From an archaeon (GTDB taxonomy: Archaea; Iainarchaeota; Iainarchaeia; Iainarchaeales; JANQMZ01), in assembly GCA_028279805.1 (NCBI GenBank), contig JANQMZ010000007.1:810001-842000 (forward strand): a DNA stretch of 32,000 nucleotides, given 5' to 3'. This document shows, piece by piece, positions 1 through 32,000 of the stretch (the stretch's first letter is position 1; each line of letters starts with the position of its first letter). The notes under the pieces were generated by a model that was not told the DNA's origin, made no database searches, and was given only the letters and a program-made list of their open reading frames with translations. A program made the translations under genes and the position numbers.

Positions 1-192
1 ATAATAGGCTTCCTGTCCTGACAATTTTAACTTTTTTGCAACATGCGACGGATAAGATTCTTTTTTTGACAGTTCTTTGAAAATGTTCCATGCCTTTTCA
101 TTAAGCAAAGGTTTTACCGGTTTAATATTTTCAAAAACTTTTGTCCTGCTTTTAATTGTTTTATTGTTTTTTGTTATTTCAATTGTTTCCAT
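1..192 (-). CDS. Winged-helix (ArsR-like) transcriptional regulator; C-terminal part cut off by the window edge
   Basis: Not in the ORF track because no stop codon falls in the window. A reverse-strand ATG at 190-192 opens METIEITKNNKTIKSRTKVFENIKPVKPLLNEKAWNIFKELSKKESYPSHVAKKLKLSGQEAYY, and the frame stays open to position 1. The segment IFKELSKKESYPSHVAKKLKLSGQEAYY looks like the HTH of ArsR-type wHTH regulators. The AT-rich region 193-356 with TATA-like boxes is shared divergently with glmS. Confidence 0.45.
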   Translation of the reverse strand, partial: METIEITKNNKTIKSRTKVFENIKPVKPLLNEKAWNIFKELSKKESYPSHVAKKLKLSGQEAYY

Positions 193-356
193 AAAAAACA
201 CTAATTATTAATATATTCAAACTACTATTAATAAATTATTATAAGTAATACTAATTTTTTTAAATATTTTGCCTTACTTTGCTTAGTACTATTTACGCAA
301 TTTAAATGGTTTTTAAATACTTAAACTGAGCATTTATTTGATTTTTTGGTGAAAAA

Positions 357-2114
357 ATGTGCGGAATTACCGGTTACAAGGGTTCAAAACAGGCATCTGA
401 AATTGTTTTTCAAGGATTAAAAAAACTTGAATACCGTGGTTATGATTCATGGGGGCTGGCTGCCAAAAACAATGATTCAATTTTAGTTCAAAAACAGGCA
501 GGCAAAATTTCAGAAGCTGTTGTAAAAAAATTTCCTGAAAATCATCTCGCCATTGCACATACGCGGTGGGCAACCCATGGCAGCGTTTCAGAAAAAAATG
601 CCCATCCTCATTTTTCACAGAACAAAAAAATTGCTCTTGTTCATAACGGAATTGTTGAAAACTTTCAGGAATTAAAAAAATTTTTAACAGAAAAAGGATT
701 CTCTTTCAAATCCGATACTGACACTGAAATTATTCCAAACCTGGTTGAATATTTTTTGTCAAAAAACAAAAATTTTAAAAACGCGGTAATAAGTGCGTTG
801 CAAAAAATTGAAGGTTCTTTTGCAGTTGTTGCAGTTAACTCAGATTCAAATGAATTAATCGGTGCGAAAAACGGTTCGCCTTTAATTGTAGGCTTAAAAG
901 ATGAAGAATTTTTTATAGCTTCAGACGTTCCGGCTTTTCTTGATTTTACAAAAAAAATTGTTTTTTTGAATGACAACGAACTTGTTTCAATTAATTCTCA
1001 GCCTGAATTTTTTAATATTGAAAACGGAAAAAAAATTTTAAAAAAAACTGAAACAATTTCCTGGTCTTTGGAGCAGGCAAAAAAAGGTTCTTTTTCCACT
1101 TTTATGTTAAAAGAAATCAATGAGCATCCTCAGGCTATAAGACAGGCTGCAGAGCAGGACCCGGTTAAAATGAAAAAAGTTGCAAATCTGTTAAAAAATT
1201 CGGATAAAATTTTTTTAACAGGCTGCGGTTCATCTTATCATGCCTGCCTTTCCGGGCAGGATTGGTTTTCAAAACTTGCCCGAAAACACGTAAATGTTGT
1301 GTTAAGCTCTGAATTTAAAAATTTTCAGAATTTTGTTAACAGCAAAACAGTTGTTGTGGCTGTATCCCAAAGCGGTGAAACAGCTGATGTGCTGGATGCT
1401 GTTAAAAGAGCTAGATTAAAAAATGCAAAAATTGTTTCAATTGTAAATGTTCAGGGTTCAACGTTAACAAGGTTAAGCGATGAAACAATAATGCTTAACT
1501 CAGGCCCGGAAATTTGTGTTCTGTCAACAAAAACTTATTCAGCTCAGCTAACCGTTTTAATGCTTTTGGCTTCTTTTTTGGGACAAAAACAGGATGAAAT
1601 AAAAAAACTTATTCAGAAAACTGTTTCATTTATTCCCGACCTGGTTAAGGATTTTAATACGAAAGCGGAACAACTTGCTCAAAAAATTGCATCTCAAAAA
1701 AACATTTTTGTTATCGGCAGAAACACGATGTTTGCCTCTGCACTTGAAGCCGCTTTAAAAATAAAGGAAGTGAGTTATATTCATGCAGAGGGATTTGCCG
1801 GAGGAGAATTAAAACACGGAACAATTGCTTTAATTGAAAAAAATGTTCCTGCTTTTATTTTATCAACAAACAATTCAAGAAAAGAAATTTTAAGCAATGC
1901 AATGGAAATAAAATCAAGAGGCGGAATGATTATAGGCTTGGATTCCGAGGAAAATGATTTGTTTGATTTTTTCTTTAAAGTTCCCGATGTTAATTTTGCC
2001 AACCCTGTTTTAATGGCAATTCCTTTACAATTGGTTTCCTATCATCTTGCTTTGAAAAAAAATCTTGATCCTGACAAGCCGAGAAACCTGGCAAAATCTG
2101 TAACTGTTAAATGA
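357..2114 (+). CDS. glmS: Glutamine--fructose-6-phosphate aminotransferase (isomerizing)
   Basis: The 585-aa ORF starts MCGI, giving the catalytic Cys2 of Ntn-type amidotransferases. This is followed by HTRWATHG, two SIS-like halves (GCGSSYHA, SQSGETADV) and the typical C-terminal LAKSVTVK. Confidence 0.95.
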   Translation: MCGITGYKGSKQASEIVFQGLKKLEYRGYDSWGLAAKNNDSILVQKQAGKISEAVVKKFPENHLAIAHTRWATHGSVSEKNAHPHFSQNKKIALVHNGIVENFQELKKFLTEKGFSFKSDTDTEIIPNLVEYFLSKNKNFKNAVISALQKIEGSFAVVAVNSDSNELIGAKNGSPLIVGLKDEEFFIASDVPAFLDFTKKIVFLNDNELVSINSQPEFFNIENGKKILKKTETISWSLEQAKKGSFSTFMLKEINEHPQAIRQAAEQDPVKMKKVANLLKNSDKIFLTGCGSSYHACLSGQDWFSKLARKHVNVVLSSEFKNFQNFVNSKTVVVAVSQSGETADVLDAVKRARLKNAKIVSIVNVQGSTLTRLSDETIMLNSGPEICVLSTKTYSAQLTVLMLLASFLGQKQDEIKKLIQKTVSFIPDLVKDFNTKAEQLAQKIASQKNIFVIGRNTMFASALEAALKIKEVSYIHAEGFAGGELKHGTIALIEKNVPAFILSTNNSRKEILSNAMEIKSRGGMIIGLDSEENDLFDFFFKVPDVNFANPVLMAIPLQLVSYHLALKKNLDPDKPRNLAKSVTVK

Positions 2115-2124
2115 TGTGATTTTT

Positions 2125-3480
2125 ATGAAAAAAGTTTTCGGAACAGACGGCATAAGAGGAACCGCTAACATGTATCCCATGACTCCTGAAATGGTTTTAA
2201 AAGTAGGAAAGGCTCTTGTTTTGCTTTTAAAACAGAATGGCAGCAGAAAAATTCCAAAAATTGTTATAGGAAAAGACACGCGTTTGTCCGGTTATATGCT
2301 TGAAACCGCTTTAACCGCTGGAATTGTTTCAATGGGTGCAAATGTTTATCTTGTTGGCCCCATGCCAACTCCGGCCGTGGCGCATTTAACAAAATCTTTA
2401 AACTGTGACGCCGGTATTGTTTTGTCCGCATCCCATAATCCTGCATCTGATAATGGTTTGAAAATTTTTAATTCAAAAGGCGTTAAATTGTCAGACGCAT
2501 CGGAAGAAAAAATTGAATCTTTTTTATTTTCAGAAAAACTTTTGAATAAAGCACTTGATTCTAAAAAAATAGGAAAAGCTTTTCGTGTTGAAGATGCCCG
2601 TGGAAGATATATTGAATTTGTTAAAAATTCGGTTGACAATTCTTCTTTAAATGGTTTAAAAATTGTTCTTGATTGTGCAAACGGTGCTGCGTATTCAATT
2701 GCACCAAAAGTTTTTACAGAGTTAGGTGCAAAAGTTAAAACTTTTCATAACAAGCCTGACGGTTTAAACATTAACTTAAACTGTGGCGCGACAAAACCTC
2801 ACTTTATTCAGAAAGAAACTGTTAAACAAAAAGCTGATTTGGGAATTGCTTTGGACGGGGATGCTGACAGGGTAATTGTTTGTGATTCAAACGGCAAAAT
2901 TGTTGATGGCGATTTTATTATGAGCATTCTTGCTCTGAATCTGCTTGAAAAAGGAATGCTGAAAAAGAAAACAGTTGTCGGAACACAGATGACTAATTCG
3001 GGAATTGAAGAGTTTTTAAAAAAACACAAAATAAGTCTTGTAAGAACAAAAGTCGGGGACAGATATGTTGTTGAAGAAATGGAAAAAAATGATTATTTTT
3101 TAGGCGGGGAAAGCTCGGGCCATATTATAATGAAACAGCATTCAACAACGGGGGACGGGATTTTAACGGCTTTACAGCTTGTTAATATTTTAAATGAAAA
3201 AAATTCAAAATTATCGCATTTGATTAAAAAAATAAAGCCTTTCCCGTTTGTTCTGGAAAATGTTTCAGTTAGGCAAAAAATTCCTTTTAATCAGATGCCT
3301 TTGGTTTCAAAAGAAATTAAAAAAGCGGAAAAAAAACTTAAAGGAAAAGGCCGTGTCCTTGTAAGATATTCCGGAACAGAAAACGTTGCGAGAGTAATGG
3401 TTGAGGGAAAAAACAATAAAACAATTAAAAATCTGGCTTTAAAAATTGTTAAAGCAATTAAAAAAGAGGCAAAAAAATGA
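2125..3480 (+). CDS. glmM: Phosphoglucosamine mutase
   Basis: Motifs present are GTDGIRG near the N-terminus, the SASHNPASDNG phosphoserine loop, the LDGDADR metal loop and GGESSGH. The track start at 2116 is a GTG. I prefer the ATG at 2125 (MKKVFGTDGIRG), but this is not proven. Confidence 0.9.
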   Translation: MKKVFGTDGIRGTANMYPMTPEMVLKVGKALVLLLKQNGSRKIPKIVIGKDTRLSGYMLETALTAGIVSMGANVYLVGPMPTPAVAHLTKSLNCDAGIVLSASHNPASDNGLKIFNSKGVKLSDASEEKIESFLFSEKLLNKALDSKKIGKAFRVEDARGRYIEFVKNSVDNSSLNGLKIVLDCANGAAYSIAPKVFTELGAKVKTFHNKPDGLNINLNCGATKPHFIQKETVKQKADLGIALDGDADRVIVCDSNGKIVDGDFIMSILALNLLEKGMLKKKTVVGTQMTNSGIEEFLKKHKISLVRTKVGDRYVVEEMEKNDYFLGGESSGHIIMKQHSTTGDGILTALQLVNILNEKNSKLSHLIKKIKPFPFVLENVSVRQKIPFNQMPLVSKEIKKAEKKLKGKGRVLVRYSGTENVARVMVEGKNNKTIKNLALKIVKAIKKEAKK

Positions 3481-4076
3481 TAAAAGAATTAAGTGAAAAA
3501 ATTTCAAAAGGAAAAGAATTCAGGTTCTGGGAATATCTGGACAAACTAGAAGTTTTTGTTAACAAATTTGATGAAAAAAATTCCGGAACAATTGAAAAAA
3601 ATGTTATAATTAACGGAAAACTTTTTCTGGGAAAAAATTCTGTCATTAAATCCGGTACAAGAATTGAGGGAAATGTTGTTGTAGGAAAAAATTGTGTTAT
3701 TGGCCCGAATGCTTTTTTAAGAAAAAATGTTTTAATTGAGGATAACTGTAAAATTGCAAATTCTGAAATTAAAAATTCAATTATTTTAAAAAATTCTAAC
3801 ATTCCTCATTTTTCTTATGTTGGCGATTCAATTTTAGGTGAAAATGTTAATTTTGGAGCCGGAACAAAAATTGCAAATTTAAGGTTTGATAATAAAAATA
3901 TTAATGTGGCAATTGAAGGAAAAAAAATTAATTCAAAGAGAAGAAAACTGGGAGCATTAATCGGGCATAATACTAAAACAGGAATAAATTCAGGCATTAA
4001 CTGCGGAATAATTATAGGCAATAACCAGAAAATTTTTCCCGGAAAAATTGTGTCAAAAAATCTGAAAAGCCTTTAA
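3477..4076 (+). CDS. Left-handed beta-helix (hexapeptide-repeat) acetyltransferase, GlmU C-terminal-domain-like; probable GlcN-1-P N-acetyltransferase
   Basis: Hexapeptide periodicity is visible (GKNSVIKSGTRIEGNVVVGKNCVIGPNAFLRKNVLIEDNCKIANSEIKNSII), followed by ANLRFDNK...KLGALIGHNTKTGINSGINCG. An ATGA start/stop overlap with glmM at 3477-3480 indicates co-translation in a glmS-glmM cluster. No nucleotidyltransferase domain is present in this ORF. Confidence 0.75.
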   Translation: MIKELSEKISKGKEFRFWEYLDKLEVFVNKFDEKNSGTIEKNVIINGKLFLGKNSVIKSGTRIEGNVVVGKNCVIGPNAFLRKNVLIEDNCKIANSEIKNSIILKNSNIPHFSYVGDSILGENVNFGAGTKIANLRFDNKNINVAIEGKKINSKRRKLGALIGHNTKTGINSGINCGIIIGNNQKIFPGKIVSKNLKSL

Positions 4077-4077
4077 T

Positions 4078-6657
4078 TTACAGTCCTAATTTTTTTCCTG
4101 TAACCGCATCAATTAAAATGGTTCTTTCTTTTCCGTTTTTTTGCCTGAATTTGGCTTCATAAACAGGCCAGTAAATCTCTTCTGTTGTGGTTACATCAAG
4201 GTTTTTCCACAGTTTTTGCATTATTTCTTTTGCCTGGTTTTTTGAAATTTTTTCAGCCAGCTTAATCAGAACATCTGATTCTGATACCGGCAATTCCGAT
4301 AAAGAATTCATAAGATTATGAAAAGGGTTTGCCGGAATATGCAGATTTTTGGCTTCATATAATAATAACTGGTTTTGTTTTTTTGTTGAAATGATTTCCC
4401 TGTTTTCCAGTGTTTTTAAAATTTTCATTGTTTTGTCCTGTGCAAAACCTGAAAGTTTTGCTATATCGTTAAGGCTTTTGTTTTTTCCCATCAATGAATT
4501 TAAAACTCTTAATTCTTTTTCCTCCAACTCATACAATTGTTTCAAACCTTTTGATTCTATGAACTGGTTTGTTTTAAAATGCAAAAATTCGCCTGTTTGG
4601 GAGTTGATAAAAGTCTGGCCTTGCCGGAACGCATTTTCATTTTTTTCCTTATAATTAAATTTTATTTTATAAACCGGTAAATGTTTTAGAATAATTTCTT
4701 CAAATTCTTCTTCTTCTCCTAAAAATCCAAGTGTTTTTTTCTTTCTTAAATTGTTAGCCAATTGTGCTGCTTTTTCCTCTCCTATTCTGTCAGAAAAAGC
4801 AAGCAATGTTACAGGTTCTTCAAATGTTTCTGTTTGCTCTTCAACCTGTTCAACATCTTTTTCTTCAATTCCTTCTTCAACCAAATGTTCTTCTTCAGTC
4901 AGTGAAATAATTTTTTCTTCATTGTTTATTTCTGTTTCTTTTTCTTCCAATCCTTTTAATAATTCTTCAAAAGTTGTCCGGGCGTTATTTTTTTTATTCA
5001 GTTTTTGCAATTCTTTTTCAGCTGCATCAAATGTTAATTCTTTTTCTCTTTTCAGTTTTCTCCAAACAAATTCAACCGCAAAAAACAAAGCTTTTTCAGG
5101 AGGCAAATTTTTTGCAATTGTTTCAGCTTCCCTGCCTTCATGCTGGCTCATTCTCGGCCTGACTTTCATTATAAATGCTCTGCTTGTTTCTTCCTGCCTG
5201 TCACCTGTCAAACAGGTTCCGATTGAAAGCATTTTGATAAAATTTGATGCTTTGTATTTGCGGGGAATAATTGTAGGGGTTCTTTTTAAAACAGCCTTAA
5301 TATCATCGTTAAACACAAGTTTAAATGACATAATTGTATCCAGCTGGCTTAAAACTTTTGAGTCAATGGCTGATGGCTGTTGTGTGGCAAAAACCAGTGA
5401 ACAGCCCGGTCTTCGGCCCTGTTTTACATATTCAACCAGTGAGTTTGTTGCGGGAGTTGCCTGATTGCCGGACGGAATTAAAGTGTGAGCTTCATCTATA
5501 AAGAGCCATGTGGCAGGAATTCCTGTTTCAAGCAAATCTTCTTTTTTTTGAGTTTCAAGCCTTTCAGCTGCTTCCTGTCTTGTTGTAATTTTTCTCGCAG
5601 CCAAAATTCTTCTTGCTAAAATTCCTACAACCAATGACGTAACATTTTCATCCAAAAAACTTGTGTCAATTATTGTTAATTGTCCTTCAGCTGACAATTC
5701 TGTTAAAGGTGTTCCTTTCTGGTCAAAAACTCCCCATGCTTTTGCAGCTTCAAACCTGCTGACCAGTGCACGAATGGAATCAGCTTTATATCCCCTGTCC
5801 CTCGAATTTAATTCTTCATCTTTTTCCAGGCAAAAAATTATATCATTTAAAGCAAAATCTTTTCCTTTTCCTTTAACGGTTTTCCCGTCCTTTATTTTAA
5901 AACCTTTTTTTACTTTTTCAAGAGATTTTTCTAACAACAAGCCGGTGGGAGAAAATCTGTCAATTCCGAAAGTTAAACACCAGTCCTGTGAATCCAGCAT
6001 TCCGGGTTGAATGGAAAAAGTTGCATCATACGTACCTTTAGGTGTTTGTTTTTCAATTCCTTTGGGAATAAACACCATTAAATTGTTCAGACCTTTTGGT
6101 TCTAAATTCCATTCCGCCAAAGCTTTTAATTCTCTTTCCTCTTTGTTGGGATAACGCATTGACCAGAAAACTCCGACCGGGTCAATTACAATTGTTCCAA
6201 CATTGTCATTCTTTAAAGCTAATTCTTCTGCAACAATTCCCATTATATAACTTTTGCCTGAACCTCTGGCTCCGCAGACAAAAACCACGTGCGGATTTAA
6301 TCCGTCCAAAAAAACATTTTTTTCATCAAAGCCTTGTTCTGAAACTTTTCCCAAATGCAATCCGGCCTGGTTTCCGAATCTTTTAAACACATCTTTTTTT
6401 CTTCCGATAAAAACATTTTCATCGTCTTCTAAAAAATTTAAAGGAGGCTGAATTTGCTGGCTAACATCAGGTTCCCTGTTTTCATCAGTTTTTTTTGTTT
6501 CTTCAGCTGCCTGTATTTCCTCAATTTCTTTTGATTCCTGTTCTGCTTTTTTTATAAATTCTTCAGGTTTTTCAACGGAATCCCTGGCTTTTTTTAAAAT
6601 TTCATCTTTAACTGATTCTTTTGCGTTTTCGCCCTGCTTTTCTTCATTTTCAGCCAA
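4078..6657 (-). CDS. HerA/FtsK-superfamily (DUF87-like) P-loop ATPase with acidic N-terminal tail and a roughly 330-aa C-terminal extension containing a wHTH-like segment
   Basis: The 859-aa ORF has Walker A (VFVCGARGSGKSY), Walker B (WLFIDEAHTLIP) and GRRPGCSLVFATQQPSAIDSKVLSQLDT, typical of HerA-like ATPases. The C-terminus has an acidic linker (EEHLVEEGIEEKDVEQVEEQTE). It also has a wHTH-like KSLNDIAKLSGFAQDKTMKILKTLENREIIS flanked by two similar hairpin-like motifs (LPVYKIKF...INSQTGEF and YWPVYEAKF...IDAVTGKK). Confidence 0.75.
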   Translation of the reverse strand: MAENEEKQGENAKESVKDEILKKARDSVEKPEEFIKKAEQESKEIEEIQAAEETKKTDENREPDVSQQIQPPLNFLEDDENVFIGRKKDVFKRFGNQAGLHLGKVSEQGFDEKNVFLDGLNPHVVFVCGARGSGKSYIMGIVAEELALKNDNVGTIVIDPVGVFWSMRYPNKEERELKALAEWNLEPKGLNNLMVFIPKGIEKQTPKGTYDATFSIQPGMLDSQDWCLTFGIDRFSPTGLLLEKSLEKVKKGFKIKDGKTVKGKGKDFALNDIIFCLEKDEELNSRDRGYKADSIRALVSRFEAAKAWGVFDQKGTPLTELSAEGQLTIIDTSFLDENVTSLVVGILARRILAARKITTRQEAAERLETQKKEDLLETGIPATWLFIDEAHTLIPSGNQATPATNSLVEYVKQGRRPGCSLVFATQQPSAIDSKVLSQLDTIMSFKLVFNDDIKAVLKRTPTIIPRKYKASNFIKMLSIGTCLTGDRQEETSRAFIMKVRPRMSQHEGREAETIAKNLPPEKALFFAVEFVWRKLKREKELTFDAAEKELQKLNKKNNARTTFEELLKGLEEKETEINNEEKIISLTEEEHLVEEGIEEKDVEQVEEQTETFEEPVTLLAFSDRIGEEKAAQLANNLRKKKTLGFLGEEEEFEEIILKHLPVYKIKFNYKEKNENAFRQGQTFINSQTGEFLHFKTNQFIESKGLKQLYELEEKELRVLNSLMGKNKSLNDIAKLSGFAQDKTMKILKTLENREIISTKKQNQLLLYEAKNLHIPANPFHNLMNSLSELPVSESDVLIKLAEKISKNQAKEIMQKLWKNLDVTTTEEIYWPVYEAKFRQKNGKERTILIDAVTGKKLGL

Positions 6658-6775
6658 TTCAAAACACCGTCATAATAACACTATTTCAAAGTATTAAATG
6701 TTTTTTATGTTAATTATTGTGCTGTTCAACATGTTTCCCAATGAGCTTTAAAACACTTTTACTTAAGTTTTTTTT

Positions 6776-7507
6776 ATGGTTAAAATTGTTGTTGACGGCA
6801 AAGACATTGAATTGATTTTGCCTGACAAGAAAGCAAGAGAACTTGGCTTGGATCCGGCAAAAGGTTATGAATTTTACAGGGCTAAAAATGACACATGGGT
6901 TTTAACCCAGAAAGAGCCATCTTCAACAAAATCGCCGCCGGAAAAAAGTTTAGATGAACAAATTTTAAAAATTTTAAAAATCAAAACTTTGAGTCAAAGA
7001 GTGGAAGGAAAGTTTGAAAAATTTTTAAACCCTGAACAGTTAAAAGTTTTCAGGCAAATGCTTGAATCAGGTCAAATTGTTTTGTTTAAGTTAAGTGATA
7101 AATATTCAAAAGGCGTGTATAAAACAAAAAAAGAAATTGATGCAAAAAAACCGATTCAAAACAGGGAAACTGAAAAAAAATTTTCCTTGTCAAAACACGG
7201 TTTTACTGTTGTGCAGGAATCCGAAGCAAAATCTTTGTCAGAGGAATTTGAAGAAAAAATTAAAAACAAGGAATTGTTGGGCACCAGAGATTTTTCAGGT
7301 GAATATTTTGTTATAACAAAAGAATTGTTTGACAAGTTTAACAAAAAAGTTTTGAATTTGCTTGAAAACAATTCTCCGTTAAACCTGGAAGAATTAAGCA
7401 AAAGCCTTTCAGCTGAAAAAAAATTAATTAAGGGAATATGTTTGTTTTTACAGGAAGACGGGGAAATTATTGAAAAAACAAGAGAATCTTACAGTTTTGT
7501 GGGCTAA
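6776..7507 (+). CDS. Hypothetical protein; possible AbrB/SpoVT-like N-terminus plus winged-helix-like C-terminus
   Basis: The 243-aa ORF is divergent from the HerA-like gene. The N-terminus VKIVVDGKDIELILPDKKARELGLDPAKGYEFYRAKNDTWVL resembles swapped-hairpin AbrB/SpoVT segments. The C-terminus LNLEELSKSLSAEKKLIKGICLFLQEDGEIIEK resembles a winged helix. The assignment rests on pattern only. Confidence 0.4.
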   Translation: MVKIVVDGKDIELILPDKKARELGLDPAKGYEFYRAKNDTWVLTQKEPSSTKSPPEKSLDEQILKILKIKTLSQRVEGKFEKFLNPEQLKVFRQMLESGQIVLFKLSDKYSKGVYKTKKEIDAKKPIQNRETEKKFSLSKHGFTVVQESEAKSLSEEFEEKIKNKELLGTRDFSGEYFVITKELFDKFNKKVLNLLENNSPLNLEELSKSLSAEKKLIKGICLFLQEDGEIIEKTRESYSFVG

Positions 7508-7511
7508 GTTT

Positions 7512-7898
7512 ATGTCAAAAGTTTTATTGCCATTGTTGTCAAAAAAAGAATCAAATGAAAATTTTCTTGAAAAAGTAATCCATAAAGCAAAAGAAGTTGA
7601 TGTTTTGCTTATAATTGATACAAAGGCAATGGCAGGCTCTTTTGGTTTTGTTGGCAGTGAAGTTTTTGCCGGCAGAAAATTAATGGATGAAATTTGTAAA
7701 AAAATCGGAAAAAAACGTAAAACAGGCAACGCTTTGCTTGAATGGGGAGACACTTTTAACACAATTGTAAGAGTTGCCAAGCTGAAAGGTTCTGAAAAAA
7801 TTTTTTTAATAAAACAAAACAATAAATATTTTCGCGACCTGATTGATGTTTTAAAAAAAGAAAAAATTAAGTTTGAAACTTTGAATGTAAAGGATTAA
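7512..7898 (+). CDS. Hypothetical protein (weakly USP / adenine-nucleotide alpha-hydrolase-like)
   Basis: I use the in-frame ATG at 7512 (MSKVLLPLL) because it avoids a 38-nt overlap with the upstream gene. The alternating beta/alpha pattern (VLLIIDTKA...EKIFLIKQ) only loosely resembles universal stress proteins. Confidence 0.35.
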   Translation: MSKVLLPLLSKKESNENFLEKVIHKAKEVDVLLIIDTKAMAGSFGFVGSEVFAGRKLMDEICKKIGKKRKTGNALLEWGDTFNTIVRVAKLKGSEKIFLIKQNNKYFRDLIDVLKKEKIKFETLNVKD

Positions 7899-8980
7899 CC
7901 TAATACTATTTTTTCAGCCAAAGTTTTGTTTTTTTCAACTTTTTCTCGGTGTTTTGAAAGCATTTCCTGTAAAAATTCTATTGTCATTTTTTTAACATCG
8001 CCGCATAAAGTTTTTCCTTTTTTTTCATTTTCAATTGTGTTTTTAACAAAGTCATCTTCTGGATGGTGGAATGTTAAAATTTCACAAACTTTGCAAATAT
8101 CCGGGTTTGCTCCTGACTTTCTTTGCTCTTCGGCTGTGTTTCTGCCACCGGTAAAAGCCTTGTTTATTTTTTTCTTAATATCTTCATTTGAATCATCCAA
8201 AAATATTGCAGAATAAGGGTCTGATGCTGACATTTTTGTTCCCTGTTTTAAGCCGGACTGGTGTTTAAAGTAAACAAATGACGGTAATTCAATTTCATGG
8301 TTTACCCTGCGTGCAACATCTCTTGTTAATCTTGCATGCGGATCCTGGTCCAAGCCAATTCCTGTTATTGAAGGCATTTTTCCTTCAAATTCTTTTAACT
8401 GCGGGTGCAAAATGTCTGCATATTGCAATAATGATGCTGAAATTTTTCCCAAATCCACATGACCGTATACAGCTTCAAACATGTTTTTTGTAATTTTTTT
8501 GCTTAATTCAAATGCAAATTCGTAATATTTTTTTTCATAATTGCTTTGCACATATAAATCTTTTTCATTCAAACCCAAAGCGAGAACGTGTGCTGTATTG
8601 TTTATGGCTAATTCTTTTGCTTTTTCCATTGAAGGCATTTTATTGTCAGGCCTTGAAACATATGCATCAATGTCTGCTATTGTGAAAAAATTTTTTGCAT
8701 CCATTTGTTTGTGAAACAAAAACAGTTCAATATCAACCAAATGCCCCAAATGCAGCTTTCCTGATGATGCTATTCCTGTAATGTTAATGAACGGTTTTTT
8801 TTCCTGAATTTTTTTCAAAATTTTTTCATAATCCCTGTGTGCCATTACAATATTTCTTTTAAAAAACCGGTGATTTAATTTTTTTTTCATTTCATCCGGA
8901 AATTTTTTTAAGCCAAATTCTTTGAACACATGTTCATAGTTTTCAATTGCCTGACTGCTCCACGGGTCAATTTTTGCCAT
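7895..8980 (-). CDS. trpS: Tryptophan--tRNA ligase (archaeal/eukaryotic type)
   Basis: The 361-aa ORF starts with the N-terminal IDPW...ENYEHVFKEFG. It carries the HIGH-type motif GKLHLGH, the KMSAS motif, and a C-terminal TGGRNTAEEQRKSGANPDICKV block typical of archaeal TrpRS rather than TyrRS. Confidence 0.9.
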   Translation of the reverse strand: MAKIDPWSSQAIENYEHVFKEFGLKKFPDEMKKKLNHRFFKRNIVMAHRDYEKILKKIQEKKPFINITGIASSGKLHLGHLVDIELFLFHKQMDAKNFFTIADIDAYVSRPDNKMPSMEKAKELAINNTAHVLALGLNEKDLYVQSNYEKKYYEFAFELSKKITKNMFEAVYGHVDLGKISASLLQYADILHPQLKEFEGKMPSITGIGLDQDPHARLTRDVARRVNHEIELPSFVYFKHQSGLKQGTKMSASDPYSAIFLDDSNEDIKKKINKAFTGGRNTAEEQRKSGANPDICKVCEILTFHHPEDDFVKNTIENEKKGKTLCGDVKKMTIEFLQEMLSKHREKVEKNKTLAEKIVLG

Positions 8981-9054
8981 ATAATTACCTTTTAAGTTTG
9001 TTTGCCGGTATACTTATTATTGGTTTATTATTAAACTTTTCACGTGAGCATTTT

Positions 9055-9564
9055 ATGGTTTTTTTAATTGAAAACAAGGTTTTAATTGAAGATAATAAGA
9101 TTATTTCACAACTTGTTCAAAAAGGCTTCGGGGAAAAAAATGGCAAAATACTGGTTTTAGACTTAAATGAAGCATTATTTTTGCTTGAAAACAAAAAAAT
9201 CAAAATAAAAGATTCAAAAAACAAAACAGTTTCAAAGAAAAAAATTGTTTCATTAGGGGAAAAAATTGACAAAAAATTTTACTCAGTTTACACTGTTTTC
9301 ACCGATTTAAGAAACAGAGGTTACGTAGTTAAAACAGGCTACAAATTCGGATTTCATTTCAGAGTTTATCCACGAGGCAAAAAAGCAGGACAAGCTCATT
9401 CCAAATGGGTTGTAACAGTTTTAACACAAAATGATAAAATTAATCTGGTTGATTTCAGCAAAATGGTTCGCTTAAGCGGCAACATTCACACCAAATTATT
9501 ACTGGCGGTTGTTGATTCTGAAAATGATATCAGTTATTATGAAACTGAAAGAATAACTCCTTAA
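9055..9564 (+). CDS. endA: tRNA-splicing endonuclease (short, homotetramer-type subunit)
   Basis: The sequence TGYKFGFHFRVYPRG...HSKWVV contains the Tyr/His catalytic region, with the Lys further downstream. The length of about 170 aa from the ATG at 9055 matches alpha4-type EndA. The 36-aa extension from 8947 in the track overlaps the trpS start and looks spurious. Confidence 0.85.
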   Translation: MVFLIENKVLIEDNKIISQLVQKGFGEKNGKILVLDLNEALFLLENKKIKIKDSKNKTVSKKKIVSLGEKIDKKFYSVYTVFTDLRNRGYVVKTGYKFGFHFRVYPRGKKAGQAHSKWVVTVLTQNDKINLVDFSKMVRLSGNIHTKLLLAVVDSENDISYYETERITP

Positions 9565-9603
9565 AATTAGAAAAATAAAAAAAAAGAAAGAAAAACAGCG
9601 ACT

Positions 9604-9780
9604 TTAACAGTCGCATGCTTTGATTGTTTTTCTTCCGTTTTCCTGTGCTCTTTGAGCAGCTCTTGTAATTGCGTCTGAAACTGTTGAGCTCAGAGCATCA
9701 TATGCTTGTGCTGAAAATCTTAAACCCTGACTTGCAGCAAGTTCTTTTACTTTTGATTTTACGACCAATGTTTCTGCCAT
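9604..9780 (-). CDS. Small histone-fold protein with truncated alpha3 (DUF1931 / short-histone-like)
   Basis: At 58 aa it is below the track cutoff. My translation is MAETLVVKSKVKELAASQGLRFSAQAYDALSSTVSDAITRAAQRAQENGRKTIKACDC. The alpha1-L1-alpha2-L2 layout and the GRKTIKA motif match the archaeal histone L2/alpha3 junction. A perfect AGGAGG Shine-Dalgarno (complement of 9788-9793) lies 7 nt upstream of the ATG. Confidence 0.6.
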   Translation of the reverse strand: MAETLVVKSKVKELAASQGLRFSAQAYDALSSTVSDAITRAAQRAQENGRKTIKACDC

Positions 9781-9946
9781 AAAACTACCTCCTTTGCGTG
9801 TTTTACCACGATTTAATTATGCTGGGGCACCAAAACCTATTTAAAACCATGCCCTAAAACCCCCTTTAAACAGTGAAAAAGGGGCAAAAGAAGCCCTAAA
9901 ATTTAAACAAAACTAGAGCATCAATTAAAGCAAAAATTTAGCGTTT

Positions 9947-10936
9947 TTATAACAAGCCAATCAATTCTTCAGTAACCTGTTTTGTTGTTGCATTGCCTTG
10001 TAAATCTTTTGGCAAATTTTTTCCATTTTTTAAAAAAGTTTGAACCGCATTATTAATCTGCATAGCTTTTTCTTTTTCATTCAAATGTTCTAACATCATT
10101 TTTGCAGCCAAAATACAGGCAATGGGATTTGCAATTTCTTTTCCTGCAATATCCGGTGCGGAACCATGCACCGGCTCAAAAACAGAATTATTTAACCCAA
10201 TATTTCCCGATGCAGCCAATCCAATGCTTCCGGCTAATTCTACAGCTTCATCTGATAATATGTCTCCGAACAAATTTGTTGTAACAATAACTTTGAATTT
10301 TTCAGGATTTTTAATTAAATTCATTGCCATTGCATCAACAAAAAATTCTTCCACATTTAAACCAAGTTCTTTTCCCAAATCAAAAGCAATCTTCCTGAAT
10401 AACCCGTCAGATTTTCTTAAAATGTTTGCTTTTGTAACAATTGTTATTTTTTTTTCTCCGAGTTTTTTTGCCAAATCAAAACCAAATCTTAAAATGCGTT
10501 CAGAACCCTTTTTTGAAACGATTCGTGTTGCCTCAACCCTATCCTCAAATTCTTTTTCAATCCCCACATACATTCCTTCAGTATTTTCCCTTACAATAAA
10601 CAAATCCATTTCTTTTACAAAATCTGTGCCGGGATAAGATTTTGCAGGTCTTAAATTTGCAAACAAATCAAGTTCCTGCCTTAAGGAAACAATTGCACTT
10701 TTATAATTTTTAATTTCCGGAGGCGTGGTAACCGCTCCAAACAAACAGGAATCAGAATTCTTAACAGCATCAATAGTTTTTTTTGGCAAAGGCGTTCCGT
10801 GTTTTTTAAAACATTCATAACCAGCCTCAGCTTCAACAAAATCAGCCTTAAAATTAACTGAATCCAAAACCTGCAAAGCAGAGTCCATAACTTCAGGACC
10901 AATGCCATCTCCTTTAATTATTGCAATTTTATGCAT
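9947..10936 (-). CDS. leuB: 3-isopropylmalate / homoisocitrate dehydrogenase (beta-decarboxylating dehydrogenase family)
   Basis: The 329-aa ORF has IAIIKGDGIGPEV at the N-terminus, NLFGDILSDEA, and GSAPDIAGK. It is the last gene of the operon. Substrate (IPM or homoisocitrate) cannot be decided by eye. Confidence 0.85.
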   Translation of the reverse strand: MHKIAIIKGDGIGPEVMDSALQVLDSVNFKADFVEAEAGYECFKKHGTPLPKKTIDAVKNSDSCLFGAVTTPPEIKNYKSAIVSLRQELDLFANLRPAKSYPGTDFVKEMDLFIVRENTEGMYVGIEKEFEDRVEATRIVSKKGSERILRFGFDLAKKLGEKKITIVTKANILRKSDGLFRKIAFDLGKELGLNVEEFFVDAMAMNLIKNPEKFKVIVTTNLFGDILSDEAVELAGSIGLAASGNIGLNNSVFEPVHGSAPDIAGKEIANPIACILAAKMMLEHLNEKEKAMQINNAVQTFLKNGKNLPKDLQGNATTKQVTEELIGLL

Positions 10937-11417
10937 TGAATTTCCTCTTATTCAAATAATTAATTATTCCGCCTTCATTAAAAATTTCCAGTAAAAATTC
11001 TGGCAAAGGCTCTGATGAAAACTCTTTTCCTGTTGTTTTGTTTTTAATCAAACCTTTTTCCAAGTCAACTTCCACATCATCTTTATCATTAATGCCATCA
11101 ACAGCTTCTTTGCTTATTAATACAGGCAATCCGATGTTTATTGCATTCCTGTAAAAAATTCTTGCAATTGATTTTGCAATAACACATTTTATTCCCGAAG
11201 CTTTAATTGCTATCGGAGCCGTTTCCCTGCTTGAACCTGAACCAAAATTTTCATCAGCAACAATTACATCATTTTCTTTAACCTGTTTTGCAAACTCCGG
11301 CTTGAATTCAATAAAACAAATTCTTGCCAATTCCTTTTTATCAGTTGTTAAATTATAACGCCCAGGAGTAATCAAATCAGTGTTAATGTCTGAACCAAAT
11401 TTCCAGGTTTTGCCCAT
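10929..11417 (-). CDS. leuD: 3-isopropylmalate dehydratase / homoaconitase small subunit
   Basis: The sequence GKTWKFGSDINTDLITPG and GSGSSRE are typical of LeuD-type small subunits. I prefer the ATG at 11415-11417, which has GGAGGG 7 nt upstream and makes a TAATG overlap with the leuC stop. The track start is 11432. Confidence 0.85.
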   Translation of the reverse strand: MGKTWKFGSDINTDLITPGRYNLTTDKKELARICFIEFKPEFAKQVKENDVIVADENFGSGSSRETAPIAIKASGIKCVIAKSIARIFYRNAINIGLPVLISKEAVDGINDKDDVEVDLEKGLIKNKTTGKEFSSEPLPEFLLEIFNEGGIINYLNKRKFNA

Positions 11418-12661
11418 TATTTTTCCCTCCATTCAAGTTTTCCGCTTAAAGCAGTTAAAGCAGCAACATACGGGCTAACCAGATAAATTTCAGATTTTGG
11501 TGAACCCATTCTCCCCATATAATTCCTGTTCATTGTTGAAACACAAACATCGTTATCAGCTAAAATTCCCTGGTTTCTGCCCAGACAAGGACCACAACTT
11601 GTATTCCCAATAACTGCTCCTGCCTGAGCCAAATCATTAATGATGCCTTCCTTTGTTGCCTGTTTTAAAACTTCCTGTGAAGCAGGCGTTACAATAAAAC
11701 GCATTCCTTCCTTGACATGTTTTCCCCTGACTATATCGGCAGCAATTCTCAAATCCTCTATCCTGCCATTGGTGCAGGTGCCAATAAAAACCTGGTCAAC
11801 TTTTGGCACGTTAACCTCACTAATATTTTTAACATTTGCAACATCCGGAGGCACCGCAACAACAGGCTCAATTTCATCAGCATTAATTTCCAGTGTTTCA
11901 ACAAATTCTGCGTCATCATCTGAAAAAATTTTCTCACCTTTAACTCCTGCCTTTTTTAAAAAATTTAAAGTTGTTTCATCGGCATTAATCAGACCTGTTT
12001 TTGCTCCTGCCTCAATTGCCATATTACTTAAAACAATTCTGTCAGACATGTCAAAATCTTTAATTGTCTGGCCATGAAATTCTAAAGCCCTGTAATTTGT
12101 TTTGATTTTTTTCTGTTTTAATTCTTTTATTATTGTTAACATTAAATCTTTGCTGAAAACCCCGGTCCTCAGCTTTCCGGTAACATTAACTTTAATTGTT
12201 TCCGGAACGCGAAACCAGTTTTGGCCTGTTGCCCAGCCAACAGCAATATCAGTTGAACCCATACCCGTGCCAAAACAACCGAATGCACCGTAAGTGCATG
12301 AATGGGAATCAGCCCCAATAACCACTTCGCCTGGCTTAATAAAGCCTTTTTCCGGCAGAATTTGATGGCAAATGCCTTGCCCATAAAACATTTCCACATT
12401 GTTTTTTTGCGCAAAATCAATTAACCTGCGGTGAATGTTTGCAACATTTTCGTTTGGGGCGGGAACTGCGTGATCAAAAACTATTACCATTTTATCTGAA
12501 TATAATTTTTTTGTATTCATTTTTTCAAAAGCTTCTATAGCCAAAGCCGTTGTGGAATCATGTGACATTATTCTGTCCAACTCAACATTTACAATTTCCC
12601 CGGGTTTAACCGGTTTGCCTGCTTTTTTTGAAAAAATTTTTTCACTAATTGTTTGACCCAT
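11417..12661 (-). CDS. leuC: 3-isopropylmalate dehydratase / homoaconitase large subunit (aconitase family)
   Basis: The 414-aa ORF has MSHDSTT, GADSHSCTYGA, GTCTNGR and SCGPCLG, which are the Fe-S cluster cysteine motifs of the aconitase family. Confidence 0.9.
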   Translation of the reverse strand: MGQTISEKIFSKKAGKPVKPGEIVNVELDRIMSHDSTTALAIEAFEKMNTKKLYSDKMVIVFDHAVPAPNENVANIHRRLIDFAQKNNVEMFYGQGICHQILPEKGFIKPGEVVIGADSHSCTYGAFGCFGTGMGSTDIAVGWATGQNWFRVPETIKVNVTGKLRTGVFSKDLMLTIIKELKQKKIKTNYRALEFHGQTIKDFDMSDRIVLSNMAIEAGAKTGLINADETTLNFLKKAGVKGEKIFSDDDAEFVETLEINADEIEPVVAVPPDVANVKNISEVNVPKVDQVFIGTCTNGRIEDLRIAADIVRGKHVKEGMRFIVTPASQEVLKQATKEGIINDLAQAGAVIGNTSCGPCLGRNQGILADNDVCVSTMNRNYMGRMGSPKSEIYLVSPYVAALTALSGKLEWREK

Positions 12662-14009
12662 TTAACTCACTCATAATAATTCTGGAATTTGTTTTTTTAA
12701 CCTTTTTTATTGAATTAATTTTATCAATCAAATTATCCAGTTCTGAAACATTTTTTGTTTTAACAAAAGCCAAAATGTCATAATTGCCTGCAACTTCCAA
12801 AACTTTTTCAACAAAAGGCATTGACAATAATTCTTTTGACAATTTTTTGCTCGAGCTTGTCTGATTACTTTTAATTGATATGACTGCCTTAATTTTTTTA
12901 CCGGATTTTATTTCACCTGAACCGTTTTCCACTAAAGTAATTATGTCAGCATCTTTAACCCAGCGTTTTTTTGACTCTTTTAATTTTTGAAACACTTCCA
13001 AAAACTTTTTTTCATCCAGTTTTACTCCCAGTTCATTTAATTTGTTTTCAAAAGCTTTTTTTCCCGCAAACTGGTCAACAACAATTGTTCTTTTTCTTGC
13101 AAATTTTTCAGGATTAATAACTTCATAACTTTCAGGATTTTTTAAAACAGCATTTGTATGCAAACCGGCTTTATGTGAAAAAGCATTCCTGCCAACAATC
13201 GGGGCGTTTCTTGCCAAACCCAGCCCTGAATATTTTCCAACCAATCTGCTTAACTCCGGCAAAACGCTGAAATTCCACCCGTTTTGAGCATTATAAAGCG
13301 TATCCAAAGAAACAGCCAATTCAGCCAAAGGCGTAATTCCCGCTCTCTCTCCCAAACCATTCACAGTAACATCTGCCAGTTTTGCTCCAGCTTCAAATGC
13401 AGCCAAGCAATTTGCTGTTGCCAGCCCAAAATCATTATGGCAATGCACATTCAATTCAATTTTTGATTTTTGTAAAATTTGTTCAACCAAAACTTTCATT
13501 TTTTCAGGAGTCATTGTTCCGACAGTATCAGCCAGACTAATCCTGTCAGCTTTGCTTTCCATTTCATTGCAAATTTTTACAAAATAATCCAACTTCGTCC
13601 TAGTCCCATCTTCCGGAGTAAACCTGATTTTTAATCCATGTGATTTTGCATATTCAACAGCTTCCAATCCTTTTTCCAAAACCTGTTCTTTTGTCAAATT
13701 GTATTTTGTTTTAATTCCGATGTCCGATGTGCTGATAAAAATTCCGACCCAGTCACAATTGCAATCTAATACTGCATCAACATCTTGTTTTAGAGCACGC
13801 GCGTGTCCAAGAATTTGTGCATTTAATTTTAATGAACTTAATTTTTTTACCGATTCTTTTAATTGTTTTGAAACAAATGGTTGCCCGGCCTCAATTACAT
13901 TCACGCCAAATTTATCAAGCAAAGTGGCAATTTCAATTTTTTGTTTCTGGCTGAACAAAACTCCTCTAGTCAGTTCTCCCTCTCTTAAAGTTGAATCTAA
14001 TAATTCCAT
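12645..14009 (-). CDS. Homocitrate / 2-isopropylmalate / citramalate synthase family enzyme with a C-terminal RAM (Lrp/AsnC ligand-binding-like) domain
   Basis: The DRE-TIM core has LDSTLREGE, HCHNDFGLATAN and GLGERAGI. The last 80 aa or so (IKAVISIKSN...VEKVLEVAGNYDILAFVKTKNVSELDNLIDKINSIKKVKKTNSRII) replace the usual LeuA regulatory domain and look like a RAM/ACT-type module. Confidence 0.85.
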   Translation of the reverse strand: MELLDSTLREGELTRGVLFSQKQKIEIATLLDKFGVNVIEAGQPFVSKQLKESVKKLSSLKLNAQILGHARALKQDVDAVLDCNCDWVGIFISTSDIGIKTKYNLTKEQVLEKGLEAVEYAKSHGLKIRFTPEDGTRTKLDYFVKICNEMESKADRISLADTVGTMTPEKMKVLVEQILQKSKIELNVHCHNDFGLATANCLAAFEAGAKLADVTVNGLGERAGITPLAELAVSLDTLYNAQNGWNFSVLPELSRLVGKYSGLGLARNAPIVGRNAFSHKAGLHTNAVLKNPESYEVINPEKFARKRTIVVDQFAGKKAFENKLNELGVKLDEKKFLEVFQKLKESKKRWVKDADIITLVENGSGEIKSGKKIKAVISIKSNQTSSSKKLSKELLSMPFVEKVLEVAGNYDILAFVKTKNVSELDNLIDKINSIKKVKKTNSRIIMSELNGSNN

Positions 14010-14254
14010 TATTTTTCACCTAATATTACTAATGATTCAACGTTTTTGACATCATCTATTGCTGAAACATTGTCAACAAAATTGTTGAAATGTTCTGTGT
14101 TCAAAAAACTGCCAATTAAAACTATATCCGTTTTTCCTGAAACTTCAAACACTTTTTGTGTTTCTTTAAATTCTTTCAGTCTTTCAACAACTGTTGCTGT
14201 GTTTTTGTTGCTTTCCACATCAATGTGTAAAAACGCTTCAATTTTCCCGCTCAT
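14009..14254 (-). CDS. Stand-alone RAM-domain (Lrp/AsnC C-terminal ligand-binding-like) protein
   Basis: The 81-aa sequence IEAFLHIDVES...VVERLKEFKETQKVFEVSGKTDIVLIGSFLNTEHFNNFVDNVSAIDDVKNVESLVIL fits the beta-alpha-beta-beta-alpha-beta RAM pattern. Its stop overlaps the start of the synthase gene by 1 nt. Confidence 0.6.
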   Translation of the reverse strand: MSGKIEAFLHIDVESNKNTATVVERLKEFKETQKVFEVSGKTDIVLIGSFLNTEHFNNFVDNVSAIDDVKNVESLVILGEK

Positions 14255-14296
14255 ATACTATAATCCCAGAAAAAGCTTTAAAAAACAAAATTAAAC

Positions 14297-14367
14297 GCGA
14301 CTTCAGACCGCCCATCAATCTTCATCCTCTTGCGAGTCAGTTTCATCGTCAGGTCATCAAAAGCCGC
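14297..14367 (-). ncRNA. Candidate C/D-box sRNA (2'-O-methylation guide)
   Basis: The minus strand reads GCGGCU-UU-UGAUGA(C)-13 nt-CUGA(D')-CUCGCAAG-AGGAUGA(C'-like)-15 nt-CUGA(D)-AGUCGC. The 5' GCGGCU and 3' AGUCGC form a 6-bp terminal stem with one G-U pair. It lies in an otherwise unexplained 150-nt intergenic gap. The spacer lengths of 13 and 15 nt are longer than the canonical 12 or so, which lowers confidence. Confidence 0.35.
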
Positions 14368-14404
14368 AATAATATTATTGCAGTAAAACTATTTAAAAGC
14401 AGGA

Positions 14405-14599
14405 TTAAGCTCTTCTTCTTTGTCTTTTTGCTCCGGGTGGCTTGTTTCCGCTCCAGCCGGTTACAACATTTCCTGTCAAATGCTTTGATGTAATAAAATT
14501 AATTCTTTCCCATGCGGTTGCAGGCCTGGTTCTTCCTTCTTCTACAACAAATAGCCGTGTTTTTCCGCCAACATTTTTTTCAACAAATTCTTTAACCAT
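14405..14599 (-). CDS. Hypothetical small basic protein with Arg-rich C-terminal tail
   Basis: The 64-aa ORF reads MVKEFVEKNVGGKTRLFVVEEGRTRPATAWERINFITSKHLTGNVVTGWSGNKPPGAKRQRRRA. It is relatively GC-rich and non-repetitive. I recognise no family. Confidence 0.35.
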   Translation of the reverse strand: MVKEFVEKNVGGKTRLFVVEEGRTRPATAWERINFITSKHLTGNVVTGWSGNKPPGAKRQRRRA

Positions 14600-14690
14600 A
14601 CTAAAATAGTTTGTTTGAATATTTTTAATCTTTTACCTGTTTTTAGCCAAAAAAAGCTTTTTTAAGCATTTAATGCTTTTTTTTTGTTGA

Positions 14691-14867
14691 ATGGCTTCAA
14701 ATGTTTCAAAAGAACTTTTAAACGTGTTAGCCTGTCCCAAATGCAAATCAGGTTTAAAGCATGATTCTGCTAAAAAAAGGCTTTTATGCAAGAAATGCTC
14801 AGTTTTTTATGAAATAAAACATGGAATTCCGCTTGCTTTGGAAGACAAAGCAAAAAAAATACCATAA
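14691..14867 (+). CDS. Trm112-like / UPF0434 small zinc-ribbon-like protein
   Basis: At 58 aa it is below the track cutoff. My translation is MASNVSKELLNVLACPKCKSGLKHDSAKKRLLCKKCSVFYEIKHGIPLALEDKAKKIP. The pattern LL..LACP.C...L......L.C..C...Y.I..GIP.L is characteristic of Trm112 family proteins. Confidence 0.65.
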   Translation: MASNVSKELLNVLACPKCKSGLKHDSAKKRLLCKKCSVFYEIKHGIPLALEDKAKKIP

Positions 14868-14967
14868 ATCGTTCAAATTTCACAACACTATGCCTTTAAA
14901 TTCCCTCTGTCACACTATTTACTTATAAAATTCTTATTCTTATGATTAAAATTTTGGGGGTTTTTTT

Positions 14968-15342
14968 ATGACTGCAAAAAAAACAGAAAAATCAGAGAAA
15001 GCATCAGATGATGCGGAAATGGATGAATCAAAGTTACCCTTTCCTCGTGCCACAATTGTTAACATGGTTAGAAAAAATTTGGATCAGAATAAACAAATCA
15101 AAGGCCGTGTTAAAGACGAAATGAACATTTGGCTTGGAAAACTTGTTGAAAAACTTTCCAAAAAAATGAATTCATATCCTTACACTTACGTTGACTACGG
15201 AATGTTTAAAGACGCAATAAGTGTTTATGAACAAATGGAAGAAATTGAGGATGAAAAAGAACGCATAATAAAATACTTAGACAAAATAAAAGCAGACTTG
15301 GAAATGTTAGAAAAAGAAGTTGACAAAAAATTCAAATTGTAA
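14968..15342 (+). CDS. Histone-fold-like protein with N-terminal charged tail and C-terminal coiled-coil extension
   Basis: The core of this 124-aa ORF is LPFPRATIVNMVRKNLDQNKQIKGRVKDEMNIWLGKLVEKLSKKMNSY...YVDYGMFKDAI. It aligns by eye with the histone/NF-Y-type alpha1-L1-alpha2-L2-alpha3 fold. It has a 22-aa acidic/basic N-terminal tail. The C-terminal heptad-like segment is EQMEEIEDEKERIIKYLDKIKADLEMLEKEVDKK. A GGGGG Shine-Dalgarno-like run lies upstream. Confidence 0.5.
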   Translation: MTAKKTEKSEKASDDAEMDESKLPFPRATIVNMVRKNLDQNKQIKGRVKDEMNIWLGKLVEKLSKKMNSYPYTYVDYGMFKDAISVYEQMEEIEDEKERIIKYLDKIKADLEMLEKEVDKKFKL

Positions 15343-15382
15343 AATCAACTTTTTTTTCTCTTCTTTTAATGTGATATTTGTT

Positions 15383-16498
15383 TTACTTATTCAAATGAAC
15401 TATTCTTTCAATTTTAATTCCCTCTTGTTTGGAATTATTTAAAACTTTTTTGGAAACAGGAATTTTGTCAGTCATCATACCACTCACTTTAAAACCGCAG
15501 TCTTTTGCAAGACTACAAAACAGTTTTCCCATATTAATTATTTGTGGACCAGTCACTCTCTTATTTTTAACATCTCCCACAACAACAAATGCATTTCCTC
15601 CGGGTTTCATTACTCTTTTTAATTCAACTAAAGTTTCTTTCATAAATTGCGAATAAACATTTAAAGAACCCGACTCCATTAGTTTTGATTTAACTTCTTT
15701 GTAATCATATCCCAAGAACCAATGCCGAAGCCAATTATCATAAGCATATGTTTGTATATTGAGGTATGGGGGAGAAAAAAACGCCAAATCAACTGTGCAA
15801 TCTTTTAATGAAATATCTCTTGAATCGCTATTTAAAGCACGTCCTTTATATTTTAAGTTGTTGTTAATTAATAGCTCTTCTCCTCTTTGCTTAAGTGCTT
15901 CAATAATATCTCTTCTTGGTCTTTTTAATCCATGCTTTTTTGCATATTTTTTGACATAGGTTGGAGACATAGAATAGGAATGGGAACAACGAAGCGAAAA
16001 GCTTTTTTGTGAATTTCCGTGTAAAAGCCCCAACGCAACCCCTTTTATAAAATTAGCTGATTTTGAGTTGTCTTCCTTTAAAATAGTCTTTAGTTCAATT
16101 AGTCTTTTCAAAGTGGTGGGATTGTAAAAAACTTTTACTTTGGGATCCACATTTTTTATTGATTTTATATAGCCCATTTTGTTTTCAATCTGGGTTAATT
16201 TTTTTTTATAGCTTGACAATTTTATGGGGTTCAATTTAGCATATGTTAAAATATGGGCTTCCGGAGAAACATCATTGCCTATAGATTTTCTATCAAGTAA
16301 TGCTGCTTCTAAGGGCGCAGTTCCCTTTCCCGAAAAAATATCCAGGAAAACATCTCCCTTATTTGAATATTTTTCTATAAAATATCTTGGCATGAGAGGC
16401 GGGAAAGAGCATATTCTAGAACACATTTTGTGTAAAGGATTTATGTCTCTCTTCTTCGATTTCCAGAAACTATTTTCTTCAAGTTTTATATCATACAT
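15383..16498 (-). CDS. DNA methyltransferase (N6-adenine or N4-cytosine class); last gene of the candidate defence operon
   Basis: The 371-aa ORF has the SAM-binding motif I region FPPLMPRYFIEKYSNKGDVFLDIFSGKGTAPLEAALLDRKSIGNDVSPEA at aa 32-81 (the glycine motif FSGKGT is aa 55-60). The catalytic motif IV SPPY is at aa 242-245 (DLAFFSPPYLNIQTY). Motif I therefore precedes motif IV, separated by about 180 aa that could be a target-recognition region. Confidence 0.8.
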   Translation of the reverse strand: MYDIKLEENSFWKSKKRDINPLHKMCSRICSFPPLMPRYFIEKYSNKGDVFLDIFSGKGTAPLEAALLDRKSIGNDVSPEAHILTYAKLNPIKLSSYKKKLTQIENKMGYIKSIKNVDPKVKVFYNPTTLKRLIELKTILKEDNSKSANFIKGVALGLLHGNSQKSFSLRCSHSYSMSPTYVKKYAKKHGLKRPRRDIIEALKQRGEELLINNNLKYKGRALNSDSRDISLKDCTVDLAFFSPPYLNIQTYAYDNWLRHWFLGYDYKEVKSKLMESGSLNVYSQFMKETLVELKRVMKPGGNAFVVVGDVKNKRVTGPQIINMGKLFCSLAKDCGFKVSGMMTDKIPVSKKVLNNSKQEGIKIERIVHLNK

Positions 16499-16510
16499 TT
16501 TTTCGCCACT

Positions 16511-17503
16511 CTAAAATTTAATAGAAAGTTTCTTGGCTAAAGTTTTCATTTCTTTCATCAACTTGGTTATTATCTTTTTTTTCCTTTTATTATTTTTTAT
16601 TTCATCTATTCTTTGTCTGCTAATGGCCTCGATTTTGTCTAAAAAATTCTGTGCTTCACGAATAAAAACATCTGACATCTCTGGTTTATTGTTAAAAACT
16701 ACCTCTTTCGCTTTTCCAAGAGTCCATTTTCCTTCAAAATATTTCTTTTGGGCTTTTTTATCTTTAAGAACTACTCGTGTCAGATCTCTAACATCCCTAG
16801 TTTCAAGATTATCTTCAGTTATTTTTTTAATTAATTTTTTATCTAATTTTTTATCTTTTTTTTTCGCTTTTAAATAGTCAGTTGATTTATTAATCTCATA
16901 ATATTTGGTAAATTCTTTAGGATTAGAAATTTTGTTTTTTACCATAAAGTCAAACGTTTTTATGTAGTCCTGAATCTGTTTTTCAGGATAACGACTAACT
17001 TCTACTAATTCCTTAAAAGAAGCGCCTTCTCGTTTTCTTCTCTTAAACCAGACTGCAAGTTCATATGGCTCCCAATCTTTCTTTTGAATTATATGAACTC
17101 TTCCAAGTAAATAATCGATATCTGGCTGGGAAATTTTTTCTTTTATTACTTGGCATGGCACATTGGACCATTTTGTTTTTTCACTAGAAGTTTTAGCTTT
17201 TCTGTCAAGCTCCTTTAAAATACATAACCTAGTATTTCCCTCTAGCACTTTATTTTTGTAAACAATTAGTGGCTCATTAATTGCACCATCTGTTTCTATC
17301 ACTTCCTTTAGTTTTCTTGTTGGTTCCGAATGTTTTTCCCAAAATAATTCTTCAATTTTTTTTTCAGTCAATGCACCTTTTTCTCTTTCAAGAATAGAAA
17401 TTAATCTAGGATTCTCTTGGTAAAATTTTAGTTTCGATAACGGAACTTCTTTTATTTCTGTTTCAACTTTTTTATTTTTTCCAATTACAAGATATGATGA
17501 CAT
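16511..17503 (-). CDS. ParB N-terminal-domain (ParB/Srx fold) protein, paralog B
   Basis: The 330-aa ORF has VPLSKLKFYQENPRL ... GAINEPLIVYKNKVLEGNTRLCILKEL, matching the ParB-like nuclease/NTPase domain pattern (NPR box, then G-N-x-R-L). It continues with DWEPYELAVWF, RDVRDL and a Lys-rich C-terminal region. It shares these landmarks with the ORF at 19340-20365. Confidence 0.7.
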   Translation of the reverse strand: MSSYLVIGKNKKVETEIKEVPLSKLKFYQENPRLISILEREKGALTEKKIEELFWEKHSEPTRKLKEVIETDGAINEPLIVYKNKVLEGNTRLCILKELDRKAKTSSEKTKWSNVPCQVIKEKISQPDIDYLLGRVHIIQKKDWEPYELAVWFKRRKREGASFKELVEVSRYPEKQIQDYIKTFDFMVKNKISNPKEFTKYYEINKSTDYLKAKKKDKKLDKKLIKKITEDNLETRDVRDLTRVVLKDKKAQKKYFEGKWTLGKAKEVVFNNKPEMSDVFIREAQNFLDKIEAISRQRIDEIKNNKRKKKIITKLMKEMKTLAKKLSIKF

Positions 17504-17506
17504 GGT

Positions 17507-18931
17507 TTACCCCAGAAGTTCAACCAACTCTTCTTTAGATAATAAGTTTCCTTCTTTATAACTCGTAATGTCCCCCTGAATGTATTTTGCTATTTCTTCC
17601 TTCCTTTTGAGTAAATAATCAACATATTCATCAATTGTATCTTTTGCGACAAGTAAGTGAATAAAACAGTTTTTTTTTTGTGAAATTCTATGAATCCTAT
17701 CCTGAGATTGCATAAAATCAACCAAATTAAAATTTCTATCCAAGTATATGGCGTTGCTTGCAGCAGTTAATGTTAGGCCCTCTCTAGCTGCAGCGGGGTT
17801 TGCCAGCAAAATTTTATATTCCGGGTAATTTTGAAATTTTTTAACTGAGGCATTTCTTTTTTCCATAGTCATTTTTCCATAAATCATCACAGGATTAAAT
17901 TTAGAATATCTTTTTCTAAGTATTGAAATGTTTTCAATGAAAGAGGTCCAAATAATAACTTTTTGTTTTTTCTTTGTCAAATTTAAAATTAATTGATCAA
18001 GAGCTTTAAATTTAGCAGGCACTTCATCATAAGCTTTGTCAATCAGATAAGGATTGCTTGTTATTTGAATCAATCTTAAAAGTTTTACAAAAATTTCTTC
18101 TGCTTTTAAAATAATTTCATTTCCGTTCAAGTCTTTTATTTCCAAAAACAATTTTTCTTTTAATCTTTTGTACATTTCCTTTTGATCTTTTTCTAAAATA
18201 ACAGGAACGTTTATTATTTTCTTGCTAGGCAAATCCAATTCAGGAAGTTCTCCTTTGGTTCTACGCAACGATATTTTTTCAATTTTTTCTTTTAAGACTT
18301 TTAGTTTGCTTTGGTTAACTTCTTTTTTCAAATCAAAATCAAACTCTTTTTTAAATTTTTTAAAATCCTTTCCGAACGTTTTTCCATCATCCAAGAAAAA
18401 AAACTGCGCCCACAAGTCTATGGGTTTATTTGCTATGGGAGTTCCGCTAAGTATTATTTTTTTTCCCGGTAAGTTGGCTAATTTAAACAATTGAAGCGTT
18501 ATTTTAGCTTCTGGATTTTTTATTTTGTGAGATTCATCAAGAACAAGAGCCATTTTTCTAATTTTAAGTAACTCTTCAATCATTTTATTTTCTCTTATAA
18601 GAGATTCATAGCCAATAATATAAAAATAAGAAAATCCAAGCCCTTTCCTTTGCCTGGTTTTTCTGTTCCCGGTTATTTCAGTACAAGAGAGATTGCTATG
18701 TTTTTCTATTTCCTCTAACCAATTTTTAATTAATGTTTTTTTACATACAACTATTGCGCCATTTAGTTTTTTTTCTGCAAAGTTTTTACAAAGTGCATCA
18801 ATAACAATTTTTGTTTTTCCTAGTCCCTGTTCATCAAAAAGAGATACAACATCCTCTTTTTCAACGAAATCAATTGCAATGCTTTGATGCGCAAAAGGAT
18901 TTGTTTTAATTTTAAATTTATTTTTTTTCAT
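17507..18931 (-). CDS. SNF2-family (Rad54-like) DNA-dependent ATPase/translocase
   Basis: The full motif set is present: PFAHQ (Q), DEQGLGKT (I), DESHKIKN (II), LSGTPIAN (III), VIIWTSF (IV), AAREGLTLT (V) and QSQDRIHRISQKK (VI). At 474 aa it is a minimal SNF2 core with no accessory domains. Confidence 0.9.
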   Translation of the reverse strand: MKKNKFKIKTNPFAHQSIAIDFVEKEDVVSLFDEQGLGKTKIVIDALCKNFAEKKLNGAIVVCKKTLIKNWLEEIEKHSNLSCTEITGNRKTRQRKGLGFSYFYIIGYESLIRENKMIEELLKIRKMALVLDESHKIKNPEAKITLQLFKLANLPGKKIILSGTPIANKPIDLWAQFFFLDDGKTFGKDFKKFKKEFDFDLKKEVNQSKLKVLKEKIEKISLRRTKGELPELDLPSKKIINVPVILEKDQKEMYKRLKEKLFLEIKDLNGNEIILKAEEIFVKLLRLIQITSNPYLIDKAYDEVPAKFKALDQLILNLTKKKQKVIIWTSFIENISILRKRYSKFNPVMIYGKMTMEKRNASVKKFQNYPEYKILLANPAAAREGLTLTAASNAIYLDRNFNLVDFMQSQDRIHRISQKKNCFIHLLVAKDTIDEYVDYLLKRKEEIAKYIQGDITSYKEGNLLSKEELVELLG

Positions 18932-19340
18932 TTGGTAGCAACCTGTCTGGAATTTTTAATATGTCTATGTTTTTTCTATCAAGCAAACCCTGCTGGCTTA
19001 ATATTTTTTCCAATTTTTTTTCACAAGATAATGGTATGCCCACTATTAGCCTTATTGATTCACTGTCATTAATTTTTGATTTTGAAAAGTCCAAAAGCTG
19101 CTCTTTTGTTCTTTTACTTGAAAGATCTTTTGAGGATTTAGCTTCCCCAATTATTAAATTTCCAGACTCGGGATCAACACCTACCACATCTGGTCGATGT
19201 CTAACTATTTTTGGAGGCATGTATAATTTCAAATCTGAAACGTCTTTTGGGTTGTCATCAAAGCAAACTACGTGATATCCCTCATTTCTTATCTTTTTTG
19301 CGAGAAGGGTTGCTATAATTCTGTGAGTATTAGACGGCAT
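18918..19340 (-). CDS. Small PD-(D/E)xK-like nuclease (predicted)
   Basis: The 140-aa ORF has RHRPDVVGVDPESGNLIIGEAKSS, giving a D(51)...E(66)-x-K(68) arrangement on predicted beta strands, as in restriction-endonuclease-fold proteins. Its start shares one base with the stop of the upstream ParB-like gene (TAATG). Its 3' end overlaps the SNF2 start by 14 nt. Confidence 0.5.
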   Translation of the reverse strand: MPSNTHRIIATLLAKKIRNEGYHVVCFDDNPKDVSDLKLYMPPKIVRHRPDVVGVDPESGNLIIGEAKSSKDLSSKRTKEQLLDFSKSKINDSESIRLIVGIPLSCEKKLEKILSQQGLLDRKNIDILKIPDRLLPNEKK

Positions 19341-20365
19341 TATTCATCATCCAGAATTGAATTTATTTCCTCTTTAAGTTCATTTAACAGTTTTTTTTTT
19401 GCATTATTTTGGCCTGACTTTATTTCTTCCTCTTCTTTATTTGACATTTTTCTTAATCCAATTAAAACCATAGATATCCGATCAAACAATGTGGAAGAAT
19501 ACTTAGGTTCAATAGTGCTTAGTTTTTCAATTGCAATGTCATAATTTCTTTCTAGAAATAACTTTCTACAATCAGAATTCTCAAAAATTTTATCCAATTT
19601 TCTAACATCCCGAACATTAAGGAATTTGTCAATTCCAACCCAATCACAAAAATCAGCGTCTGTAAAATTCAAATTTTGCATTTGCTGTTTTAAATTTTTG
19701 TTCTTTAAATATTCCACAAAATACGTAAACTTATGTACGAAATCCTTCTTGTTTCCATATTTTTTCTTGAATTGTGTCGACATTAATTTGAATGCATCAA
19801 TATCTTGCTTAATGCTACTTTTGTTTAATTTTGTCCTTAAAGAAAGGGTCTCCAAAGAAATTTTGTGGTCCTCATGTAAAGCATACAAATATTTGGCTTT
19901 TTCATAAGTGTCCCATTCATTTGTTCCATTCAAATGGGCAGTCAATCTAATGAAATCTTTGCCTTCGTCATCTAAATCAGCGGAAAACACTACACATTTT
20001 ATTTTTTTGAAATTTTTTTCTTCAGGATATTCTCCACTTAACTGTTTATAAATAAGCAATCTGGTGTTTCCTTCAATTACAATATAGTTTTTTTTTGGAA
20101 GTTGTTGTACCCATATATCGTACAACGCTCCCTTGTTATCTTTGATTGAAGCTTTTAGGTCATAGTAATAAGAATTTCTTTTTAACGCATATGCTATTTG
20201 ACCCTGGGTCATTTTTTCTTTTTCTTCCTCAAAAGTGTCTTTAGCTAGAGATATTCTTGGATTTTCAACGTCAAACATAATTTTTTCTATTTCAATTTCT
20301 TGTCTTTTGACAGGGGTTTTTCTTCTATTAATAATGACGCTGTCGGGATAAACAGGCGAGTTCAT
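19340..20365 (-). CDS. ParB N-terminal-domain (ParB/Srx fold) protein, paralog A; first gene of the candidate defence operon
   Basis: The 341-aa ORF has IEIEKIMFDVENPRISL ... KNYIVIEGNTRLLIYKQL, followed by NEWDTYEKAKYLY and RDVRKLDKI. The order of landmarks is the same as in 16511-17503, but the two sequences are highly diverged. Confidence 0.7.
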   Translation of the reverse strand: MNSPVYPDSVIINRRKTPVKRQEIEIEKIMFDVENPRISLAKDTFEEEKEKMTQGQIAYALKRNSYYYDLKASIKDNKGALYDIWVQQLPKKNYIVIEGNTRLLIYKQLSGEYPEEKNFKKIKCVVFSADLDDEGKDFIRLTAHLNGTNEWDTYEKAKYLYALHEDHKISLETLSLRTKLNKSSIKQDIDAFKLMSTQFKKKYGNKKDFVHKFTYFVEYLKNKNLKQQMQNLNFTDADFCDWVGIDKFLNVRDVRKLDKIFENSDCRKLFLERNYDIAIEKLSTIEPKYSSTLFDRISMVLIGLRKMSNKEEEEIKSGQNNAKKKLLNELKEEINSILDDE

Positions 20366-20503
20366 TTTATTTCACATTTTTAAATTTTTTTTTGTATTGT
20401 TATAATTATATAATTAAAAACAAAATTAATTTAACACTTTACTGTGAACTATGAAATCGTATATGCTTATTTTTTGTCAAAAGTTTAGCGAAATATTTTT
20501 TTT

Positions 20504-21100
20504 TCAATATAATATTTGTTTTACTTTTTTTACAATTGATGAATGTTTGCTGTAAAACAAAAAACTCATAATTTGCCCCATGTTGCCTGTTTTTTTTCTG
20601 ATTGAACTTTTTTCAAAATCAATAATAACCGGCAAATTCTTCCTTACAATAATGTTTCTGCCCCGCCTTGCAAGCTGCCCATGGCTTAATCCTAGTGAAT
20701 CCATTAAACTTATTTGCATAAACAATTCGTTTAACAAATTCATAAACTTTTTTTTTGAAGGTTTATCAAACAACCATTTGTCCAAAGTTTTTCCTTTAAC
20801 AAATTCCATTAAAACGCATTTGTTTTGTGAATCAAATTTTTTCAGTTTTGGCCCGATGCCAACAGAATTTGCCAGCTTTAAATGTTTAACCTCTTTTTCC
20901 AGCATTTGAATTCTGCGTGATTTGTCTTTTTCAATTTTTAATGCAAACTTTTTTTCACGCAATTTAACCAGGTAAATATTTGAAGAATGTCCTTTGGCCA
21001 AAAATTTAACCATTTTAAGCTTGTTTTTTTTCAAAAAATTCTGCAATCTGAATTCTTCTGATTTCATTAAAATTACCATTTTTGATGATTGTACTGGCAT
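20504..21100 (-). CDS. Atypical Ser/Thr protein kinase (RIO/Bud32-like, archaeal COG2112-type)
   Basis: The ORF has LAKGHSSNIYLV (a Gly-rich-loop equivalent) and FALKIEK (the VAIK-like Lys). It also has LSHGQLARRGRNIIV (a catalytic-loop variant) and IIDFEKS (DFG-like). The true start may be one of the internal Met codons (MVILMKSEEF). Confidence 0.6.
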   Translation of the reverse strand: MPVQSSKMVILMKSEEFRLQNFLKKNKLKMVKFLAKGHSSNIYLVKLREKKFALKIEKDKSRRIQMLEKEVKHLKLANSVGIGPKLKKFDSQNKCVLMEFVKGKTLDKWLFDKPSKKKFMNLLNELFMQISLMDSLGLSHGQLARRGRNIIVRKNLPVIIDFEKSSIRKKTGNMGQIMSFLFYSKHSSIVKKVKQILY

Positions 21101-21199
21101 TTACACAAGCTTTTTAAATCTTTTTTAATGAAAATTAGGTTATAAAGCAATAAAAATGCTATTTTTAAAAATTTACAAATTTTTGAGGTGTAATTGTTA

Positions 21200-22843
21200 A
21201 TGGCTGAACAAGATGCAAACAGGCAAATTGTATTTTTAAGTGAGGGTTCCAAAAGAACAAGGGGGAGAGAAGCACAGCAAATTAATATTTTGATTGCAAG
21301 GGCGATCGCTGAAGCTGTAAAAAGCACTTTGGGTCCCAAAGGAATGGACAAAATGATTGTTGATGACCTGGGTGACATAATTATTTCAAATGACGGTGCA
21401 ACAATTTTGGATGAAATGAGCATTGACCATCCGGTTGGAAAAATGCTTGTAGATGTTGCAAAAACTCAGGAAGCAGAGGTGGGTGATGGCACCACGACAG
21501 CTGTTGTTTTAGCCGGAGGCTTGCTGGAAAAAGCTGAAAAATTATTGGATGATGAAATTCATCCGAGCATTATAATTAAAGGTTACAGGCATGCAACAAA
21601 AAAAGCAATTGAAATTTTAAACAAAATTTCAGATTCGGTTAATGTTAATGATAAAAAAATGTTAACACAAATTGCAATGACTTCAATGACAGGCAAATCA
21701 GCTGAAGCTGAAATGAAACTGGCTTCAATGGTTGTTGACTCTGTTTTGGCTGTAATGGAAGAAGATAATGGCAGAATTGTTATTGACAAAGACATGATTA
21801 AAATTGAAACAAAGCAAGGTGCGTCTTTGGCAAAAACTGAAATGATTAACGGCATTGTTATTGACAAAGAAGTTGTTCATTCAGGAATGCCAAAACATGT
21901 TAAAAATGCAAAAATTGCATTGGTTGATGCTGCCTTGGAAATAAAGGAAACGGAAACGGATGCGGAAATAAGAATTTCTGACCCGGAACAATTGCAGGCT
22001 TTTTTGGATAAAGAAGAATCTTTATTGAAAGAAATGGTTGAAAATGTTTCAAAATCCGGTGCAAACGTTTTAATGTGCCAGAAAGGAATTGATGATTTGG
22101 CTCAGCATTTTTTGTCAAAAAACGGAATTCTTGCAATTCGCAGGGTTAAAAAAAGTGACATGGAAAAAATTGCAAAAGCAACAGGTGCAAGCATTGTTAC
22201 AAGACTTAGTGACATTTCAAAAACAGATTTGGGGCAAGCAAAAGATGTTTCAGAAAAAAAAATAGGAGACGAAGAAATGCTGTTTATTGAAGGCTGCAAA
22301 AACCCAAAATCTGTTACAATTTTGGTTCGAGGCGGTTCACAGCACGTTGTAGAAGAAGCCGAAAGGTCAATTGATGATGCTTTGGGCACAGTTTCAAGCG
22401 TATTAAGAGACAAAAAATCTGTTTCAGGCGGAGGCAGCACCGAAATTGAACTGGCAATGCAGTTAAGAAAATATGCAACAAGTGTCGGAGGCAGAGAACA
22501 GTTAGCAATAGAAGCATTTGCTGAAACACTTGAAGTAATTCCAAGAACTTTAGCTGAAACAGCAGGAAGAAATCCTTTGGATACAATTGTTGACTTAAAA
22601 TCAAAACACAAAGGAGAAAAAGGCAAATACATCGGAGTAAACGTTTATTCCGGAAAACTAGAGGACATGAAAAAAGAACATGTCATTGAACCTTTAAGCG
22701 TTAAAACCCAGGCAATAACTTCAGCCTCAGAAGTAGCTGAAATGGTTCTAAGAATTGATGACATAATTAAAGGAACCGGAAGCAAAGCACCTCCGATGGG
22801 ACCAGAAGGAATGCCACCTGGAATGCCTCCAATGGGAATGTAA
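21200..22843 (+). CDS. ths: Thermosome subunit (group II chaperonin)
   Basis: The sequence [22 protein letters not shown] and VSGGGSTE, plus the C-terminal Gly/Met/Pro tail ([11 protein letters not shown]), identify a group II chaperonin. I prefer the ATG at 21200, with GAGGTG at 21185-21190. The track start at 21194 is a TTG. Confidence 0.95.
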
Positions 22844-22931
22844 CAAGCTGCCTGACTGCAGCTGGGAGTCGTGCCATTTGCAATGGCACTGTCATCACTG
22901 CATAAGTGATCCATGTTCTGGCTCAAATGCC

Positions 22932-22958
22932 CACCTTTGTTAGGGTGAACTTTTTTTT
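22932..22958 (+). terminator. Weak hairpin plus T8 tract downstream of the thermosome gene
   Basis: CACCT(22932-22936)/GGGTG(22943-22947) form a short stem that includes one G-U pair. It is followed by TTTTTTTT at 22951-22958. Oligo-T tracts are the usual archaeal termination signal. Confidence 0.4.
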
Positions 22959-23001
22959 CCTCAATTACTTTTTAACCATTTCCAAATTTTTATTTTTCTG
23001 A

Positions 23002-23532
23002 ATGCAAGTAATTGGAATAACCGGTTTAATTAGGACAGGAAAAGATGCTGTTGCTGATTATTTGGTTGAAAAACATGGTTTTGAAAAATTTGTTTTAAGT
23101 GACATCATAGTTGAAGAAGCAAAAAAAAGACAAATTGAACCCAATAAAAAAAACATTGCTTTTCTGGCAGATGAATTAAGAAAAGAAAAAGGATTCGGAA
23201 CTGTTGCACAAAAACTTGCTGAAAAAATTAAACAAAAAAATCCTGAAAAAGTTGTGGTTGTAGGATTCAGGTCAGTTGAAGAAATTCCTTTTATTAAAAA
23301 TATTTCAAAAACTTTTACTCTTATTACAATTGTTGCTCCAAAAAAGAAAAGATTTGAAAGGCGTTCCGATTTGGATCCGGATAATGAGGAAGAATTTTTT
23401 GAAAGAGACAAAATTGATTTGGAAAACAAAGGTCTGCAAAAAGTAATTGATTTGTCGGACATGACTTTAGACAATTCAGGCACTTTTAAAGAATTATTTG
23501 AATTAATTGAAAAAAAGCTTTTTACTGAATAA
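23002..23532 (+). CDS. P-loop nucleotide/nucleoside kinase-like protein (dephospho-CoA-kinase-like / UPF0200-like)
   Basis: The N-terminus of this 176-aa ORF, MQVIGITGLIRTGKD, is a P-loop of the GxxxxGK type, but with Asp in place of the usual Ser/Thr. Its size and overall layout resemble small archaeal kinases. Confidence 0.5.
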   Translation: MQVIGITGLIRTGKDAVADYLVEKHGFEKFVLSDIIVEEAKKRQIEPNKKNIAFLADELRKEKGFGTVAQKLAEKIKQKNPEKVVVVGFRSVEEIPFIKNISKTFTLITIVAPKKKRFERRSDLDPDNEEEFFERDKIDLENKGLQKVIDLSDMTLDNSGTFKELFELIEKKLFTE

Positions 23533-23613
23533 AACGTATTTTTTATGCTTTTAAACCAAAATGAAAAGCTTTAAAAACAGCAAAATCATTTTGATTAACG
23601 AGGTGATTTTCAC

Positions 23614-24300
23614 TTGGGCGTAGATAGCGTAGTTTCCGGCGGAATTGTCGGACAAACAGCCACAAGCCTTTCAGATGCTTTAATGCAGCTTGCCATATCA
23701 ACATTAAGCTTTATACCAAACCTAATTGCAGCAGTAATAATAGTTGCAATTGGCTGGTTCATTGGAAGCTTGTTAAAACAGGCAATTGTAATACCGTTAC
23801 TTCAAAGAGTAAAGGTTGACCAATGGATTGAAGAGCAAAATTTATCCAAAGCCTTGGGACACTATGAAGTTTCAAGACTTTTAGGGAGTTTTGTTAAATG
23901 GTATGTTATTGCCGTATTTTTAGCACAAGCAGCTCAAACTTTTGACTTACAAGTTTTGGGAACATTCTTACTGGACTTAGCCAGATTTATTCCGCAAGTA
24001 TTAGTTGCATTTGTAATTTTTGCAATCGGAGTACTATTGGCAAGATATGTCAGGAACGCAGTTGAATCAACAAAACATTCACACAAAAAAACAGTCGGCC
24101 TGGTAATAGAAATAGCAGTAATTTACCTGGCAATCGTTGTTTCACTGGGCAGTGTTGGCATTGAAGTTCAGTTACTTGAAGACTTGTTCAGAATAGCATT
24201 CAGTGCATTTGTTCTGACAATAGCAATAGTAGCCGGAATATCATTCGGACTAGCTTTCAAAGATGATGCTAAAAAAATGCTGAAAGGAATCTGGAAATAA
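23614..24300 (+). CDS. Membrane protein with repeated 'conserved TM helix' units (MscS N-terminal-like)
   Basis: The units IPNLIAAVIIVAIGWFIGSLLKQAIV and IPQVLVAFVIFAIGVLLARYVRNAVE recur, giving 4-5 predicted TM helices. A TTG start sits 7 nt after GAGGTGA (23600-23606). Confidence 0.5.
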   Translation: MGVDSVVSGGIVGQTATSLSDALMQLAISTLSFIPNLIAAVIIVAIGWFIGSLLKQAIVIPLLQRVKVDQWIEEQNLSKALGHYEVSRLLGSFVKWYVIAVFLAQAAQTFDLQVLGTFLLDLARFIPQVLVAFVIFAIGVLLARYVRNAVESTKHSHKKTVGLVIEIAVIYLAIVVSLGSVGIEVQLLEDLFRIAFSAFVLTIAIVAGISFGLAFKDDAKKMLKGIWK

Positions 24301-24436
24301 AACCCGGATTCTTTTCCTTTATTTTTTCTTTTTTTAGCCATTAGAAGCTATTCCAAAGCTCTATTGCCTAGGCGCAATCGGCTTCAGGTGCTATTTTAGA
24401 TAGCACATAAATTAGCAAAAAACGCTTTTCGCATGC

Positions 24437-24445
24437 TATTTAAAA
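24437..24445 (+). promoter_or_regulatory. TATA box for the tRNA gene
   Basis: TATTTAAAA ends 26 nt upstream of the tRNA 5' end, which is archaeal TATA spacing. Confidence 0.4.
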
Positions 24446-24470
24446 CTTTTTTAACGCATTTTACTTTAAC

Positions 24471-24544
24471 GGGCACATAGCTCAGTCTGGTAGAGTGGTA
24501 GTCTTATACACTATCGGTCGGGGGTTCAAATCCTCCTGTGCCCA
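24471..24544 (+). tRNA. tRNA-Ile, anticodon UAU
   Basis: I folded the cloverleaf by hand. The acceptor is GGGCACA/TGTGCCC. The D arm is GCTC-AGTCTGGTA-GAGT. The anticodon arm is GTAGT-CT[TAT]AC-ACTAT. The variable loop is CGGTC, the T arm is GGGGG-TTCAAAT-CCTCC, and the discriminator is A. There is no encoded CCA and no intron. Confidence 0.9.
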
Positions 24545-24633
24545 TGCCCGATGTTTCGGGCGGGAACGTGCGCCGTTGGCAGCACTGGCGCCTTTGAGGC
24601 GCATTTAAATAAAGTAAATGAGTTGTTTTGCAA

Positions 24634-27489
24634 ATGAGCAAAGGTTTGGAACAGTATTCTCATGAAAAAGAAAAAGAAATAATTCAATTATGGGAAAAAG
24701 AAAAAATCCGTGAAAAATTTTTAAAATTGAATAAAAATTCAAAAAAAACTTTTTACATGATGGACGGCCCGCCATATGCAACAGGCAGCATTCACATGGG
24801 AACAGCTTTAAACAAAATTTTAAAAGACATATCAATCCGTTCACAAAACATGCAGGGCTTAAACGTTTTTGCCCGTCCCGGATATGACACGCATGGCTTG
24901 CCAATTGAACATAAAGTGGAAAAACAACTTGGTTTTAAAACAAAAGAAGAAATTGAAGCTTATGGAATTGAAAAGTTTGTAAAAGAATGCAAAAATTTTG
25001 CAACAAAATTTATTGACACAATGAATTCAGAATTCAATGATTTGGGTTCATGGTTTGACTGGGACAATCCATACATTACACTGGAAAATGAATACATTGA
25101 ATCTTTATGGTGGACTTTTAAAAAAGCTGAAGAAAAAAATTTGCTTTTTTTAGGCAATTATTCGGTTCATGTTTGTCCAAGATGTGTTACAGCTGTTGCT
25201 TATAATGAAATTGAATATTCAAAACAAACAGATGAATCAGTTTTTGTAAAATTTCCGGTTAAAAATCTGGAAAACACGTTTTTGATTATCTGGACGACAA
25301 CTCCCTGGACTTTGCCGGGAAACACGGGAGTAATGGTTCACCCGAAATATGATTATTCTTTTGTAAAACTGAGTTCCGGTGAAACATTAATTATTGCATC
25401 TGAACTGGCTGAAAAATTAATGAATGCATTGGAAGCCGGTTTTAAAATTGAAAAAACTGTTAAAGGAAAAGAACTGGAAGGAATGCAGTATGAAAATCCT
25501 TTAACAAAACATATGCAATTGCCAAAACTTGAAAATGCTTACCGAGTAATTTTATCAGAACGTTATGTTAATTTGGATGAAGGCTCGGGATTGGTTCACA
25601 CAGCCCCTGGACATGGAAAAGAAGACTGGGAAGCCGGAACAAAAAACAATTTGCCAATAATTGTTCCCGTTGAAATGAACGGCTCATTAAAAAAAGAAAC
25701 AGGAAAATATGCAGGCAAAAAAGCACGCATTGTTGATAAAGAAATTATAAAAGACCTGGAAGAATCCGGAAACTTGTTGTACAAGCATCCTTACACTCAT
25801 GATTATCCTTTGTGCTGGCGTTGTGATTCTCCTTTGATTATGCTGGCAACTCCTCAATGGTTTTTGAAAGTTTCAGATTTAAGACAAAAACTGTTAAAAG
25901 AAAATGAAAAGACTAACTGGACTCCAAAATGGATGAAAGACAGAATGAAAAACTGGATTGAATCATTGTCAGACTGGCCAATTTCCAGGAACAGGTATTG
26001 GGGAACTCCTTTGCCAATATGGTTATGTGATTCCTGCAATCACAGGCTTGTTATTGGTTCAATTCAGGATTTGCCAAAACATGCTAAAATTCCAAAAAAT
26101 TTAGATTTGCACAAGCCTTACATTGATGAAATCAAGTTTCCATGCAAAAAATGCAACGAAAAAGGCACAATGACACGAGTTCCGGAGGTTTTGGATGTTT
26201 GGTTTGATTCAAGTGCAACATCTTGGGCTGCTTTAAATTATCCGAAAAAACAGGAATTGTTTGAAAAATTCTGGCCGGCCAATCTGAATATTGAGGGAAC
26301 TGACCAGATTCGCGGATGGTGGAATTCCCAGTTAATTGCTTCAATTATTTGTTTTGATAAAGCTCCTTTTGAAAACATTTCAACTCATGGAATGGTGTTA
26401 GATTTGTCAAAAATTAAAATGAGCAAATCAAAAGGAAACATTGTAACTCCAAAAGAGGTAATTGAAAAATATAACAGGGATTATTTGAGATTTTATTTGG
26501 CAAAAATTTCAAAAGGTTCTGACATGAAATTTTCCTGGGATGATTTAAAGGATATTCACAGGTTTTTTAACATTTTATTTAACACGGTTAATTTTGTTTC
26601 ATTATACTTGGATGTAAAGTTAAATGATGGAAAAATAAAAGAAAAGCTTGAACCGGAAGATTTGTGGATTTTAAGCAAAACCAATTCTTTAACCGAACAG
26701 GTTACAAATGCTTACAATTCTTTTACTTTTTATAATGCGGTTAATGCATTGGAACAATTTATAATGGAAGATTTAAGCAGAACTTACATTAAATTAATCC
26801 GGCCAAGAATAAATTCGGACTCGCATGAAGCAGCTTCACAAACTTTGGGTTATTGCATTAACGTTGTTTTAAAATTGCTGGCGCCAATTGCTCCGCATGC
26901 TTCAGAGTTTGTGTTTAAAAATTTTTCAAATGAAAGCATTCATTTACAACATTTTGCAGAATTAAACAAAAAGTTTTCAGATAAAAAAATTGAACATGAA
27001 ATGGATTTGGTTAAAGACTTATCTCAAACAGTTTTAAGTTTGCGTTCTGAAAACAATTTAAGGTTAAGATGGTTATTGGAATCTGTTGCTGTTCAAAACA
27101 TTTCCTTGCCAAAACTAAAAAATGTTCTGGCAAAAATGTGCAATGTTAGAAAAGTAACTGAAACAAAATCAAAATTAAAAGGAAAATTTGCACAAAAAGA
27201 ATTCAATAAGGGAATTGTTTATCTGAATCTGGACACTCCCGATGAATTAAAAGAAGAATGGGAATTCAGAGAATTGGTCAGACTGGTGCAAGATTCAAGA
27301 AAAAAATCAGGCTTAAATCCGAATGACATCGTTGAGTTAAATTTGGGTTCATCTGATGTTAATTTTTTGAAAAAATTTTCAAAAGAACTGGAAAAAGAAA
27401 CCAATACTAAAATAATTCAAGTTTCAGAAAAAGGGGAAAAATTGCTTGAAAAACAATTTTTTGTACAAATCGGAAAAAAAGTTAACTGA
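24634..27489 (+). CDS. ileS: Isoleucine--tRNA ligase
   Basis: The sequence has GPPYATGSIHMGTALNK (HIGH region), WTTTPWTLPGN (editing-domain signature of IleRS) and KMSKSKGN. I prefer the ATG at 24634 over the TTG at 24628. A TATA-like ATTTAAATAA at 24603-24612 lies 22-31 nt upstream, suggesting a nearly leaderless mRNA. Confidence 0.95.
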   Translation: MSKGLEQYSHEKEKEIIQLWEKEKIREKFLKLNKNSKKTFYMMDGPPYATGSIHMGTALNKILKDISIRSQNMQGLNVFARPGYDTHGLPIEHKVEKQLGFKTKEEIEAYGIEKFVKECKNFATKFIDTMNSEFNDLGSWFDWDNPYITLENEYIESLWWTFKKAEEKNLLFLGNYSVHVCPRCVTAVAYNEIEYSKQTDESVFVKFPVKNLENTFLIIWTTTPWTLPGNTGVMVHPKYDYSFVKLSSGETLIIASELAEKLMNALEAGFKIEKTVKGKELEGMQYENPLTKHMQLPKLENAYRVILSERYVNLDEGSGLVHTAPGHGKEDWEAGTKNNLPIIVPVEMNGSLKKETGKYAGKKARIVDKEIIKDLEESGNLLYKHPYTHDYPLCWRCDSPLIMLATPQWFLKVSDLRQKLLKENEKTNWTPKWMKDRMKNWIESLSDWPISRNRYWGTPLPIWLCDSCNHRLVIGSIQDLPKHAKIPKNLDLHKPYIDEIKFPCKKCNEKGTMTRVPEVLDVWFDSSATSWAALNYPKKQELFEKFWPANLNIEGTDQIRGWWNSQLIASIICFDKAPFENISTHGMVLDLSKIKMSKSKGNIVTPKEVIEKYNRDYLRFYLAKISKGSDMKFSWDDLKDIHRFFNILFNTVNFVSLYLDVKLNDGKIKEKLEPEDLWILSKTNSLTEQVTNAYNSFTFYNAVNALEQFIMEDLSRTYIKLIRPRINSDSHEAASQTLGYCINVVLKLLAPIAPHASEFVFKNFSNESIHLQHFAELNKKFSDKKIEHEMDLVKDLSQTVLSLRSENNLRLRWLLESVAVQNISLPKLKNVLAKMCNVRKVTETKSKLKGKFAQKEFNKGIVYLNLDTPDELKEEWEFRELVRLVQDSRKKSGLNPNDIVELNLGSSDVNFLKKFSKELEKETNTKIIQVSEKGEKLLEKQFFVQIGKKVN

Positions 27490-27649
27490 TTGCCTGCAAA
27501 ACAAGTATAACTATTATTATGACAAGAGACAATGCAATCACAAATTCCGGTGTGATTTTTGGCCCTGAAGCATCAGAGTCAGAAAATCTCATTAAACCAA
27601 GTGTGCTGCTTGGCTGTGAAACATTTTTGCTTTTTCTAAGTTTAACCAT
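27482..27649 (-). CDS. secG: Preprotein translocase subunit Sec61-beta (archaeal SecG)
   Basis: At 55 aa it is below the track cutoff. My translation is MVKLRKSKNVSQPSSTLGLMRFSDSDASGPKITPEFVIALSLVIIIVILVLQAIS. It shows the GL.RF...(D/E)...GPKI.PE.V motif followed by a single C-terminal TM helix. It overlaps the ileS 3' end by 8 nt in convergent orientation. Confidence 0.7.
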   Translation of the reverse strand: MVKLRKSKNVSQPSSTLGLMRFSDSDASGPKITPEFVIALSLVIIIVILVLQAIS

Positions 27650-27723
27650 TTTTTCAGCCTAAGTAAAGTATATATAATAAGTCTGGGTTAAACCTTATAT
27701 ATTATACTGATGAGCATGATTTT

Positions 27724-28698
27724 ATGGCTGAACTGTCAGGAGATATAGTTAAAACTTTTTCAAAAATTTTAATTGTTTTAGTTTTAATCGGAGTTTTGTT
27801 ATACATTTTAACTTTTACCGGGACAATCAAATGCAAAACGGTTCCGGGATGGTGTAATATTTATTATTCAGTCAAAGGAAAGCCAACAGTTGCAATTGTT
27901 CACGGAGACAATGGTTTGGGTGACCCGTTTTTGTTACAGCAGTTACTTCAAAACCCTGAGCACGCAGGAATAAGTGCAAGAACAATTCCAATTGAAACAA
28001 TTAGCCTGGGAAACTTAAAAGATTATGAACTTGTTATTGTTGACAGAGCCAGAAAAATGTCTGCAGAACAAATGAAAATGTTCATAGATTATGCAAATTC
28101 AGGCGGAAATCTGGTCTGGACCGGAGACGCTGGGGCAGAACTGGAAAATGAAGAAAACTATTTGTATGAAGATGAAAGATTTGACGGAAACCAGCAACAT
28201 GTAATCATTGGGCCCTGGTCAAGAAAATTTAACAACAAAATGGTTTTGCTTGACAAAACCTTGTCAGTTCAGTTTAAGGAAAATTATTGCAATATCGGGA
28301 ATCAGTCAGCATGCCTTGAAGAACAGGAAAATTGTGCCGGCAAACTGATAACAGTTGACAGTGACCATCCTTTAACAAGAGCTTTAAGGCCTGAATTAAC
28401 TTTGTGTTTTTATGGAAAAAATGGTCCAGCCTTAGTTGAACCGACAAACACCGGTTTAAGCAAAACACTTTTATCTGTTGATTTCGGTTCAAATGTAAAT
28501 GTTGACGGTGAAAATATTGGAAGAACCTTGCCTGTAATCATTTCATCATCAGAATTAAGCTTTTTGGGATTGAATGTGGGAGAAAATGTTTTCTATTATG
28601 CAATTCCTCCCGAATTGTTATCCGATTCAAGATTGTCAGATGAACACAGGTATGACTCAATTTTGGGCAATTTATATTTCGGCATTTTGTTCGGTTAA
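27724..28698 (+). CDS. Membrane-anchored extracytoplasmic protein, paralog 1 (possible ThuA/class-I-glutamine-amidotransferase-like fold)
   Basis: An N-terminal TM helix (ILIVLVLIGVLLYILTF) is followed by VAIVHGDNG...YELVIVDRA...FIDYANSGGNLVWTGDAG...DSDHPLTRAL. The ORF has several Cys residues. It shares this layout with the downstream ORF. Confidence 0.5.
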   Translation: MAELSGDIVKTFSKILIVLVLIGVLLYILTFTGTIKCKTVPGWCNIYYSVKGKPTVAIVHGDNGLGDPFLLQQLLQNPEHAGISARTIPIETISLGNLKDYELVIVDRARKMSAEQMKMFIDYANSGGNLVWTGDAGAELENEENYLYEDERFDGNQQHVIIGPWSRKFNNKMVLLDKTLSVQFKENYCNIGNQSACLEEQENCAGKLITVDSDHPLTRALRPELTLCFYGKNGPALVEPTNTGLSKTLLSVDFGSNVNVDGENIGRTLPVIISSSELSFLGLNVGENVFYYAIPPELLSDSRLSDEHRYDSILGNLYFGILFG

Positions 28699-28838
28699 AA
28701 CGCCAAAAAAGCATCAAAACATTTATAAACAACCATTTCTATTAGATTTACAATTTGTGCTGACAGCAAAAGTTATTTAAACACTGGACGCATAAATAGT
28801 ATTAACATATTCATTGAAAATAGTGAGGTTTGATAATA

Positions 28839-29672
28839 ATGGCTTATCCTGAAGATGATGGGGGCGACGTTGGAATGGCACCTAGCTTGGGCGGCGGAAG
28901 CCTGACAAGCAAATTAAAAAATTTTGAAGGTTTGATTCCTTTAATTTTAATCGGACTTATTGTTGTAGTCGGAGCCAGCATGCTTGGCTTTGTTGATCTT
29001 CCTTTTATTTCAAAACAGGGACCGGTTAACATGCTTGTAATTGGCTCACCTTCAATTCAAACACAGGAAATTTTAGATGAGGATAGGGACTTAGTTGTTT
29101 ACACCATAAGACCTGCCCAGTCTTTAACTGCAAATCCTGGAGAAGCTTTAGGAGAATATGATGTTGTAATGCTTGACCAGTCAGCACAATTTGACAAAAC
29201 AATTCCAAGAGTTTTAGGTGAAGCTTTGCAGAATTATGTTACAAAAGGCGGAAAATTAATTGTTGTTGCAAACAGTGGAATTGCAAGAGTTGGCGCTCCG
29301 GACGTAATCGGCTGGAAAGCAAGCCTTGGAGATGTTGTGCCGGTTGAATGTACAAGATTACCAAACGGAACTCCAAGCTGCCAGCAAAGCGTTTTTGTAA
29401 GAGGAGAAATCTGGAGACAGGATTTTGACCATCCAATAATGCGGGGAATTGAACTTGTACCTGCATTACCGGAATTGCCTCTTTTGGAACTTGAAACATT
29501 TGAAGTCAGTGAAACAGGAAACACAGTTGCATTCATTAAAAGCGCTGATACTCCTCAGTGGTATCCTGCTATAGTTGAAAAAAGACTTGTTTTAGGAAAA
29601 AGTGTTTATTTCAATTATAATCCTGGATTGACAAGAGGAATATTTGAAGCAACACTGGCTTATTTGAGGTAA
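28839..29672 (+). CDS. Membrane-anchored extracytoplasmic protein, paralog 2
   Basis: The ATG at 28839 is preceded by GTGAGGT. A TM helix (LIPLILIGLIVVVGASMLGF) is followed by MLVIGSPS...YDVVMLDQS...LQNYVTKGGKLIVVANSG...FDHPIMRGI. This is the same block order as 27724-28698. Confidence 0.5.
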   Translation: MAYPEDDGGDVGMAPSLGGGSLTSKLKNFEGLIPLILIGLIVVVGASMLGFVDLPFISKQGPVNMLVIGSPSIQTQEILDEDRDLVVYTIRPAQSLTANPGEALGEYDVVMLDQSAQFDKTIPRVLGEALQNYVTKGGKLIVVANSGIARVGAPDVIGWKASLGDVVPVECTRLPNGTPSCQQSVFVRGEIWRQDFDHPIMRGIELVPALPELPLLELETFEVSETGNTVAFIKSADTPQWYPAIVEKRLVLGKSVYFNYNPGLTRGIFEATLAYLR

Positions 29673-29702
29673 AATTTACCTCAACCTTTTTCTTTTTTTT
29701 CC
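29664..29702 (+). terminator. Hairpin plus T-rich tract at the stop codon of the upstream gene
   Basis: TTGAGGTAAA-A-TTTACCTCAA (29664-29684) is a 10-bp inverted repeat that contains the TAA stop. It is followed by CCTTTTTCTTTTTTTT. Confidence 0.5.
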
Positions 29703-29789
29703 AATTTTTCAACATTTTTAATACTTTTGCAGCAGACTATTATTAATTAGCACAATAATTTGCAAAAAACTACTTTGGAGGTAACAATC

Positions 29790-30197
29790 ATGACTGAAAA
29801 AACAAAAACCAATGAAAACGACCCAAAAGCTGAAGCAAAAGAGACTCCTGTTGAAAAACCAGAAGCAAAGAAAACAGATGCTTCAAAGCCTGAAGCAAAA
29901 CCGGCTTTAAAGCAAAAAGCCCAGCTTGGTGCTGATAACACTGTTTTTGTAGGAAAAAAAGGAACAATGGCTTATGTTTTGGCTGTTGTTACACAATTTA
30001 ATGGCGGAGCAAAAGAAGTTACAGTAAAAGCACGTGGAAGAGCTATCAGCAGAGCAGTGGATGTTGCTGAAATAGTCAAACACAGATTTGTTTCAGAGGT
30101 TAAAATTGGCGATATTTCAACAACAACTGAAGAAGTAACGTCTTCTGACGGCAAAACATTAAAAGTTTCAGCAATAGAAATCAAGCTAAACAAGTAA
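29790..30197 (+). CDS. albA: Alba (Sac10b family) DNA/RNA-binding protein with a Lys/Glu/Pro/Ala-rich N-terminal extension
   Basis: The core [51 protein letters not shown] is a clear Alba signature. The ATG at 29790 has GGAGGT 8 nt upstream. The first 45 aa or so are low-complexity ([33 protein letters not shown]). Confidence 0.85.
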
Positions 30198-30344
30198 ACG
30201 CTTGATTTTATTGTTTCTTTTTTTTATTTTTAAGCGGTTTTTACCAAAAGCGTTTTAAAAGCAAGGGTTTATTATGAATAAGTTAGGTTTTCAAAACCTG
30301 GCTTAAAAAGCTGTTTTTTGTTCAAAATACGAAAAGTTTTTAAA

Positions 30345-30366
30345 TATCATGATACTATCATGATAC
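30345..30366. promoter_or_regulatory. Tandem palindromic operator candidate overlapping the core promoter of the wHTH gene
   Basis: Two adjacent copies of the 11-nt unit TATCATGATAC occur at 30345-30355 and 30356-30366. Each contains the perfect 10-bp palindrome TATCATGATA. A partial third copy, ATCATG, includes the start codon at 30370. A TATA-like TTTTTAAATA (30337-30346) lies immediately upstream. Confidence 0.45.
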
Positions 30367-30369
30367 ATC

Positions 30370-30840
30370 ATGTCTGACTTTGATTCTAATAAAAATTCCA
30401 AAAATGAAATTAAAGACATTATTGAAAAAATTTCACCAGATTTTAAAGAAACTTCAGCGGACTTTGAGGACATTGCAAAATATTCTTCTGATCCAATGGT
30501 TTTGTCTGCACTGGTTTTTAAGTTAGCGCAGGAGAAGGAAAAAACAAATAAAATGCTTAACCAGATTCATGACAAGTTTGACAAAATTTTGTTTGAATTA
30601 AAAAAATCTGAAACTGACACTTCTATCCCAACCACCACCTTTAGTGTTCTGCCGGAGCAGGACCAAAAGATCCTTGACCTTATCGAAACAAAAGGTATGG
30701 CCGAGGCAAGAGACGTTATGCAGATACTTGAATATTCAGGATTGAATGCTGCGTCTCAACGCTTAAACAAACTTTACAAGGAGGGGCATTTGAAAAAAAT
30801 AAGATCCGGTAAAAAAGTCTTATATCTTGCAAAGAATTAA
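30370..30840 (+). CDS. Winged-helix transcriptional regulator (MarR/TrmB-like C-terminal wHTH)
   Basis: The C-terminus of this 156-aa ORF, QKILDLIETKGMAEARDVMQILEYSGLNAASQRLNKLYKEGHLKKIRSGKKVLYLAK, is a typical wHTH (helix-turn-helix plus beta wing). The N-terminal half is charged and helical. Confidence 0.6.
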   Translation: MSDFDSNKNSKNEIKDIIEKISPDFKETSADFEDIAKYSSDPMVLSALVFKLAQEKEKTNKMLNQIHDKFDKILFELKKSETDTSIPTTTFSVLPEQDQKILDLIETKGMAEARDVMQILEYSGLNAASQRLNKLYKEGHLKKIRSGKKVLYLAKN

Positions 30841-30972
30841 AACCCTTTGCTCTCACACACAAGAGCGTTAAGTGCTGACCCAACCACCAACCTTTTCACC
30901 ACTTAATCGCTCGCCTCCTTTTAACCGGATTTTTTTTTGAATGCTCCTCCCTCCTTTGCCCTGTTTTTTTAA

Positions 30973-31941
30973 TCAGTTCAAAGAGCTTATTGCAATTTTT
31001 TGTTTTGAATTTTTTCTGATTTGAGTTAAAATTGCAAGCATGTTCCATTCTGTTAAAAGTTTTGACCTTGTTTTTATAACAGTTTTATTTTCATAATCGG
31101 TTTTTTCTAAAACATTTATTCCAAAAAAGTTTTCAGTCAAAAAATTTGATTCATTTTTGTTTTCAAGCCAGTGTACTACAAAGCCTTTGTTTTTTTCACT
31201 TGGAACAACGATTTCAACATACAAATAGGTTTGAGGTTTTAATTCAAGCTTTAATTTTTCTTCAAGTTCGTTTGTTCTGAATTCTTTTCCGGGAACAATT
31301 CTGTAATAAGCCAGCCATTCAAGTTTGTAAGATTCTTTTATTTCACCAAACTCTGAAACAATTGAATCAATTTTTTTCTTTTCAGCATTTTTTGGCAAGC
31401 CGTAAATGAATAAACCGTTTCCTTCTCCGTCCAAAGGATTTTTTGTAAACTCTTTTGAAAAATTAAAAACAGGGGTGCCAAAACCAAAGTTAAAAATTGT
31501 TCCGAAAAAAGCAGGCAAAAACAGTAAAAAAAGCAAACCAGCAGCCAAATTAAAAGGCTTTTTTACATTTTTTGTTCCTTGTTTCCATAAAAAATATCCA
31601 AGCCCTGTAACCATAATCAAAGGAATTGTAAAATTGTCAGAGAGCGAAAAAACATTATACAAAGGACCCAGAGCAAGGGGAATAACTCCGATAAAAAGCA
31701 TGGGGCTAAAATCTTTCAGTGTTTTGTTGCTTGTTTGTAAAAAATTTTTAGAAAAATAAATAGCCAAAAATAGTGCGGTTACAAGAAAAACAGTTGAACC
31801 TGCTCCCCCGTCAATTATTACTCCGGCAAGCCCGAACATTCCGATGTTAAAAACAAAAAAATCAAACAATTCAATTTTTTTAAGCATTGAATTAATATGA
31901 ATTAATCCAAAAACAATTACAAGCACAACAATAACAAGCAA
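30973..31941 (-). CDS. Polytopic membrane protein with C-terminal soluble domain, function unknown; possibly truncated by the window edge
   Basis: The ORF has several predicted TM helices in the N-terminal two thirds and a soluble tail of about 150 aa. The track start is a TTG. The reading frame stays open upstream to the window end (...DSGQPLYEIQQNPEIWAII-LLVIVV), so the real start may lie beyond 32000. Confidence 0.45.
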   Translation of the reverse strand: MLVIVVLVIVFGLIHINSMLKKIELFDFFVFNIGMFGLAGVIIDGGAGSTVFLVTALFLAIYFSKNFLQTSNKTLKDFSPMLFIGVIPLALGPLYNVFSLSDNFTIPLIMVTGLGYFLWKQGTKNVKKPFNLAAGLLFLLFLPAFFGTIFNFGFGTPVFNFSKEFTKNPLDGEGNGLFIYGLPKNAEKKKIDSIVSEFGEIKESYKLEWLAYYRIVPGKEFRTNELEEKLKLELKPQTYLYVEIVVPSEKNKGFVVHWLENKNESNFLTENFFGINVLEKTDYENKTVIKTRSKLLTEWNMLAILTQIRKNSKQKIAISSLN

Positions 31942-32000
31942 AATTATCGCCCAAATTTCCGGGTTTTGTTGTATTTCATAAAGCGGTTGGCCTGAATCAA

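Follow-up and report, generated by a model that had tools for sequence, protein, structure and literature searches.

A repeat-bracketed archaeal cassette of two ParB-like proteins, a small nuclease, an SNF2 motor and a DNA methyltransferase: probably an unnamed restriction-modification-like immune system

The closest validated relative of the five-gene cassette analysed here is PD-lambda-5, which pairs a protein having an N-terminal ParB-like domain with a DNA methyltransferase, protects E. coli, and has been characterised as RM+Abi in compacted form (Vassallo et al. 2022, PMC9519451). It has two genes and, unlike the locus in the window (the whole stretch of 32,000 nucleotides that was analysed), possesses neither an SNF2 protein nor a separate nuclease. 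The PADLOC profile PD-Lambda-5_A matches ParB1, ParB2 relatives and solo ParBs, but only over about the first 90 of its ~450 positions (E 1e-5 to 1e-7). The D12 (Dam-class) methyltransferase of a related locus matches PD-Lambda-5_B, which suggests that the latter is Dam-like. The window methyltransferase belongs to PF01555, and PD-Lambda-5_B is absent from its 25 best PADLOC matches. The unpublished PADLOC candidate PDC-M38 (PDLC04607), of which no mention was found in the literature searched, resembles the same proteins: the N-terminal ~230 positions of PDC-M38A, about a third of its 715, match ParB1, ParB2 relatives and solo ParBs (E 3e-12 to 2.6e-22).

The Dpd (7-deazaguanine) and Dnd/Ssp (phosphorothioate) systems share with the window a modular architecture of writer and restriction components, and they too possess a ParB-superfamily protein (DpdB, DndB, SspE DUF262). 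The Dpd restriction arm contains SNF2 helicases (DpdE, DpdJ), and DndB/DpdB-like DGQHR proteins adjoin a radical-SAM gene in some relatives of the core described below. The window, however, carries no TGT/DpdA, DndACDE, SspABCD, sulfur or deazapurine genes; its SNF2 protein resembles DpdE in the helicase core only (NCBIfam DpdE: 25 bits, cut-off 500), and the structures that its ParBs resemble most are of the ParB/Noc/KorB type with an HTH. In Zorya type I (ZorD) and DISARM (DrmD) an SNF2 ATPase is coupled to a PD-(D/E)xK-type nuclease, ZorD being a fusion with an Mrr-like nuclease, and DISARM in addition links SNF2 to a methyltransferase. Neither ZorABC nor DrmABC is present in the window, where a gene of its own encodes the nuclease (140 aa), and the SNF2 protein scores 83.7 bits with ZorD (cut-off 1500) and 35.9 with DrmD (cut-off 610). 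The statement in the preliminary description that no described system has this composition is borne out, in that no PADLOC, NCBIfam or Pfam model covers the gene set; no description of it was found in the literature searched.

Five tightly packed minus-strand ORFs occupy positions 15383–20365, and the genes, their junctions and the motifs first reported for them agree exactly with the ORF list and its translations. ParB1 and the nuclease gene overlap by 1 nt (gaaTAATGccg) and the nuclease and SNF2 genes by 14 nt, while gaps of 3 nt and 12 nt separate SNF2 from ParB2 and ParB2 from the methyltransferase. The idea of a compact accessory unit is supported, since the five genes form one such unit; the flanking 124-aa gene, taken earlier as histone-fold, has no Pfam match. 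Upstream of ParB1 lies an A/T-rich intergenic leader of 138 nt (20366–20503, minus strand) with TATA-like runs (ttttaattatataattataa) some 35–55 nt before the ATG, presumed to be the archaeal promoter of the operon. A bacterial-type promoter scan, with 24 sites against 26 expected, was uninformative.

An imperfect 31-bp direct repeat brackets the cassette, with the exact core ATATTTGTTTTACTT. The left copy (15361–15391) overlaps the stop codon of the methyltransferase and, on the minus strand in the frame of the RIO gene, reads V K Q I S H stop. The right copy (20499–20529) overlaps the RIO-kinase gene at its last codons and stop, and reads …V K Q I L Y stop; a domain search found the RIO domain in that gene, whose 3' end the repeat duplicates. 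This pair (family D1) is the only one of 31-mers with at least 26/31 matches in 14600–21300. The insertion signature stands as a direct observation, with the gene content, the folds, the motifs, the strict synteny of the core described below, its obligatory adjacency to a modification enzyme and its setting in defence islands.

ParB1 (19340–20365, minus strand; 341 aa) contains a ParB/Noc/KorB-like N-terminal NTPase-type domain, an HTH and a helical C-terminal domain. The ParB fold proposed for it is backed by an AF2 model (pLDDT 87.9) with Foldseek matches to ParB-CTPgS, Noc and KorB (E 2e-6 to 1e-4, about 250 columns). N35-P-R37, E98-G-N-x-R102, H144, G147, W151 and R255 are invariant in its family (alignment A1), and in PADLOC its N-terminal parts alone match PDC-M38A (3e-12) and PD-Lambda-5_A (2e-6). 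ParB2 (16511–17503, minus strand; 330 aa) is a full-length paralogue, as BLASTP (25% identity, E 6e-9) and hhalign of A1 against the ParB2 alignment A5 (probability 100%, E 2.8e-67, 329 columns) demonstrate; it keeps the same invariant NPR, EGNxR and H...W residues, and the A5 profile matches H. pylori ParB (4umk) at 3.6e-4. With the canonical CTP-dependent clamps ParB, Noc and KorB both share the N-terminal domain plus HTH fold, an NPR-type box I and a GxxR box II. The canonical GERR is replaced by GNTR in both proteins and ENLQR by xH..G..W, so that nucleotide binding is only putative. A further difference is that there is no ParA partner here, and two paralogues share an operon with a nuclease and a motor.

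The nuclease (18918–19340, minus strand; 140 aa) is a small stand-alone PD-(D/E)xK protein of the RecB/Cas4-like type, with the residues P50-D51, G65-E66-A67-K68 (PD...GEAK), D72 and Q81-x3-F85; P50 D51, G65 E66 A67 K68 and Q81 are invariant among 50 homologues. Its family comprises 973 representatives at 50% clustering, nearly all of 130–145 aa, and the protein has no match in Pfam, NCBIfam, PADLOC or PHROG. The AF2 model (pLDDT 86.6) has an alpha-beta-beta-beta-alpha-beta core, and its top PDB folds are MunI, XisH, HindIII, YaeQ, BstEII, Can2 and XPF (weak, E 0.02–0.3). Invariant residues, predicted topology and restriction-endonuclease folds as top matches uphold the D...ExK assignment made earlier. 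The weakness of the fold match, together with the absence from the window protein and its closest relatives of an N-terminal Glu carried by 85–90% of the family, counts against the explanation preferred below.

The SNF2 protein (17507–18931, minus strand; 474 aa) is a minimal SNF2-family dsDNA translocase with no accessory domains and a complete motif set, including DEQGLGKT, DESHKIKN and QSQDRIHRISQKK. Its domain assignment holds (PF00176, 2.3e-39; PF00271, Helicase_C, 4e-17), and among solved structures its best relative is 1z63, the Sulfolobus SNF2/Rad54 core (2.3e-46). PADLOC matches to ZorD (2.5e-54) and DpdE (1.5e-44) cover the helicase region only. The best PHROG match is phrog_62 (6.8e-99), an 1881-position phage 'DNA helicase' profile, which we take to represent polyvalent ParB-methyltransferase-SNF2 proteins.

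The DNA methyltransferase (15383–16498, minus strand; 371 aa) is likewise confirmed, matching PF01555 in two stretches (2.4e-19; 70.6 bits, cut-off 26.7), and is circularly permuted compared with the Pfam model, motif I (FSGKGT) being on the N-terminal side and motif IV (SPPY) on the C-terminal side. It matches the PADLOC profile MTase_II PDLC03325 over its full length (2.7e-51). Its best solved relatives are N4-cytosine methyltransferases (1e-5), and its predicted target is either N4-cytosine or N6-adenine. None of the five window proteins has lost its catalytic residues.

The order ParB1-nuclease-SNF2-ParB2 is kept in 73 other non-redundant loci, spread over more than 20 bacterial phyla, with genes that overlap or nearly touch, and 198 relatives were found among 185,579 species genomes. 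Conservation of the gene set extends to this four-gene core and stops short of the methyltransferase, a homologue of which occurs in none of about 80 related loci. A radical-SAM gene adjoins the core in 62 of the 73 loci; it encodes an uncharacterised enzyme, always with CxxxCxxC, whose family appears only weakly related to any known one and goes with the core from phylum to phylum. GHKL ATPases are frequent companions of this enzyme, and a DGQHR (DndB/DpdB-like) protein is an occasional one, in alphaproteobacterial loci. The earlier remark that exotic modification enzymes are absent is therefore true of this window but not of its relatives. A DNA methyltransferase adjoins the core in 10 of the remaining 11 loci, either within dpnM-dpnA...dpnB operons or as Dam-like or N6_N4 genes, and in the last the sequence ends 921 bases after ParB2; a candidate DNA-modifying enzyme is hence adjacent in 72/72 assessable loci, usually on the core's strand and often overlapping. 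Seven loci have the core inside an already complete DpnII restriction-modification operon, where, given a complete Type II system, it may be a neighbour that acts independently.

In the closest relatives (L003, L005, L006, L008, L010 and L011) the radical-SAM gene directly follows ParB2, the slot held by the methyltransferase in the window, which is read as a slot swap; by analogy, we infer that the methyltransferase fills the cassette's variable 'writer' slot. As it is unique among the sampled core loci, the case for its functional coupling to the core is one of position (it lies 12 nt from ParB2, within the insert that the repeats delimit) and of analogy. Two other islands (L096 and L100) have homologues with 47–48% identity adjoining a ParB1-like gene that is solo; restriction-modification genes of Type I or Type IIG are also present there, along with an integrase and a transposase. 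These two-gene pairs resemble PD-lambda-5 and provide an independent link between the two families.

Elsewhere the core neighbours BglII restriction-modification genes, SLFN/NB-ARC, Fic, Cas4-like, MazG, nSTAND, ThsB-TIR, AbiEii-type ATPases and PIN_8, a neighbourhood typical of defence islands. It was detected on 7 of 72,556 plasmids, all large rhizobial or Roseomonas replicons, and in 7 of 2.9 million viral contigs, counts that argue against the plasmid or virus partition module contemplated in the preliminary description. P2-like phages gave weak partial matches only, at what is presumably the P2 defence hotspot.

In one alternative, which we consider unlikely though worth weighing, the core is a stand-alone defence, indifferent to modification or Type IV-like (targeting modified DNA), that only happens to share defence islands with methyltransferases and radical-SAM genes; the window methyltransferase would then stand alone as an orphan or belong, as one half, to a two-gene ParB-methyltransferase unit distinct from the core. 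The general clustering of defence genes, the variable kind of writer, the seven DpnII operons and the pairing of the same methyltransferase family with a solo ParB, without SNF2 or nuclease, all fit this. The immediate adjacency of a writer in every assessable locus is, however, tighter than island co-location, the radical-SAM family tracks the core across phyla, and under Type IV logic a linked writer would be self-toxic unless it wrote a different mark.

Two further readings are each quite improbable. The cassette could serve a mobile element as an establishment, anti-restriction or partition-type module, like the plasmid and phage ParB-methyltransferase-SNF2 'polyvalent proteins'; it looks inserted, its SNF2 protein matches phrog_62 best, and integrases, a resolvase, an AEP primase or Bro/RhuM genes lie beside some core loci. 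Against this stand its great rarity on plasmids and its rarity in viral contigs, the weak and partial nature of the P2-like matches, the lack of ParA, replication or transfer genes and the retention of a nuclease with a conserved active site. Alternatively, the whole set could be a DNA-modification or epigenetic pathway that has no restriction arm. The ParBs and SNF2 would then bring the writer to DNA, much as DpdB helps DpdA, and the small protein with the nuclease fold would nick or bind DNA for base access. There is precedent in the Dpd and Dnd systems, where ParB-superfamily ATPases aid the enzymes that modify DNA (PMC10164549, PMC10853773), and the DGQHR proteins beside the radical-SAM gene point the same way. 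The writers, however, are chemically unrelated (two SAM methyltransferase classes and a radical-SAM enzyme) while the core is constant, as would be expected of a reader/effector more than of machinery dedicated to delivery, and the nuclease catalytic triad is invariant. To our knowledge, moreover, ordinary methyltransferases need no delivery help.

The preferred explanation, to which we give somewhat better than an even chance, is that the cassette is a modular restriction-modification-like immune system with swappable modification enzymes. It draws on the synteny, the writer adjacency, the slot swap, the separate pairing of this methyltransferase family with ParB1-like genes in L096 and L100, the intact catalytic residues, the defence neighbours, the bracketing repeat and the match of the ParB N-termini to PD-Lambda-5_A of a validated protective system. 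The four-gene core would form the conserved reader/effector part, and the writer would be interchangeable: the PF01555 methyltransferase here, a radical-SAM enzyme in most bacterial relatives, to which GHKL ATPases or a DGQHR protein are sometimes added, and a Dam or DpnA-type methyltransferase in some. The writer would mark host DNA; the two paralogous ParBs, an NTP-gated DNA-binding or clamping pair and possibly a heterodimer, would load on DNA and sense the presence or absence of the mark; the SNF2 motor would use ATP to translocate or remodel the complex, and the small nuclease would cut incoming DNA without the mark. This restriction-modification logic we infer, together with all the biochemical activities, the heterodimer, unmodified DNA as the target and the anti-virus phenotype. 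The occurrence of the core in more than 20 bacterial phyla, always beside a DNA-modifying enzyme, makes it probable that the core constitutes an as yet unnamed restriction-modification-like immune system, and as part of the same explanation the region in this archaeal chromosome is a self-contained, horizontally acquired 5.1-kb cassette.

Five open reading frames called on the minus strand form a compact cassette: ParB1 (19340–20365, 341 aa), a small nuclease (18918–19340, 140 aa), an SNF2 protein (17507–18931, 474 aa), ParB2 (16511–17503, 330 aa) and a DNA methyltransferase (15383–16498, 371 aa). The junctions are, in that order, a 1-nt TAATG overlap, a 14-nt overlap, a 3-nt gap and a 12-nt gap. 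The preliminary description had reported five genes here and read the domains of their products; coordinates and junctions proved identical, every motif that it quoted was found in the translations, and profile, fold and motif evidence bore out its reading of the five proteins.

The SNF2 protein matches PF00176 (2.3e-39, 135.7 bits; Pfam threshold 24.9) and Helicase_C (PF00271; 4e-17, 62.9 bits; threshold 23.5), and its translation contains a Walker A motif (GLGKT) and DESH. Its nearest solved structure is the Sulfolobus SNF2/Rad54 core (1z63; 2.3e-46). These matches identify the 474-aa protein as a predicted SNF2 family ATPase reduced to a minimal core. The methyltransferase possesses FSGKGT and SPPY motifs and matches PF01555 (70.6 bits; threshold 26.7) as a circular permutation of the model, its N- and C-terminal halves having changed places. 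The PADLOC Type II methyltransferase profile MTase_II is matched over the full length (2.7e-51), and the nearest solved structures, a weak match, are N4-cytosine methyltransferases. It is thus classed, by profile, with the N6_N4 DNA methyltransferases (PF01555), the activity being predicted.

Searched by sequence against solved structures, ParB1, ParB2 and the nuclease gave nothing useful, so a fold search was needed. ParB1, which has no Pfam match, yielded an AF2 model (pLDDT 87.9) that aligns with CTP-bound ParB, Noc and KorB over approximately 250 columns covering the N-terminal domain and the HTH (Foldseek probability 1.00, E 2e-6). Over its full length ParB2 is paralogous to ParB1 (hhalign probability 100%, E 2.8e-67). 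PF02195 is precomputed on many homologues; the window proteins fall short of it. The modelled fold, the HTH and a GxxR motif present as GNTR place them, as predicted, in the ParB/Noc/KorB branch of the ParB/Srx superfamily. Since NPR, EGN(T/S)R and H..G..W are invariant across both the ParB1 and the ParB2 families, the canonical clamp motifs GERR and ENLQR are altered; GNTR and H144..G147..W151 stand in their place, and CTPase-clamp activity is putative.

The 140-aa protein found no match in the profile libraries searched, and as a single sequence it retrieved two proteins only; orthologues taken from the loci supplied the profile that was needed instead, and the family comprises about 970 clusters at 50% identity. 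Its invariant residues are P50-D51, G65-E66-A67-K68, D72 and Q81, with an aromatic residue at position 85; P50-D51 and E66-A-K68 are unchanged across 50 sequences. The AF2 model (pLDDT 86.6) has an alpha-beta-beta-beta-alpha-beta core, and its best PDB matches, weak as they are (E 0.02–0.3), are restriction-endonuclease-fold proteins throughout: MunI, XisH, HindIII, YaeQ, BstEII, Can2 and XPF. Motif and modelled fold assign the protein to the PD-(D/E)xK nuclease superfamily, with cleavage predicted. The sole clear fusion in the family, the 432-aa protein P0302, carries the nuclease domain at residues 333–428; it was considered as a ParB fusion and rejected, its N-terminal region being unrelated and not ParB-like.

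Relatives were gathered from ParB1 homologues and from a scan of one genome per species, by which 198 were recovered. The synteny sample consisted of 80 loci kept from the species scan together with loci fetched later. ParB1, nuclease, SNF2 and ParB2 occur in identical order and with equally tight spacing in 73 non-redundant loci, distributed over the Chloroflexota, CPR, Bacillota, Bacteroidota, Pseudomonadota, Desulfobacterota, Verrucomicrobiota, Spirochaetota, Thermotogota, Nitrospirota and others. No homologue of the window methyltransferase was present in any of the 73. A radical-SAM-type gene adjoins this four-gene core in 62, and DNA methyltransferases lie beside it in 10 of the other 11. 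Seven of these 10, from Bacillota MAGs (L042, L049, L054, L057 and L065, with the related L063 and L068), are DpnII-type operons in which the core sits between dpnM/dpnA-type methyltransferases and the DpnII endonuclease. In two Saccharibacteria loci the core adjoins an HTH-Dam gene, and in one metagenomic locus, whose nuclease is the most closely related to that of the window, it adjoins a divergent PF01555 methyltransferase. The eleventh sequence stops 921 bases past ParB2. A candidate DNA-modifying enzyme, or writer, consequently adjoins the core in all 72 assessable loci (62 radical-SAM, 10 methyltransferase). The nearest relatives of the window have the radical-SAM gene directly after ParB2, in the slot held here by the methyltransferase. 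With four core genes in order on one strand and an adjoining candidate DNA-modifying enzyme, the window cassette belongs to this family. The five-gene feature described earlier is real; what is conserved is a unit of four genes, to which an exchangeable writer is added. GHKL (HATPase_c_3) ATPases, one or two per locus, are frequent further partners (27 loci). Elsewhere the core also has as neighbours a BglII restriction-modification system, an SLFN/NB-ARC protein, Fic, GIY-YIG, Cas4-like, MazG and nSTAND. Among 146 sampled immediate neighbours, counting those of the core alone, 18 are GHKL ATPases and 12 DNA methyltransferases, the remainder including DpnII, AbiEii-type ATPases, PIN_8, ThsB-TIR and an SLFN helicase.

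The radical-SAM-type protein, the usual partner, is about 380–680 aa in length (~480) and has an invariant CxxxCxxC in 62 loci (L003, 13936–15381; L047, 13958–15601; L036, 14998–16698; and 59 others). The family shows sub-threshold matches to Radical_SAM, B12-binding, MiaB/RimO and rSAM_ladder_B12, and a weak B12-binding-like N-terminal domain. No PADLOC or NCBIfam family claims it, and a profile search of the PDB gave E 0.009 at best, with no close solved structure; the family could not be linked to a characterised enzyme. Six-frame translation of the window revealed no homologue. In alphaproteobacteria the gene is one of three in a block, the other two encoding a DGQHR (DndB/DpdB-like) protein and a GHKL ATPase (L036, 13986–18275; L088, a Roseomonas plasmid, 12961–17238; L069 and L077), an arrangement resembling a Dnd/Dpd-style modification module. 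The family is a candidate maker of a new DNA modification.

Four metagenomic homologues of the window methyltransferase were found (48–52% identity). One of them, in locus L096 (7941–10175), is directly followed by a ParB1-family gene standing apart from the rest of the core, whose product is 27% identical to window ParB1 (E 5e-34); the other three have no adjoining ParB, two of them being on very short contigs. At L100 (6781–8999) a further homologue (47% identity) lies directly upstream of another solo ParB1-family gene. In both islands there are also Type I or Type IIG restriction-modification genes, an AbiEii-like gene, an integrase or a transposase; the two methyltransferase homologues paired with a ParB have 47–48% identity. 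The window methyltransferase family is thus independently linked to the ParB1 family, and these pairs may constitute a two-gene unit like PD-lambda-5. In PADLOC the solo ParBs align with the N-terminal portions of the profiles PDC-M38A and PD-Lambda-5_A, as do ParB1 and the bacterial ParB2 relatives; window ParB2 has no PADLOC match. PD-lambda-5 is a validated two-gene system, called a compacted RM+Abi by its authors, and its cloning required an mrr-deleted host (PMC9519451).

An imperfect 31-bp direct repeat (26/31 matches; exact core ATATTTGTTTTACTT) occurs at 15361–15391 and 20499–20529, at both ends of the five-gene block; no other 31-mer pair in 14600–21300 reaches 26/31 matches. The RIO-kinase gene ends within the right copy, which takes in its final codons and stop (…VKQILY*), and the left copy reads VKQISH* in the RIO frame, the 3' end of that gene being duplicated by the repeat. 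This pattern suggests the trace of an element that integrated at a gene's 3' end, for which it brought a replacement; the block contains no integrase, and the repeat suggests a site-specific insertion without a resident one. Since the repeats bracket all five genes, the methyltransferase would have been acquired together with the core, in one 5.1-kb segment. The G+C content of the cassette (29–31%) is slightly below that of the window (~32%). The adjacent 124-aa gene (14968–15342, plus strand), described earlier as histone-fold, had no Pfam match at E up to 0.01.

The window is archaeal, as it encodes a thermosome, Alba, Sec61-beta, a RIO kinase and a tRNA intron endonuclease. The best solved matches of the thermosome are the group II chaperonin 3kfb and the thermosome subunits 1q3r and 1a6d, from Methanococcus, Thermococcus and Thermoplasma, respectively. 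A bacterial-type promoter scan gave 24 sites where 26 were expected. Each window protein that was looked up is a singleton at 90% identity, the thermosome, Alba and aconitase among them, so the host lineage is poorly sampled; it is known from an NCBI contig and a Logan assembly of SRR20820740. A tRNA-Ile with anticodon TAT (UAU) is located at 24471–24544 (plus strand). In most archaea AUA is decoded by a modified CAU anticodon, and a UAU tRNA-Ile is uncommon.

The cassette was compared with known systems. In agreement with the preliminary description, profile searches detected none of the hallmarks of Type I/III restriction-modification, DISARM or BREX. The five proteins include no HsdS, HsdM N6_Mtase or HSDR_N, and their ResIII match is generic SF2 (2.9e-7). 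PADLOC gave no DrmA, DrmB or DrmC and only partial DrmD matches to SNF2 (NCBIfam DrmD 35.9 bits; cut-off 610). There is no PglZ or BrxC, only weak matches to PglX (3.8e-8) and the BrxH helicase domain. ZorABC of Zorya type I is absent from the five proteins and not recognisable in window ORFs of at least 100 aa; SNF2 matches ZorD at profile positions 467–884 only (NCBIfam 83.7 bits; cut-off 1500). No window protein matches DpdA, DpdB or DpdC, and the DpdE match of SNF2 is to the helicase region only. PD-Lambda-5_A is matched only at positions 4–89 of 449 (E 1.9e-6), PD-Lambda-5_B was not among the best 25 PADLOC matches of the window methyltransferase, and the cassette did not qualify as PDC-M38. 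Matches are thus confined to generic helicase cores or the ParB N-terminus and lie far below NCBIfam cut-offs. In architecture the cassette is most like Dpd, Dnd and Ssp, and in its ParB-methyltransferase pairing most like PD-lambda-5. RefSeq labels the genes 'ParB N-terminal domain-containing / hypothetical / DEAD-DEAH helicase / hypothetical', and no account of the cassette was found in the full text of open-access papers and bioRxiv. As far as the searched profile and literature libraries show, the system is undescribed; it would belong with modification-based defence.

From its parts list, linkage and context, which were observed directly, we judge that the cassette is, on balance, probably a modular system built like restriction-modification, with predicted activities. 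The methyltransferase would mark host DNA; the ParB paralogues, possibly as a heterodimer, would bind or clamp DNA in a nucleotide-dependent manner and sense the mark; SNF2 would provide ATP-driven translocation; and the small PD-(D/E)xK nuclease would cut unmarked DNA. The restriction-modification-like defence reading offered earlier was right in spirit; locus comparison redrew its unit.

It seems unlikely that the core is stand-alone, or Type IV-like, and merely neighbours its writers, a reading to be set beside the constant presence of a writer in the assessable loci. A module serving mobile elements would accord with a strong phrog_62 match, which recalls ParB-methyltransferase-SNF2 polyvalent proteins; the core is rare on plasmids (7/72,556) and in viral contigs (7/2.9 million), phage genomes gave weak partial matches only, in P2-like phages, and we regard this explanation as highly improbable. 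Little credence is likewise given to a pathway of modification alone, with the core delivering the writer.

More tentatively, the restriction-modification-like system may represent an unnamed family of modification-based immunity in Bacteria and Archaea, in which ParB-like NTP-gated clamps, SNF2 and a minimal nuclease read the marks of interchangeable writers, the commonest being a radical-SAM enzyme with an apparently B12-binding-like domain that would install an unknown DNA modification. The proposal is directly testable, both with the compact five-gene version of the archaeon and with cultured bacterial carriers, among them Sphaerochaeta pleomorpha, Clostridium paridis, Inquilinus limosus and Mesorhizobium; in S. 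pleomorpha a radical-SAM-type operon lies at about 2,695,300–2,701,100 of CP003155.1, and C. paridis is another carrier of that type. If confirmed, it would add a widespread immune system, with at least 198 species-level relatives in more than 20 bacterial phyla and in the window archaeon, and would show the ParB clamp fold in a new role, joined to an SNF2 motor and to a nuclease encoded separately. Writer swapping would have its natural experiment here, a SAM methyltransferase against a radical-SAM enzyme on one reader core, and the radical-SAM partner points towards a DNA modification that may be new.
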